Of a stretch of 64,000 nucleotides of DNA, positions 1 through 64,000 are shown piece after piece (the first letter of the stretch is position 1; every line of letters begins with the position of its first letter). The position numbers were made by a program, and so were the translations under genes. Origin of the DNA: Candidatus Bathyarchaeota archaeon (GTDB lineage Archaea; Thermoproteota; Bathyarchaeia; Bathyarchaeales; Bathycorpusculaceae). The DNA lies in assembly GCA_963772455.1 (NCBI GenBank), contig CAVYXJ010000009.1:1-64000 (forward strand), written 5' to 3'. The notes under the pieces are model-generated. The model saw only the letters and a program-made list of their open reading frames with translations, was not told the origin of the DNA and made no database searches.

Positions 1-218
1 AAAAGGAAATTTGGAAATAATAGGGAAAATGAGTTGAAGAAGTACGCAACGAAAAAACTTTTTGATTTGTACAAATTAAATGATTAATAATCGCACTATG
101 TCAAAAATTAACCTTAATTACCTTACATATTTTCAAGTTTTAGAGTAAAACACATGCAATTGGAAGTTGAGTACATCTATATACTGCGAGTTCAATTAGA
201 CAGATAGTAAGTGAAAAT

Positions 219-761
219 ATGCCTAACCCTCACAGAATAACTGTGGCATTTGATTCAACTACAACGGGCTTGTTGGAAAAGATAAGCAAAGAAGCTGAAC
301 TTTCTCAGAGTGAAATAATGAGAAGAGCTATAAAATTTTATGATGAGAATAAAGCGATTACAGATCCAAACACCAAGAGGAAGGTTCGACTTTACTTAGA
401 AATGCTATCAAAGGGGGAACATATAATTCTAGACGTAGACCATTGGCTACTGTTTCTCTCTCTTGCGGAAACATGTGAAAACAGCGAAAATTTTTGGAAC
501 CAACACCGTCAAATTGCCAGATTACATAGTGAACAACTTGGAACAAAAATCCATACTGCTGAGGACATCTTAATGCGTCTTGAAACTTGCAACTTCTTCA
601 GATTAGTAAAAAACTCAGAAAAAGACTTCACGTTAGTTCTCGGATCAGACTTGCCGAGAAAATTCATAAAGATGTTCCTTGAAGAGTACTTTTCAGCAAT
701 TGGTATTAAAGCTGAAATCAAAGAGAACTTGGCAAAACTGACGGTAACTGTTCAGAGATAA
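219..761 (+). CDS. Ribbon-helix-helix (CopG family) transcriptional regulator with C-terminal extension
   Basis: N-terminus RITVAFD...LLEKISKEAELSQSEIMRRAIKFY fits the RHH pattern; 180 aa ORF. Confidence 0.75.
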   Translation: MPNPHRITVAFDSTTTGLLEKISKEAELSQSEIMRRAIKFYDENKAITDPNTKRKVRLYLEMLSKGEHIILDVDHWLLFLSLAETCENSENFWNQHRQIARLHSEQLGTKIHTAEDILMRLETCNFFRLVKNSEKDFTLVLGSDLPRKFIKMFLEEYFSAIGIKAEIKENLAKLTVTVQR

Positions 762-1578
762 ACGATAATGAACTCTTATAAGATTACACCAAGAAAAAAA
801 GAAGTATCTATTTTAGCATGAATACAGTGAAGTAAAAAAAAGCAAGGTTCCAAATGTGCCTTGTAAATTTGTTAATTAATGGTTTTTGTTTTTTTCGGAA
901 AGGGATTGTAGCCTTATTGTATAGACGAAGTTTTGCTTCTTCACTAGTCAAAACCATTTGCTGATTTCTTTAAGTCTTCGAATACCCCTTGGAAGGTATA
1001 GAAACTTTTCTTTCCAAACAAATTCCGTTCTGGCTAATCTAAAACAATCCAGTAATTAAATTTGTTGACGTCGTAGCACAAGTGGAAGTTTCAAACTTCA
1101 TGATGAACCTTATATGCAACCTGCAGTAAACGATTTACACGACAAAGCTCAGGATAAATTTTTTTATATTCTTCCGATGAATAGTAGTCTATTTGACTTG
1201 GATAGTTTTTTGCCTGAAAAGCAATGTATTTCAATGCTTCTTGTATGTTTTTAAATTCCATGTTTCTCATCTTCGCTAATTAATAGAAGCAAAAAAAGAT
1301 TTCTTGTTTAATTGTTGGTTTTGAATCTAGTCTGATGCTATACAATACAAATGCGAATGAAACCACGATTGTCGCTATTGAAACTATCTCAATTATTCCA
1401 AACATATGTTCACCTTTTTAATTAATAGTTAGTTATATGCCCAGTATAATATAAATATAGTTGTGTTTTGTTCATAACTTTTCATAAATGTTAAACATAC
1501 GTCTAAACAACACTTATAAATAAAGAAGGAGCAGTCATTATTTATAAAGCAGAGAAATAAAAAAAGGAGTTAAGAAAT

Positions 1579-1815
1579 TTGAAAGCCTACATATTATTAA
1601 GCACCAAACCAGGCACGTCATTAGAAGTCGTTGAAAAAATAAAGGAAAAAGTCAAAGAAACGATAATTGCAGACGCAATCTTTGGCAGATATGATGCAAT
1701 CATAGTATTAGAAGCACCAGTGCTTGAAGACATAAACAAAGTAGTATACAAAATAATCGAAAAAGACCCAAACGTGATCAGAACCGAAACTTCCATTGTG
1801 CTATCACCGATGTAG
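1579..1815 (+). CDS. Stand-alone Lrp/AsnC ligand-binding (RAM) domain protein
   Basis: MKAYILL..KPG....V...I....A.AIFGRYDAII.LE...L.......I...PNVIRTETSIV is the typical demi-FFRP pattern; GGAG SD upstream. Confidence 0.85.
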   Translation: MKAYILLSTKPGTSLEVVEKIKEKVKETIIADAIFGRYDAIIVLEAPVLEDINKVVYKIIEKDPNVIRTETSIVLSPM

Positions 1816-1948
1816 CGGCAAGATAGACAGCCATCGTAAAACCTTCTAAACCATTTTTTATTTCTTTTAACGGCTAGCCGACAAAGGATGTAAGATTTCG
1901 AGAACAAACCCACAGTATCTTACAAAAAGTATCTCGAGGAATAAATAA

Positions 1949-3457
1949 ATGACCACTAACCAACAAAACGCACCCGCACCAACAATGAAGAAAACCCTAA
2001 GCCTTTCAGGATTAACCATCAACGCTATGGCATTAATCGCACCAGGAGCATTTCTCTGGCTCACTTTCCAATTACAAGCTGCTCAAGTAGACCCCGCCGG
2101 AGTCTCCACAGCCCCCGACATATGGACAGGTCTAGCCCTCGCATTACTATTGTCTTTCTTGACTGCCGCTAGCTACTCATGGCTATCCCGCCGTTATCCA
2201 GACGCTGGCGCAGGCAGCTCATACTACTTTGCACAACGTGCTTTACTTGACAGAGGCAGCAGTAACAAAACTGCCCGAAACGCAAAATTCATCGTTGGCT
2301 GGCTTTCACACCTCTACTACTGGGTATACCCAGGTGTTATGGTGGGAATGATGGGCTTCTTCATAACCTATATACTATCGACAGTTGGCATCATAATAGC
2401 TCCCTTAACCCAAGTTGCAATTGTAGTTGCGTTCGCTGTAATAGTAGGTTTTATAGCTTTCAGAGGAATCAACGGTTCCACACGAACAAATCTCATGATC
2501 AACATAGCGCAAATCGGCATGCTTGTCGGCGTAACAGGTATTGCTCTTGCCTATCGCTTCATAAACCCCGATCATTTGACTTACGCCTTTTCAAACCCTG
2601 CAGGACCTCTAATACCTAGTAATGCAAGCCACATGCTCTTTCAGGCAACCATTGCAATACTTGTTCTAGTCGGCTTCGAATCCGTAACTGCATTTACTGG
2701 TGAAGCGAAAAATCCAAAAGATGTCCCAAAGGCCATTATGCTCTCGCTTGCCATTCAAGGTCTATTCTGCTATCTACTAGGATTCTACGGTGTACAAGCA
2801 TGGATGAACTCAAAGTACGGATTTACCGCGGCAGCCGCTTCCAACTCTCCAATAGGCGACATGATTATCCAGTCCGTTAACGGATTGTTTGGCGGAGGCG
2901 GCTTTATCGTTATGATTGTGGTTGCTGCGATTGTTGCAACAGCAATACTGGGCACAACTCTGTCCTGCATGAACACCGGTGTAAGAGTAACATATGCAAT
3001 TAGCCGCGATACAGAGGTTCCTGAACCACTCGGAAAACTCAACCTAAGATACGGTACTCCTGCAATCGGTGTATGGGTGATGACCATCGTCACAGCTGCA
3101 ATAGGTGCCTTCGGAGTTCTATCTCTAACAAACCTTACTGCAATAACACTACTGTCTAACTTTGGGACATTCCTACTTTACGGTGTAACTTGCATAATAG
3201 CGATCTATGCACTCGCTCGAGAAAAACGCTCAGTCTTAACTAAATACGTTATTCCTATCGCAGGTTTTGTGGCTAACGTGATCATGCTAATTGCGGTTGT
3301 CTGGCTGGGTGTGATTGGTGGAGGTAGCACGCAAACGGCAGCTTTAATGGCAATAGGAATAACGGCAGTATGGATGGTCGTGGGACTTGGATATTTCGCT
3401 CTAAACTCAAAAAGCAAAGAGTCCGGTATATTCCCCTTCCCAGGCAAAGAAACCTAA
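1949..3457 (+). CDS. APC-superfamily amino acid permease
   Basis: About 12 hydrophobic segments; PDAGAGSSYYF, VGFESVTAFTGEAKNP and RVTYAISRD motifs. Confidence 0.9.
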   Translation: MTTNQQNAPAPTMKKTLSLSGLTINAMALIAPGAFLWLTFQLQAAQVDPAGVSTAPDIWTGLALALLLSFLTAASYSWLSRRYPDAGAGSSYYFAQRALLDRGSSNKTARNAKFIVGWLSHLYYWVYPGVMVGMMGFFITYILSTVGIIIAPLTQVAIVVAFAVIVGFIAFRGINGSTRTNLMINIAQIGMLVGVTGIALAYRFINPDHLTYAFSNPAGPLIPSNASHMLFQATIAILVLVGFESVTAFTGEAKNPKDVPKAIMLSLAIQGLFCYLLGFYGVQAWMNSKYGFTAAAASNSPIGDMIIQSVNGLFGGGGFIVMIVVAAIVATAILGTTLSCMNTGVRVTYAISRDTEVPEPLGKLNLRYGTPAIGVWVMTIVTAAIGAFGVLSLTNLTAITLLSNFGTFLLYGVTCIIAIYALAREKRSVLTKYVIPIAGFVANVIMLIAVVWLGVIGGGSTQTAALMAIGITAVWMVVGLGYFALNSKSKESGIFPFPGKET

Positions 3458-3487
3458 ATGACAACAGACGTGATGAACTCAAATCCG

Positions 3488-3620
3488 TGACCCTCAAACA
3501 CATTGGCAAAAAAGCTGACATTAGAAGTTATTGATCCCACCAACTAAAACAATAATTCGTCAAGAGTAGAAGAAGTGTGAAAAATTTGCTCTTCTTCTTC
3601 TCTTAAATATTATTTCTTAC
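3488..3620 (+). repeat. Copy 1 of dispersed vapC-3'-end/hairpin element (PIN gene remnant)
   Basis: Near-identical to 5142-5253 and similar to 31831-31968; encodes LAKKLTLEVIDPTN*, matching the C-terminus of the PIN protein at 31446-31910. Confidence 0.85.
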
Positions 3621-3793
3621 TGCAACCCTGCAACCGATAGACAATATTTTTCAAGAGCTTTATCCTCAAGAAAACTGCAATGGCACCAAGATCGAGAGAA
3701 AAAAACTATCTCACTTTCGAATGAACTCAAATCCTCCAGTCACCACAAATTCTTTATACTTTAACCACTCCTTGAATATTTAGGTGAAAACTA

Positions 3794-4027
3794 ATGGAAG
3801 TGGAAGTTAAAACCGTTGATACCCAAGGGCGAATCATGCTCCCAAAAATATGGAGAGACAGGTATCTTAAAGACAAAAAGGCTGTTGTCTCTCAAAAAGG
3901 CGATATAATTGAGATCAGACCGCTCACAGATATTGACTTAACAAAATACTTCGATTCAATCGAAATTGATTTAGAAGCTGACCTTTCCGATTGGCACAAA
4001 GTTCGCGAAGAACTTCGGAGAAAATAA
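3794..4027 (+). CDS. AbrB/MazE/SpoVT-family antitoxin
   Basis: VKTVDTQGRIMLPK.WR motif; stop abuts the PIN gene. Confidence 0.85.
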   Translation: MEVEVKTVDTQGRIMLPKIWRDRYLKDKKAVVSQKGDIIEIRPLTDIDLTKYFDSIEIDLEADLSDWHKVREELRRK

Positions 4028-4028
4028 G

Positions 4029-4454
4029 TTGCCAATAGCTTTCGTAGACACAAACGTCTTTGTATACGCTCTGTTGAAGCCCACAAGGAAACTTCAACAA
4101 CATGAGATAAAAGCCAAAGAAGCAGCAAAACAAATTATAAGCAGAATAAACGACGGCGAAGAAGTAGCCTGCTCAGTTGTCCACTTCAGCGAGATATGCA
4201 ACATCATAGAATACTATTTGCCATTTGAAGAAGCACTTACACTTGAAAAAGGCTTGCTACTTCGAGAAAACATTCAGATCTGCGAGGTAACACAAGACGA
4301 CTACCTGAACGCAGTTTCAATTTCAGAACAGCACCCAGTAGGATTGAACGACGCATTGGCATACGTGCTCATGAAAAAAACAGCAATAACGAAAATTTAC
4401 TCTTTTGACAAACATTTCGACTGCTTTCCCGAAATACACCGCATAACAGAATAA
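4029..4454 (+). CDS. vapC: VapC/PIN-domain toxin
   Basis: FVDTNVFVY, SEI, LNDAL, IYSFDKHFD acidic PIN motifs. Confidence 0.9.
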   Translation: MPIAFVDTNVFVYALLKPTRKLQQHEIKAKEAAKQIISRINDGEEVACSVVHFSEICNIIEYYLPFEEALTLEKGLLLRENIQICEVTQDDYLNAVSISEQHPVGLNDALAYVLMKKTAITKIYSFDKHFDCFPEIHRITE

Positions 4455-4556
4455 CGCCTTCTGTCGTGCAAGTGTTCAGCGATAATAAAGAAGAAAAATG
4501 AAAAAACGCGCTTTTTCTACCAGTTAACCACTTGTCTCTTAACTTTTTTTCTTTTT

Positions 4557-5031
4557 TTAATTAAATTGAAAAAATTTCTTTACATCATCAACAGCATAAC
4601 ACGTAACAGCCTTCATTTCGCCATCGTGAAAAATCCTACATCTAACCTTATCGCGAATTACCTTCACTTGTTCCCCTGTAAGGTTGAAATGAACCTTAAG
4701 AAATTTTAGGGAAGCATATTCCACGTTGTTATATTCGTGGTAGCTATCAAGATAATATTTATCATAACTCAAACAAAACACCTTTGCTCTTTGTGTACCA
4801 GCAAGATAGTTAGCATGATGCTTCTATACTCATTGGTCGGGGTTTTCAATTCTTAGATAGATTTTTCAGAAATTCGCTAATAACGATTGTTGGAAGAATA
4901 CCTTCTTTGCGGTAGTTCAAAATGAACCCCTTCAAGTCATTAAAATCACGGTAGGCGCGTTTAATGTGCAGGGTAGCGGCGGAGCATCTTATTGCCTTAA
5001 GATGATTTAACAGAGCAAAAGGAAATACCAT
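4557..5031 (-). pseudogene. Possible degraded gene remnant of unknown function (two short ORFs)
   Basis: Two protein-like short ORFs (4846-5031, 4557-4781) on the same strand, separated by stops/frameshifts, lying between two TA modules. Confidence 0.3.
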
Positions 5032-5141
5032 AGAGGAAGGTAAGCATTCTTGTTTTCGAAGGAAAACCTATTCTTGGTCATTTTAAAATTTGCCCCTTTA
5101 CAAAGGGGTGAAAATTAACATGTATCATAGACTAGATTCAT

Positions 5142-5253
5142 TGACCCTCAAACACGTTTGGCAAAAAAAACTGGAATTAGAAGTTATTGATCCCACCAAC
5201 TAAAACAATAATTCGTCAAGAGTAGAGGAAGTGTGAAAAATTTGCTCTTCTTC
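5142..5253 (+). repeat. Copy 2 of dispersed vapC-3'-end/hairpin element
   Basis: tgaccctcaaacac...gaagttattgatcccaccaactaaaacaataattcgtcaagagtagaggaagtgtgaaaaatttgctcttcttc matches 3488-3600. Confidence 0.85.
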
Positions 5254-5316
5254 ATGCACTATTAGTAAAAAGATATCTTTTTTAAGTAAGAAAGTAAGAT
5301 ATTATTCGGTAATCTA

Positions 5317-5634
5317 ATGTCTCGGAGCGAAAAAGCTGAACTAACCATTCTCAGCGAAAAAGGTCAAGTTGTAATACCAGCAAAAATAAGGTTACACATG
5401 GGCTTAAAACCCAAAACTAAATTCCTTGTTTATGAATGCGACGACTCAGTTATACTAAAGAAGCTTATAGAACCTGACTTCTCAAAAGAGCTGCAAGACA
5501 TGTATAAAAGAGTCGATGAAAAAATCGCAAAATATGGCGAACTGTCAAACGAGGAAATAAACGAAATAATCCACGAGCACAGGCAAAGGAAAAGACCTTC
5601 AAAGAGCCAAACCAAGAATGAAAGTAGTCCTTGA
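5317..5634 (+). CDS. AbrB/MazE/SpoVT-family antitoxin
   Basis: LSEKGQVVIPAKIR.HMGLKPKTKF motif; overlaps the downstream PIN gene. Confidence 0.88.
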   Translation: MSRSEKAELTILSEKGQVVIPAKIRLHMGLKPKTKFLVYECDDSVILKKLIEPDFSKELQDMYKRVDEKIAKYGELSNEEINEIIHEHRQRKRPSKSQTKNESSP

Positions 5635-6025
5635 CACAAACATCTTGGTTTCAGCCTTAATAAAGGCGGGTAAACCACGTGACCTCTTTAATAGATTAGT
5701 AAAAGATAAACAGATAGTTTTATCCAGAGCTATCCTCGAAGAATTCCTTGAGGTAATAGAAGACCCCAAGATAACAAAGTATGCAAGTGAAAAGGAAATA
5801 ACCGTCTTTCTTAACACGCTGAAGAATGCCGCCAGGATAGTGCAAGTGATATCTAAATTCAAGGCAGTTAAGGAAGATCCTGATGATGACGCTATCGTGC
5901 AAGCGGCCTACGATAGCAAAGCTAACTACATTATTTCGGGTGATAGACATCTACTCGCATTGAAACATTTCAAGGAGATAAGAATCCTAACTGTTGATGA
6001 AATGCTAAATGCACTAAGCAATTAG
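5618..6025 (+). CDS. vapC: PIN-domain putative toxin (TIGR00305-like)
   Basis: MKVVLDTNILVSAL, EDPDDD, YIISGDRHLL. Confidence 0.9.
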   Translation: MKVVLDTNILVSALIKAGKPRDLFNRLVKDKQIVLSRAILEEFLEVIEDPKITKYASEKEITVFLNTLKNAARIVQVISKFKAVKEDPDDDAIVQAAYDSKANYIISGDRHLLALKHFKEIRILTVDEMLNALSN

Positions 6026-6310
6026 AGAGTACATTTTTCTAACCTCATTTTTATTTCGGTCCTGTTTGATAACTTGGGAAATTTTTCAGGCATTGTATTT
6101 ACTTTGAGAGCATAAGAATCATATAACTTGGGAACTCAGGAACAAACCTTTCCCCAAAAAGATTCGTTTGCGTTAAGAAAAAAAATGAATTGGGAATAAT
6201 AGGGTTTGCTGAGGCTCTGGACTAAATTTGGAGAAAAGAGCAATGCAAATGCTCTATGGCTACTGTTGTGAATCTTAACCAGAGCCTACTCAGCCCACAT
6301 TTTTCTCCAA

Positions 6311-6342
6311 TCATTTTTTTGAGACTAAAAAAGGGGAAAGAT
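6311..6342 (-). terminator. Conserved 3' element/U-rich terminator of PQQ-like gene 1
   Basis: Minus strand atctttccccttttttagtctcaaaaaaatga, almost identical to 15423-15453 downstream of PQQ-like gene 2. Confidence 0.6.
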
Positions 6343-6360
6343 AGTTTTTGTTTGAAATTT

Positions 6361-8961
6361 TTACGGACGTTTCTTTAGCAGCAATAATGCTAACAGGGCA
6401 AATCCAATGATCATTGCAACTATTATGCCCACAACTGCCGGAACAAAATACATGTCAGCAGAAGATTGAACAGGAGTTGCAGTTGGCGCTGGAGTTGCGT
6501 GTTCGCTAATTGCGGTGAAAGATGTTTCAGCGGAAGAACCAAAGTAAGCCTTTGAACCTGCAAATGATGCGTAGACCACGAAATCACCTGAAATATCCGG
6601 CATCCATGTTAAAGAAAACATGCCGCTTGCATCGCTTGTAGCCGTGCCAACATTTCTAAGGTTGCCATTAGAGTCGCGTACAGCGATTGAAACTGGGACA
6701 CCGATTACATCGCTCGGCTTCAATTGATCTTCGTAGACATATGCCATGAAATCGCCCATGTTTGCGTCAGAAACAACTGGAACACCGTTAGGGAATCTTG
6801 ATGCTTGCTCATTTTGTTTTGTGCCGGCTGAAATGTCTGTGATTGTACCTCTTATTACTAAAGGTGTACCTACAGTTGTTGCAGTATTAGGCGCCGTAAC
6901 AGTTAATTGGCTAGGTCCTTTTCCAACAATGTATATTTGACCATCATAACAGTTGTACATTGCTCCGTAGCCATCAGCGACAGGGAAAGATTGCATAGAG
7001 TTTCCAAGTCCACAACCAGACCAATCAAGCAGCGTCCAAAGTAATTCTCCAGTGGTAGCGTTGAGAGCACGAGTCAGTTCTCCACTATAAAGCGGGTTTG
7101 TTGGCGAATGTTCACCGGAAAAAGTGTAGACAACTCCGTCAGCAAAAGCAGCAACGTGAAGTGGATACAAACCCCAAGGTCCATTGTTCGCCATATTTGT
7201 TGAGTTCCCTGGTGCGTCTCCGTTACCGAATGTCCATTGTAGAGATCCATCTAGCATTGAATAGGCTTGGACTACTCCACCTAAACCTGAAACGTAAAAG
7301 TTCCCGTTGTATGGCACACCGTTTCTAGAGCTGAAGTATTGGAATCCAGGTTGTTCACCAAGTGGGCCCCAAAGTTTTTCTCCTGTGGTAAGGCTATAGC
7401 CTAAACGTTGGCCGGTTTCAGCGATTGTCATAGCAAATGTGAGAGTGGTTGGATCTATTGGATACGTAGCGAACATTTGTGTTTGATTGTTTGGAGGCGC
7501 TGCGTAAGCTTTCTTCCATAAAAGGTTACCTTCTGTTGCTGGATCGTCACTTAAACCCCAAATTGTCCATGGATTATCGTTCGGTCTAGGCTGCGAAGTT
7601 GTTGCAAGACTGCTGCTGGCGCCAAGTATTACGTCTCCAGGAACAATACCGATGATACTTGGATTGGAACTGCCTGTCAAATCTGCAGTTATTGTTTTGT
7701 TCCAACTAATAGCAGTGCTTGAATTACCAGCAAAAGTACGTAAAGGAGGTGACCATGTATCTGAGTTACCGCTGATTAATCTAGTTGCGTTCCATAAAGC
7801 TAACCAACCAGTTTTTGATGTTTGGTTATAGTTGAACAAATATATGCCTATGGTGCCATCGTTGAATCTCACTTGGGTGCCTGAAGGAACATTCGTTATG
7901 TTAAAAATCGATTTTCCATCGAATGCATTGTATCCATACCATGTTGAACCGGATGCTTGCCATAGTTGAGCGCCGCCGGGTCCATAGCCGTTAGGTGTTT
8001 TGAAGTTGAAGAGCGTCGCGAAGGTTGGATATATATTATCATTGTGCCAAATTTCTTGTCCAGTCAACAAATCTACTGCAACTTCTCCTCCACCACTACC
8101 AGAATACCCTAAGGGTTTTTGGTAATAGAGGACTCCGTTGATAATCATTGGGTTCACGAATCTAATGTTGTATGCCATTCCTGAGTAGAATGATTGAGTA
8201 ACGTCAGCTTCTTGTGTGGGTTGTTGTATTGAATTGCCAGTTGAGCCGCCGAACTCGATAGGTTTGGTCCACATTATGTGCGAAGTTAGAGGTGTAGCGC
8301 CGTTATATTGTATATAGCTTTGAGGTAGTGACATCAAACCTGAAGATTGTGCACTTCCACCTAGCCAGTTTGATGCGATAGCTAAATTGTTTTCACTGTT
8401 TTGGTTCTGATTTATTGGGCGAGCCCAGTATTCAGTGGGAAGCGGATTTTGTGAAAGCGAGGCTATTGGTTCTTCTTGCACTGTCCATAAGTATGATGCG
8501 TTAGCAGGTGCATAATAGTCTCCTTGATATGCGCCGCCAAAATCGTATACTTGACCTGGAAAGAGGAACGTTATATTGTAGGTGCCTACTTGGGTAGGTG
8601 TGTAAGCCAAGGATTGCGCTGATGTTGAGTCAACTACATTAGGGAAATCATATGTTTGTTTTGTGCCATCGGGTGCGGTAACGATAAAGCGGTAGTCATG
8701 AAATCGGATGTTATTTGTTATCAATACTCCATTTATTACGTAATTGAGCCAGCCGTAAATGAGTCCTGTCTGACCAACACCGATTGGCGTGGGTGTCGCA
8801 TAGGCATAAGCAACTGGAGTTATTATCCATGGTGGAGAGTGTGCACTAGCAGTTGGTGAAGGTGTAATTAAAGGTCCACTCATTGAGATTATTAGAAGCA
8901 AAGTTATCAAAATAGCCATTGTTTTATTTTTATTCGTTTGCATTTTTTCTTTATTCTCCAT
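6361..8961 (-). CDS. Membrane-anchored PQQ-like beta-propeller surface protein, paralog 1 (866 aa)
   Basis: Signal peptide, PTPIGVGQ, LPTEYWARPI, repeated A.D..TG...W blades, GEHS, C-terminal Ig-like domain, P/T linker, TM + KKRP. Confidence 0.85.
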   Translation of the reverse strand: MENKEKMQTNKNKTMAILITLLLIISMSGPLITPSPTASAHSPPWIITPVAYAYATPTPIGVGQTGLIYGWLNYVINGVLITNNIRFHDYRFIVTAPDGTKQTYDFPNVVDSTSAQSLAYTPTQVGTYNITFLFPGQVYDFGGAYQGDYYAPANASYLWTVQEEPIASLSQNPLPTEYWARPINQNQNSENNLAIASNWLGGSAQSSGLMSLPQSYIQYNGATPLTSHIMWTKPIEFGGSTGNSIQQPTQEADVTQSFYSGMAYNIRFVNPMIINGVLYYQKPLGYSGSGGGEVAVDLLTGQEIWHNDNIYPTFATLFNFKTPNGYGPGGAQLWQASGSTWYGYNAFDGKSIFNITNVPSGTQVRFNDGTIGIYLFNYNQTSKTGWLALWNATRLISGNSDTWSPPLRTFAGNSSTAISWNKTITADLTGSSNPSIIGIVPGDVILGASSSLATTSQPRPNDNPWTIWGLSDDPATEGNLLWKKAYAAPPNNQTQMFATYPIDPTTLTFAMTIAETGQRLGYSLTTGEKLWGPLGEQPGFQYFSSRNGVPYNGNFYVSGLGGVVQAYSMLDGSLQWTFGNGDAPGNSTNMANNGPWGLYPLHVAAFADGVVYTFSGEHSPTNPLYSGELTRALNATTGELLWTLLDWSGCGLGNSMQSFPVADGYGAMYNCYDGQIYIVGKGPSQLTVTAPNTATTVGTPLVIRGTITDISAGTKQNEQASRFPNGVPVVSDANMGDFMAYVYEDQLKPSDVIGVPVSIAVRDSNGNLRNVGTATSDASGMFSLTWMPDISGDFVVYASFAGSKAYFGSSAETSFTAISEHATPAPTATPVQSSADMYFVPAVVGIIVAMIIGFALLALLLLKKRP

Positions 8962-9174
8962 TTTTTTGCCGTAAGAGTCAAGATTTTACAAAAACGCTCT
9001 TACTGCAAGTCTTCAACTGATAACACCGTTATATTAATGTTGTCGCCAAAAGATGTTTAGAAAAGCGTTTGTACAGTTAGCTGAGTCCACGCTCTCCTTC
9101 AAACACTCAGACCACCTATATCTGAAAGTTAATTCTTAATCCTTAAACGAAATGATAAAATCAGCAATTAGGCT

Positions 9175-9591
9175 TTAGGGTGTAATGACTTCTAATTCAG
9201 AAATTCTGCTGAAGTGCGCTTGGTTGCGTGTGGCGACACTGCATTCCCGCGTTAGAGCGATGGCAGAAACAAGAGTGTCTCTTAGTCCAATCGGTTGCCC
9301 TTGACGCTCTAATTGTGCGTATATGTGGCCTGCTTTTTGGGCAGCTTTTAAAGTAAACGGAAGAATAATTAACCTGCTTGTGAGTATTTGGATTGCTTGA
9401 AGATTTTTTTCGCTTTCCTGAGATTTATGCGCGCCATGATGGAGTTCAAAAACATTAATTGTGGTAGTTGCCAAAACATAGTTTTTTTCCTCCAGCTTGG
9501 CAACGAAGACTGTTGCTCGTTTCTGATTTCTTAGCAGATCAATTAAGAGGTCGGTATCAATTACTGTTTTTAAGGTTTCCATGTTTCCCAT
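9175..9591 (-). CDS. vapC: VapC/PIN-domain toxin (likely start 9582)
   Basis: VIDTDLLID, FEL, IGLRDTLVSAIA, TRNQAHFSRI. Confidence 0.9.
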   Translation of the reverse strand: MGNMETLKTVIDTDLLIDLLRNQKRATVFVAKLEEKNYVLATTTINVFELHHGAHKSQESEKNLQAIQILTSRLIILPFTLKAAQKAGHIYAQLERQGQPIGLRDTLVSAIALTRECSVATRNQAHFSRISELEVITP

Positions 9592-9818
9592 GCCTTGGCA
9601 ATTGAAGTCTTGATTTCTTCTGCTTCAGAGTCACTCATAATCCATGAACCCGCTAAATCCGAAATCTTTTTTCCTTTTCTACTTCGCCGTATCAGATATT
9701 TCATCGCTTCATCCATCGATACAGGTCGTTTTTTTTTGATCTGTAATTCGCCTGCGATAGCACTTAATTCGGAATATGTTTCTTTGCTAATTTTCACTGC
9801 TTTAAGCTCAGCAGTCAC
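9570..9818 (-). CDS. vapB: VapB-type antitoxin
   Basis: KAVKISKETYSEL...SMDEAMKYLI, DLAGSW; overlaps the vapC start. Confidence 0.8.
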   Translation of the reverse strand: MTAELKAVKISKETYSELSAIAGELQIKKKRPVSMDEAMKYLIRRSRKGKKISDLAGSWIMSDSEAEEIKTSIAKAWETWKP

Positions 9819-10029
9819 ATCACGTCACCGGTGGTAAAAGTAGTATTAACCCACTTATTAACCCACGGGGTACTTCATTTTTCCCCGGACAGGGCTCGTG
9901 CGGTTAAGCGATTAAAAATCTTCTTAAGCATTCACTTTGTGACCCTTTTCAAGGGGTTGACAGTAATTCACTAACCAAAAATATTTAGTGATAATTCATA
10001 ACGCTTTTACCTAAACTTCTGTTCTATTC

Positions 10030-10632
10030 ATGAAAGTGGGATTAAATTTGGCTGCTGTTCAAGTACAAAAACAAGCAAAAGGAAAAATCAAAGTAAATCA
10101 AGTTATTCCTGTTGTAATCATAATTGTTTCCATTACTGGAGCTCTTTACTTCTCAGGATTTTTCGAGGGTACCTTTCCATTGACGCCAAACACGTTAACG
10201 CCAACAAGAGACATAGTGGGAACATGGAAAACTACCTTCTCTACTAAATTTAATATCGCCACTGACTGGTCAACATTCGGGCAGCTTGAGGATGTAGGCT
10301 CAGAAAACCGTACCATGACTTGGACAATAACTGCCACAGACCAAGAAAACATCGTAAGAGTGCAGGTGGAATTTAGCTACACCAACAGACAATTAATAGC
10401 AGACTCTGGATACACACCGGACACTTCACCTATGGGCTTAACCGGAATAATTAATGGAACACAATTAACTCTTACCAAAGCTGATAGCGGTCCAATAAAG
10501 CAAATTGGCTCAGTTGGCGTTTTCACTTTCACCACTCACAATATGGAAGGAACATGGCACGACCACTGGAATGGAGTATGGGATCAAAACGTCTACACAT
10601 CAACCAACGGACTGAAACTAATCAAACAATAA
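10030..10632 (+). CDS. Membrane-anchored secreted hypothetical protein (beta-rich)
   Basis: N-terminal TM VIPVVIIIVSITGALYF followed by a Thr-rich beta-strand domain. Confidence 0.7.
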   Translation: MKVGLNLAAVQVQKQAKGKIKVNQVIPVVIIIVSITGALYFSGFFEGTFPLTPNTLTPTRDIVGTWKTTFSTKFNIATDWSTFGQLEDVGSENRTMTWTITATDQENIVRVQVEFSYTNRQLIADSGYTPDTSPMGLTGIINGTQLTLTKADSGPIKQIGSVGVFTFTTHNMEGTWHDHWNGVWDQNVYTSTNGLKLIKQ

Positions 10633-10743
10633 TTAGACCCTAAAGAACAAAACTATAGGCTAACGTAATGGTTCAGGCATTCTTGCTGCTGCCGGATAAC
10701 AAAGAGAACCTTGAAATCAGATCTTCTAAAACAAAGACATCTT

Positions 10744-11853
10744 CTAGATAGACGGCTCTGAAACGACATGCGCCGTGTTTTCTTCAATTTCTTTAGCTTT
10801 TTTGAGACCCGACTTTCGTTTTTCTATCGCAGCAAGCGTTACTCCTTCGATGACATTTGGTTCTTCCTCGATATCCCGTGTGCTGATGACGTGGTTTTCC
10901 ACCGCTTTATAAAAGAAGTTTTCTGCGTCTTTTGTTCGGATAATTACCGTTGACCAATCCTTCAAAGGATAAGCGCTTCCAATGGATATGTCTGCGAGTT
11001 CTGAGGTGAAGTCTGTACATTTTCGGCAACTTGGCAAAATTTCATTTGAAATCTCAGTCAATGGAATCCTAAGTTCGCTTTTACTTGTTTGAATTACAAG
11101 TTCCGAAGTCAAGCGTAAGTGCTTGATATCCGATAATTCAATATTATATTTGTTTTTTAGATATTTCAGTAAAGCACCAAAAGATAGTGTGCCAAAACAA
11201 AAGAGCCCAATAGTTATTCGTAAGTTACCGCTAATTCTATGCTGCCATGCCCCCAGTTTTCGAAGAGCTAGCACATGACAGGGCACGCCAACAAAGGCAA
11301 TATTTGTTTTTCCGTAGCATTTAACTGCAGTTCCGTACGCTGTGGCTATTGAGGAGGGAAAAAACTTGCTCCCTATTGCTGAAAGTACGTCATCTGGCAC
11401 CGTTGCTACAGAAGGTTTAGGTTTTGCAGGGTTTTCAGGTTCGCCCTGAGAAACAATAGCACTATCAAAAATTTTGGTTTCGATACCGAATTTCAGCAGA
11501 GAAGTAACTACACCTCCACCGTGACTTAGTTCCCTTATTTTAGGATCAACCGCTTGAGCGAGAACTATTTTACGGTAGTACCCCAGTGCTTCATTCTTTA
11601 TCGGAGCATCAGCCACAACACTCAAACTTTTAAGCAAAAGCGCCTCTGAATGAGGGCAAATTTCGTAGCATATGGGACATAAATCAATGTTTTTAGAGCA
11701 ATCGCAGGTGTGCTTGACTTTTTCATCTTCAATATGCAAAGCACCCACTGGACAAGCGGCCTCACAAGCGCCGCAAAGAGTGCACAATCCGGTGTTAATT
11801 ATTCTTTTTTCCAAAATATTGTATGCTATGAGTGAGTCATTTTTTTCTCCCAT
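10744..11853 (-). CDS. Coenzyme F420 hydrogenase/dehydrogenase beta-subunit (FrhB-family) protein with N-terminal ferredoxin
   Basis: CTLCGACEAACP and CPICYEICP Fe-S motifs; GGGVVTSLL, VGVPCH, GLFC, CRKCTDFTSELADISIG; ATG at 11853 preferred over 11922. Confidence 0.88.
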   Translation of the reverse strand: MGEKNDSLIAYNILEKRIINTGLCTLCGACEAACPVGALHIEDEKVKHTCDCSKNIDLCPICYEICPHSEALLLKSLSVVADAPIKNEALGYYRKIVLAQAVDPKIRELSHGGGVVTSLLKFGIETKIFDSAIVSQGEPENPAKPKPSVATVPDDVLSAIGSKFFPSSIATAYGTAVKCYGKTNIAFVGVPCHVLALRKLGAWQHRISGNLRITIGLFCFGTLSFGALLKYLKNKYNIELSDIKHLRLTSELVIQTSKSELRIPLTEISNEILPSCRKCTDFTSELADISIGSAYPLKDWSTVIIRTKDAENFFYKAVENHVISTRDIEEEPNVIEGVTLAAIEKRKSGLKKAKEIEENTAHVVSEPSI

Positions 11854-12091
11854 AGTTAAACCCTTCACTAAAACAATGGCGCAAGGGTTCTTAAAAGGAT
11901 ACATTAAAAACTGGGAAAACAATTAAAAAAGGCGAAGGAACAAGAAAGCAAAAAGCGTTTTTGGTATAATTGTCGCAGGAAATACTAACATAATTCTTAA
12001 TTAGGTTACAAAAACCCAAGATAATTATTGACTAAAAAAAGGAAAAGATGTAGTTTGCGCAATAGCATTCAAAACCTGGTCGGTGATAGTA

Positions 12092-12829
12092 CTATTGGAG
12101 TCCTTTTTGACTATACCGATTATGATGAGTGAAGTCTCCAATATCTCTTCTGACGCGCAACTCCTTTGCTGGTGAGGGTATTGTTGGATATCCCAGACGA
12201 ATTGTGTAAGCAATCTTTAACGGGTCAGGGATATCAAGAAGCCGCTTCAGTTCCTCCTCTACAGATACCGTTGCTGATAGACTTAGAATCTGCATGCCAA
12301 TTCCCAAAGCTTGTGCAGTCAGCCAGATGTTTTCCATAAGGCAGCCTAAACCGATGAAGCCGTAAATATCCACAGCAAGAGCGGGTGCTTTCTTTCTTGG
12401 GTCATATAAAACCATTAGAAGAGTTGGGCTCCCTCTAATGGAATTACTAATCGGTATTGGGGGAGAACGCGCGATTTGGCTGAATTTGGCGGGGTCAACC
12501 CAGTCCGGCGGAAAACCAGTTGACAAAATCCCTGTCTTCTTATGCTTGAGCTCCTCCTCTGAGAATGACAAGTGCCCATAGTTATCGCGTAAGAAATCCT
12601 CTAAAACGCATGATTTTATACTGCTTATTCTTCCAAGCACTGCTCTGTCGTCGACAACCATGATTTCGTAGTTCTGCATGTTGTGTCCTGTAGGGGCCCA
12701 ACGTGCAGCCTCCAATATATGCTCGAGATTCTCCTTAGAGATTGGTCTATTTGGGTCAAATGGAACACGAACGGATTTACGTTCCTTAATAGTCTCAAAA
12801 ACGTCTTTCAAACGAAAACCCTTTAACAC
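12092..12829 (-). CDS. Nitroreductase family protein
   Basis: IKERKSVR, ILEAARWAPTGHNMQ, ENIWLTAQALGIG, RLGYP. Confidence 0.9.
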   Translation of the reverse strand: MLKGFRLKDVFETIKERKSVRVPFDPNRPISKENLEHILEAARWAPTGHNMQNYEIMVVDDRAVLGRISSIKSCVLEDFLRDNYGHLSFSEEELKHKKTGILSTGFPPDWVDPAKFSQIARSPPIPISNSIRGSPTLLMVLYDPRKKAPALAVDIYGFIGLGCLMENIWLTAQALGIGMQILSLSATVSVEEELKRLLDIPDPLKIAYTIRLGYPTIPSPAKELRVRRDIGDFTHHNRYSQKGLQ

Positions 12830-13097
12830 TTAATTTATTCTGGAAAATGAACTTTTCGTCCAAAATATCCTTATATTTCGAATTTGCCTGCTTTTCTTGT
12901 AGCCATAACACTTTGGCATAATTATCAAGGGATTTACCAACATAATTCTTAATTAGCTCTGAAAATGGAAGGATAATTATCACTAATTATCTGCTCTTAC
13001 GTCGGAAACGTGCTTTAAAGTCCTAAAGAAACTATTGGACCTCAAGAAATGAAGTCTTGATCACGACAAAGCCGAGATTAACCATAGAATCAGCAGT

Positions 13098-13565
13098 TCA
13101 ATATGATTTTTTTTCAAGCACATCAACGCACTTTCTAGCCCACTTACCAGCGTCGGATAAATCTTTTGCATCTGGATGCCCACGCCTTGTTAAACCAAAG
13201 GTCTTCCCAAAACATTTGAAGCAATCATCAATTAACCTTTGATTCTTAGCTTCTAAAAGCTGTTTTACTCGATTAAACGTCAAGCAGTCACTTTTGCCGC
13301 CACCAGCCCATGTCATAAAAAGAGCAAAATGTCTACAACTATCTTCAAAATTCAACTGCTTTAAGAAACAAAGCATATCCGGGCTTGGTTCTCCACCGCG
13401 AACCCAAGTCCCAATAAACACAAGATCAAAATCCTTATGTAATATTGTTGAAAAATTTGATTCTGGCGATATTTTTATTGCTTTACAATTTAATTCTTGG
13501 GCGATTTCGATAGCAACTTTTTCAGTATTACCACTTTTTGTCGAATAAATGACAACTGGATTCAT
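13098..13565 (-). CDS. Flavodoxin family protein
   Basis: VIYSTKSGNTEKVA FMN-binding loop; DLVFIGT; GHPD. Confidence 0.88.
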   Translation of the reverse strand: MNPVVIYSTKSGNTEKVAIEIAQELNCKAIKISPESNFSTILHKDFDLVFIGTWVRGGEPSPDMLCFLKQLNFEDSCRHFALFMTWAGGGKSDCLTFNRVKQLLEAKNQRLIDDCFKCFGKTFGLTRRGHPDAKDLSDAGKWARKCVDVLEKKSY

Positions 13566-13740
13566 CGAATTAACCTGCCAAACAAATTACGGCAACAAAA
13601 TTAAAGGCTTCCTAAAGAACACCCTCGCTCCTCAGCTGCCCAAGAATATCATTGTTAAGGAAAACTGACACAACTCCAAGATCAAGGAAAATTTCAACTT
13701 TCAAATGGTTTTTATGGGAAGACTGCTTATGTTATGGTAG

Positions 13741-14031
13741 GTGTTTTTTATGGTTGAAGATTTTGAACAAGACGATTTTGATATGCTTGACCAATCAGTT
13801 AAACAGGTTCTCGTGGTCCTATCTGAATTTGAAAAAGGTCTGTTGGTGAAAGTGGACATTTTACATAGAAAGACAGGTTTGATGCCTGAAGGCCTAAACG
13901 ACGCAGTGAGGCACCTGTCAAAATCTGGTCTCATCGACATACTTGATACACCAAAGAAAATGGGACCTTACGATTTCTACGCTGTCGAAATTACTGATTT
14001 AGGTCGAGAAGTGCTCGCAAAATTCGGATAA
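13741..14031 (+). CDS. Small winged-helix protein
   Basis: LNDAVRHLSKSGLID....VEITDLGREVL wHTH pattern; start possibly 13749. Confidence 0.6.
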   Translation: MFFMVEDFEQDDFDMLDQSVKQVLVVLSEFEKGLLVKVDILHRKTGLMPEGLNDAVRHLSKSGLIDILDTPKKMGPYDFYAVEITDLGREVLAKFG

Positions 14032-14133
14032 GTTACTTTAGCGTCAAGTAAACTATTCTCTCAATTTTTTTTATTGCTAAAAATTGGTTAATTGATAATA
14101 ATCCTTTTAACACAAATCATTCTTTAGTCAAGT

Positions 14134-14685
14134 ATGGGAAAAGGCTGGATAATTGTTGTGTTTGCCTTGGTTTTAGCAATTTCATCATTAGTTTTAATTA
14201 TAGGATATCAAGCCATGGATAATACCCAGCAAAACATGGCTGATTCTTGGATGTTTAAAGGGGCATATGCAACATATGAAGGTAAAATAAACGCACTATC
14301 CACACCAATTAGCATAGATGAAACAATACAAGTTACTGAATTAAACAACACACACATACAAATCCAGACCAACTCATCAATTGCCACATCTTTTACACCA
14401 ACACTATCCGACCAAACTACGTTATGGATCAACAAAACAAACATCAACTTTCAGCCTAAAGGTGTAACACTTGAAAAGACCTATAATACAGAAATAACCG
14501 TCAGAAACATAGGAAAACGAGAATGCATAGCCTACGATTACACCACCCAAGCAATTAACGCTACATATTATTTAGACAAAGTTCTCCTATGGCCCGTTAG
14601 AATAGTTTTTGCAACAGCTTTTGAAAATCAAACCTACCATATAGAATTTAACCTTAAAGACACAAACATAAAAGAACTAAACTAA
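14134..14685 (+). CDS. Membrane-anchored hypothetical protein
   Basis: N-terminal TM, then W.FKGAYATY beta-rich domain. Confidence 0.7.
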   Translation: MGKGWIIVVFALVLAISSLVLIIGYQAMDNTQQNMADSWMFKGAYATYEGKINALSTPISIDETIQVTELNNTHIQIQTNSSIATSFTPTLSDQTTLWINKTNINFQPKGVTLEKTYNTEITVRNIGKRECIAYDYTTQAINATYYLDKVLLWPVRIVFATAFENQTYHIEFNLKDTNIKELN

Positions 14686-14786
14686 AGTTACAATTACTAC
14701 TTTATTTTCAAAGCAAAAAAGCGCCTCTGGTGATTATTCAAAAAAAAATGACGCTTTTTACCCCAATGAATAAAAAAAAGAAAAAA

Positions 14787-15305
14787 TTAGGTTGTAGGTT
14801 CAAAAGTTGAATCAGCAAGCTCCGGATTTATAACAACATTCGTTACTGTCACACTGTCGCCAAATGAATTATTGAACGAGACATTTCCGTTTCCAGTCCA
14901 ATTTGCCTTTAGCTGGTTTAAGTATTGAATCCACTCGGATCCCCAGAGATTATTTAATTCGTTATAATTGGTACTGACCCATGTGCCGTTTTCATTTCTC
15001 CAAGCTTCCTGGTTTTCCGAATTCACAATGTAAGTAAAGCCAGTTTGATCTGATGCATTAGCATAAATGGTTAATCGAATTTTTTGATCAGTTGTTCCAA
15101 TATCTGCTACTAACCATTTGAATGGGTTTGAGGGGCCTTGGTTACTTCCAACTACATCAGCATTAACCTGAAGACTTGTAGCATTCTGCACAGTAAAAAC
15201 ATCTGGTTTGGCTGTTCCGTTCTGAGCAAAATAATAGATCGCAACTGCACTTAACACTACGACAATTAAAAGTATCACTGCAACTACTAATTTAGAGACT
15301 TTCAT
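14787..15305 (-). CDS. Membrane-anchored hypothetical protein
   Basis: N-terminal TM; Asn/Thr-rich ectodomain ending in VINPELADSTFEP. Confidence 0.7.
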   Translation of the reverse strand: MKVSKLVVAVILLIVVVLSAVAIYYFAQNGTAKPDVFTVQNATSLQVNADVVGSNQGPSNPFKWLVADIGTTDQKIRLTIYANASDQTGFTYIVNSENQEAWRNENGTWVSTNYNELNNLWGSEWIQYLNQLKANWTGNGNVSFNNSFGDSVTVTNVVINPELADSTFEPTT

Positions 15306-15422
15306 AATTAATCATTAATAATTTCAATCTCATCATTAATTAAAACTTTCCTTTAATGTCAGATTCAAAAAATATGACCTCTTTTGGCTCATTTTCAAAG
15401 AACATTTAGCTATTAAGACACT

Positions 15423-15453
15423 TCATTTTTTGAGACTAAAAAAGGGGAAAGAT
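15423..15453 (-). terminator. Conserved 3' element/U-rich terminator of PQQ-like gene 2
   Basis: Near-identical to 6311-6342. Confidence 0.6.
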
Positions 15454-15471
15454 TTTTGATTTATTGTTGTT

Positions 15472-18180
15472 TTATGGTCGTTTCTTTAATACCAGTAGCG
15501 CCAAAACGACGCCGACTAGAAGAATTGCTACGATTATAGCGATTATTCCAGGTAGTATATAGATATCAGCTGCTGACTGTGGGGGTATTTGGGTTGGCGC
15601 TGGGGTTGGTAGTGCTGGATCAACTGCAAAGGAAGTTATGGCATGTGATGGCCAATAAGCTGCCGAACCACCAAACGAAGCATAAACAGTGTATGGACCT
15701 TCGATGTCTGGCTTCCAAGTCAAACTATAGAAACCATCAGAGTTGCTTGTAACCGAACCGATTTGTCTATAATTGCCATTTGAGTCAACAATATTGATTG
15801 CCACTGGAACACCTGTAACATTGGTTGGCCGTGGTTTCTGCATGTAAATGTACCTCATCCAATCGCTCATGCTTTCATCTGAAACAGCTGGAACACCATA
15901 TGGAAACCGCGCAGCTTGTTCATTCTGCTTTGTCCCTGCAGCAATATCTGTAACCATACCGCTAATGACTAAAGATCTGCCTAACTCTACTGCTGCTTTT
16001 GGCGCCTCGACTGTAATAGCACTGGGTCCCTTTCCTACACTGTATACTTGCATGTCGTAGTGGTTGAGATAAACTAAGAAGCCGTCAGCAACAGCAAACC
16101 CTTCGCGTCTATGGTGACCACCCCATCCGGTTAAAGTCCAGATTTCTTGACCGGTTGTAGCATTGAGAGCGCGTACTAGCGAGTCTTTGTATAATGGCGG
16201 TTGAGCACTGTGTTCACCAGTATCTAAGTAAAGTACTCCGTTTGCGATAGGACCTGGATATATCGGATACCTACCGTAGGCTAAGCCAGTACCAGAATAA
16301 GTTGTGTTCCCGGGTCCACCATTACCGTAGGTCCATGCTAGTTCCCCGGTTTTTGTATCGTAAGCATGCATTATTCCACCGTAACCACCAAAGTAAACTA
16401 GACCGTAAGCAGTTTGCATACCGATGGCACCTAAGTAACTGTAGAGGATAAAGTCGGAAGAATCTGCAGGAAGAGTAGTAGTCCATAATTGTTCTCCGTT
16501 GACTAGACTAAAACCTACTAGCTGTGAGACTTCTTTATCGTAGCCAATAAAGACATTGTTCACTGTATCGATAAGTTTTCCTGGAAAGCTTCGTGAGACT
16601 GCTGGCGGATCATAGTTCTTCATCCATAAAACTTGTCCTCTCTGTCCTCTTGATGCGTTTAAGTTAATAGCATAAACAGTGTAAGGATCATGAACTCTTG
16701 GTGTTGGCAGAGTGCCGTTTCTAATCAGCATCATATCATCAAGGATTGTATAGATAATTGCCGCGTTTGATTGTAACCCTGGCACTGTTATGTTCCAGTC
16801 ATAGCGAGTTGATATTTGGGTTGCTTGAGCTGAAGGTACGGCTACCCATGCGGATCCGTTCCAATTCCACGCTTGTCCAGTTCCTGCTGATGTTGTTGGC
16901 CGAGCTGGGGTTATAGGTATGTTTCCAACTACCTCTTTCTGTATAGTTGGTGTTGTTCCCCATGTCCAAAGTTTAGATGAATTCCATTGTGCTATCCACT
17001 TGGCTGCAGCGTTGAGTTGATAGAGATAAATTGTGCCGTCTTCGCCTAATGCTTCTGTTCCTACGCTAGTTGTTGGACTAATGGAACGAGTTACAGGCAT
17101 GTAAGTGACATTAAATAGAGGGTTTCCTGTGCGTGCATCAAATGCTCTTCCAAAGTCTGCTGTGAATAGAATGCCGGGCCATGTGCCGTGCATGTTTGGG
17201 TTATCTCCAGATGTGTAGACATAACCGAATTGGAATAAGTTGTTGGGCCCTGGAATTCTCTGTGACCATAGTTCTTCTCCAGTGCGTAAATCTACTGCCT
17301 TTGTTAATCCGCCTGCGGTATTAGTTGTCACCTCGATACTTTCAGGTTCTGTATAGTAGAGTACTCCATACATCACTATTGGATTGTTGAATCTTCGGTT
17401 GTAAGTTGTTCCAATATAGTATCCTTCGCCTTCAACGAAGTTATTGGTACCACCAACAACTCCTCCTTCTTGAATTGGCTTTGTCCACATAACGTGAGAA
17501 GTGACAGGTCCTATGCCATCTTCTGGATTTCTGAGTCTTTCTTCTGCAAGTTGCGGCGATTGTCTACCCAGCCAGTTTGACGAGATTGTCCACCAATCTG
17601 AGTTCTCTCCTTCTATTGGGCGTGTCCAGTATTCAGTGGGCATAGGATAACTACTAGGCGGCGAGTAAACTGGTTCGTCCTGAACAGTAACTGTAACTAG
17701 TTTGCTTTCGCATGGCAAAAATGTGTCGTTTTCATAAAGTGCATTTGCAGTTGAAAGACCAGGGGTGTTTGCCGCATTCCAAGTAAAGGTTTCTCCAAGA
17801 TACGTCCACTTAAATGTGTAATTACCAGCTTTATCAGGGTAATACAGAAAAGGCTGTGAAGCTGCAGTGTCAGTAATGAGGGGCCAATCCTTTGTTTCAA
17901 TTGTATTATCGGGTTTTGTAATTGTAAGTTGGAAATTATGATATCTGATGTTGTTTTCTACAGCTGCTCCAGGTAGAACTGAATCAAGCCACATGACAAT
18001 GAACAATCGTTGTCCGACACCTATTGGATTTGGTGCAACGCTCAAATAAGCATAAGTAGGAATCTCCCATTTGGGGGTGTGCGCTTTAGCTGTTGGCAAA
18101 GTAATAATTGTAGTTGCAATTGAGAAAAGCAATATTAAAGTCAAGAAAATAGTCATTGATTTATTACATAAAGTTTTCAA
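15472..18180 (-). CDS. Membrane-anchored PQQ-like beta-propeller surface protein, paralog 2 (902 aa)
   Basis: Same architecture as paralog 1: APNPIGVGQ, PTEYWTRPI, GEHS, ALNATTGQEIW, GKGPS, TM + KKRP. Confidence 0.85.
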   Translation of the reverse strand: MKTLCNKSMTIFLTLILLFSIATTIITLPTAKAHTPKWEIPTYAYLSVAPNPIGVGQRLFIVMWLDSVLPGAAVENNIRYHNFQLTITKPDNTIETKDWPLITDTAASQPFLYYPDKAGNYTFKWTYLGETFTWNAANTPGLSTANALYENDTFLPCESKLVTVTVQDEPVYSPPSSYPMPTEYWTRPIEGENSDWWTISSNWLGRQSPQLAEERLRNPEDGIGPVTSHVMWTKPIQEGGVVGGTNNFVEGEGYYIGTTYNRRFNNPIVMYGVLYYTEPESIEVTTNTAGGLTKAVDLRTGEELWSQRIPGPNNLFQFGYVYTSGDNPNMHGTWPGILFTADFGRAFDARTGNPLFNVTYMPVTRSISPTTSVGTEALGEDGTIYLYQLNAAAKWIAQWNSSKLWTWGTTPTIQKEVVGNIPITPARPTTSAGTGQAWNWNGSAWVAVPSAQATQISTRYDWNITVPGLQSNAAIIYTILDDMMLIRNGTLPTPRVHDPYTVYAINLNASRGQRGQVLWMKNYDPPAVSRSFPGKLIDTVNNVFIGYDKEVSQLVGFSLVNGEQLWTTTLPADSSDFILYSYLGAIGMQTAYGLVYFGGYGGIMHAYDTKTGELAWTYGNGGPGNTTYSGTGLAYGRYPIYPGPIANGVLYLDTGEHSAQPPLYKDSLVRALNATTGQEIWTLTGWGGHHRREGFAVADGFLVYLNHYDMQVYSVGKGPSAITVEAPKAAVELGRSLVISGMVTDIAAGTKQNEQAARFPYGVPAVSDESMSDWMRYIYMQKPRPTNVTGVPVAINIVDSNGNYRQIGSVTSNSDGFYSLTWKPDIEGPYTVYASFGGSAAYWPSHAITSFAVDPALPTPAPTQIPPQSAADIYILPGIIAIIVAILLVGVVLALLVLKKRP

Positions 18181-18388
18181 GTCTTTTTCTTCCTTTCATT
18201 TTTAACAAAACAATTTCAAGAATGAGATTGCTATGTCAACTCTAATATTACTCAACTTTATATATAAAATAATCTGATTTTTCCAAATGAGTCTTCTTCT
18301 TCAAAATTATCAATATCCAAACAGAAATAGAACGCTGTTTGGTAAAAAAAAAGTAAGTGGATGTATTAATAATTAGTCAGGACAAACA

Positions 18389-18988
18389 TTATTCAGGCGC
18401 TTCAGTTTTCATGGTCGAATCTGCTTCTTTGAAGTCAGCTTTTCGAAGACCAATCATATAGGTTGCTTCTCTTCTCCAGAACTCCTTTCCATTATGGAAA
18501 GCAATTAAGGTTGGAATTCTCCTGATCTTCAAGGAAGTCCATAAAGAATTATCTTCATCTGATAGATCTACTCTGAAAACTTTGTAAGAAATGGACCTAA
18601 GAGAAGCCAAGTGACGATAAGCACTGCGGCAAAAAGGACACCACTCGGCATAGAAAAATACCAGAATCTTACCACTCTCTACAAACCGATCATTATTGAA
18701 GTCCAACTCTAGAAGGGAAGGATAATCCAATAGCTCATCCACATGAGAACTGTACTTCTGAAATACTACTATAATTAGAAACTCCACAGGTATCATTACA
18801 AACGAAAAAACAACCATGAAAGGCAGTTCAAGAGGCTCACCCTGAATTATTCTCAATATACCCAAAACGCAAAAGATTATAACCCATGAATAGAGACTAA
18901 ATTCAATATAGTCTCGTTTAGACCAATGCACAACGAGTTTATGCCACCACATCGAGAAGAATAACCTCAAAGAAAAACAACAAAACAC
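18389..18988 (-). CDS. Thioredoxin-family protein with N-terminal membrane segments (start uncertain)
   Basis: FFYAEWCPFC active-site motif and IPTLIAF cis-Pro loop; two hydrophobic segments upstream. Confidence 0.75.
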   Translation of the reverse strand: MFCCFSLRLFFSMWWHKLVVHWSKRDYIEFSLYSWVIIFCVLGILRIIQGEPLELPFMVVFSFVMIPVEFLIIVVFQKYSSHVDELLDYPSLLELDFNNDRFVESGKILVFFYAEWCPFCRSAYRHLASLRSISYKVFRVDLSDEDNSLWTSLKIRRIPTLIAFHNGKEFWRREATYMIGLRKADFKEADSTMKTEAPE

Positions 18989-19008
18989 TCTGCCTTATTA
19001 CTCTTAAT

Positions 19009-19755
19009 TTAAACATACCAGACTTTCGCTTGATTCCAATAAAACAAAAACAAATCATTAGTCCACCCAAGAAAAATAGGATCATCACCAAAGAATGACG
19101 GAAAGTCAACGTTTCCATCGAGTTTAGGAAATGAAACAGACGCTTCCCTCTCAGAAACCATCATTATAAGCGGAACATCCGGCAAGAGTTTTCTTTCAAC
19201 ACCCTTTCCAGAAGGCAAGTCAGCTTTTGTCTCTCGAACTTTCTCCAACATAATCGACCTAAGCTTAACACCCTCAAGCAGTTTACCAGCCATTATTTTA
19301 CTAAGGTGACTCATGGATTGAGGCGTCATAACCCAAACATACTCTTTCGCACCCTGAATGAGATCAGACCACCTTACCAAATCTTCGTTTAAATTATCCA
19401 CTAAAGTAGCTTGGGATAAAGCGCCTATCCTACTAACAAAGGACAACGGAATACGGTTAACATCATGGTTTAAGAAATAATCACCTTTTCTATAAACAAG
19501 TTCCATCGAAGCTGAAAGACTTAACAGCAATCGCCCAAGGGCCGATGTGGAATATGCTCCGTCAGGTTCTCTCTCGATAAATTTAGCTTGACTTAATCTT
19601 TGCAGTTGACGTGAAGTTTCTGTCGCCGTTAAATCAAGCTTACGCGCAAGGTCCTGCATTTTCAACTTAGAATCACATAATTCTCTTAAAATCGCAAGCC
19701 TATCCTCACTTGCCAACTCAAAGAACAATAGATCCAAACGTTTCTCTTCACTCAT
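19009..19755 (-). CDS. ArsR-like winged-helix regulator with C-terminal DUF1724/FilR1-like domain
   Basis: LFFELASEDRLAIL, TATETSRQLQRL, GW..DLF..YW; ATG at 19755. Confidence 0.8.
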   Translation of the reverse strand: MSEEKRLDLLFFELASEDRLAILRELCDSKLKMQDLARKLDLTATETSRQLQRLSQAKFIEREPDGAYSTSALGRLLLSLSASMELVYRKGDYFLNHDVNRIPLSFVSRIGALSQATLVDNLNEDLVRWSDLIQGAKEYVWVMTPQSMSHLSKIMAGKLLEGVKLRSIMLEKVRETKADLPSGKGVERKLLPDVPLIMMVSEREASVSFPKLDGNVDFPSFFGDDPIFLGWTNDLFLFYWNQAKVWYV

Positions 19756-19769
19756 ACAACCACTTACTC

Positions 19770-19791
19770 GATTAAACATTGATGTTTAATC
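19770..19791. promoter_or_regulatory. Perfect inverted repeat, putative operator between divergent genes
   Basis: gattaaacat-tg-atgtttaatc (10-bp arms). Confidence 0.65.
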
Positions 19792-19857
19792 TTACACAGT
19801 CTTGTCAAATAAAACTAATGGGGTTTTTGTGTATATGGTTGTTTGAGGAAACTCAAA

Positions 19858-20118
19858 ATGAACACCCAAAAAATAACTCAAACAAAAATCGAACAAACCC
19901 CAATTGAAAAACAAACAGACGAAGCAAAGAAAGGCTTCAAAATAAACCTAACCGCATACGCGGTCGTAAACAGCATGTTAGTAACCGTTAACATGTTGAC
20001 AGTTCCGCAGTTCCCCTGGTTCCTGTTCCCAATGTGCGGCTGGGGCTTTGGCATAACAATGCACTATATCTTCGGCGTCCGCCTACTTGGCAAAAAAGCA
20101 AAACAAGCATCCGCATAA
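19858..20118 (+). CDS. 2TM-domain membrane protein
   Basis: GFKINLTAYAVVN...PWFLFPMCGWGFGITMHY matches the 2TM family pattern. Confidence 0.8.
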   Translation: MNTQKITQTKIEQTPIEKQTDEAKKGFKINLTAYAVVNSMLVTVNMLTVPQFPWFLFPMCGWGFGITMHYIFGVRLLGKKAKQASA

Positions 20119-20148
20119 AACCAGCCGTTAACACTTGGAGGAAAAACA

Positions 20149-20409
20149 ATGCAAACCAAAGAAAAAACCGAACGATGCTTCTCAATCGAACTTAACTCAA
20201 AACAACAAATCAAGAACATGACTTTAACCAACAATGGCCAAAAAGAAAACACGTTAATCGAAGGAACAATCGGCAACCTAGTTGAAGCAACCTTCACCGA
20301 AGGAATAATCCTTGAAGTCACTGGAACTAAAGGAACACTAAGATTTGACCTCCAAGCAAAAGAAATTAAACAAACACAATCTATTAACAGTAAAAAAACG
20401 TGGAAGTAA
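20149..20409 (+). CDS. Hypothetical protein
   Basis: 86 aa ORF with GGAGG SD, in an operon-like array. Confidence 0.7.
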   Translation: MQTKEKTERCFSIELNSKQQIKNMTLTNNGQKENTLIEGTIGNLVEATFTEGIILEVTGTKGTLRFDLQAKEIKQTQSINSKKTWK

Positions 20410-20416
20410 CTGACCA

Positions 20417-20893
20417 ATGAAAAGCTTGGTAGTTTATTATTCAAGAACCGGAAAAACCAAATTCGTCGCTGAAACAATCGCAACAGAACTTGGATCTGAC
20501 ATTGAAGAAATCGTTGACCTAAAAAACCGCGAGGGCAAATTAGGCTTCATTTCAGCAACCCAGGATGCTTCAAGAGGAAAAGAAACCCAGATCGCTCCAA
20601 CAAAGAAAAATCCAAATGATTATGACTTATTAATCGTTGGAACACCAGTTTGGGCTTTCACTCTAACTCCCGCAATAAAAACTTACCTAAAAAACAATGA
20701 CTTATCTGGAAAAAAGGTAGCATTATTCTTTACACTTGGAATTCGTCTTGGTCAAACAATGGAAAAAACCAAATCTTTGATACCAAATTCACAGTTTACA
20801 GGCGAATTGGCCGTAACTACTTCCACACAAAGCAATGAAGAAATAAAAAAGAAAGTAATTGGTTGGTGCAACTCCCTACGCTCGCTCTTATAG
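20417..20893 (+). CDS. Flavodoxin family protein
   Basis: LVVYYSRTGKTKFVA; YDLLIVGTPVW. Confidence 0.88.
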   Translation: MKSLVVYYSRTGKTKFVAETIATELGSDIEEIVDLKNREGKLGFISATQDASRGKETQIAPTKKNPNDYDLLIVGTPVWAFTLTPAIKTYLKNNDLSGKKVALFFTLGIRLGQTMEKTKSLIPNSQFTGELAVTTSTQSNEEIKKKVIGWCNSLRSLL

Positions 20894-21068
20894 CGAGTTA
20901 CGCTAAGAACGCCTAAACTAACGAAACCCATAAAAATTAAAAATCTCCTCTCAAAAACACAAAAGAAAAGTACTTGTTTTACCCTATTGAATTGATTTTG
21001 GAGGATGGGGACTGGTTTCCAATTTTTCCGGCAAAGAAAAAAATATTCATCACTACGAAGAGAACTTT

Positions 21069-22034
21069 TTGCTAGGTCTGAGAATTTATCGTGGTCTTAT
21101 CTCGAACTTGCTTGGCGTAAAGGCGCCCCTGTTTTGTGGCCATAAATTGACGTATAACTGCAATCTACGCTGCAAAATGTGCCCCTTCTGGAAAAGACCA
21201 AGCCGAGATTCAAGCCTTGAACAGGAAAAAGCAGTTCTTAAACGGGTTTATGATTCAGGAGCCGTGGGAATCGCTTTTGAAGGAGGGGAACCACTTCTCA
21301 GGAATGATCTAGTCGAGATTCTGGCTTATTCTCGCTCTCTACCATTGCATAACAGCCTCATAACTAACGGAACTCTGCTTGAATCCAAAATAGACCAAAT
21401 AGCACCATACATTAACGGTGTAGTTTATGTTTCGTTAGATGGCCTTGAGAAAACTCACGATAAAATTCGAGGCATCGATGGAAGTTTTAGAAAAGCAATA
21501 AGGGGCATACAAGCCTCAAAAGACAAAGTTAACGTAACCATCAACACCACAATAATGGATGAAAATATTGATGAAGTAGAAAGCTTGGTAGACCTATCAA
21601 AAGAGTTAGGTACAAAAATTTCGGTAGCCGTTGCTCATGAATACTGCAATGTTAAAGCATCTCGCGCGGCTAATAACAAAACCTCGAAAATAGCTCACAA
21701 ACTAATAGAAATGAAACAGGAAGGTTACCCCATTGCCAATTCAATCGGTTACCTAAAAGTAATGGCTAAAGAAAGAGAATGGCAATGCAAACCATGGGCA
21801 ATGGTCAACATAGATCCAAACGGGAATTTAGTTTTACCTTGCTATGTCCACAACGATTATACAAGCAACACCTCAATTTTTCAAAAAAGCATTAAGAATT
21901 CCGTTTCTGACTTTGACTGGAAAAAAATAAAACACTGCAGAAAATGTAGTCTTCATTGTTATGTTGAGCCTTCTTTGGTGCTTTCAGGGGACTTTAAATC
22001 ATATATGCACTGGGCATTTCACATAAACTTATAG
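21069..22034 (+). CDS. Radical SAM protein with C-terminal Cys cluster (PTO1314/SPASM-twitch-like)
   Basis: CNLRCKMC, GGEPLLR, TNG, SLDG; C-terminal CRKCSLHCYVE. Confidence 0.88.
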   Translation: MLGLRIYRGLISNLLGVKAPLFCGHKLTYNCNLRCKMCPFWKRPSRDSSLEQEKAVLKRVYDSGAVGIAFEGGEPLLRNDLVEILAYSRSLPLHNSLITNGTLLESKIDQIAPYINGVVYVSLDGLEKTHDKIRGIDGSFRKAIRGIQASKDKVNVTINTTIMDENIDEVESLVDLSKELGTKISVAVAHEYCNVKASRAANNKTSKIAHKLIEMKQEGYPIANSIGYLKVMAKEREWQCKPWAMVNIDPNGNLVLPCYVHNDYTSNTSIFQKSIKNSVSDFDWKKIKHCRKCSLHCYVEPSLVLSGDFKSYMHWAFHINL

Positions 22035-22201
22035 AAAAAAAAGGACTCTGCGTGTGACACCTCCAATCCCAGAGGTCGATGCAACTGTTGCTCATCTTGC
22101 CACAAAATAAAACCCTAGCAAAGTTAGCTATAACGTGTAAAACCTTATGATCAATTGAAAAAAAAATGCTAAATTAAGAAAGAGGTCAAATGGAGTTACT
22201 T

Positions 22202-22660
22202 ATGAAATCTTTGATAGTTGTATATTCTTACCATCATAACAACACCCAAAAAGTAGCCCAAACTATGGCTAAAATTCTTGATGCACAGATCAAGTCTCCA
22301 CAACAAACTGTCCCTGATGAACTTAGGCAATATGATCTTGTGGGTTTTGGTGCAGGGATAGATAGTGGAAAACACTACAAAGAACTGCTTGACTTTGTCG
22401 ATGCACTGCCAAAAATAACTGATAAGAAAGCGTTTATCTTCTCAACCAGTGGAGTGACGGGAGAAAAGAAACTCGCCAAAGACCACTCGGCTCTTAGAGA
22501 AAAACTTCAATCTAAAGGCTACCAAATTATTGATGAATTTCAATGCAAAGGCTTCAACACAAATCTCTTTCTCAAATACTTTGGCGGAATAAATAAAAGA
22601 AGACCTAACGAAGAAGACCTTAAAAATGCAGAGACCTTCGCAGAGAAGCTTAAAGGTTAA
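22202..22660 (+). CDS. Flavodoxin family protein
   Basis: VYSYHHNNTQKVA, YDLVGFGAGI, EFQCKGF, RPNEEDL (start 22190 also possible). Confidence 0.88.
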   Translation: MKSLIVVYSYHHNNTQKVAQTMAKILDAQIKSPQQTVPDELRQYDLVGFGAGIDSGKHYKELLDFVDALPKITDKKAFIFSTSGVTGEKKLAKDHSALREKLQSKGYQIIDEFQCKGFNTNLFLKYFGGINKRRPNEEDLKNAETFAEKLKG

Positions 22661-22863
22661 TCAAAACAAAGACGAAAAGCTTGACATAATTTAATCTTCA
22701 ATTAAAAAAGGGAAAATCATATGCAGGCAACCTTCTTTGAGTCTAAGGGGGGTAGGGAATCGTACTTCAACTAAAAAGCCCAGCCCCAGCTTCATTTGCT
22801 TTAATTTGAAATTGCAGAAATCTTCTTATCATACACAGTTGTTATACTATTTAGGTAATACCC

Positions 22864-23094
22864 ATGGGTATGGAAGAAACAGTATGTGCCAAGGTGCCCG
22901 CTGAACTCAAAAAAAAATTATCCAAACTAGGCGTGAACATAAGCGAGGTAATACGTGAATCCCTACAGTCAGAAGTAGACCGACTGGAAAAAGAAAAACT
23001 AAAAAAACTTGCCATAGAAGTATCCACCATACTCAAAAAAATCCCGCCTGAAGAGTTTGCCCAATCCGTCCGTGCCTCAAGGGACAGCAGATGA
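22864..23094 (+). CDS. vapB: RHH-type (CcdA-like) antitoxin
   Basis: TVCAKVPAELKKKL..LGVNISEVIRESL; ATGA overlap with the PIN gene. Confidence 0.82.
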   Translation: MGMEETVCAKVPAELKKKLSKLGVNISEVIRESLQSEVDRLEKEKLKKLAIEVSTILKKIPPEEFAQSVRASRDSR

Positions 23095-23531
23095 CAGAAC
23101 CTAAGTTATTGTTTGATGCCAATGTCATATACAGACTTATCAGAGATTGCCCTGAAAAAGCATTGGACATGCTGATGGAGGGAACAACGATAAATTTAGC
23201 GTATTATGAGCTTGGCAACGCTTTGTGGAGAGAGGCTCATTTGCTTAAAAGAATAAGCATTGAGGAAGCTGAGAAATCGTTAAGCCTAATGTATGCGATG
23301 CTTGTGCGTATGCAAGTAGAAGAGGTCGATGGCGAACAAGGAATTGAAATACTTCAAACGGCTCATAAGTGTAATCTGACGTTTTATGACTCCGCATATC
23401 TTGTGGAATCAAAGAAAACCAGTAAAATCCTTGTAACAGATGACAACAAACTTGCTAAAGTTGCAGAAATCTTGGGCGTACAAACTCATTCTAGCAATAC
23501 ATTGACCGCTAGACAAGAACACAAAGAGTAA
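23091..23531 (+). CDS. vapC: VapC/PIN-domain toxin
   Basis: LFDANVI, YELGNALW, LTFYDSAY, LVTDD. Confidence 0.9.
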   Translation: MTEPKLLFDANVIYRLIRDCPEKALDMLMEGTTINLAYYELGNALWREAHLLKRISIEEAEKSLSLMYAMLVRMQVEEVDGEQGIEILQTAHKCNLTFYDSAYLVESKKTSKILVTDDNKLAKVAEILGVQTHSSNTLTARQEHKE

Positions 23532-23712
23532 CCTGCAGAATTGCTATATGTTTGATTCAACTTCCCCCAACTCTTTAGCGAAATTCTGATTTTTCGTGAA
23601 TACCCGTTTTATTGCAGAACAAGTTTACCAGTAAAAGCGTTGTAAAACTTTGTGTCCTACAAACTAATTAAAGAATATTTTTTAGAGAACATTTAGGAAT
23701 CGATTCACCTAT

Positions 23713-24165
23713 TTAGCCAGTGTTCACAGCAGGCTTCTGCTCTTGCATCTTGCATCCGCGGTTGCTGAATTTTCCAAGATACCCAAACGGATAGGAGAGC
23801 AAGAAAACTTCAACTATCCCAACCCCTAACGAAAAAGGCACACCCGCAATTGTTTGTATCAAGAGGTTTATTGATAAGAAGAATATCAAGAGAAAGAAGC
23901 CGTTAAGCCAGAAGCCTATCTGCCATCCTTCACAGTTGTATAAGCGGTGAAGAAAAATTATATTTAATACACCTAGAATTATGGGTTGGATCGCGAACAT
24001 TGTTACAAGAAGTAAAGCAAATCCTATTGGCGGCATATAGAGCAGAAACGCATTTTGGAAAATATCTAGCAACAATTGTATTGTAACTAGGGCAATTATT
24101 ATTGCTAAGCCGTGGATGAAGATTTGTTTAGATAGTTTAAGCATTCTGAGCAATCCACTCCCCAA
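23713..24165 (-). CDS. Integral membrane hypothetical protein (4 TM; start possibly 24144)
   Basis: Hydrophobic ORF overlapping the stop of the upstream gene. Confidence 0.7.
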   Translation of the reverse strand: MGSGLLRMLKLSKQIFIHGLAIIIALVTIQLLLDIFQNAFLLYMPPIGFALLLVTMFAIQPIILGVLNIIFLHRLYNCEGWQIGFWLNGFFLLIFFLSINLLIQTIAGVPFSLGVGIVEVFLLSYPFGYLGKFSNRGCKMQEQKPAVNTG

Positions 24166-26524
24166 CTTTCTGTTCCGTTAATCTTCCACGTATTCCATAA
24201 TCGTTATCGACGCTATTCCAATAAACCAACCAACAACCTTTAAGCCCCATGTTCCTGAAAAGATCCAGACCCCTAATTATGTAATCGCTCTGAGTTGCAT
24301 CGTTGTTAGTTGACATGCCAAACTCAGAAATCACAACATCTTTATTGGTTATCTTTTGAAGAAACTGGATCATGTTAGGTGAAATAGTCAGAACTGATTC
24401 CATGAAAACATCAAAACCAACAAAGTCTAATTTTTCGCTAAATCGGATAGGAAGATTAGTTCGGGCAACAAAGGCTGGTGAAAAATTAGTGTAGCGTTGG
24501 GCTGATAGATTATGCTGCTCAACTATAGAGTAGATTTCCTCGAACTTTGAGCCTGCTTCATCGTCTGTAAATAATGCGCCCATTTCCCACGACGAAGCCA
24601 CGTCAGGTTCATTGAGAATTTGAACATACGTTAAATCTTTACCCCACCTGTCAAGATAGTAATTTATCTCACTTGTGCTGCTGTGTTCCTTGATTATCAA
24701 AGCAACGTTCATATCAAGCTGCCTAACAGCGCTGAAAAATACTTCCGAAACAGTATTCAAGTAAGAACTGGGGATAGTTGGATCACAAACAAGATCAACA
24801 CGAATCACTTTAAAACCCAAATCTTTGATACGGGATACTTCACCAAAGATTTGCTCAACACTGTCTCTCTGATAGACATAGCTCACACCCACCTCAAAGG
24901 ATCCATTTGAACGCATAGACGACGCTGAATAGAAAACATAGGGAAAGAAAAACATAACAAAAACCAAGACAAAGCACAAACTGATAATAATTAACGTCCA
25001 AATCATCTTATTTTGTGAAATTGCATGTAGAGTTTGTTTCTTCAATAGACTCTTTAAACCACTTTTTCTAAAATCAGAGAGACTTCGCCTTTTAACAAAA
25101 AGCAGAGAACTAACGCTAGCGACAACAGCGATCGTTACCCCCACAAAAACAATTTCACTTGGGAAACGAGCTTGTACTGTGAAAGAGATTGTTTGAGAAG
25201 TTTCGCCCATACCTGCTGAATCCCTAACGTAAACTGTCAAGTTGTGAGTTCCAACAGTTAATCCACTTAGCGTAGTATTCCCATTGATAGCCACAGCTTG
25301 TTGCCCATCGAGGGCGTAACTGAAAAAGCAAGCTTGATCATTCACTCTAAACGTCAATGGAATGTCGCTTGTTTCATATATCCTGCTTTCTGGACTAGAA
25401 ATTGCTACGACGGGTGCCTGAAGCTTTGCTTCGGCAGAAAATTTAATAATAAACGAGTTCTCCCAAGTTGATCCTGCAACTACATATCCACCATCATTTG
25501 TGGGAATTAAGCTTGAAGAGGGGTAACCTGACTGCGACGCTATAGCCGAAGTGCCTAGCTGCTCTTGATTGATTTCGCTGCCCGAGGAATCTGCTCGCAT
25601 AATCGAGGATGTTCCGGGTCGAATAACTAAATAGCCTTGATCAGCAGTTTGCACAATTGAGCTAAAACTATCATTAGGATATTGACCATAAGGTAAGTTC
25701 CATTGTTCATACCCTTGAGAATTAATTTTGATCAGCCAAGGAATCATGCCGTTGCTGGATTGCCACATTCCAGTCCCTGCAAGAATGAATCCTCCATCCT
25801 TAGTTTTAGCAATCGAGTAAACCAAATGCTGATCTAATGGACTACCATAAACATAGTTTTGGCTCCATTGCTGATTGCCATTTGCATCAAGACGGGCTAA
25901 CCAAAAATTATTTTTCCAGTTACCAGCTAACGCACAGCCTCGGTCAACAGTGTTTACAACAGCAGAAACATGAAAACCACCCGTGAAATTCATGTCCCAT
26001 AAAATGTTGCCTTGAGAATCAGCTTTGCGAAGCCAAACATAATTTTCTTGACCTTCTCTGATGCTGTTACCGACGACAATGTAGGTTCCATCATCAGTTA
26101 CGATTCCTTGCCTAGCACCATTTACTCCCAAGGAGAAACTTGAATTGATATTTCCTTCCGCATCTGTTTTAACCACGTCACCGTTTTCGCAGAACAGTAC
26201 ATAACCGGAATCACTAGTTTGCGCCAACGATACCAAATTACCAAAAGCCTTGTTCCACTGAACGTTCCCTGAGGAATCAAGCTTCACAAATGTGACTTGA
26301 CCGAGAGAAGCGGTGCCAGCTAGGGCGTAGCCTCCGTCCAATGTCTGGATAACAGAATTAACCTGAAACACTCCACAGGTATTCCTCCATTCAATGGAAG
26401 GCAAATCAGAAGCAGCAGCAGAGAATGGAACAAAAACAGATAAGACTAAAGCAATGAACAATAATGCAACGATGTTTCTGGCAAATCTTGAATAGGCAAA
26501 GCGATAGCGCTTCAAAGATGACAT
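24137..26524 (-). CDS. Multidomain surface protein: beta-propeller + Ig-like + 2 TM + clan GH-A-like glycoside hydrolase domain
   Basis: Repeats IQT.DGGY.LAG; YALDG..GTHNLTVYVRD Ig-like domain; two TMs; ILNEPD and VISEFG catalytic-type motifs. Confidence 0.7.
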   Translation of the reverse strand: MSSLKRYRFAYSRFARNIVALLFIALVLSVFVPFSAAASDLPSIEWRNTCGVFQVNSVIQTLDGGYALAGTASLGQVTFVKLDSSGNVQWNKAFGNLVSLAQTSDSGYVLFCENGDVVKTDAEGNINSSFSLGVNGARQGIVTDDGTYIVVGNSIREGQENYVWLRKADSQGNILWDMNFTGGFHVSAVVNTVDRGCALAGNWKNNFWLARLDANGNQQWSQNYVYGSPLDQHLVYSIAKTKDGGFILAGTGMWQSSNGMIPWLIKINSQGYEQWNLPYGQYPNDSFSSIVQTADQGYLVIRPGTSSIMRADSSGSEINQEQLGTSAIASQSGYPSSSLIPTNDGGYVVAGSTWENSFIIKFSAEAKLQAPVVAISSPESRIYETSDIPLTFRVNDQACFFSYALDGQQAVAINGNTTLSGLTVGTHNLTVYVRDSAGMGETSQTISFTVQARFPSEIVFVGVTIAVVASVSSLLFVKRRSLSDFRKSGLKSLLKKQTLHAISQNKMIWTLIIISLCFVLVFVMFFFPYVFYSASSMRSNGSFEVGVSYVYQRDSVEQIFGEVSRIKDLGFKVIRVDLVCDPTIPSSYLNTVSEVFFSAVRQLDMNVALIIKEHSSTSEINYYLDRWGKDLTYVQILNEPDVASSWEMGALFTDDEAGSKFEEIYSIVEQHNLSAQRYTNFSPAFVARTNLPIRFSEKLDFVGFDVFMESVLTISPNMIQFLQKITNKDVVISEFGMSTNNDATQSDYIIRGLDLFRNMGLKGCWLVYWNSVDNDYGIRGRLTEQKVGEWIAQNA

Positions 26525-26708
26525 CCAGCTAACTTGATATCACAAATCAAATGATTCAACACTTATGCTTTTCGCATCAACACCCGTAAGAAAACTTCAA
26601 CCAAAACTGAAACAAGCCAAATCAACCGATCCAAAAAAAAGAAGTCTCAGCTCATAAGTCCTTATAAGGATATTCGAACCAACCTTAAGTCTATATGAGG
26701 TTAGGAAA

Positions 26709-26939
26709 ATGGCCGAATATTCTTCAAGTGATGCAAGTTGCTATAGAGTCAAATTCGACAAAAAAGAATTCCTTGAACTAGTAGATATTGCAAGACCAAG
26801 AATCATCTACAGACGCAAAAACATGTACTTCTTTGCCTTCGATGGCTTTGTGATGTATTGTGACCAATGTGAAAGCTCGGATTTCACTGCAAGAATTATT
26901 GATGCAATTGAGTTCTCAAACTATCAATGGCAAAAATAG
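26709..26939 (+). CDS. Hypothetical protein
   Basis: 76 aa ORF with GAGGT SD. Confidence 0.65.
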   Translation: MAEYSSSDASCYRVKFDKKEFLELVDIARPRIIYRRKNMYFFAFDGFVMYCDQCESSDFTARIIDAIEFSNYQWQK

Positions 26940-27141
26940 ACAAAACTAAAAACCAGATACAACCTTTAAAATCGGAAAACTTGGGAACAGATCCACTCTT
27001 GAGCAGTTAGCGGTAAATACCAAATTAACTACAAGTTTGATTTAAGTCTGAAATAATTTAGTTGTTTGCACTATCAAAGACATCCCGTAGCCCTCTTAAT
27101 TCACATTAATTAATAAAGAAAGAATAACATTGTGATTAAGT

Positions 27142-27579
27142 ATGAGTATGGTTGCTTTAGATCAAGTAGGAAACATTTCTCTTGTTTTGCAAATTGTAAT
27201 CTTTTTTCTCTTATTTCTTGGTCTTCCTTTTATCAAAGGACTTGGCGTCAAGAAAAATCTAATGACCCATGGATATTTGACAATTCTCGCACTGATTTTG
27301 CACAGTATTCTAATTTTCACTGTAATGCTTCCTGTATTCAATGAGGGAATTGGAGTACTTGGCGGACTTTCTTTTCTTGCAGCACTAACCGTTTGGTCTC
27401 ATATAATCTTGGGAACTGTTGCAGAAATATTGGGCATAATAGTTATTGGATTCTGGGTTTCAAAACCATTGTCAAGTATGAATTGCTTAAGAACGAAAAA
27501 AATAATGTTGCCCCTTTTCGTAATGTGGACCATATCAATAATCAATGGCTCAATAATCCATGTTTTTGGATTACTTTGA
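27142..27579 (+). CDS. 4-TM membrane protein with His residues in TMs (DUF420-like)
   Basis: HGYL, LHS, SHIILG in hydrophobic helices. Confidence 0.65.
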   Translation: MSMVALDQVGNISLVLQIVIFFLLFLGLPFIKGLGVKKNLMTHGYLTILALILHSILIFTVMLPVFNEGIGVLGGLSFLAALTVWSHIILGTVAEILGIIVIGFWVSKPLSSMNCLRTKKIMLPLFVMWTISIINGSIIHVFGLL

Positions 27580-27667
27580 AAACCTGATAATCACAAAGAC
27601 CGTATGCTATTTTTAAAATGGAATGCCTATATTCTTGAAGTTCTATTGAGCCAACTTAGAGACAAAA

Positions 27668-28222
27668 ATGGACATAATAACCATACTCTTGATTGCGATA
27701 GGGTTGGCAATGGATGCTTTCGCAGTCTCTATCGCAAAAGGCATAGCAATTAAGCGCAATCGACGCAAGACCGCATTAATTTTAGGCATTTTTTTTGGCG
27801 GCTTCCAAATGATAATGCCAGCCATTGGATGGCTTATAGGTCTAAGTTTCAAGGAAATAATTATGGGAATTGACCACTGGATCGCTTTTGGACTTTTGAC
27901 TTTCATTGGCTCAAAAATGATTTACGATTCAACAAAAAAAGAGAACGAAGAGAAAAACGAGCCACTAAAGGTGTATTCAATTCTGATTCTGGCTATTGCT
28001 ACTAGCATAGATGCATTAATGGTTGGGCTTAGCTTTGCTTTTCTTAATACGTCAATACTTGAACCAATACTAATCATAGGAGTAGTAACATTCACTTTAT
28101 CAGTCATGGGATTTTTCTTTGGATGTGGACTTGGACGTTTCTTTGGAAATAAAATAAAAATCGTCGGTGGATTAATTTTAATTGCAATAGGAATCAAAAT
28201 TCTTATTGACCATCTTTTTTAG
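27668..28222 (+). CDS. mntP: Manganese efflux pump MntP
   Basis: GLAMDAFAVS, IDHWIAF, ATSIDAL, GG.ILI.IG.KIL. Confidence 0.9.
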   Translation: MDIITILLIAIGLAMDAFAVSIAKGIAIKRNRRKTALILGIFFGGFQMIMPAIGWLIGLSFKEIIMGIDHWIAFGLLTFIGSKMIYDSTKKENEEKNEPLKVYSILILAIATSIDALMVGLSFAFLNTSILEPILIIGVVTFTLSVMGFFFGCGLGRFFGNKIKIVGGLILIAIGIKILIDHLF

Positions 28223-28266
28223 GAAAATCTTGTTTTCTTGTTTTAGTTACACAACACCTATAAGCA

Positions 28267-28286
28267 ACATTAGAATATTATAATAT
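28267..28286. promoter_or_regulatory. Putative ArsR operator, site 1
   Basis: acattagaat|attataatat imperfect palindrome; 17/20 identical to 28383-28402 and related to 29300-29319. Confidence 0.5.
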
Positions 28287-28415
28287 ATTCATTGAAATGA
28301 TGATTTGATGGATTTACCATGAAACAAGCGCATCAAAAAGTGTTTCAAAACTGTTTCACGACTGTTTCACCCAACTATCATATCATTCGAATAGTATAAT
28401 ATTAATCAAGAAAAA

Positions 28416-29250
28416 ATGGAGGAAAACAAAAAAATGAAAAATTTAAAAATAATTGGAGCAATATTGGCTTTAGCACTCATAATTTTGGGTGCAACAGTAG
28501 CATCAGCATTAGCCTTTGGATGGGGTTTTCAAACACCATACAGTCCAACGGCAGCTAATAGAAATATGATGAATGCCCCCCAAATTGGCCAACCACAACT
28601 CCTCGCTCCCATCACTCAAACTAACACACAAACACCAACACTCTACACACCAAGCTACACAAATCCACAACAATACGGTGGATGGGGAGGATGCTGGGGA
28701 CGCGGCGGATGGGGTAATGGTGCAGGATATCCAACAACTGGAACAACTGCAACTCCACTCACCATAACTCAAGCAGCTGAAGTAGCAAAAACTTACGTTG
28801 CATCACTAAACAATCCTGACCTATCTGTGAAGCAAATTGAAGAATACACAAACAACTTCTACGTACCAGTTACCCAAAGCAATGGCAATGGAGCATTCGA
28901 ACTACTCATCAACAAAGCAACCGGCATAGTCACTCCAGAACCTGGACCAAACATGATGTGGAACACACAATACAGCTTCGGAGCAGGATGGTGCAACCGT
29001 GCAATAGGCACAATCACAACAACACCAACCGTAACAGTTGACCAAGCAAAAACCAATGCACAGCAATACTTGACCAGCTACTTACCAGGCACAACAGTCG
29101 GCGACGTCACAACCTTTAGCGGTCACTACACAATTGAAGTCCTACAGAACGCAATCACCATACGGCATGCTAAGCGTTAACAGCTACAGCGGACAAGTCT
29201 GGTACCACACATGGCATGGCGCCTTCATAGCAGAGCAGACAATCAGCTAA
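28416..29250 (+). CDS. Secreted PepSY-domain protein (net +1 frameshift near 29150)
   Basis: ELLIN..TG...PEPGPNMMWNT; the alternate frame continues YGMLSVNSYSGQVWYHTWHGAFI to TAA at 29250. Confidence 0.75.
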
Positions 29251-29326
29251 AACCAACTTTTCCTTTTTCTTTTTATGTAAAACTTAAGAGCATGTGACTA
29301 TGTTAGAATATTCGAAGGAACAAACG

Positions 29327-29665
29327 ATGACTGAAAAACCAAAAATCGACATGACAATCTACAACCTGCAAGCAGAAATATCAAAAACCTTAGCAAACCC
29401 TATTCGCCTAGCAATTCTCCATTCCCTAAGAGACGGAGAAAAAAGCGTCAACGACCTAACCGCAATATTGGGAATAAGCCAATCAAACCTCTCTCAACAC
29501 CTAGCAATAATGAGACAAAAAAGCATCCTTAAAACAAGAAAACAAGGCACAAACATCTTCTACAGCGTCACCAACCCAAAAATCAACCAAGCCTGCGATA
29601 TTGTCAGAGAAGTCCTAATAGACCAATTAAATCAACGTCACGAACTGGCTCAAAGCTTACGTTAA
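29327..29665 (+). CDS. ArsR/SmtB family transcriptional regulator
   Basis: KTLANPIRLAIL, QSNLSQHLAIMR, RKQGTNIFYS. Confidence 0.9.
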   Translation: MTEKPKIDMTIYNLQAEISKTLANPIRLAILHSLRDGEKSVNDLTAILGISQSNLSQHLAIMRQKSILKTRKQGTNIFYSVTNPKINQACDIVREVLIDQLNQRHELAQSLR

Positions 29666-29679
29666 GGAGTGAATAAATC

Positions 29680-30234
29680 ATGTTTGGCTACGGTTGTGGC
29701 TCAATCATCGGTTCTATCCTTGGTCCACTGAAAAATCTTTATTTCCCAAACTCCGCAATAGCTAGCGTTGCAGAACCAAAAAATGGTCGACCAATCTTCT
29801 TCCCCCCAAAATTGGTATTATTCGGCAACCTTGCCCTTTTTGTGTGGATTATTCTTGACACCGTTGCTTTTCTACTATATGATATAACAATTGGCATCGT
29901 GTTTCTAATAGCGACATTTATCTTAGTTTATGGTGTACTTCATATTCTGGGTTGTTTGCGTCCATGCTACAACTGCATTAAATGCACTCACGGCATGGGA
30001 CGCTTGGCAGCATTATACTTTGGCAGACGTATCTTCAAAGACTACAAATACAACTACAAACTGCCCACAGCAATACTCTTCACACTATACATTGGGGCGT
30101 TTCCAGCAACATTCGCTCTCTACTCTACACTCACAAATTTTACAGTAGTCAAAGCAGCGGTTTTTGCAGTTCTTACGGCATTTACAATCTATAGCGCCTT
30201 AACATGGCGAACCAAAAAACCCTCAAACCCATAA
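29680..30234 (+). CDS. Membrane protein with Cys cluster
   Basis: 4 TM segments with CLRPCYNCIKCTHG in a loop. Confidence 0.7.
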   Translation: MFGYGCGSIIGSILGPLKNLYFPNSAIASVAEPKNGRPIFFPPKLVLFGNLALFVWIILDTVAFLLYDITIGIVFLIATFILVYGVLHILGCLRPCYNCIKCTHGMGRLAALYFGRRIFKDYKYNYKLPTAILFTLYIGAFPATFALYSTLTNFTVVKAAVFAVLTAFTIYSALTWRTKKPSNP

Positions 30235-30337
30235 GGTAAATTTACACTACGGCTTGCAAATCCAAAAATAAGGATATTATTCAACCAGTTCACATTAATA
30301 GAGGATTTAACTCGCTTAAGAAACTGAGAAGTTAGCA

Positions 30338-30928
30338 ATGAATCATCATCATAGTGACCTTGTCAAATTCTTAATGTCCAAAGAAAGAAAACAATGGCAC
30401 AATCCCCAAACCATCTTAAACCAGGTAACCAAAGGAATGACTATAGCAGATTTGGGTTGTGGACCTGGCTTTTTCACTATTCCAATGGCTCAAATGACAG
30501 GAGATAAAGGAGTCATTTACGCCGTTGACAGCAACCAGACGATGTTAAATGCCTTAAAAGAAAACATTGCCAAATCCAAAGTGAACCCAAATATAATAAA
30601 AATAATAAATAGCGACGTATGCCACACAGGAATCCCCAACGAATCCGTCGACCTTGTCCTAATCGCCAACTTTCTCCATGAAGTAGAAGATAAAAAAACG
30701 TTTTTCCAAGAAGTTAGACGCATCTCTAAACCAACAACATACATTGTTGATGTAGACTGGAAAAAGACCCAATCTGAATATGGACCACCACTTAAAGATC
30801 GACTCTCAGAAGAGCAAGCCACTGGAGTTCTTGCAGAAAATGGTTTCTCAGTAATTAAACAAATAGACTTAGGACCAACTCATTATGAGTTAATTTCTAA
30901 ACCAACAAATAAATCTCAAAAGTCATAG
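30338..30928 (+). CDS. Class I SAM-dependent methyltransferase
   Basis: IADLGCGPGFF, YAVD, VDLV, LHEV, GPP. Confidence 0.88.
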   Translation: MNHHHSDLVKFLMSKERKQWHNPQTILNQVTKGMTIADLGCGPGFFTIPMAQMTGDKGVIYAVDSNQTMLNALKENIAKSKVNPNIIKIINSDVCHTGIPNESVDLVLIANFLHEVEDKKTFFQEVRRISKPTTYIVDVDWKKTQSEYGPPLKDRLSEEQATGVLAENGFSVIKQIDLGPTHYELISKPTNKSQKS

Positions 30929-31198
30929 CATTAAGCGTAAATGACCTGCTTACTTGGATCCAAGCAACAAATCCAATAACTTGAAACTTCTGAATTAATC
31001 ACTAAAACAACAATGAGCAACCTTTCTGTTGTTCTACTCTTAAGATAATTGCAAAGAACCACTATATTTGAAAGAAAAAAAGAGTGCCGTTTGCAAAAAA
31101 CACGTTTTTTTTCTCTACACTACATTAAAAAAAGAGTTATGGTAAAACTCTGGCAAAGCTTATATTTCCCACAGTGGGATCTTCGTATGGTGGGAAAA

Positions 31199-31444
31199 AT
31201 GAGCACACAAGAAGTAAATGTTGACCACAAAGGACGTGTTCAAATACCAAAAGCAATTCGAGAAAAAGTAGGATTACACTCTGGAGGAAAAGCTCGCTTG
31301 AAAATAGAGAAAGAAAACATAGTAATCATGCCTCCAATTTCAGCTGAAGAGTTCATTAAAGAAATGGAAGGTTGCATCGCTGAAGGCGCCCCCGTTATAG
31401 ATCCACTGAAACTAAAGAAAATATGGGAACCAACAGAAAAATAA
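31199..31444 (+). CDS. AbrB/MazE/SpoVT-family antitoxin
   Basis: VNVDHKGRVQIPKAIREKVGL; start ATG 31199. Confidence 0.87.
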   Translation: MSTQEVNVDHKGRVQIPKAIREKVGLHSGGKARLKIEKENIVIMPPISAEEFIKEMEGCIAEGAPVIDPLKLKKIWEPTEK

Positions 31445-31445
31445 A

Positions 31446-31910
31446 GTGAGCAAAATGCTATTCGTAGATTCTAATATTTGGTGCTATTATTTTGATACCC
31501 GCCTTCCTGAACATCTGCTTGTACGGGATACCATGCGGGAAATAATAAAATCTCAGGAAATAGCTTGTAATACCGTTATTGTTATGGAAGTAGCTCATTA
31601 CCTTGTTAGACATTTCACTGAGAAAGTCGCTCGCAAAAAAATAGAGACCTTCGTTAATCTGATCAACCTCAATATCGCAGACTTTAATCGGCAAACCTGC
31701 AACGAGTCTATCGAAACTCTTTTGGCATGTGCATACGACGAAGGTTTAGGGGGAAGAGATGCAACTGTAATTGCATCCATGAAGCTGCAGAATATTAAGA
31801 AAATTGTTTCTCACGACGATATTTTTAGGCGTTTGGCAAAAAAACTAGAGTTGGAAGTTATTGATCCCGCCAACCAAAACAATAATTCGCCAAAGGTAGA
31901 AGATTGTTAA
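31446..31910 (+). CDS. vapC: VapC/PIN-domain toxin
   Basis: FVDSNIW, MEVAH, GGRDAT, SHDD. Confidence 0.88.
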   Translation: MSKMLFVDSNIWCYYFDTRLPEHLLVRDTMREIIKSQEIACNTVIVMEVAHYLVRHFTEKVARKKIETFVNLINLNIADFNRQTCNESIETLLACAYDEGLGGRDATVIASMKLQNIKKIVSHDDIFRRLAKKLELEVIDPANQNNNSPKVEDC

Positions 31911-31968
31911 AAGTAGAAGAAGTGCAAATTTTTCACTCTTCTTCTTCTCTTAAATACTTATTTCCTTG
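31831..31968 (+). repeat. Copy 3 (in intact gene context) of the vapC-3'-end/hairpin element, with inverted loop
   Basis: Aligns with 3500-3620 and 5157-5253; loop gcaaatttttcac is the reverse complement of gtgaaaaatttgc. Confidence 0.8.
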
Positions 31969-32129
31969 CGTCGGCATTCGGACAAAACTGTTTTTGGGGA
32001 CAACAACAACGCTTTTTCACATGTTGTTCTTTTCTTAATTTTATTGACTCAAAAAGAATTTCTTGTTAGCTATCTAATCTTAAACTCTTTAAGCATGTTA
32101 TCTGCAAATATTGAGTACGTGAGTACATA

Positions 32130-33053
32130 GTGGACAAAATAGACATGAGCTTAATCCTGCTTCTACTACAAAACTCAAGACTATCCTATGTAGAATTAGC
32201 TGAGAAACTTAACCTTTCAGTAAACGCCGTCCACAAACGCATCCAATTACTAATCGAAACAGACGTCATTCACAAATTCACAGCAAAAGTCAGCATGTTA
32301 GCTTCACAAGCCATTCCAATATACATTTCTGGAACATCACAACTCCCAAACTTCAAAGATTTACCCGACAAACTAAAGTCTCATGGCTCAATTTACTGGT
32401 TAGCAATAGGCAGTGGAAAATTCCTCTACATCGGCGCATACATCAAAAACCTAGCCGAACTAGAACCTACCATATCCTTCATTAAGAAAGAAGCTCAAAT
32501 CTCTGAACAAACCGTAGCCATAGCACAACAACCTCAGATGCCTCTTTTGAATCTGAAACCAGCGGATTTGACGTTATGCAACTTGGATTATCAAATCATT
32601 AGTTCACTTAGGGGTGATGCACGCAAACCAATTGCGGACATTGCAACCGAGCTGGGAATATCATCCAAAACAGTTCGCCGCAGACTCAACCGGATGATAA
32701 AAAACTATTTAATTGAACTTACTTTGGAATGGTACCCCGATAAATCAGACGACATAACTACTCTTATGGACATAAAATTAAAACCGGAATCCAACCTAGC
32801 CAACGTGGCCTACCAAATTCTAAAGAAATACTCAACAAACGCCTTGTTCTACTGGAGTTTTGCAAATATCCCCAATGCATTAACATTCGTTATATGGACA
32901 AATAGTATGGGCGAATTGGACAAGCTTCATCAAAAAATAGAAATGGAACCAGAAGTTGCTTCAGCAGTGCCCTACGTTCTCTTCACAGGCTACATCTTTG
33001 AAACGTGGCGCGATAATTTGTCCCAAAGTATGTTGTCCACTTCTTCAACGTAA
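32130..33053 (+). CDS. Lrp/AsnC-family regulator with duplicated HTH-RAM modules
   Basis: NSRLSYVELAEKLNLSVNAVHKRI and DARKPIADIATELGISSKTVRRRL. Confidence 0.85.
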   Translation: MDKIDMSLILLLLQNSRLSYVELAEKLNLSVNAVHKRIQLLIETDVIHKFTAKVSMLASQAIPIYISGTSQLPNFKDLPDKLKSHGSIYWLAIGSGKFLYIGAYIKNLAELEPTISFIKKEAQISEQTVAIAQQPQMPLLNLKPADLTLCNLDYQIISSLRGDARKPIADIATELGISSKTVRRRLNRMIKNYLIELTLEWYPDKSDDITTLMDIKLKPESNLANVAYQILKKYSTNALFYWSFANIPNALTFVIWTNSMGELDKLHQKIEMEPEVASAVPYVLFTGYIFETWRDNLSQSMLSTSST

Positions 33054-33314
33054 TGGTGATTCTTATTGTGAAGAGATTTTGGAAAAAAACGTTTGAGAAA
33101 TCGCAGTAAGTTCAATGCGAAACCACAAAATCCAGCCAAGAACTCAACGAAGAATACCTATCCATAAAAAAGCTACTCAAAACTCAACTGACCTAAAATA
33201 AGTCAGTATTGATACCCAGCTCATCAAAACTCTTACCTAAAAAACTATTAACTAATTTCAGCAAAAGCTTAAATGGTAAAATCAGGAGTATTTTTGGTGA
33301 CATAGCTGGAGATT

Positions 33315-36300
33315 TTGTCATCAAGACGGGCAATTACTAAAACGGTTGCACTCGTCTTGATAATAATTGCATTAGTTGCAGCTTTAATTCCGATTGATTT
33401 GTATTACTCTTCGTTGTCAAAGGATTCGGCAAATCAGGATTCAACACCTTCACCAACCCCTTCGTCAACAATTTCACTTATTCCAACGCCATCTACTCAA
33501 CCAACATCGACACCGACGGCGACTCCACATCCTACACCAACCCCAACTTATCAGCCTGTCTCTACTCCCTATCCAATAGCAACTCCCTCACCTACCTATC
33601 CACCCCCTGGAACAGGACCAAGCACCACTGAAGCATTAGTTAACGAAACCCCGGTCACAATTCAAAACCTTCTAAGCGAATTAAGTCAGGATCAAAAATC
33701 AACATTTTCAACTAAAGCTAACTCTACCCTTGGAAATTGGACTGGAAGTATTGTTTATTCTCCTCTATCATGGATTGCAAATGACAAAGTCAGCTTGGGT
33801 ATTTCGGTTAATATTTCAAAAGAAGTTCTTTCAAGGTTTCTTGCTATTAACAAAAGAATAGACTCCACTTGTGTTCTTGTTACTGCTGAACGGGACTATG
33901 ATTCTCAAGGAAATCAACGAACACCTTGGGACAATACCTTTTCCACGATTCTAACCCCCTCTGGTCTCCCCATTGAAGCAGGAGGAAGCGCAGCCATTAG
34001 CCGCTACAACGGATATACACGGAGATCTCCAGTTGATGTTATGATTGAAGTTCCTTACTCTTCTCTTGACGTTTCGAACAATGCTGAATGGGCTTCAGGC
34101 TCACTTTACGGCAGTTTCACTCTACCCAACAACCTCCCCCCAGGAATCTACAGACTGCGACTCGATTTCGGATTTAAAGCAGGATCAAAATACATCGACT
34201 TCAACAACGCCACAATTGGCACAAGACCCACCTACCTCAACAGTATATCCTGCGCATACTCACCACCTATTCTTGCCAGCGGATGGAATGTCAATGGCAG
34301 TTGGGTTGATGCTTCACAAATAATTCGAAAGCCATACTGGGACCTGCTTTGGGATTATAGTTCAAACGGGTACCGCGGAGTTGTTGCTTCTGAGGACCAG
34401 AAGAGAGTAGCAATCTCGCCAAGAAGCCTAATCCATGATGCAGTTGTCTTGCCAAAAGTGAACATAAACGGTGTTCAGATTTCCTACAATATTGAACCTA
34501 ATTTTCTATTAGATAATGATAATACTCAAAGAAATATTCCTATGAATTATCGTTCGGGTCAATGGACTGTTAAAGTTACCTTTCCAAATGGCACAGTTAA
34601 GAATCTTGGAACTGCCAACTTTGCAGCTCAAAGAGGAAACGGCGCCTCAACACAAAACAGCACTTTCACAGCATGGAAACCCCCAGTATATGGTAACTAT
34701 TCAATTGAAGCCTACGGATGGATTCAAGATAATTGGGGTAACCGTTACCAGGGCGGCGGTAACTATACCTTCTGGATTGGCAACAGACTTACAGTCGCAA
34801 CAGCCACATTTCAAGGAATGCCCTACAATGTAGGCAACCGCTATGGCAGAGATTTAGCTTTTAACCCACCTGTACCCGCAAACGTAACTATGAAAGCACA
34901 GCTTTTCTTAAACTCAGACCCAAACAACGTAACTACCGTCATTTCCAGCGGCGTCGCCACAATGGGTGGCATTTGGGGAGCCGCCCAAGGCATGGTCGCA
35001 CTACCATTCCCAGCGCCAGGAGAATATTATGCAACAGTAACAGCCACTTATGTTGATCCAGGAGGAGTCCTCTGGGTAGCTGCAATGACTCATGCAGGAG
35101 TTGTTTATCCAACGAATTCATCAATTGTAGCCCACGGAAAAAAACTTCAACTTACAAACGGCACTTTAGTAGATCGAGGAGAAACAAAAACGGAAGGTTA
35201 TACAGTCTCCCAATGGAACACTTTACGCCTACAGCATATTAATTTCCCATACAACTTTAGCGATGTCTTAGAAATTGCAAGTGAATTTCAAGCATCTAAC
35301 AAGATTGAACCAGTCTTATCTTACAACAACGCAACAAATCCCACTGCATACGATCCAAACATACAAGGCATTGGTCGCACCAACATTGTAACCAAAACAA
35401 GCAATAACTTATCCCCAGAAATGTTCCCAGAATATATCACAGACTTGCAGTATTTCTACGGCGCAGCGGCACAACCAGGATTTAACGCAAGATTTATTGT
35501 TGCATACGATTATACAAGAGCACCTTACTGGCCAACAAGCAACACCAACTTTGGCGGCCAATATGGCGCATCGAACAATGGAGACCTCCCTGGAACAATA
35601 TACCGCCTCCTGGGTGGCGTTGTCCTAAAGAATAAAGATCAAACCCCCAACTATGCCGGATACCAAGCAACAGCCTTCGTATTACCTAAAGGAACAAACA
35701 ACAACCGTATCATAGGTCCAGGCGATGAAAATTTACCCTCTCCAGACAACACATCAGCTCGCTTCTTCCTTGTCCCAATAAGACCCGGCTCAATCTACCC
35801 CATAGGAGCAACTTTCACACCTGTTCTCCAAATTGACCCCATACTACCATGCAATGTTACATTCACACTAACTGCGCCCAATAATATGACGTACATTTCG
35901 ACAGGTCAAGGAGACAAATATGGATACTTTGTAGGCTCTAAAGGATTTATTTTGAATCAGACTGGAGTATGGACTTACTTGGTCAATGCCACATGGAATG
36001 GTTATCAAGGTCGTGTTCCAGGCTTGCCAGACGCTGGAGGTTGGATATACGTAATTGAAAATGGTACACCACCGGGTCCAGGAATAACAATGAAGATGCC
36101 TACGCAACAAACATTCTCTCCAACAGCCGGCTTGAATGTAACCGGACAAACCACCGCTTCAAAAGTCTTTTACGCCATCATTATTCCAGGCGCAGTTCTC
36201 GAGGAGGGTGTTTTGCCAGTGAACAATGGCAACTTCACCTATTACTTCAATCCTCAAGCTATGGCTGATAAAATCCAAACTTACGACATAATTTACTATG

Positions 36301-36440
36301 CAAATGGACAAGCACAAATCGGGAAAATAGTTCATTTATCATTTTTCTCTGAAGAAACTTCATCAGATGGCACAATTTATCACTCATTTGCCAGAGTAGT
36401 CTTAAGGGGAACCACTGCAGTCTACGTTAAAGAAAGATAA
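33315..36440 (+). CDS. Large membrane-anchored surface protein of unknown function (1041 aa)
   Basis: N-terminal TM, long Pro/Thr linker, beta-rich ectodomain with many NxS/T sequons. Confidence 0.8.
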   Translation: MSSRRAITKTVALVLIIIALVAALIPIDLYYSSLSKDSANQDSTPSPTPSSTISLIPTPSTQPTSTPTATPHPTPTPTYQPVSTPYPIATPSPTYPPPGTGPSTTEALVNETPVTIQNLLSELSQDQKSTFSTKANSTLGNWTGSIVYSPLSWIANDKVSLGISVNISKEVLSRFLAINKRIDSTCVLVTAERDYDSQGNQRTPWDNTFSTILTPSGLPIEAGGSAAISRYNGYTRRSPVDVMIEVPYSSLDVSNNAEWASGSLYGSFTLPNNLPPGIYRLRLDFGFKAGSKYIDFNNATIGTRPTYLNSISCAYSPPILASGWNVNGSWVDASQIIRKPYWDLLWDYSSNGYRGVVASEDQKRVAISPRSLIHDAVVLPKVNINGVQISYNIEPNFLLDNDNTQRNIPMNYRSGQWTVKVTFPNGTVKNLGTANFAAQRGNGASTQNSTFTAWKPPVYGNYSIEAYGWIQDNWGNRYQGGGNYTFWIGNRLTVATATFQGMPYNVGNRYGRDLAFNPPVPANVTMKAQLFLNSDPNNVTTVISSGVATMGGIWGAAQGMVALPFPAPGEYYATVTATYVDPGGVLWVAAMTHAGVVYPTNSSIVAHGKKLQLTNGTLVDRGETKTEGYTVSQWNTLRLQHINFPYNFSDVLEIASEFQASNKIEPVLSYNNATNPTAYDPNIQGIGRTNIVTKTSNNLSPEMFPEYITDLQYFYGAAAQPGFNARFIVAYDYTRAPYWPTSNTNFGGQYGASNNGDLPGTIYRLLGGVVLKNKDQTPNYAGYQATAFVLPKGTNNNRIIGPGDENLPSPDNTSARFFLVPIRPGSIYPIGATFTPVLQIDPILPCNVTFTLTAPNNMTYISTGQGDKYGYFVGSKGFILNQTGVWTYLVNATWNGYQGRVPGLPDAGGWIYVIENGTPPGPGITMKMPTQQTFSPTAGLNVTGQTTASKVFYAIIIPGAVLEEGVLPVNNGNFTYYFNPQAMADKIQTYDIIYYANGQAQIGKIVHLSFFSEETSSDGTIYHSFARVVLRGTTAVYVKER

Positions 36441-36479
36441 ACCAGAAAACACGAATCTCAAAGTTAAGAGTAATACTCA

Positions 36480-37046
36480 ATGAAAAAACGGTTAACAATC
36501 ACATTACTTCTTTTAGTCATGGTAGTAGTGGCTGGGTTCACAATCTATTTGTCAGCAACCCTATCTAAACCGGAAAACCCATCGGCTATTCCACGTTACT
36601 TAAGCTACAACGACAAGACAACCAAAATCTACCTAATTGATTCCATCACCTCTTACAGCAAAGCCAATGAAACATACGCTACAGGTGATGGACAAATCGT
36701 TGAGAAAGACACTCCATTGTTTGTAATTACAATGACTTTAAGAAACGATTATACCTCTGATAATCCAGCTCCACCTCTAAACAACCAAGAACAAACTTCA
36801 CCAGCTGACGGCACAGCTTATCTGTACTTAACTGCCCAACTTTATGATAAAAACGGCAAATTGAACGCAACAAACGTGTCCATTTCAGATTTTTCATTGC
36901 CAACAACATCTGGAACGGGGCTTGTTCTTTCAAGCGGACAAACAACTTCAGTCAATATCTATATGGCAACATCTCAAACCAACATTAACAGATACGAACT
37001 TAGCCTCTATTTCTTAGGCGACAGTATTCCAACCAAAAATATATAG
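36480..37046 (+). CDS. Membrane-anchored hypothetical protein (Ig-like)
   Basis: N-terminal TM; ITMTLRNDY...LYD..G beta-sandwich-like pattern. Confidence 0.7.
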   Translation: MKKRLTITLLLLVMVVVAGFTIYLSATLSKPENPSAIPRYLSYNDKTTKIYLIDSITSYSKANETYATGDGQIVEKDTPLFVITMTLRNDYTSDNPAPPLNNQEQTSPADGTAYLYLTAQLYDKNGKLNATNVSISDFSLPTTSGTGLVLSSGQTTSVNIYMATSQTNINRYELSLYFLGDSIPTKNI

Positions 37047-37177
37047 ACGCTTTAGATTTTCTCTTCACACGCAAACCCTTGATTCAAGTAATTTTTTTTC
37101 TTAATGATTTTCTAATCTATTTTAAGCTCCAAGATAACCGAAAAGTTGAAATTTGATCTAACGACACCTTTTATTAG

Positions 37178-37597
37178 GTGAATTTTTTGACAGTTAAACA
37201 AAAAGGAACAAAGGATGATCCTTGGATTCTTAAAACTCCATCTGGAACTTCTGAATTTAAAGCATACAAAGATGAAAAAGCCGATCCACCAGCAATAGTT
37301 GTTTGGGTTGGTAAAACGGAACTTAAGTACCAACTTCGAGCTTTGGATGATTTACAAAAGATGCTCAAGTCAAAAGGTGACTGGGTGCCGCTGGGCAGCA
37401 CTGATGAGCAGAAACCGACTGAAGAGGGAACTGTTGAAGCTTGGGGTAGGTCACCGAAAAACCCTGTTGGAGGATGGTATGGACTAAAGAAAGGTTTGCG
37501 AGGCAGATTTGCAAACTATGTGCCACCTATAATGGAGGCTTTGGGATTAGCAGAGGTTGAGCATAACCCAAAAAACAACCGAATGCGATCAAAATAA
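37178..37597 (+). CDS. Conserved hypothetical protein (DUF6855-like)
   Basis: GTKDDPWILKTP, LGSTDEQKP, NPVGGWYGLKKGLRGRF, EVEHNPKNNRMR recalled as a conserved family. Confidence 0.7.
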   Translation: MNFLTVKQKGTKDDPWILKTPSGTSEFKAYKDEKADPPAIVVWVGKTELKYQLRALDDLQKMLKSKGDWVPLGSTDEQKPTEEGTVEAWGRSPKNPVGGWYGLKKGLRGRFANYVPPIMEALGLAEVEHNPKNNRMRSK

Positions 37598-37700
37598 CAA
37601 ATCTTCCCAAATTTTTTATCTCCGCTATTTTTTATTGAAGTGTCTATTAAAAAAAATGAAAGATTCCTGAACAAAAAAAGAAAAGATAGTTGTTGGTTTT

Positions 37701-40308
37701 TTATTGTTTCTTTTTGATTGCAAATAAGATTGCTGCGCCAACTATTGCGATTGCGACGATGATTGCTATTACACCTGCAATTACGTATGTTGTCAATGTA
37801 TTGGTTGTATTATCAAGTGAGATAGGTTCTGGTGTTGCTATTATTGTTGGGGCATCGCTTACTGTTGCATAGGTGGTTGCCCATGAGTTTCCATAGGATT
37901 GGTCACCTGCAAAGGTTGCTGTAATTTTGTATTGTCCCGATATTGTTGGGTTCCATGCATAGGCAAAGTTACCTTTCTCGTCGCTGGTCACCGTGTTGAG
38001 GTGGAAGAAGTTGTTGTTTGGGTCAATCACATCAATTGATACTGGGACTCCTGTGACTGTTACGTTGTGGTAGAATCCATCAATTGGTCGTTGCATATGT
38101 AGAAACTCCATGTAGGTCGACATTGATTCTTTGGATACGCATGCTGCACCTGTTTGGGCTGGTGACTGGTCGAGGATAGTGCCTGATATTATTGCTGTTG
38201 TTCCTGCAGTAATAGCTGTTTGTGGGGCAGAAATTGTTGTTTGACTTTGTCCTACTCCAAATACGTACATGTTGCCATCGTATCTGTTATCATATGTTAG
38301 GTAGCCATCTGCAACTGCACCTGCTGATCCTCCGCCTGAAATATCCCATAAGTATTCGCCTGTAGTCGCGTTAAGTGCCCAAAGTCTCCAGCCTCTTGTG
38401 AGCGGCTCTGTTGGTGAATGTTCGCCGTTTGCATAATAGAGTACACCATCTGCGATTTGGGGTGAGTTACTAAAGAGCGTCATGGAAGGGTATGTTGCGG
38501 ATTCAAATGGAATGGCTGGTGTTGAGTAGTGCCAAACGATCTTGCCGGTGTTCCAGTCTAGTGCATAGAAACCTGCATATGAGAAGTCATAGATTAAGCC
38601 GCCGTAAGAAGCGATTGTGTAGGCTCCAAAATCTCCCCATGGGTATTCTTCGCCACCTACTTCACCGGGTTTAGCAGTTTGCCAAAGTAGTTGTCCTGTC
38701 TGTAGATTCCAACAGTCCCACCATCCACCGAGTACGCGTACGGTAACTTTTCCATGGTCTGCACAGAGGCCTGTGGGGAAGAAGATGTCGTTTGAGGTAA
38801 CGTTCCAAAGCAGTTGCCCTGTGGTTAAACTTGCAGCGGTCAAATACTGTCCAAGTGCATGACCTGCGCCTGCTGGTGTTATTGTAGCTGAAGTGACTGC
38901 AATGTTTGACTCAAAGTCTACTGAACCTAGACTGCTAAATGGGTAAGTTACGTTGCTTATTATTCTGGTGTTGAAGTCTGTGCTTGTTCCGGTTGTTGTC
39001 CAGTTTATGAGTTTATAACGGTTTGCACCTGCGGTTGCTCCAAGGTCTTGCACTGTTAATGCATAGGGGTCTTTGTACATGGTGCCTGAGCTTATTGGCA
39101 GCGTGATGTTTAAGGTGACTGCGCCGCTCCATGGATTGTATTTTATCATCCTTGATGATCCGATGTACACGAGCGAGTATGTGCCTGTTCCCTGACCAGT
39201 CTGTTCTGCGCCTGGTACTGAAGATGCGACTTGGTTAAACGTAATCACGGTCGGTGGCTGAGTTATGCCTGTTTGCTCCCAATAGACCTGCCCCGTGCGT
39301 ATGTCGTAGCATTGCCAGACGTTTACTGTCTGTGAATATGTTACACCGTTTATTGTTGTTGTCATTGGTTTGCTGATTGTTTGGTATGCTCTGCCTTGAA
39401 AGATTATAGTGGGAGTGCCTGCATAGGCGCCTTCGCCTGGGCCCACTGAACGATAGCCAAATTGTCCACCTGCAATGCCTGCTAATGCACCTTGTCTCAT
39501 CCAAGCAATGTGTGAAGTTTTAGGACCCTCCACGTATGGGGTGAATTTATAGTTGCTTGCGTATGCGTTGGTGTTTGCTGGCCACCCTTCACCGCCACCT
39601 ACTCCTGTGTAAGGAAAGTGTCCGCCTATGACCCACCATTCACGGTTTTCGATGGGTATGGGGCGGGTCCAGTAGTCTGTTGGAAGCTGCGCTGCAGGAT
39701 ATGAGTAGACTGGTTCTTGTTGTACTGTCAATGAAACTTCTGGACTGGTTGAAGCTTGGTACCAGGCTGATTGAAAGCTTGCTGCTCCGCCAAATCCCAT
39801 TCCACCTGTGCTGGTTCCTGGTGGGAGGTCTGCTTGAGTAGCATAGTATTTGCCATTGTAGTACCATCCTGCTTGTAAGTAATTGCCGGCAAAGTTGAAT
39901 TTGAATTTGTATATTCCTAATTGGTCTACACCATATTGAATCCATGCTGTGGCGTCTCCTTGATAGGAGTTTATTGGTCCGATGGTTTCAGTTGTATTGT
40001 CTGGTTTTGTTACTGTTATAGTATAACCTGAGAAGAAGCGTTGGTAAGCTATTGGTGGTTCAAGCCATATGTTGATTAGAACTGATTGACCTTGGCCAAT
40101 CGGGTTGGGACTGATACTGATGAATGCGGTTGTTGGGATTGTAACATTTGGGGTTGTGCCTTGGGGAGGTGCGGTTGGCCACGGTGTTAGTTGTGGGGCT
40201 CCTATTTGTTCTACTTCTGCATTCGTTGAAAAAGATACTAGATGCGATTGAAATCAGCATTATTACAAGAGACAATATTGCCAAGATTTTATTTCTAGTT
40301 GATTGCAT
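37701..40308 (-). CDS. PQQ-like beta-propeller surface protein, paralog 3 (~868 aa; +1 frameshift near 40230)
   Basis: Removing one T from the T5 run joins the signal peptide (40308) to SPNPIGQGQ...LPTDYWTRPI...GEHS...TM + KKKQ. Confidence 0.82.
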
Positions 40309-40533
40309 TTTTATTTCCTCATATATTGTTGGAAAAAAGAGCCAGATCTAAAGATAGAATACTCTCTCTCTCCATAACGCCGATTATTGGTTTTAATTGT
40401 TAATAAAAGGTATTGGAAAGTGACCACTGACGACAAAAAAAATCAAGAAAAATTGGCAGACAAAAGCAAATAGATTAGCTGAGATGTTTTAGAAAAAAGA
40501 AAAAAGAGAAATGAATGTGCCTACGCCGAGGTC

Positions 40534-40590
40534 TTATTTTTTCTTTGCTGGTGCTTTCTTTACTTCTTTTTTAGCTGGTTTTTTTGCCAT
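40534..40590 (-). CDS. 18-aa Lys/Ala/Pro-rich micro-protein MAKKPAKKEVKKAPAKKK (histone-tail/H1-like)
   Basis: Hand-translated ORF; GAGGT SD 8 nt upstream, TATA-like ttataaat at 40631-40638, T-rich tract downstream. Confidence 0.6.
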   Translation of the reverse strand: MAKKPAKKEVKKAPAKKK

Positions 40591-40702
40591 TTGAAATAAC
40601 CTCGGGATTCAATGTATGAGAGCTATTGGTATTTATAATTTGCTGAATTGAGGAGAAAACAGATAACAAAGCTTAATACTTACTTGAAAAGAAAAAGAGG
40701 CT

Positions 40703-40939
40703 GTGGATGAAGTCGCTATGAACGAATTAGAAATTTCTGTTGCTCCGATGCATAGAATATGCAAAAAAGCGGGAGCAAAAAGGGTAAGTGAAGAAGGAGC
40801 AAAAGAACTTGGAAAAATTCTCGAAGGGATTGGTGTAAAGATTGCAAAAGAAGCACTGGATTACGCGACATACGCTAAAAGAAAGACAATTAAAGTGGAA
40901 GATATCCAAATCGCTGTAAGAAAAGTTATGGAAAAATAG
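40703..40939 (+). CDS. Archaeal histone (HMf-type; start may be 40718)
   Basis: EISVAPMHRICKKAGAKRVSEEG...AKRKTIKVEDI matches the HMfA/B fold signature. Confidence 0.92.
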   Translation: MDEVAMNELEISVAPMHRICKKAGAKRVSEEGAKELGKILEGIGVKIAKEALDYATYAKRKTIKVEDIQIAVRKVMEK

Positions 40940-41057
40940 CAACCTAATTTCTTATTTAAGAATAGAAAAATATGAGCGTATTTCAAATCTCCTGTTGTGT
41001 CTTATTGCTTACAGAAAAAGTATGCTTATTAATTTCCAATTAACCTCTTGAAGAATA

Positions 41058-41715
41058 ATGAACGAATTCTCTCTTCATTCAGAAATAAAAAAAGCTTACT
41101 CGCTTCCTGGAGATCAATTTGAGGTTAAATTAGACAACTACATCGTCGATCTCTTGAGGGAAAATTTAGTAATCGAAGTTCAGACAAAGAATTTTTCAGC
41201 CCTAAAAGAAAAACTTCAAGTGCTTACTAAAAAACACCAGGTGAGGTTAGTCTATCCTCTGCCTGAAAGAAAGTTGATAACACATGTTACAAAAGATCAC
41301 AAAGTCCTAAATACTCGTAAATCCCCCAAAAAAGGAAAACTAACTGATCTATTTCGTGAGTTAGTCATGATTCCGCAAATGATCAGTGTAGAGAACTTTT
41401 CTTTAGAAGTTTTACTCATCGATGAAGAAGAGATAAGGTGCGACGATGGAAAAGGAAGTTGGAGAAGAAGAGGAGTCAGTATCGAAGACCGGAAGCTTCT
41501 GAAAATAAACAATCGAATTCTATTCCAAACCAAAGATGACTATCTCAAAATACTTCCTGAAAGCCTAAATGAAGTTTTCACCAATAGAGAATTAGCGAAA
41601 TCAGCAAAGATTTCAGTGAAGACTGCAAGGCAAATAACTTATTGTTTAAGAAAAAGCGGGATTGTTCAGATTAGCTGGAAAAAAAGGTAGAGAAATAATT
41701 TTTCAGTATGTATAG
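41058..41715 (+). CDS. PD-(D/E)XK nuclease-like protein with C-terminal HTH (probable +1 frameshift near 41670)
   Basis: SLH..IK, E....YIVD......IEVQT; C-terminal FTNRELAK...ARQITYCLRKSG; alternate frame LAGKKGREIIFQYV*. Confidence 0.65.
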
Positions 41716-41802
41716 AAACAAATCGCCTTAGAGAAGAAGAAAAATTCTTCTATCTGTAAACTAAGATTTCCAATAAAATTTCCTCGAAATACAAAAAAGA
41801 GA

Positions 41803-44394
41803 TTATTTATTTTTGAATATTAGTTGACCGTTTTTTTCTTCTACGATTATAGTTGTGTCCTTACTGATTTTTTCAGATAATATCATTTTTGAAAGTTCAT
41901 TCAAGATGTCTTTTTGAATTACTCGTTTTATTGGTCTGGCACCGAATTGGGGATCAAATCCAACGTTGGCAATGTGGTCGATAGCTTTCTTGGTGGCTGA
42001 TAGTTTAATGTTGTTTTTCTCCAGCATCTGCTCAACTTTCTTTAGTTGAAGCTCCACAATCTTTCGAACTTCCTCTTGAGTGAGGGGTTGAAACATTATT
42101 ATTTCGTCGACGCGGTTGAGAAATTCAGGTCTAATGCTCTTCTTGAGCAACTCAAAGACCTGCTCTTTAGTTTGGATTAAAATTTTCTCTCGGTTTTCAG
42201 AGTTAATTTTCTCAAGGTTCTCTTGGATGATGTGTGATCCTATGTTTGAAGTCATAATGATTATGGTGTTCTTGAAATCGACTGTTCGACCTTTATTGTC
42301 GGTAAGTCGACCGTCATCAAGAACTTGCAATAGAATGTTGAAAACGTCTGGGTGTGCTTTCTCGATTTCATCTAGTAAAACCACAGAGTAAGGTTTGCGT
42401 CTCACAGCTTCAGTTAATTGTCCGCTTTCTTCATAGCCAACATAGCCAGGCGGAGCACCTACCAGCCTGGAAACAGTATGCCTTTCCTGATACTCCGACA
42501 TATCGATCCGAATCATATTATTCTCGTTGTTGAAGAGAAACTCTGCTAATGCCTTGGCTAATTCAGTTTTTCCAACTCCAGTTGTACCCAAGAAAATAAA
42601 AGACCCAATTGGACGCTTAGGATCCTGCAAACCAGCACGACTCCGACGTAACGCATCCGAAACAGCTCGGATCGCCTCCTCTTGCCCAACAACTCTCATG
42701 TGAAGCTCACTTTCTATGTTTAGCAGCTTTTGCTTCTCGGTCTGTAACATACGACTAACAGGTATTCCAGTCCAGCTCGAGACAACTTCAGCAATTTCCT
42801 CTGCACCCACCTCTTCGTTTACCAACGCTGAATCCTTCTGCAACTCGGTTAATTTCTTCTTCAAACTCTCAATAGCTTTAGTCGCTTCGGGAATACCACC
42901 ATATCGAATCTCGGCAACCCGCCCAAGATTACCCCGACGGTTAGCATTCTCTTCTTCAAACTTTAACTTTTCAATCTCATTCTTCTTAGCTTGAATCTGA
43001 TCAACAATTTCCTTTTCCGAGTGCCACTTTGCACGCAAACTATTTCTTTGTTCGGTTAAATTTGCTATTTCCTCATTTAGCGACTTGAGCTTAACATCAT
43101 TCTTTTCATGTTTGATGGCTTCACGTTCAATCTCTAATTGCCGAATCTTCCGATCTACATCTTCAAGTTCCTGAGGTTGAGAATTGATTTCAAGTTCCAA
43201 CTTGGCAGCTGCTTCATCAATTAAATCAATTGCTTTATCGGGTAAGAAACGCTCTGTAATGTACCGCTGAGATAACTCAACAGCGGCAATTATTGCATCA
43301 TCCTTAATTCGAACATGATGAAACACTTCATAACGCTCTTTTAGTCCCCGCAGAATCGAGATAGCATCTAAAGCATCAGGCTCATTAACCATAACAGGCT
43401 GAAAACGCCTCTCCAAAGCCTTGTCTTTCTCAAAATACTTCTGATACTCCTTCAAAGTAGTCGCGCCAATAGCTCGCAACTCACCTCGCGCTAACGCTGG
43501 CTTAAGAATATTAGCAGCATCCATCGCACCCTCGCCTCCACCTGCCCCAACAAGCGTATGAATCTCATCGATGAAAATCAAGATTTCACCTTCCGCCCCA
43601 ACAACTTCCTTAATTACACTTTTAAGACGCTCCTCGAACTCCCCCTTGTACTTAGCACCTGCAATCAAAGCACCCATATCAAGAGAAAAAATCTGTTTTG
43701 ACTTCAAATTCTCAGGAACATCACCGTTGACTATGCGCTGCGCAAGACCTTCAGCAATAGCGGTTTTACCTACACCTGGCTCTCCGATCAAGAGAGGATT
43801 ATTCTTTGTCCTTCTAGATAAAATCTGAAGAACCCGCCTAATCTCAGCATCACGACCAATAACCGGATCTAATTTTCCAGCCTGAGCCCTACTATTTAGA
43901 TTAACAGCAAACTTGTTAAGAGCATTGTAAGTTTCCTCTGCAGTGGGCGAATTAACAGACGCTCCCTTACGCAACTGATCAATTGCAGACTTGAGGTCTT
44001 TTTCGTTAACTCCACTGCGTTTTAGCAACCGCGAAGCTGAATCATCTATCGACAATATTGCCAGCAATAACTGCTCCACAGAAACAAACTCATCTTTGGC
44101 AGCAGAAGCCAATTCTTGAGCTTTACGAAGAACCTTATTAGAATTCGAAGAAAGATACGGCTCACCTCCACTAACTTTAGGCAAATCATCAATTTCCCTA
44201 TCTAGCAAAGCAGAGAAAGAACTAAAATTAACCCCAAGTTTTCCAAACAAAAAAGGAACTACATTCTCATCAACAAGCAAGATTCCCTTCAACAAATGAA
44301 GCGGTTCAACTGCTTGATTGCCCCTTGCTGAGGCAATTTCTACTGCCTTTTGAATAGCTTCTTGAGATTTAACCGTAAAATTATCCAGACTCAT
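41803..44394 (-). CDS. clpB: ATP-dependent disaggregase ClpB
   Basis: Clp N domain, GEPGVGKT and GTTGVGKT Walker A motifs, coiled-coil M domain, RIDMSEY, GARP. Confidence 0.95.
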
Positions 44395-44612
44395 ACCACT
44401 CACCAAAATTCAAAGATAAAATGAACTATTTTCTACAAAACCTGAATGCTTTCTACGAAATAAACTTTTAGCAAAAAAAACTAAACAAATTGGTGGCTAT
44501 GACAACAACACTGCATCCACAAACAAACTTGTTTGTTAATGGGTTTATGGTTAGATTCTGAATTCATAAATCTAATAAAAGTAAAAGACCAACGAATTGT
44601 GTTGAATGTCAG

Positions 44613-45345
44613 TTGAAACGTAAGAATCGGATACTTTTCTTATTAATTGGATTATGTATTCTCTTTACAACAATAGGGTTATTTACCGCCTGGAATAGCG
44701 GTATGAATGTTGGTTTAATGGGAAATGCGGAACAGGCGATGATTACATCGGTCCGATTTGTCGAAGGCGCTCCAACCGGTGACACAGTAAAAGTAACAGT
44801 TCGAAACGCAGGCGCCAGCTCAGTGGCTATTCAACAAGGTTACGTGAATGGAAACAAAGCTACAAACATTAATTCAGAACAAGCTTTCGTAATTCCAAAA
44901 GCAACTTCATTAGAAATAACTTTGACATTTCCAAGACGGCACCTTAGTCTACTTAACTCAGCAACAAATCAAGATAACAACCGCCAAAGGAAACAACCTA
45001 GTTTACTCCTTAAATTATGATTCAACATGTACGTCAACTTATAATCCACTCGTTGATGATTTTGCTCCAACACCAAGACCACTTCAGGCTTATGAGTTGA
45101 ATCCCCCATTGCAATTAAGTTCATATCAAGCAATTGTTGTATTTACAACTTCAGCCATAGCTGCAATCTCTGTTACAGGCGCTTGCTTACTGGCAAATTA
45201 TGTACTTCATCCAAAAAATAGAAAAGAGCTCTTTGTGATGCTGTTTTTTGTAACCATAATTGTTGTGTTCACTCTAGTTGCAGTGGTATTTCCTATATTA
45301 TTTCCCCCACAAATCGCACTAATGCAACTGTTAATGTTTTTCTAA
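44613..45345 (+). CDS. Membrane protein with pilin-like/Ig-like domain (+1 frameshift near 44933 joins two ORFs)
   Basis: Removing one A from ccaagac gives FPDGTLVY...IKITTAKGNNL...continuing in frame into the 45097-45345 ORF. Confidence 0.65.
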
Positions 45346-45428
45346 AAACAAATTGTTGACTTGAATTAGACGTTTCACGGTGCTTGCAAAGTCTTAAATG
45401 CCAATAACTAAGAGTAGAATCAAACTAT

Positions 45429-45983
45429 TTGGGGAAAAAACAAGTTTTGAAAATTAAAGGCATAGTCATATACGATACCTCGCACGGAAACACAAAGAAA
45501 ATCGCAGAAACAATCACAGAAACGTTAAAAGCAAATGAGATAGAAAGTGACCTCTTTGATATAAAAGAAATTAAAAAGTTAAACGCAAACGACTACAATT
45601 TTCTTGTTCTTGGCTCTCCAACTAAATTTGGCACAATGAGTTTTGCAATAAAATTTTTTTTAGGAAAAGTGAAAAGCGAGGAATGGGCGAATAAACCTTT
45701 CATAGCTTTCGATACAGAAAATCCTGAGAACGTTGAAAAATCACGTCTTGAAAAAAAGGAATGGAGTGCAGCCGAAAAGATTGCTATAAAACTCAAAGAA
45801 AAGAACATGCAGCAACTTCTGCCAGTTCATAAAGCCTTGGTCTTAGGATTAAAGGGACCTCTTGTAGAAGGCGAAATCGATCGGGCAAAAAGCTACGCAA
45901 AAGAAATTGCAACGAAATTAAACACCCAAAAAGCTGAGTCCTCACCAACAAGAAATATCACCACGGAAGAGCAAAATATCTAA
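45429..45983 (+). CDS. Flavodoxin family protein
   Basis: IYDTSHGNTKKIA, LVLGSPT, AFDT, KGPLVEGE. Confidence 0.87.
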   Translation: MGKKQVLKIKGIVIYDTSHGNTKKIAETITETLKANEIESDLFDIKEIKKLNANDYNFLVLGSPTKFGTMSFAIKFFLGKVKSEEWANKPFIAFDTENPENVEKSRLEKKEWSAAEKIAIKLKEKNMQQLLPVHKALVLGLKGPLVEGEIDRAKSYAKEIATKLNTQKAESSPTRNITTEEQNI

Positions 45984-46424
45984 AAAAAATTCATTTTCTG
46001 ACTACTTCGCTCAAAACGAACGTATAATAGTTTTGTCCTTGTTCTACGGATTCCTCTTCACATCAATCACCCTTCTTCTAACCACAATTCAAAACAGAGG
46101 CAGAATACATGGACAAACAGCAATTCTATTCCTCACCTTGGTCTTCTACTTCTCGCTCTACACACTCTTAGACGATCTTGAAATGTCCTTCCACTATATC
46201 AAAAATATTCCAATACTAACCCTGAAAATTAGACCCTTCCTCAGGAATTAACCAAAACTAATTAATCGTTTAAACGTAACAGCGTTCAGAGATTTCCAGA
46301 ACAAAAAAAACAAATCTTTTATGTTCTTTGTTTTTAATCGCGATATTCCAGATATTTTAAATATTGAAACAACTAACCATTTGCTCGTATACTTTGGTAT
46401 ACTATAATTATTGAAGGAAGAAAA

Positions 46425-49016
46425 ATGTCTAAAAAACAAACAACCTCAATTATTTTCGCAACAATATTCATCATATCAACCATAGCATCAATAATGCTAA
46501 TACCAGCAACCGAAGCACATTTGCCTGCATGGCAAATTCCAACATTTGCTTTCGTTCAACCCGTTATTAACCCAGTAGGCGTTGGACAAAATACATTCAT
46601 TTACATGTGGATTGACAAGACCTTTGGCACAGACACAGCACTAACAAACGACTGGAGATTCCACAACTACAAACTAACAATCACGGCTCCAGATGGAACA
46701 GTTGAAGTAAAAACTTTTGACGTAGTTTGGGATACAACATCTTCTCAAAGCTACTCCTTTGCACCTGATCAAGTCGGAACATATCAATTCTTGTTTGAGT
46801 TTCCAGGACAAAAATACACACAATACAGCTACAACCCCGCTTCAGCATTTGTTAACGACACTTACCTACCAAGCAGTGCAACAGCAACCTTAACCGTGCA
46901 ACAAGACCCAATATCCTACATACCAGATAATCCTCTACCAACCGAATATTGGAATAGACCAATTTACGGTGAAAACCCTAATTGGTGGACAATTTCATCA
47001 AACTGGTTTGGCAGCGGATCTACACAGTTAGCCAACTGGAGAAGCTATGTCCCTGATGGTGTAGGATCACAAACCTCACACGTTATGTGGATAAAGCAAA
47101 TTCAGTTGTCCGGAGGAGTCGTAGGAGGAGACACACTGGCAATCGAAGGAGACACTTTCTTTGAAGGAAGCGCCTACCTTAACCGATTCGTCAACCCAAT
47201 AATAATGGATGGAAAAATATTCTATAAAGAACCATTATCTTTCGGAAGCGGCGATGGCGGTCCAGAAAAATGTGTTGACCTGCGCACTGGAGAAGTTTAT
47301 TGGTCTCGCACAGACATGTTAAAACCATCTTTTGGCTACATATTTGCCGAACATAACCCACAGCAACACGGAGTAGTCGAACCTATGCTAATTGCAATCT
47401 CTGGGACAACATGGATAGGCTATGATGCAGACACAGGAAACTGGATTTTCAACTTAACTAGTGTTCCAACTGGAGGCAGAAGAATCGCTGGTCCAAACGG
47501 AGAATACCTACAATTATACATGAACAACATAGGCACCCCAACAAATCCCAACTATGTCCTAACCCAATGGAACTCAACACGATTCATACTTGACTATTCA
47601 GGAAATGCAATTAGACCCGTATGGACAGGCGTATTTAATGCAAGCGACGCAAAAGGCTACGACTGGAGTGCTCCAATATCTTGGCGCAACACAATGCCCA
47701 CTGCACCCACCATAATTGCAGCATACTATGGTGACTTAATGCTATGTTATAATGGCACTCTACCATCAAGCGGCTTTAGAACCAGCGTAATTAGCACTGC
47801 ACCATACACATACTTTGCAGTCAATCTAAACGCTTCCAAAGGCACAGTCGGCTCAATTTTGTGGATGAAGAACTTTGACCCAATAATTCAGAACATCACT
47901 GTCATACAAGGCGGCAACGACCCAGTACTTGGCGTATTCATTGAAAAACTAAAGGAAACCAACCAATGGGCAGCAATCAACATGAGAACAGGCGCAAGAA
48001 TGTGGGGACCAGTCGGTGATCAGCTAGCACTTGATTATTATGGCAACCCAGGACATGAACAAGTATATGCACATCTTGCTTATGGCAAAGTCTTCGCCAG
48101 TGGCTATTCAGGAGTAATCTACTGTTATGATGAATTAACAGGAAACCTACTCTGGACATATGGCAACGGCGGTGAAGGCAACAGCACAAACAGCGGATTT
48201 GCAGTACCCGGTCATTATCCAATCGCCATAAACGCAATTGGCAACGGAATAATCTACACCGTGACAACAGAACACACTATTCAAACCCCAATCTACAAAG
48301 GTTGCCGAGCAACTGCTCTTAATGCAACAGATGGAACCGAAATTTGGACAATTTCCGCAAACACAGCTGAATTCAATGAAATGGCATACGCAATAGCAGA
48401 CGGCTTCTCAGTGTTCTTCAATGGATACGACAATAGAATCTACAGCTTAGGAAGAGGACCAAGTGTTACCACCGTAACAGCTCCAAACCTAGCAGCAGCC
48501 TCTGGACAACGAGTAGTTATCCGCGGAACTGTACTAGACATTTCAGCCGGAACAAAACTTAACGAACAAAGCTCAAAACTTCCAAACGGCGTAGCATGCG
48601 CCTCTGAAGCAAGTATGACAAGCTGGATGCAATACGTTTACCAACAAAAACCTATGCCAACCGACTTCACAGGCGTCACAGTATCAATCGACGTTATAGA
48701 CTCTAATGGCAACTACCGAAACATTGGTTCTGCAACAACAGATGCAACTGGATCATACAGCATGTCATGGCTACCTGACATTTCAGGAGACTACACAGTC
48801 GTCGCTCGCTTTGCCGGCACAAACAGTTATTGGCCATCATACGCTGAAACAAGCTTCGCAGTCGACCCCGCACATCCAACAGAAGCACCAACAGCAACAC
48901 CAAACAACAGTTCACCAGCTGACTTATACTTCGTTCCAGCAGTCGCAGGCATCATTGTTGCAATCTTGTTAGTCGGCGTAATTCTAGCAATTCTTCTGCT
49001 AAGAAAACGACCATAA
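46425..49016 (+). CDS. PQQ-like beta-propeller surface protein, paralog 4 (863 aa)
   Basis: NPVGVGQ, LPTEYWNRPI, TEHT, ALNATDGTEIW, GRGPS, TM + RKRP. Confidence 0.85.
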   Translation: MSKKQTTSIIFATIFIISTIASIMLIPATEAHLPAWQIPTFAFVQPVINPVGVGQNTFIYMWIDKTFGTDTALTNDWRFHNYKLTITAPDGTVEVKTFDVVWDTTSSQSYSFAPDQVGTYQFLFEFPGQKYTQYSYNPASAFVNDTYLPSSATATLTVQQDPISYIPDNPLPTEYWNRPIYGENPNWWTISSNWFGSGSTQLANWRSYVPDGVGSQTSHVMWIKQIQLSGGVVGGDTLAIEGDTFFEGSAYLNRFVNPIIMDGKIFYKEPLSFGSGDGGPEKCVDLRTGEVYWSRTDMLKPSFGYIFAEHNPQQHGVVEPMLIAISGTTWIGYDADTGNWIFNLTSVPTGGRRIAGPNGEYLQLYMNNIGTPTNPNYVLTQWNSTRFILDYSGNAIRPVWTGVFNASDAKGYDWSAPISWRNTMPTAPTIIAAYYGDLMLCYNGTLPSSGFRTSVISTAPYTYFAVNLNASKGTVGSILWMKNFDPIIQNITVIQGGNDPVLGVFIEKLKETNQWAAINMRTGARMWGPVGDQLALDYYGNPGHEQVYAHLAYGKVFASGYSGVIYCYDELTGNLLWTYGNGGEGNSTNSGFAVPGHYPIAINAIGNGIIYTVTTEHTIQTPIYKGCRATALNATDGTEIWTISANTAEFNEMAYAIADGFSVFFNGYDNRIYSLGRGPSVTTVTAPNLAAASGQRVVIRGTVLDISAGTKLNEQSSKLPNGVACASEASMTSWMQYVYQQKPMPTDFTGVTVSIDVIDSNGNYRNIGSATTDATGSYSMSWLPDISGDYTVVARFAGTNSYWPSYAETSFAVDPAHPTEAPTATPNNSSPADLYFVPAVAGIIVAILLVGVILAILLLRKRP

Positions 49017-49208
49017 ACAAGGCAAAAGTAAAAACAAACTTTCCCCTTTTTTGTTTTTCTTATTATATCAAAAGAGTTAATTCTCCAATGATTAAATTAT
49101 TGCCTTTTTTTCATTAAAAAAGCATTTTTATTCAGTTATTTTGGGGCAAATCTTATAAACAATTTAGCAAGACAAGGTAAGCTATAAAATTATGGAGATA
49201 AGAAAAAT

Positions 49209-51753
49209 TTGAAATTGAACAAAAATGGAATTATTTCAATAGCTCTACTTGCGATATTAGTGCTTCCAATTGCATTCATTGAAATACCAAAAACTAGCGC
49301 GGCAACATACACAAGCTATCCCTTCATCGGAGCAATGCCCAACCCAGTAGGCGTCGGGCAAACAGTACTACTTCACGTCGGCATGCTAACCGCACTCAAC
49401 AACGTAGTTGACGGTTGGCTTGGCTTGAAAGTTGAAATAGTAAGTCCTGACAACAAAACAACCCTACTTGACTGTCCGAAAACTGACTCAACAGGTGGAA
49501 CTGGTGTAGTATTCGTTCCAAACCAAGTTGGCAACTACACACTAACAACAATCTTCCCCCAACAGAACGCAACAAGCTCCGGCGTCTTTACCAACAACGT
49601 TTATAATGCAGCTAGAAGCGACTCAATCACACTGGTAGTTCAAGAAGAACCAGTCCAATACTATCCTGCCTTCCCAATGCCAACGGAATACTGGACACGC
49701 CCCATTGATGCCCAAATACGCGAATGGTATAGCATTGGTGGTCAATGGCTCAGAGCACCTGAAGGATTCTATACCCCATTCAATGATGCGCCATCAACAG
49801 CACACATTCTCTGGCAAAGACCACTCGGCGAAGACCAAGGCGGTCTAGTCGGCGGAATGGATCTAACGGACCAGAGGTACTTCCCAGAAGGCACTGACTC
49901 TTTTGAGAACGGCGACGCATACGAAGGCAGATGGCCCGTACAATTCATCATAGCAGGAATACTCTACTACTGCCCATTCGAAACTGGAATCCCTGACCAA
50001 CCAGTCGTAGCAATAGACCTACACACCGGCGAAGAATTATGGACTAAAGTCTTCATGAACAATCAAAGACCTTCATTTACTCAGTTAATCGATTGGAAAT
50101 GCTTTAACAACGACGGTGTTTTCATGTATCTTGGGTTCTCGACTTCCCTTAGCGGAGTAACAACTTTGTCCTTCTACGATGCATACTCTGGTAATTGGCG
50201 CTATAACATAACAAACGTACCCGGTGGCACTACAGCTTATGGACAACTAGGTGAACAATTAAGATACTCAATTGGCAACGTTGGCACTAGTTCTGCTCGT
50301 GTCTGGAACATGACTGTATGGAACAATACATATGTTGTTTCAGCAGGCAAGACAGGCATGGCTGAGAGCTGGGGTAGCCAAGTCAGAGGAGTCGTCTACA
50401 ATAGCACTACACGTCCAAACCACGGCTATAGCTTAAACGTAACATTACCTGAACTACAGGGCTCAAGCAATCCAAGCATACTCAAAGTCTTTCCAAACAA
50501 CCGCATCATCGGCGGCAGCGTCAATCAACAAAGAGTACACCTATGGGGCATAAACCTTAACAGTTCAACGGGCGCAATAGGTACACTACTATTCAACAAT
50601 ACATGGAATGCACCAAGCGTATGGGCTGACGGCAACATCACCGTAAGCGGCTTCTCAGGCGGATGGTGCGCATGGGGCGAAAAAGACAACGTCGCAGTCC
50701 TCTTCGGCAAAGAAAACCGAGTACACTACGGCTTCAGTCTTGAAACACGGCAACTTCCTATGGGAAACAGCACCTGAAAACTACTTAAACGCATGGGATG
50801 ACAGCCTAAACGTTGCAAGAATGATCGCCAACGGCAAATTCTACTCAACAAGCATCAGCGGAATAGTTAACTGCTATGACGTCACAGACGGCAAACTACT
50901 ATGGACCTACGCTGCAGAAGACCCATACACTGAAGAGCAATTCTCAAACAACTGGTGGCTACGCCCAATGTTTGTCACAGACGACTATGCATACTTTGGA
51001 CACCTTGAACACTCAGCAAACAACCCACGACCAAGAGGCGCACCGTTCATATGCTTAAACGCTACTTCAGGCGAGCTAGTCTTCAGAGCTGACGGTCTAT
51101 TCAGACAATCAAGATGGGGAGGACGCGCGATTATTGGAGATAGCATAATTGCAACACAAGACACATACAACCAGCAAGTATACGGCATCGGCAAGGGACC
51201 AAGCCAAACCACTGTTACAGCACCAGACCTTGGAGTACCATTTGGCTCATCTGTTGTCATCCGCGGTACAGTTACTGATGTTTCACCAGGAACTGAAGAC
51301 TACGGTATGCGAGCAAGATTCCCGAATGGAGTTCCAGCAATGTCAGACGCAAGCCAAAGCGAATGGATGACATACGTATACAAACAATTCACACGTCCAT
51401 CTACAGCAGTCGGCGTTGACGTAACCCTAAATGTTGTTGACGCAAACGGCAACTTCAGAGAAATTGGAACCACAACAACAGACACAAGCGGCACATATGC
51501 ACTAAACTGGAAACCAGATATCCCCGGCAAATACACAGTACTTGCTACCTTTGCAGGCACAGGCGCATTCTACGGATCTTACGACCAAACAGCAATAGTT
51601 GTTGACGAAGCCCCAGTAACACCATCACCTACACCAATAGCTGACACAACAACAGCAGCAGATCTATACTTACTACCAGGAATCGCCGCAATTATCATTG
51701 CAATCGCAGTAGTCGGTGCAATACTAGCGCTATTAGTAATAAAGAAAAAATAA
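49209..51753 (+). CDS. PQQ-like beta-propeller surface protein, paralog 5 (~847 aa; +1 frameshift near 50748)
   Basis: The 522-aa and 337-aa ORFs join as FSLETGNFLWET if one base is removed; LEHS, GKGPS, TM + KKK. Confidence 0.82.
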
Positions 51754-52140
51754 ATAAACAAAAAACCAACAATCTTTCCTTTTTTATTTTTTTTATTCAT
51801 TTCTGAGAGAAATTAGAGCTTATTAGGTTCTGGTTAAAATTCATAATAGTGGCCAATACCTTAATTCAATAACTCCTTTTTTTAAAAGTCCCAGAACCTT
51901 AGCAAATCGTTTCAATGTTTTTTGTTTAATACAAAACCCGCAGTCAAATTATGAAAAAACCATTCAGCCAATCAAAAACCCAAAATTATAAACTAAAATA
52001 CTGCAAATGATCCACATATTTCCGAAGAAAAATTTTCATTGAAATATCTGCAGGTTATCTTTTTGCGGATGTTAAAATTAAAAAAATTTTCTTAAGTAAA
52101 AAAAAACATCGTTCACAGTAGTTTTAGTTAGCTGATATGT

Positions 52141-52269
52141 TTATTGGCCATCTACTAGATGGGCTGTGCCATCTGGGCAGAATACTTTTTCGCCCATGGT
52201 AACTTTTGCAAAGCGACGTTTGCATTCGCTTAATTGTTTTTCGCATCCGTCACAATCGCGAGATAACAT
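52141..52269 (-). CDS. 42-aa Cys/His-rich mini-protein (putative Zn-binding)
   Basis: MLSRDCDGCEKQLSECKRRFAKVTMGEKVFCPDGTAHLVDGQ; GGTGA SD 9 nt upstream. Confidence 0.65.
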   Translation of the reverse strand: MLSRDCDGCEKQLSECKRRFAKVTMGEKVFCPDGTAHLVDGQ

Positions 52270-52286
52270 CTTTTCATTTCACCTAT

Positions 52287-52304
52287 TTATGACAATTGTC
52301 ATAA
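52287..52304. promoter_or_regulatory. Perfect 18-bp palindrome, putative operator of the mini-protein gene
   Basis: ttatgacaattgtcataa between a TATA-like element (~52309-52316, minus strand) and the SD. Confidence 0.65.
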
Positions 52305-52716
52305 GTGGCTTATACACATTTCTAAACAAAACAAGACATACCAACGTTAATAGATCAAAAAACCTTTTGATCAAAAAAGAGATTTTTTTAATTCTAATCG
52401 ACGTAATTCTCCATTTTCATAACGCATTTCGCAAACGATTTAGCAAGTCGATCCTCAGTCTGGAAATAGAGCGACCTTGATACCTTCAATAAATGAATCT
52501 AAATTTAGCCTTTCAAAAGTTCATCCATTAACGTAAGTAAAAAATATCCTTGCTGTTTATCCAACTTAGTACAGGATAGACCATGAAATAAGTTGTAGAC
52601 TTCGACGCCATATTTCTCTTTAAGTTGTTTCACATTTTGTTCAATAATTTCAGTGCTGGAATTTTTACTCATAGAAGTCCTTCACTTCTTCTAGTTTAAT
52701 CTATCAGATTTAAGAT

Positions 52717-53064
52717 TTATTGCCACCAGTGCTTCTTTGGTTCAACAAAGACAATTCTATCATCTCGCGTTAATTCGAAAACCTTACTTAAATTATATTT
52801 TTCAACTTTCGCTTCATAAGAACCCTCTGCAAGTTTAGCTATTACAATACCATTGTTATCAGTATTCATCGAGAACATCAATTTTTTAAAAGGAGAGCCA
52901 TTTTTGAGATTTTCAGTCCATTCCGAGACGGATATAGGCGTCTTTTCCAATCTGAAAACTTTGACGTTAACATTCGCAATTGGTTTATTTGCTTGAAAAT
53001 CAACCACATTTACAATAAGCGAGTTGATCTTTTCCAAAGCACCATCAATTTTTTGTGTTTCCAA
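52717..53064 (-). CDS. Carboxypeptidase-regulatory-like (beta-sandwich) domain protein
   Basis: VNVVD..NKPIANVNVKV...TDNNG......L.EGSY. Confidence 0.65.
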   Translation of the reverse strand: METQKIDGALEKINSLIVNVVDFQANKPIANVNVKVFRLEKTPISVSEWTENLKNGSPFKKLMFSMNTDNNGIVIAKLAEGSYEAKVEKYNLSKVFELTRDDRIVFVEPKKHWWQ

Positions 53065-53386
53065 TTAGTAAACCTGAACAGTTCTATTCTGTAACTTGTT
53101 GATTTAAGATTTGTTAGTCTAAGTCCTTCTTTTTCCCGCACTAACAGCAGGCACTCTTGACGACAACTACTTTTTTTTCTTTTTTCTGTTTTTATTTTTC
53201 TTATTTAATTATGATGCGTCTTTTAGTAGCCTTAAGATATTTTTCATACAAGCTCTTATCATTTTCATTTCTAATATTTCTAAATCCTTTTCCTGTTCAT
53301 TTTCTATGTTCATTCAACGTAAATGTTTACCTTTACGTCCCGCTTCATTGACAGTTTTCCTCAGCCATTCAGAAGTTTGATTTGCT

Positions 53387-53659
53387 TTAATCTTTAAGTT
53401 TGAACAGAAGTACAGCAACTACTGTAGTCATTGTTCCTAACCAGAATATTAGGTCAACAATCAAGTTAAGTATGTTAACACTCCAATTGTCAACGGGTCC
53501 TGCAAAAGTGCTTAACGTATTTGTTCCCCATGTTAAGGGCAATCCATAATCTACGTGGACATAATCGGGCCAGTTGTAGGTAACTCCAACTATCAATGCC
53601 AAGGACGTTACAAAAATCCAGATCAATAGAAACATCAATATCAGAAATTTTTTTCTCAT
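53387..53659 (-). CDS. Small 2-TM membrane protein
   Basis: TM-WPD..H..YGLPL.W-TM. Confidence 0.7.
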   Translation of the reverse strand: MRKKFLILMFLLIWIFVTSLALIVGVTYNWPDYVHVDYGLPLTWGTNTLSTFAGPVDNWSVNILNLIVDLIFWLGTMTTVVAVLLFKLKD

Positions 53660-53797
53660 AAAGAAAACTAAAACTGACTCTCCCTAAAAAGTTTGTCCAA
53701 GCAAATCAAATCCATCTGTTCTAACTCATAGACACACTGTTCTGTTGATTAGTATAATATTAGACGCAGGTATTATCACATACCAAGGTAACAAGAA

Positions 53798-55720
53798 ATG
53801 ATTCAACAAGAAGTCAAAAAGAAAATGCGAATTTACGGCACAGCAGCAGTTCTAGCCGCAATGGTCCTAGTATCAGTAGTTTTCGTTTTAGGTTCAACAC
53901 CAGGTTTAACACCCCTAACAAATCAACCAGCGACTTCAAATTTGAGAACTTTTACAGATGAATCTGAACTTAGAAACTTTCTACTCACCAACAGTCAAGG
54001 AAGCACCAATTACGCCGGTGGACCTTTGGATTCAAAATTTTTAGGAGAAGGTTCACGTGATGCTTCATTTACGACAGCTGCCCCAACCATGGCATCTGAA
54101 TCCGCTTCCCAAGGCAATTCTCATTCAACAACAAACATCCAAGTAGCAGGTGTTGACGAAGCAGACATCGTAAAAAATGATGGTAGCTACCTCTATGTTG
54201 CATCCAACGATAATTCAAACTACATTTACATTCTAAAAGCTGATCCACAAGACCCAAGAACAATTTCAAGAATAACCCTTGACAACAACGTATACTTGGC
54301 AGGAATGTACCTAAGTCAAGACAGCAATAAACTCGTCGTTATAGGCAGCGAATACCAAGTTTACGCCCTCGATATAATGGCTCCGCGTGAAGGATATATT
54401 TCCCCCTACCTCAACGAAGTCAGAACATTTGTCAATGTTTACGACGTATCAGACAAAGTTAACCCAATACTTGCAAGAAACTTCACATTGAGCGGCAGCT
54501 ACTTCAACAGCCGAATGATCGGTGACTACGTATACGCCATAGTCAGCCAACCAGCCTACATCTTAGAAAACAACGCATTGCCTCTACCAACAGTCTATGC
54601 AGATGCAGCAACCTCAGAAATAGCCCCCTCAAAAATATACTACTCAGACTCGGCAAACTACTCCGACATAGCCAACAACTACTTCACTTACACAACATTT
54701 GTCGGCTTAAACATAAACGATAACGCAGAAAAACTGACAAATATGACAGTTTTGATGGGAGGAGCAAGCACCATGTATGTTTCACTCGACAACATTTACG
54801 TTACTTATCCAACATGGAGCGAAGCAGGAGATTATACTTCAATCTACCGAGTTAGCGTAAACAAAGACGTTTTAACATTTGAAACCAAAGGAAGCGTACC
54901 AGGTTACATCTTAAACCAATATTCAATGGATGAATACAACAGTAACTTTAGAATTGCAACAACCTCACAAAAACAACAAAGCAGCAGCAACATTTACGTA
55001 TTAAACATGAATTTGACCGTTGTCGGAAAAATAGAAAACCTAGCTGTAACCGAAACAATCTACTCAGCTAGATTCATGGGCAACAAAGCATACTTAGTTA
55101 CTTTTAGACAAACAGACCCATTCTTCGTGATCGATCTCAGCAACCCAACAGAACCAAAAGTCGCAGGAGAACTCAAAATCCCAGGATACTCAAGCTACCT
55201 CCACATGTACGACGAGAACCACGTCATTGGCCTTGGCATGGAAAACAACACAGTAAAACTATCGCTATTTGATGTAACAAACGTGAACAACCCAACAGAA
55301 ATAGCAAAATACATTGTTCAAGGTGACTACACATCATCAGACGCGCTTTACGATCCAAAAGCATTCCTATTCGACAATGCAAAAGAATTACTAGTTATTC
55401 CAGTCTCAATTACCCAATATGGAGTTATTAATAGCGGAAACGTAGTTCCTCCAAGCGGCAAAGATGTTGGAATAGCTCCTCTACAAGGCGGCTACTGGCA
55501 AGGAGCCTACGTGTTCAAACTAACTCCCGCAGGTTTCGAATTAGAAGGCGGCATAACACACCAAGAAACCACAAACCAACAAAACTATTACGGCGACTAT
55601 AACCTAAGCGTTATCAGAGCTCTATACATCGATAACACGCTTTATACAATATCCAATGGAAAAGTCAAACTCAACAGCCTAACAGACCTTACACAAATCG
55701 CAGAAATCATTATCAAATAA
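53798..55720 (+). CDS. Secreted beta-propeller domain protein (Beta_propel/PF09826-like)
   Basis: STTNIQVAGVDEADIVKNDG, LNQYSMDE, IYSARF, LVTFRQTDPFFVIDL, GELKIPGYSSYLH. Confidence 0.9.
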   Translation: MIQQEVKKKMRIYGTAAVLAAMVLVSVVFVLGSTPGLTPLTNQPATSNLRTFTDESELRNFLLTNSQGSTNYAGGPLDSKFLGEGSRDASFTTAAPTMASESASQGNSHSTTNIQVAGVDEADIVKNDGSYLYVASNDNSNYIYILKADPQDPRTISRITLDNNVYLAGMYLSQDSNKLVVIGSEYQVYALDIMAPREGYISPYLNEVRTFVNVYDVSDKVNPILARNFTLSGSYFNSRMIGDYVYAIVSQPAYILENNALPLPTVYADAATSEIAPSKIYYSDSANYSDIANNYFTYTTFVGLNINDNAEKLTNMTVLMGGASTMYVSLDNIYVTYPTWSEAGDYTSIYRVSVNKDVLTFETKGSVPGYILNQYSMDEYNSNFRIATTSQKQQSSSNIYVLNMNLTVVGKIENLAVTETIYSARFMGNKAYLVTFRQTDPFFVIDLSNPTEPKVAGELKIPGYSSYLHMYDENHVIGLGMENNTVKLSLFDVTNVNNPTEIAKYIVQGDYTSSDALYDPKAFLFDNAKELLVIPVSITQYGVINSGNVVPPSGKDVGIAPLQGGYWQGAYVFKLTPAGFELEGGITHQETTNQQNYYGDYNLSVIRALYIDNTLYTISNGKVKLNSLTDLTQIAEIIIK

Positions 55721-56025
55721 ATTTCTTTTCTTTTTTAATTAAAAAAAAATTATTATCACGGTTTTTTCCATTAATCAAATATGTTAATTTTTTTTTGAAA
55801 CTCAGGTATGCAGAAATTAAATTGTTCAACGTAATAACCCATCTTTTCCTACTTTTTGATTGCCACCCAAAAAAATGGTTTTCCCTAAGCAAAACTAAAA
55901 TTTGGCAACGCCCCTAATATTATAGAAAACAATATCAGTTCAATCAAAAACCATTCTAAGCCAAAAATATTAAGGAGTTTGCTTTTTGAAAAGAAATATA
56001 CAGAACATAGAGGAAAAGATTAAGA

Positions 56026-57120
56026 ATGTCAGTTTTTGCCTTTGACCAAGATACAATAAGTACGATTCGGTATTTACTGGCACTCCATCGCTTTAAAGAG
56101 TATTTAGTTGGACCTAAAGGACTATACGAAAATCTTTGCTCAGTATCTTTCAATAGAGTACTAATCCAGACCAGCCTAAAATTCACAAAGTTTCAGAAGG
56201 AAAATCCAAGTGATATAAAACCCTATGAGGTCATCCGTTTCTTGGAGCAGAAAAGCCATATCAACCCTTCGACAGCCCAAAAACTCAGAGAATACGTGGA
56301 TTTTTACGACCTCCTTATGAACCCTAATTCTCAAATCGACCAAAAAAAGATTAACCTTAAAGCTCAAGAAATATTGCGGTTTCTTTGCACTGAGGCAGGC
56401 TTGAACCAAGATAAAGAACTCAGAAATAGAACATTTGAGGATATAGCAACTCTTGGAACAAAGCTACCTTCTGCAAATGAGAAATACGAGAAGCTTGATG
56501 ATTCTGATTTTGACAATTTAAATAAACTTTATGAGAAGTGTCCAGCTTTGCAACTGGAAATAGGAAAAAAGTTAACACCCTCATTACAGGCTGCTCAAAT
56601 ATCAGGCTTTACGCCCAATACTGGCGGAATTTTGCTACCTTTTCTGACACATGAAACAAAGGATAATAGTGCCCTCTTTGAAAAGGCAAATGTTGGAGTA
56701 ACATTTACACCAGTTGATATTAGGATAGGATTGAACTTCGGAAGTCAAGCTCACAAGTACAAGATACGATATTACGAAATGCTTCTAAATGGAGAATTAA
56801 TGAACGAGTTTGAATCGCTCAACCGAAAAGACACTGGTTACTGCCTCTGTGACACTTTTTGGCACTATAACATAAGAAATTTGCAGTCCCTTCAATGGTG
56901 TCTCACCCTGTATGGCAGTACCAAGATTAATATCGAAAATGCAATTGAAGAGACTATTCAGCTAAAAGGAACCCCGCTGACAGCAAACAAATACTTAATC
57001 AGTAAAGTGATTAGAAGAAGCCGGGAAGATTTTGCTTACATTTTAAACGGAATTGTTGAAGAGATTTCCAAGACGCTTAATGAACTTTCCCCTACAATAG
57101 AACGCATCAATAAAGCATAA
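56026..57120 (+). CDS. Hypothetical cytoplasmic protein (364 aa)
   Basis: Long ORF; helical N-half, alpha/beta C-half. Confidence 0.75.
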   Translation: MSVFAFDQDTISTIRYLLALHRFKEYLVGPKGLYENLCSVSFNRVLIQTSLKFTKFQKENPSDIKPYEVIRFLEQKSHINPSTAQKLREYVDFYDLLMNPNSQIDQKKINLKAQEILRFLCTEAGLNQDKELRNRTFEDIATLGTKLPSANEKYEKLDDSDFDNLNKLYEKCPALQLEIGKKLTPSLQAAQISGFTPNTGGILLPFLTHETKDNSALFEKANVGVTFTPVDIRIGLNFGSQAHKYKIRYYEMLLNGELMNEFESLNRKDTGYCLCDTFWHYNIRNLQSLQWCLTLYGSTKINIENAIEETIQLKGTPLTANKYLISKVIRRSREDFAYILNGIVEEISKTLNELSPTIERINKA

Positions 57121-57189
57121 GCTTGAACTCTCGGATGCCTTTCTGGGTGAATTCTCCAAAATTTGGACTTGAAAGTCTAACGTTATTTT

Positions 57190-58989
57190 TTATGGAGGGC
57201 TTTGATTGCTAAAGTCAGTGACCATCCATCTATCATCGCGTATTTCTATTTGAGCAAAGATTGTTTGTCCTGGCAATGTTGAAATGAGTTCATTCCATTG
57301 CTGTGCAGAGATATCTTTAGGTGTAGCTTCAATCCAGGGGTAAGTATTGCTATTCAAACGCAAAATTATATGTGTGGTTCCATCTTGAACATACTCATAA
57401 GAATTTAAAACGTTAGCGGAAATTCTAATATCTGAAGATACAATAGCTCCAAACAGTTTAGCGTATTCAAGTCTTGTTTGCTCCACCAATTGTTCACTAG
57501 TTATTCCTTCTTGATTTATAGTTGAAACAATCTTGTTAGTATCCTGCGCATCAACAATTGCGAAACCTGCCAAGTAAATCGTCTCATCACTCTCACCGCT
57601 TCCCTCATTCCAATAAATAGGAACATACCAAGCAAGTCGATTGTTTCCAGGAGTAACTTCAACAGTGTAAAGCAAAGGCATTACAGCGTAATAATCTCCA
57701 GTTGCAGGTTTGGGCAGTCTTCCTTCAACCAGATCTTCCGCCGTCATGCCGGAAATATAGTTTGATTGCTTAAGATCGTAATAAAGAACACCTTCACGAG
57801 TGGCCTTAAACACTCCAGACAGCGTTCTCTGATTTTCGGCTGGATTAACACATACCAAGGCTACAACATCCTTGTTTTCAGGATCTACAACATAACGAGT
57901 ATCCTCAGTCATCTGAAAACGATCCTGACTTGGCGGAACTATCCACAAAAACCCACCCGCAAAATAATCAAAACCATTGCCACGTTTAAAGTTACCAAAC
58001 TCGTTAATCATGTTCTCAAGCCAATCTTCATCGTAAACTTGAGTCATCCATGTTGGAATTTGGCTCAATGTTTTTGGCTCATATTCTAAATTACCTTGAG
58101 AATCATAAGCCAATGGTGTTTCGTATCTTCTTACAAAATCAAATCCCAAATTGTAACTGGTAACAACATAGATCGATTGATTAGTATCCATGTTCCAAGT
58201 CGGATATGACACACCGTAAGTCTTCGTCATATCATCTACATAGTTGCGAAAAGGAATATTTCGGTCCCAAAATAAGCCTTGCCCTACGTTAAATTGGATA
58301 TGCACTATTTTTGGGGCAGCAGCAGGTTCATTTGCATCCACAATAACGAATCCCTTGATGTAGTTTTCTGATATTATATTCGTTGAACCAATCGTTGCAA
58401 CCCACACTAATTTTCCTTCAGGAGACTTTGTAACGTGGCAATCCAATACCTGCGTGTTGCTACCAAACTCGGACATGTGACGTCTCGCAATCGAAATTGC
58501 TAGTTCTTGAGTCACCAAACGTACCATGTTATCCGGAATTGTGGTGCTAAAAGGTAAACCTGAAGTTTGTTGAATAAAACCATTGAAGTAATTGGCATTT
58601 GTTACTCGTTGAACTTCGCCAAACACTGTTATTCCGGATATCGAAACCAAAAAGATAGCAACCAAAATAATTCCAAGAAGTGTTCTTCTTTGTTTGAGCT
58701 TAAACTGAAACAGCGGTAATTGGCCTGATCGGAAATTGTTATCAAATTGCTCGACTTTAAAAAGTTTCATGGAAACAAAGTATTCAAAGAATGCTACGGC
58801 AAACCTTGAAAAAAACAGGAAATAAACAAATGTGCTAAGAGGAGTCTGGACAAGGACATTAATTCCAAAAAGAATTAACCCTATTACTAATGAGGCTATT
58901 CGACGAATCGACAAAATCCTAAATTTTGTAGGGGGTAATGGAATGTACCATATTATTGCCCAAATGGCAAGAAAAACCAGTAAATTCAA
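57190..58989 (-). CDS. Membrane protein with large extracytoplasmic domain (599 aa)
   Basis: About 4 N-terminal TMs, then a ~480 aa soluble domain. Confidence 0.8.
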   Translation of the reverse strand: MNLLVFLAIWAIIWYIPLPPTKFRILSIRRIASLVIGLILFGINVLVQTPLSTFVYFLFFSRFAVAFFEYFVSMKLFKVEQFDNNFRSGQLPLFQFKLKQRRTLLGIILVAIFLVSISGITVFGEVQRVTNANYFNGFIQQTSGLPFSTTIPDNMVRLVTQELAISIARRHMSEFGSNTQVLDCHVTKSPEGKLVWVATIGSTNIISENYIKGFVIVDANEPAAAPKIVHIQFNVGQGLFWDRNIPFRNYVDDMTKTYGVSYPTWNMDTNQSIYVVTSYNLGFDFVRRYETPLAYDSQGNLEYEPKTLSQIPTWMTQVYDEDWLENMINEFGNFKRGNGFDYFAGGFLWIVPPSQDRFQMTEDTRYVVDPENKDVVALVCVNPAENQRTLSGVFKATREGVLYYDLKQSNYISGMTAEDLVEGRLPKPATGDYYAVMPLLYTVEVTPGNNRLAWYVPIYWNEGSGESDETIYLAGFAIVDAQDTNKIVSTINQEGITSEQLVEQTRLEYAKLFGAIVSSDIRISANVLNSYEYVQDGTTHIILRLNSNTYPWIEATPKDISAQQWNELISTLPGQTIFAQIEIRDDRWMVTDFSNQSPP

Positions 58990-59110
58990 GTCTCTTCCTC
59001 AAGAGAAAATATAGACCTTTCAATATTTAAAATAAACTAAAAAATAAACCAATTAAGGTTTAAAGAGTTATATTTCAAAAAGATAATATAATTCATTAGG
59101 GAGAATTGGC

Positions 59111-59593
59111 TTGGCTGGTTCAGATTTCATAGTATCGCTGGCTTTATGGTTCTTTCGAGCTTTCATTTCAAGTCTGATTTGTCTGCTAATTGGATACATA
59201 GGAATAAAGTGCATAACCCTTCTAACAACCAAAATCAAAGAGTTCGAGAGCCTCAAGGGTAATTCTTTAGCAACTAGTCTCTTTGTAGGTGGCTTTTTTG
59301 TTTATGCAGGTTTAGTAGTTTATGGCTCAATGGTTAATCCATTCTTTCTATCTCAATCAGTCAATTTAGGCGCTTATTTCAATCTGCAAAGACTTCTGGT
59401 TGTCGCAATCAGTTTCTTTGTAAGCTTATTCTTCGGCGGTTTATTCTACTTAGTTTTTGCAAAACTTCGACCATTCGGCATTGACTTAAATGATATCAAC
59501 AAACATCCATTAGCTATCGGAGTCTATTTGTTTTGCTATGAAGTGTTCTTAGGGCTAATAATGTTAGCAAGCTTAACCCTTCCGATAGGATAA
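59111..59593 (+). CDS. DUF350-like 4-TM membrane protein
   Basis: Two internal repeats LT..I.E...L.GN.LA.. / L..FGIDLNDI....LAI. Confidence 0.6.
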   Translation: MAGSDFIVSLALWFFRAFISSLICLLIGYIGIKCITLLTTKIKEFESLKGNSLATSLFVGGFFVYAGLVVYGSMVNPFFLSQSVNLGAYFNLQRLLVVAISFFVSLFFGGLFYLVFAKLRPFGIDLNDINKHPLAIGVYLFCYEVFLGLIMLASLTLPIG

Positions 59594-59606
59594 CTGGCGA
59601 TATCAA

Positions 59607-60420
59607 TTGTCCAGCAAGTTACGACTCCTTTTGTTCTCGTTTCTTTTTATCACATTTTTAACTATAGGACAGACTGTAAAGGGATCTCCTGCTTCTAGCT
59701 TCAATCTACAAGATGGTGATTGGTTTGACAATTTTGGAATAGACAGAAACTACTATGCCGGACTTCACGGATATTTACCCAACCTTGCAACAGAAACACT
59801 CAACGAAAACAAGGAACTTGCTTTCACTATTGGTGAAACATTTTTAGCAGAATATCCAAGTGAGAATGAAAGGGCAGTTGCTATTTTGAAGTATGTTCAG
59901 CAGTGGACAGAATATGGCTATGATAGCGATAATGTTGTCAGAGATGGAGTTGCTCAAGAAGAATGGGCATGGAATGCTGATGAAATGGCTCACGCACTTT
60001 AACCAAGCTACAGGCATTACAGCCGTCGGAGACTGCGAAGACTTGGCTTTCTTATGTGGCACAATCTATGTTGGAGCGGGTTTTGATGCAGCTGTAGTAG
60101 ACGCTCCCGATCATGTTGCTCTTTTAATTTGGCTTCCCGAATTTTCTAACGCAAATAGCTACTGGGACGTTCCCAATGACAATAGAGATGCTGGCTGGAT
60201 TTGGGTTGAAGCCACAGGCAGTTCTAACCCTCTTGGATGGACTCCACCTGACTACCAAGATGGTGGATGGACGGCATACTCGATTGGTTCGTTGGAGTTT
60301 GTTTCTGAACCCCTACCGACTGAGGACACTTCGCCAACAATTAACTTGGATCTTCTTCTGGTAATTGGTTTTATTTTACTTTTAGTTATTCTTGCTCTTT
60401 CGAGGGTACGTAGAAGATAA
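59607..60420 (+). CDS. Membrane-anchored transglutaminase-like Cys protease (+1 frameshift near 59997)
   Basis: Joined ORFs give signal peptide, YVQ...YGYD, GDCEDLA, DHVAL, WVEAT, C-terminal TM + RVRR. Confidence 0.72.
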
Positions 60421-60521
60421 TCATAATCTACCATCTTGCAAAAATAAAAATGCATGCGGACTCATAAGAATCACAAAATACTTAACAGCCATTATTCACA
60501 ATCTTCTAATGGCTGCTTCAA

Positions 60522-61577
60522 ATGCTTCGAACCACGCATAAAGCGATCGCCGAAAGAATCGCTTCTGAATTAAGATTCTCTGAAGAAAACACTAAAATTT
60601 TTATAGATGGATCAACTGGACCAGATTCTCAGGGCGATTTTCCTCACGCAACAGGCCACAACAAAAAAACATTACTTAAAATTGACAAAGCTCGAAACCT
60701 ATTTCTACAAAACGATGAATACGCCTATGGTGAGCTTGCAAATGCACTTCACTACATACGGGATAAATGGACCCATAACCCAGAAGTTGAAACAGAACAG
60801 GTTCTAATTTTGGATGACGACAAATTTCTAAAATCAGTCGAGAAGTTAAACATTCCAAAGAAAGTCGCTGAAGAATACATGAGCTTAGCTAACATGCTTC
60901 TCTTCACAAAGAATTCAGGTATCGACTCCTGGTTTGATCATTCTTGGGGAATTTGGCATAGAGATTACTCAAGTTGCGTCTATGTTTTTGCGGACATACT
61001 AGAACTCATGCTACCCACACTCCAACCTGATACCTCAATTACGGGTAACAAAGAAAAGTTGAAAGCTTATGTTAAATCTAAAGCATTCAAAAACGCCACT
61101 CAAAATGGATTCTTCGCTTCCGTCTTAACTAATTTTGTTTACCCCAAACTAGCAGGTTATGCTGCTGCAGTGTACTCTTTGGCATCGCTTAGCCCACCGG
61201 TAGGTTGTAGCAACTCATTGCTTGACCTAAATATAGCTTACAGGTTAAGTCTGGAAATAGCTCGGTACACTCTGATGTCTCCTGAACAATTCAAATACAG
61301 TGACAGTTGGACAAATGGAATAAAAGACGAAAATGAAGAAAGAATTCCTCTTAATTACATATTGCCGCAATATCACGTTTTAATACCTAAACACCAGGAT
61401 GAGGTTCATAAGGAAAGGCTTCAGCTTTTTGATGCCGAAGCCGAGAGCTTTTTAGCAGAATTATCCATGATAAACGAGGTATCTCCAATCTTTAAATGTC
61501 GTTCTGGAACTTGGATCATTCTCTTTTTCAGACTCATTGAGTTGCTTAGAACAAATAGCCCAAAGCAAGAGCCATAA
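60522..61577 (+). CDS. Zinc-dependent phospholipase C/P1 nuclease-like N-terminal domain protein
   Basis: TH..IA near the N-terminus, GS.GPD, PH, L.NALHYI.D. Confidence 0.6.
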   Translation: MLRTTHKAIAERIASELRFSEENTKIFIDGSTGPDSQGDFPHATGHNKKTLLKIDKARNLFLQNDEYAYGELANALHYIRDKWTHNPEVETEQVLILDDDKFLKSVEKLNIPKKVAEEYMSLANMLLFTKNSGIDSWFDHSWGIWHRDYSSCVYVFADILELMLPTLQPDTSITGNKEKLKAYVKSKAFKNATQNGFFASVLTNFVYPKLAGYAAAVYSLASLSPPVGCSNSLLDLNIAYRLSLEIARYTLMSPEQFKYSDSWTNGIKDENEERIPLNYILPQYHVLIPKHQDEVHKERLQLFDAEAESFLAELSMINEVSPIFKCRSGTWIILFFRLIELLRTNSPKQEP

Positions 61578-61660
61578 ATTGGCTGACTCTTCACCAATTT
61601 CCCCTCTTCTAAATAGTAATAATGACGAAAATTTATCTGGTGCAACTTTGATATTTACAT

Positions 61661-62143
61661 ATGGAAAATGTCGAATATAATGAGTGGGTTCCTGCAGGAA
61701 CTTTAGTAAAGAGTTTATTTTCAGGCGTTATCTTAATTATCATAGTTGTAACTTTTGCAATTCTAATTTTCAATAAAGAATTTTTAATTGAAGATATTTT
61801 GGGAATTTCATTCGCTTGGGTGGTTTTGGCAATCTTGGCGTTAGTATTCTGGAATTACCGAGGGCTTCAAATAAAAATTAATGACAAGAGTCTCTCGGTA
61901 AATTATGGTCGATTTGATAAAAAGTCCTTTTTACTCAAAGATATTACGTCTTGCAAAACAACCAAAGCGTTTGGCAGATACCTTGGAGTAGGGGTAAGGG
62001 CTGGAATAGACGGGTCAATGGCTTATACAACTTCGTTTGCCAGAGCCGTTGAAGTTACACCCAAGGAAGGCAGAGTGTTTGTCTTTTCCTCTAAAAACCC
62101 TGAGAGAATATGCGAAATCATAAACCTAAAAAATCAAATCTAA
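61661..62143 (+). CDS. 2-TM membrane protein with C-terminal PH-like domain
   Basis: Two TMs then L.IKI....L.V.YG, G.GVR, FVFSSKNPE. Confidence 0.7.
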   Translation: MENVEYNEWVPAGTLVKSLFSGVILIIIVVTFAILIFNKEFLIEDILGISFAWVVLAILALVFWNYRGLQIKINDKSLSVNYGRFDKKSFLLKDITSCKTTKAFGRYLGVGVRAGIDGSMAYTTSFARAVEVTPKEGRVFVFSSKNPERICEIINLKNQI

Positions 62144-62176
62144 AAGTGTTCCCAAGTTACAAACTTTAGGGTCGCT

Positions 62177-62623
62177 TTGATTACTGTAGCCGTAGTTTTG
62201 GTTTATGCCTTTGGAAGTTTCATTGGCGGTAGACTCATCGATAGATTCGGTCGAAAACGTTTCGTTGTTTATACTTGGTTCACAAGAGGCATACTGATTG
62301 CAGCTGTTGTGTTTATGCCCGATGTTTATAGCGCACTTTTTATGTCATTTATCGCAACTTTGATCGGCGGTTTCGCAGTCACGGGATCACATAATTTGAT
62401 TGTTGAACAAGTACCCACATCTCGAGGAACAATGATGTCGATAAACGGAGTCTTCACTTCAATCGGAATCACCATAGGAACCGCATTTGGAGGTCTTGCC
62501 CTTACTCAAGGTTTCCAAATGTTGGGCTTATCACTTGGAATATTCGCAGTCATTGCAGCACTAATAATCTTTATAGCCGCCAAAGAACCTTGCTTACCTT
62601 CTAAAAGCCCAGTTTCGGGTTGA
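62177..62623 (+). pseudogene. C-terminal fragment of an MFS transporter
   Basis: GGRLIDRFGRKR motif A and EQVP.SRGTMMS; only ~5 TMs, no N-half. Confidence 0.7.
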
Positions 62624-62629
62624 AAACTG

Positions 62630-63259
62630 CTACTTTTTTTGTGGTGGTGTCATCGTTACAATTAAGTCTCTCGCGGCGCTTGCATACATCACATTTACAG
62701 CGTTTGATGGTGTAATTCTATGTTTTTTACCTGTTATTATTTTATTTAATATGTCTTGTTCCGTGACTGATCCTGGTGGTTTTATATCAATGACCTTGAA
62801 GGGGGCGCTTGTTCTCCTTGCTGAATCTATATCTTCCTCTTTGGAGAAAGGAAACAGATTGTACCCATGAGGTCCAGTTATTGACTCCAAAGTTATAATT
62901 GAAGGCTCGGAAGCTTTCTCCCACATATCTTCTAATGTACTTAGCATTCGCTTAATGTAAGGGTTTGAATTACAATAAAATAATTGAGGATCCAAATTAA
63001 CTTCGTTGATGGAATAGTTTTGAGACTGAAAGAGATGTTTTCCGTCTATTATGGTTACCCCAACATAATTCGCTGGGATATGTTTTACAAGGCCGAATTT
63101 TGAAAATAGTTTGGAGATTTCAAAGTTGTCTCTTGCGACTGGCGCGAGAATTTTGATAAGAACGCCTTGCGACTTAAGACTTTCAAAAATTTTTCTTAAA
63201 TAAATTGAGCGTCTTCGCTTATTGACAATAAATAGCAGGAGTATTGCAGTGACCAACAT
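62630..63259 (-). pseudogene. Internal fragment of a TrmB-like regulator (PLD-like effector domain)
   Basis: GV.IKILAP, VKH, VTIIDGKHLFQ, LEDMWEKA; no N-terminal HTH, weak start. Confidence 0.5.
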
Positions 63260-64000
63260 CTTTTTTCAAAAGGTATTCATGTATTGCTTTAGCTGATCTT
63301 CTGCCTGACCCCATAGCACTGATAACAGTGGCTTCTCCAGTCATTATATCTCCGCCTACGTATACACCTTCCAGACTTGTTTTACCGGTCTCTTGGTCAG
63401 CAACAATAGTACCTTGTTTTGTCGTCTCAAGCCCTTTTGTTACTTTTTGTATAATCGGGTTTGGTGTGCGTCCAATGGCAACGATAACGGTATCTACATC
63501 CATTACAAATTCAGAACCCTTAACCGGCACCGGCTTTCGTCTGCCAGACCCATCGGGCGCTCCTAGTTCCATCTCAACTAATTCAATTCCTTTAACCCTT
63601 CCCTGTTCATCTCCGATAAACCGGGTCGGCGATGCTAGGAACTTGCACGTTATGCCTTCTTCTTCAGCATTAAGCAGTTCTTCTTGTCTCGCAGGGATTT
63701 CATCTCTTGATCTTCGGTATATTATGCAGACATGCTCAGCGCCCAAACGTAAGGCACATCTTGCAGAGTCCATTGCAACGTTACCCCCTCCAATAACCGC
63801 TACATTCTTCCCAACTTTTATAGGAGTATCAAATACGGGGAAACGATAAGACTTCATCAGGTTAACTCTTATCAAGAATTCATTGGCTGAATATACTCCA
63901 CTCAAATTTTCGCCTGGTATTCCAAGAAATGTTGGCAATCCAGCCCCTGAACCAATGAACACTGCCTCAAAGCCACGATCGAATAGTTCTTGTGGTGTAA
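63219..64000 (-). CDS. gltD: NADPH-dependent glutamate synthase small subunit-like / NfnB oxidoreductase (5' part outside the window)
   Basis: FIGSGAGLP, GVYSANEFL, VIGGGNVAMDSAR, YRRSR, GGDI.TG.ATVISAMG.GR. Confidence 0.88.
   Translation of the reverse strand, partial: TPQELFDRGFEAVFIGSGAGLPTFLGIPGENLSGVYSANEFLIRVNLMKSYRFPVFDTPIKVGKNVAVIGGGNVAMDSARCALRLGAEHVCIIYRRSRDEIPARQEELLNAEEEGITCKFLASPTRFIGDEQGRVKGIELVEMELGAPDGSGRRKPVPVKGSEFVMDVDTVIVAIGRTPNPIIQKVTKGLETTKQGTIVADQETGKTSLEGVYVGGDIMTGEATVISAMGSGRRSAKAIHEYLLKKDVGHCNTPAIYCQ

Follow-up and report, generated by a model that had tools for sequence, protein, structure and literature searches.

An 18-codon, lysine-rich ORF (hereafter micro-ORF) on the minus strand of the DNA studied here, placed head-to-head with a variant archaeal histone, is very likely a selected and autonomous gene. 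We analysed it within a window of 64,000 nucleotides. The micro-ORF and its histone form a pair that has stayed intact, in differing genomic surroundings, across a subclade of a single Bathyarchaeia genus. We tentatively propose, with a probability of roughly 0.45, that the product would be a free DNA-binding polycation micro-protein that works with the variant histone. Archaeal histones are mostly tailless, and the control of hypernucleosome size and compaction is treated as open in the parts of PMC11390915 and PMC6136690 used here. If the proposal is true, chromatin would have an accessory of a new kind, a conserved polycationic peptide with its own gene and a genetic link to a histone variant. 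More generally, the micro-ORF is a case of an 18-codon gene, invisible to standard gene callers, that is recognisable by comparative sequence alone.

The predicted peptide contains nine lysines, four alanines and two prolines among its 18 residues, with two PAKK motifs, which amounts to about 50% Lys and a net charge of about +8. A preliminary description of this DNA had reported the ORF, its nine lysines and its two PAKK motifs, and both the coordinates and the translation were confirmed. It had also credited the ORF with a complete expression unit missed by annotation, consisting of a TATA-like ttataaat, a GAGGT Shine-Dalgarno (SD) sequence and a T-rich terminator-like tract; all three elements lie where it had placed them (Table 1), and all three turned out to be conserved. 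The promoter block is kept in all of the first eight loci and reaches at least 90% conservation when 26 cassettes are aligned (an alignment from which L050, L056, L058 and L059 were left out), and it is still present in units that have lost the histone. The oligo-T tract is conserved in the same two sets, and directly outside it conservation collapses. The SD box CCGAGG is unchanged in 58/58 aligned units. Its GAGG begins at -13, and the genome-wide peak of SD-like 4-mers, taken before the first ATGs of long ORFs, is at -12/-13. In the same genome, 5-mer SD sequences occur in 102 of 1240 upstream windows, compared with 23 of 1240 control windows.

Table 1. Features of the micro-ORF and histone locus, in positions of the window.
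Feature	Position	Strand	Remark
18-codon micro-ORF and TAA stop	40534..40590	-	Encodes MAKKPAKKEVKKAPAKKK (translation)
Shine-Dalgarno region CCGAGGT of the micro-ORF	40599..40605	-	GAGGT (40599-40603) 8 nt 5' of the ATG
Promoter block CAGCAAATTATAAATAC of the micro-ORF (BRE/TATA-like)	40629..40645	-	Conserved in the cassette alignment
TATA-like TTATAAAT of the micro-ORF	40631-40638	reverse complement	
Oligo-T tract TTTCTCTTTTTTCTTTTTT, likely archaeal terminator	40493..40511	-	Left edge of the conserved cassette
Post-stop box CCTCGG, exact complement of the SD box	40526..40531	-	Predicted pairing with the SD box
Variant archaeal histone, 73 aa and stop, divergent from the micro-ORF	40718..40939	+	PF00808, E 6.7e-12
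Histone promoter block GATAACAAAGCTTAATAC (TATA-like)	40662..40679	+	About 40 nt 5' of the histone ATG, conserved across cassettes
Antisense Phe-rich ORF, 27 codons	40511..40594	+	Wobble positions common with the micro-ORF; judged an unlikely product
Whole two-gene cassette, about 450 bp, terminator to histone stop	40493..40939	.	26-locus alignment

According to the preliminary description, a genuine gene would be conserved beside the histone in related Bathyarchaeia genomes, would show a bias towards synonymous substitutions and would not be found disrupted in close relatives. A histone search of 40 relatives together with a locus scan placed the micro-ORF next to a histone in seven further genomes. 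A 156-nt probe spanning promoter, ORF and terminator gave strong matches (E 1e-10 or better) in 46 of the 120 genomes of the genus, several of which carry two to four copies, and the ORF was intact in 30/30 fetched loci. The family set joins these genus loci to contigs from pattern scans of species genomes and of metagenomes; it comprises at least 92 units with at least 62 distinct ORF sequences, from three sources that may overlap in organisms. Bacterial ORFs and long proteins among the pattern-scan matches were left out of this set, and three further sequences stand outside it for want of the post-stop box (L092, of 19 aa, L209 and L213). The relatives are kin and not independent, and therefore all these counts overstate the number of independent events.

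Judged by its pattern of substitutions, the peptide is under purifying selection. The 62 distinct ORF sequences have 18 codons (53 cases), 17 (eight) or 15 (one), and thus differ in length only by whole-codon indels. They start at one fixed position, with ATG in 31 and GTG in the other 31, and stop with TAA in 62/62. Among the 29 distinct 18-codon sequences, the variable sites number 3, 5 and 10 at codon positions 1, 2 and 3, respectively. All four third bases are used at Ala codon 2 and Pro codon 14, and the third base of the nine Lys codons is A or G only (261/261). The pooled pN/pS is 0.143 in the frame of the micro-ORF, the lowest of the six frames (the other five range from 0.28 to 6.4). 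A tblastn search of the peptide against its own genome returned the self match only, with no second similar peptide encoded there.

The post-stop box is present in 92/92 family units, a count that must be read knowing that the box was itself part of the family filter, and it is clearly constrained. The RNAalifold consensus of 58 sequences pairs it with the SD box in a 6-bp stem that would enclose the micro-ORF. None of the 11 pairs predicted in these 58 sequences shows covariation, because both sides of the stem are invariant, and the micro-ORF RNA of the window folds no better than its shuffles (z -0.92). We keep the SD/anti-SD stem only as a possible RNA structure. A known RNA family was rejected on the grounds that Rfam 15, at gathering score, finds none in the window locus (L031); across ten loci, its sole matches were two tRNAs elsewhere.

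Some readings of these data dispense with the lysine-rich peptide, and all of them are much less likely than the readings that retain it. An ORF present by chance in intergenic DNA rich in A has a negligible claim: the host assembly (2.45 Mb) is AT-rich, with 39.7% GC, and the region around the micro-ORF has 31-35%, but such a composition (at least 45% Lys in at least 15 aa) is found in only two of the 20,725 ATG ORFs of 12-45 aa in the assembly, one of them the micro-ORF, and conservation, codon pattern and signals all contradict the idea. The real product might instead be read from the other strand, as a Phe-rich hydrophobic and perhaps small membrane peptide. This antisense frame is open in 38/38 distinct units and its pN/pS of 0.28 is the second lowest; it has its wobble positions in common with the sense frame, and therefore third-position variation alone cannot pick the strand. 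However, its stop-to-stop length ranges from 26 to 76 aa, eight of the 38 units have no ATG in it, and its promoter would fall at the A-tract, where conservation ends. Substitutions that leave the sense peptide unaltered, at the GCN of codon 2 and at the ATG/GTG start, are Phe/Leu and Ile/Thr replacements in the antisense frame, and the TATA box, the SD and the T-tract all serve the minus strand. We took the Lys-rich sense frame as the product because the start and stop of the antisense frame are unconserved and nothing conserved lies 5' of it, and we regard an antisense product as very improbable. Improbable too, if less so, is that the conserved element is untranslated, as a divergent-promoter ncRNA or a DNA-level regulatory block of the histone, with the ORF incidental. 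The invariant SD box and its post-stop complement could make an RNA stem, and the second Lys codon in each KK pair is always AAA, which hints at constraint at the nucleotide level. Such an element would nevertheless have to account for the lowest pN/pS of six frames, for indels of whole codons only, for an ATG/GTG swap at one position with TAA fixed, for third bases that are free in Ala and Pro codons and limited to A or G in Lys codons, for an SD at the distance typical of the genome and for the lack of an Rfam match. The unit also survives without the histone, and therefore it is not merely a regulator of the histone.

The preliminary description had placed the ORF head-to-head with an HMf-type histone across a divergent region of about 110-130 bp. 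The neighbour does match the histone-fold family (Table 1) and aligns without gaps to HMfB, and 127 nt separate the two start codons, provided that the histone begins with its conserved ATG (40718) and not with the alternative GTG at 40703. Two divergent TATA boxes lie about 35 nt from each other within the conserved intergenic block. Across the family, the spacing between the two genes is mostly about 125 nt and sometimes about 320 or 415 nt. Among the matches listed, 79 units offer 700 nt of flank or more, and a divergent histone adjoins the micro-ORF in 69 of them: 29/30 from the genus, 9/11 on contigs of species genomes and 31/38 on contigs of metagenomes. The other 10 keep the micro-ORF with no histone next to it. 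In one lineage (L050, L192), a decayed remnant of the histone promoter is still found beside the micro-ORF, and a sub-lineage with a distinct post-stop flank has the promoter-ORF-terminator unit alone. The peptide can therefore persist by itself, and the linkage to the histone variant, as it appears from these loci, is real and not obligatory.

The partner is, by its position in the tree, a lineage-specific and fast-evolving histone paralog and not the housekeeping histone. In a phylogeny of 48 distinct histones (those of less than 70 aa, one row, were left out), the 31 histones linked to a micro-ORF form one clade (support 100/94), with branches longer than those of the near-invariant housekeeping histones of the genus, among which it is nested. 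In 24 relatives within the genus, all ten with the micro-ORF have at least two histone matches, and 12 of the 14 without it have a single one.

The linked histones were numbered by their ungapped alignment to HMfB and read with the residue roles set out in part of Henneman et al. 2018 (PMC6136690), i.e., DNA contacts and a dimer-dimer interface that involves H49 with D59. R10, G16, R19, T54 and D59 are kept in 31/31, so that the partner gene combines the histone fold of PF00808 with the DNA-contact residues R10, R19 and T54. At position 49, 16 of the 31 have His and 15 have Tyr; at position 51, 16 have Gly and the other 15 a basic residue (Lys or Arg); and position 48 is occupied by eight different residues. 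In the housekeeping histones these positions are invariant (10/10). The copy in the window has Tyr 49, Gly 34 and Gln 61. Across 57 distinct pairs of peptide and histone, the acidic residues in the peptide show no covariation with position 49 or 51 of the histone, nor with the charge of the histone.

The genetic organisation around the pair indicates what is conserved as a unit. Conservation has sharp limits, set by the T-tract at one end and by the stop codon of the histone at the other. On each side of the pair, the outer flanks of 30 loci make up 23 clusters, and the left flank of the housekeeping histone is a single cluster in 12/12 loci. Because the outer flanks vary, the conserved and relocating unit is the pair of about 450 bp, which in these comparisons behaves as a relocating cassette. 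The 20 neighbouring ORFs from nine loci match PIN, flavin reductase, DUF1512, ferritin, ECF, NAC, PfkB, HTH, DUF1385, GT87, TrmB or Mrr_cat families, or have no Pfam match, and no integrase or viral hallmark was found among them. Only 4 of the 30 loci have full tRNA genes within 1.5 kb.

The intergenic regions of the cassette and of the housekeeping histone can be aligned with each other, and the alignment takes in the histone promoter as well as the divergent TATA box, which at the housekeeping locus serves an upstream gene of 197 codons. A plausible origin is that the housekeeping histone was duplicated with its bidirectional promoter, giving rise to the cassette, and that the divergent TATA box, by then orphaned, was taken over by a short ORF that was new. 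The cassette would then perhaps be a clean example of gene birth downstream of an orphaned duplicated promoter.

The peptide gene has a narrow distribution: a profile search of 151 genomes of the order gave two true matches, both in the genus (G000 and G013), with an 18-position profile that is insensitive for so short a query. Its other matches lay at the N-terminus or in the interior of larger proteins unrelated to one another, apart from one doubtful frame of 72 codons, and we regard none of them as homologs.

How the peptide might act follows from these observations only conditionally. In the reading that we favour, the micro-ORF would be transcribed and translated independently, from its own TATA box and SD and up to its own oligo-T terminator, and the SD box and its exact post-stop complement may pair and so gate translation. 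The peptide would be disordered and would attach by its charge to DNA or to another polyanion, much as the Lys/Ala/Pro tails of H1, HupB, Ku or Hc2 do, but as a molecule of its own. It might then modulate the compaction or stability of chromatin made with the variant histone, whose DNA-contact residues are kept and whose dimer-dimer interface varies. A chromatin function of this kind is plausible. We consider doubtful the more ambitious version, in which the peptide is a trans-acting polylysine 'histone tail' or micro-linker that tunes hypernucleosomes with the histone variant, travels in a relocating cassette and belongs to a wider, overlooked class of prokaryotic micro-proteins that act on the nucleoid or bind polyanions and that would include a 21-residue analogue from Cytophagales.

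The main rival to the chromatin reading keeps the peptide and drops the histone connection. It holds that a real and selected peptide serves as a general binder of polyanions (RNA, the ribosome, polyphosphate) or in some other function, and that its adjacency to the histone stems from promoter duplication. The promoter homology does account for the adjacency by descent, and the ten of 79 listed units without a histone, among them the lineage with the decayed remnant, are easily accommodated, as are the lack of covariation between peptide and histone and the lack of fused tail forms among the histones checked. Precedents can also be named: the Cytophagales have a stand-alone 21-codon poly-Lys ORF with its own terminator and no histone nearby, and the Lys-rich AlgP is associated with polyphosphate granules in the account given in part of PMC9239181. 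Yet the pair stays together in 69 of the 79 units listed even though both outer flanks change, and in a genome with two copies of the micro-ORF (G019) each adjoins a histone match. A core ribosomal role is unlikely for a gene present in just 46/120 genomes of one genus, and a micro ribosomal protein of the eL41, bS22, bL37 or Thx type was rejected because of this patchy distribution. On balance, a function unrelated to the histone is possible and, in our estimate, rather unlikely.

The preliminary description had further suggested that the peptide is a 'detached tail' of the histone. The stable linkage that a detached tail would need is there, in the listed 69 of 79 units. In contrast, the idea finds no tail-fused counterpart among the histones checked and has to contend with the ten units without a histone. 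Tail-fused histones were sought among the 12 longest open frames of the 150 matches listed from 301 Bathyarchaeia genomes, and none was found, these 12 frames being read-through of non-coding DNA. The best 120 of 765 database relatives include 119 with a length of 73-79 aa, and none of the 120 has a Lys-rich tail; the C-extension of the remaining one, of 99 aa, is not Lys-rich. With no fused Lys-rich tail among the histones checked, there is therefore no Rosetta-stone support. The gene itself is well supported; its action as a detached tail is something that we infer.

The closest parallels to the peptide lie in the tails of larger DNA-binding proteins. A K/A/P-rich composition with PAKK-like motifs is typical of the C-terminal domains of H1, HupB also has a K/A/P-rich tail, and SPKK-type motifs are minor-groove motifs. 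The peptide shares with the H1 domain its Lys/Ala/Pro content, its PAKK-like motifs, a presumably disordered state and a polycationic character, and its gene is genetically associated with a core-type histone. It differs in having 18 residues instead of about 100 and a free-standing gene, and homology is not demonstrable for such low-complexity sequence. A linker histone H1/H5 (the role of H1 is summarised in a section of PMC6136690) was rejected because the product has no globular winged-helix domain and, at 18 residues, no room for the fold. Similar repeats are known from bacteria: the PAKKA repeats of the mycobacterial Ku tail modulate DNA binding (PMC3553676), and chlamydial Hc2 (PMC2848022) and AlgP (PMC9239181) have Lys-rich tails with PAKKA-type repeats, as far as the relevant parts of these papers describe them. 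The micro-peptide, which reads KKP(A/V)KK...KKAPAKKK, has the same kind of Lys/Ala/Pro repeats, but theirs are tails on folded proteins of at least 100 residues, whereas here the repeats make up the entire product. The resemblance to basic tails, as far as the sequences can tell, is one of composition only.

Tailed archaeal histones are described from Heimdallarchaeota LC_3, Huberarchaea and Bathyarchaeota B23 (in the relevant part of Henneman et al. 2018, PMC6136690). The phylum of the micro-ORF is thus among the few with tails, and in both situations a basic segment goes with a histone of altered, or here probably altered, multimerisation interface. In our case, however, the basic segment has a gene to itself, read from the other strand, and the linked histone, with its 73 aa, is tailless. 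A split tailed histone was rejected because the histones checked include no fused form.

Small basic proteins offer a further comparison. Protamines and the adenovirus core peptide mu are small and rich in Arg, they come from eukaryotes or viruses, and mu is released from a precursor by cleavage. With the micro-peptide, as we read it, they share a length of tens of residues or fewer, a free state and the neutralisation of DNA charge; unlike them, it is Lys-rich, archaeal and directly encoded. 'Capstone'-type archaeal histone paralogs, for their part, have altered tetramer or stacking interfaces. The linked histone is similar to them in keeping its DNA-binding residues and varying at the HMfB-equivalent positions 48, 49 and 51; the parts of PMC6136690 and PMC11390915 that bear on such variants mention no accessory micro-protein gene. 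Full-text literature searches returned no description of a peptide gene of this type, a result on which the histone catalogues held in supplements may bear. A leader peptide or uORF was also rejected, because the ORF has its own terminator, the conserved T-tract that follows it, and variable downstream genes, with a downstream flank that falls into 23 clusters among 30 loci.

A free-standing analogue came from Cytophagales/Bacteroidota MAGs, in which a stand-alone 21-codon poly-Lys ORF has its own upstream block and a hairpin terminator. The start MAKKPAKK is common to both, and about 60% of the residues of the Cytophagales ORF are Lys. The latter differs from the micro-ORF in being bacterial, in having no histone and in its conserved synteny, and the similarity between the two is probably convergent. 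It may also suggest that polylysine micro-genes are a wider phenomenon. The 21-aa ORF has no NCBIfam match and is absent from the protein collection that was searched. Its nearer upstream ORF is the same in 8/8 loci, and both upstream ORFs are the same in 6/8.

Lysine codon choice follows the position of the codon in the micro-ORF, the 18-codon Lys-rich ORF, and in its homologues. Across the 29 distinct sequences, the second Lys codon of every KK pair is AAA (29/29), the first is mostly AAG (55–76%) and codon 16 is AAG without exception. The AAG-rich first codons of the pairs and codon 16 contrast with the usage in the whole genome, where AAA accounts for 76% of Lys codons. This pattern may reflect the avoidance of long A-runs.

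A search of the genus genomes with a 156-nt probe covering the micro-ORF, its promoter and its terminator found four copies in one genome, G048. Several metagenome contigs among the matches listed break off within the intergenic region of the cassette (the micro-ORF and the divergent variant histone gene) or directly at it, which is what repetition or polymorphism of the cassette in those communities would lead one to expect.

Locations of the features and contigs discussed
Feature	Location	Strand
Micro-ORF, codons compared	window 40537-40587	minus
PQQ/beta-propeller surface-protein ORF, 699 aa	window 37701-39800	minus
82-codon ORF	window 40060-40308	minus
210-aa ORF	window 41058-41690	plus
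tRNA T-arm-like fragments (coordinates in re-oriented loci)	L037 ~1290-1330; L049 ~1320-1350; L056 ~1464-1490; also L003	
20-aa Lys-rich ORF	C5:25808-25870	
Contigs ending at or inside the cassette intergenic region (among matches listed)	L211, L214, L234, L237, L239, L264, L209	
Contigs with the 21-codon ORF (genome contig matches, among those listed)	L072, L077, L081, L083, L097, L105, L107, L113-L115, L126, L139, L140, L150	

Just downstream of the variant histone gene, the 210-aa ORF has no match in Pfam and, among the 30 cassette loci, a counterpart only in the closest relative (L032, 82% identity). The PQQ/beta-propeller ORF has no N-terminal signal-like segment, and the separate 82-codon ORF starts with a hydrophobic signal-like stretch. 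GC is coding-like throughout the gap between them, and the two may be a single gene, frameshifted or mis-assembled. In several relatives, T-arm-like fragments (GGTTCAAATCC plus a 3' acceptor-like strand) lie ~70–330 nt downstream of the micro-ORF. Neither ARAGORN nor Rfam gives a full tRNA call for them; they may represent incomplete copies of tRNAs located at insertion sites.

The sole other small ORF with at least 45% Lys in the assembly containing the window, MKLKVNMKKLKAKFVKKKEK, lies outside the window and has no SD-like sequence upstream. Among the matches listed, a free-standing 21-codon ORF, MAKKPAKKAAKKAKKAAKKKK, recurs unchanged in many contigs of Cytophagales/Bacteroidota MAGs; its product has no match in NCBIfam and is absent from the protein collection. 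It has a hairpin-plus-T terminator and is preceded by a conserved block. Of the 8 loci checked, all share the nearer upstream ORF and 6 share both upstream ORFs; in 6/8 the 21-codon ORF is followed by a gene whose product has a Lys/Ala-rich N-terminus.
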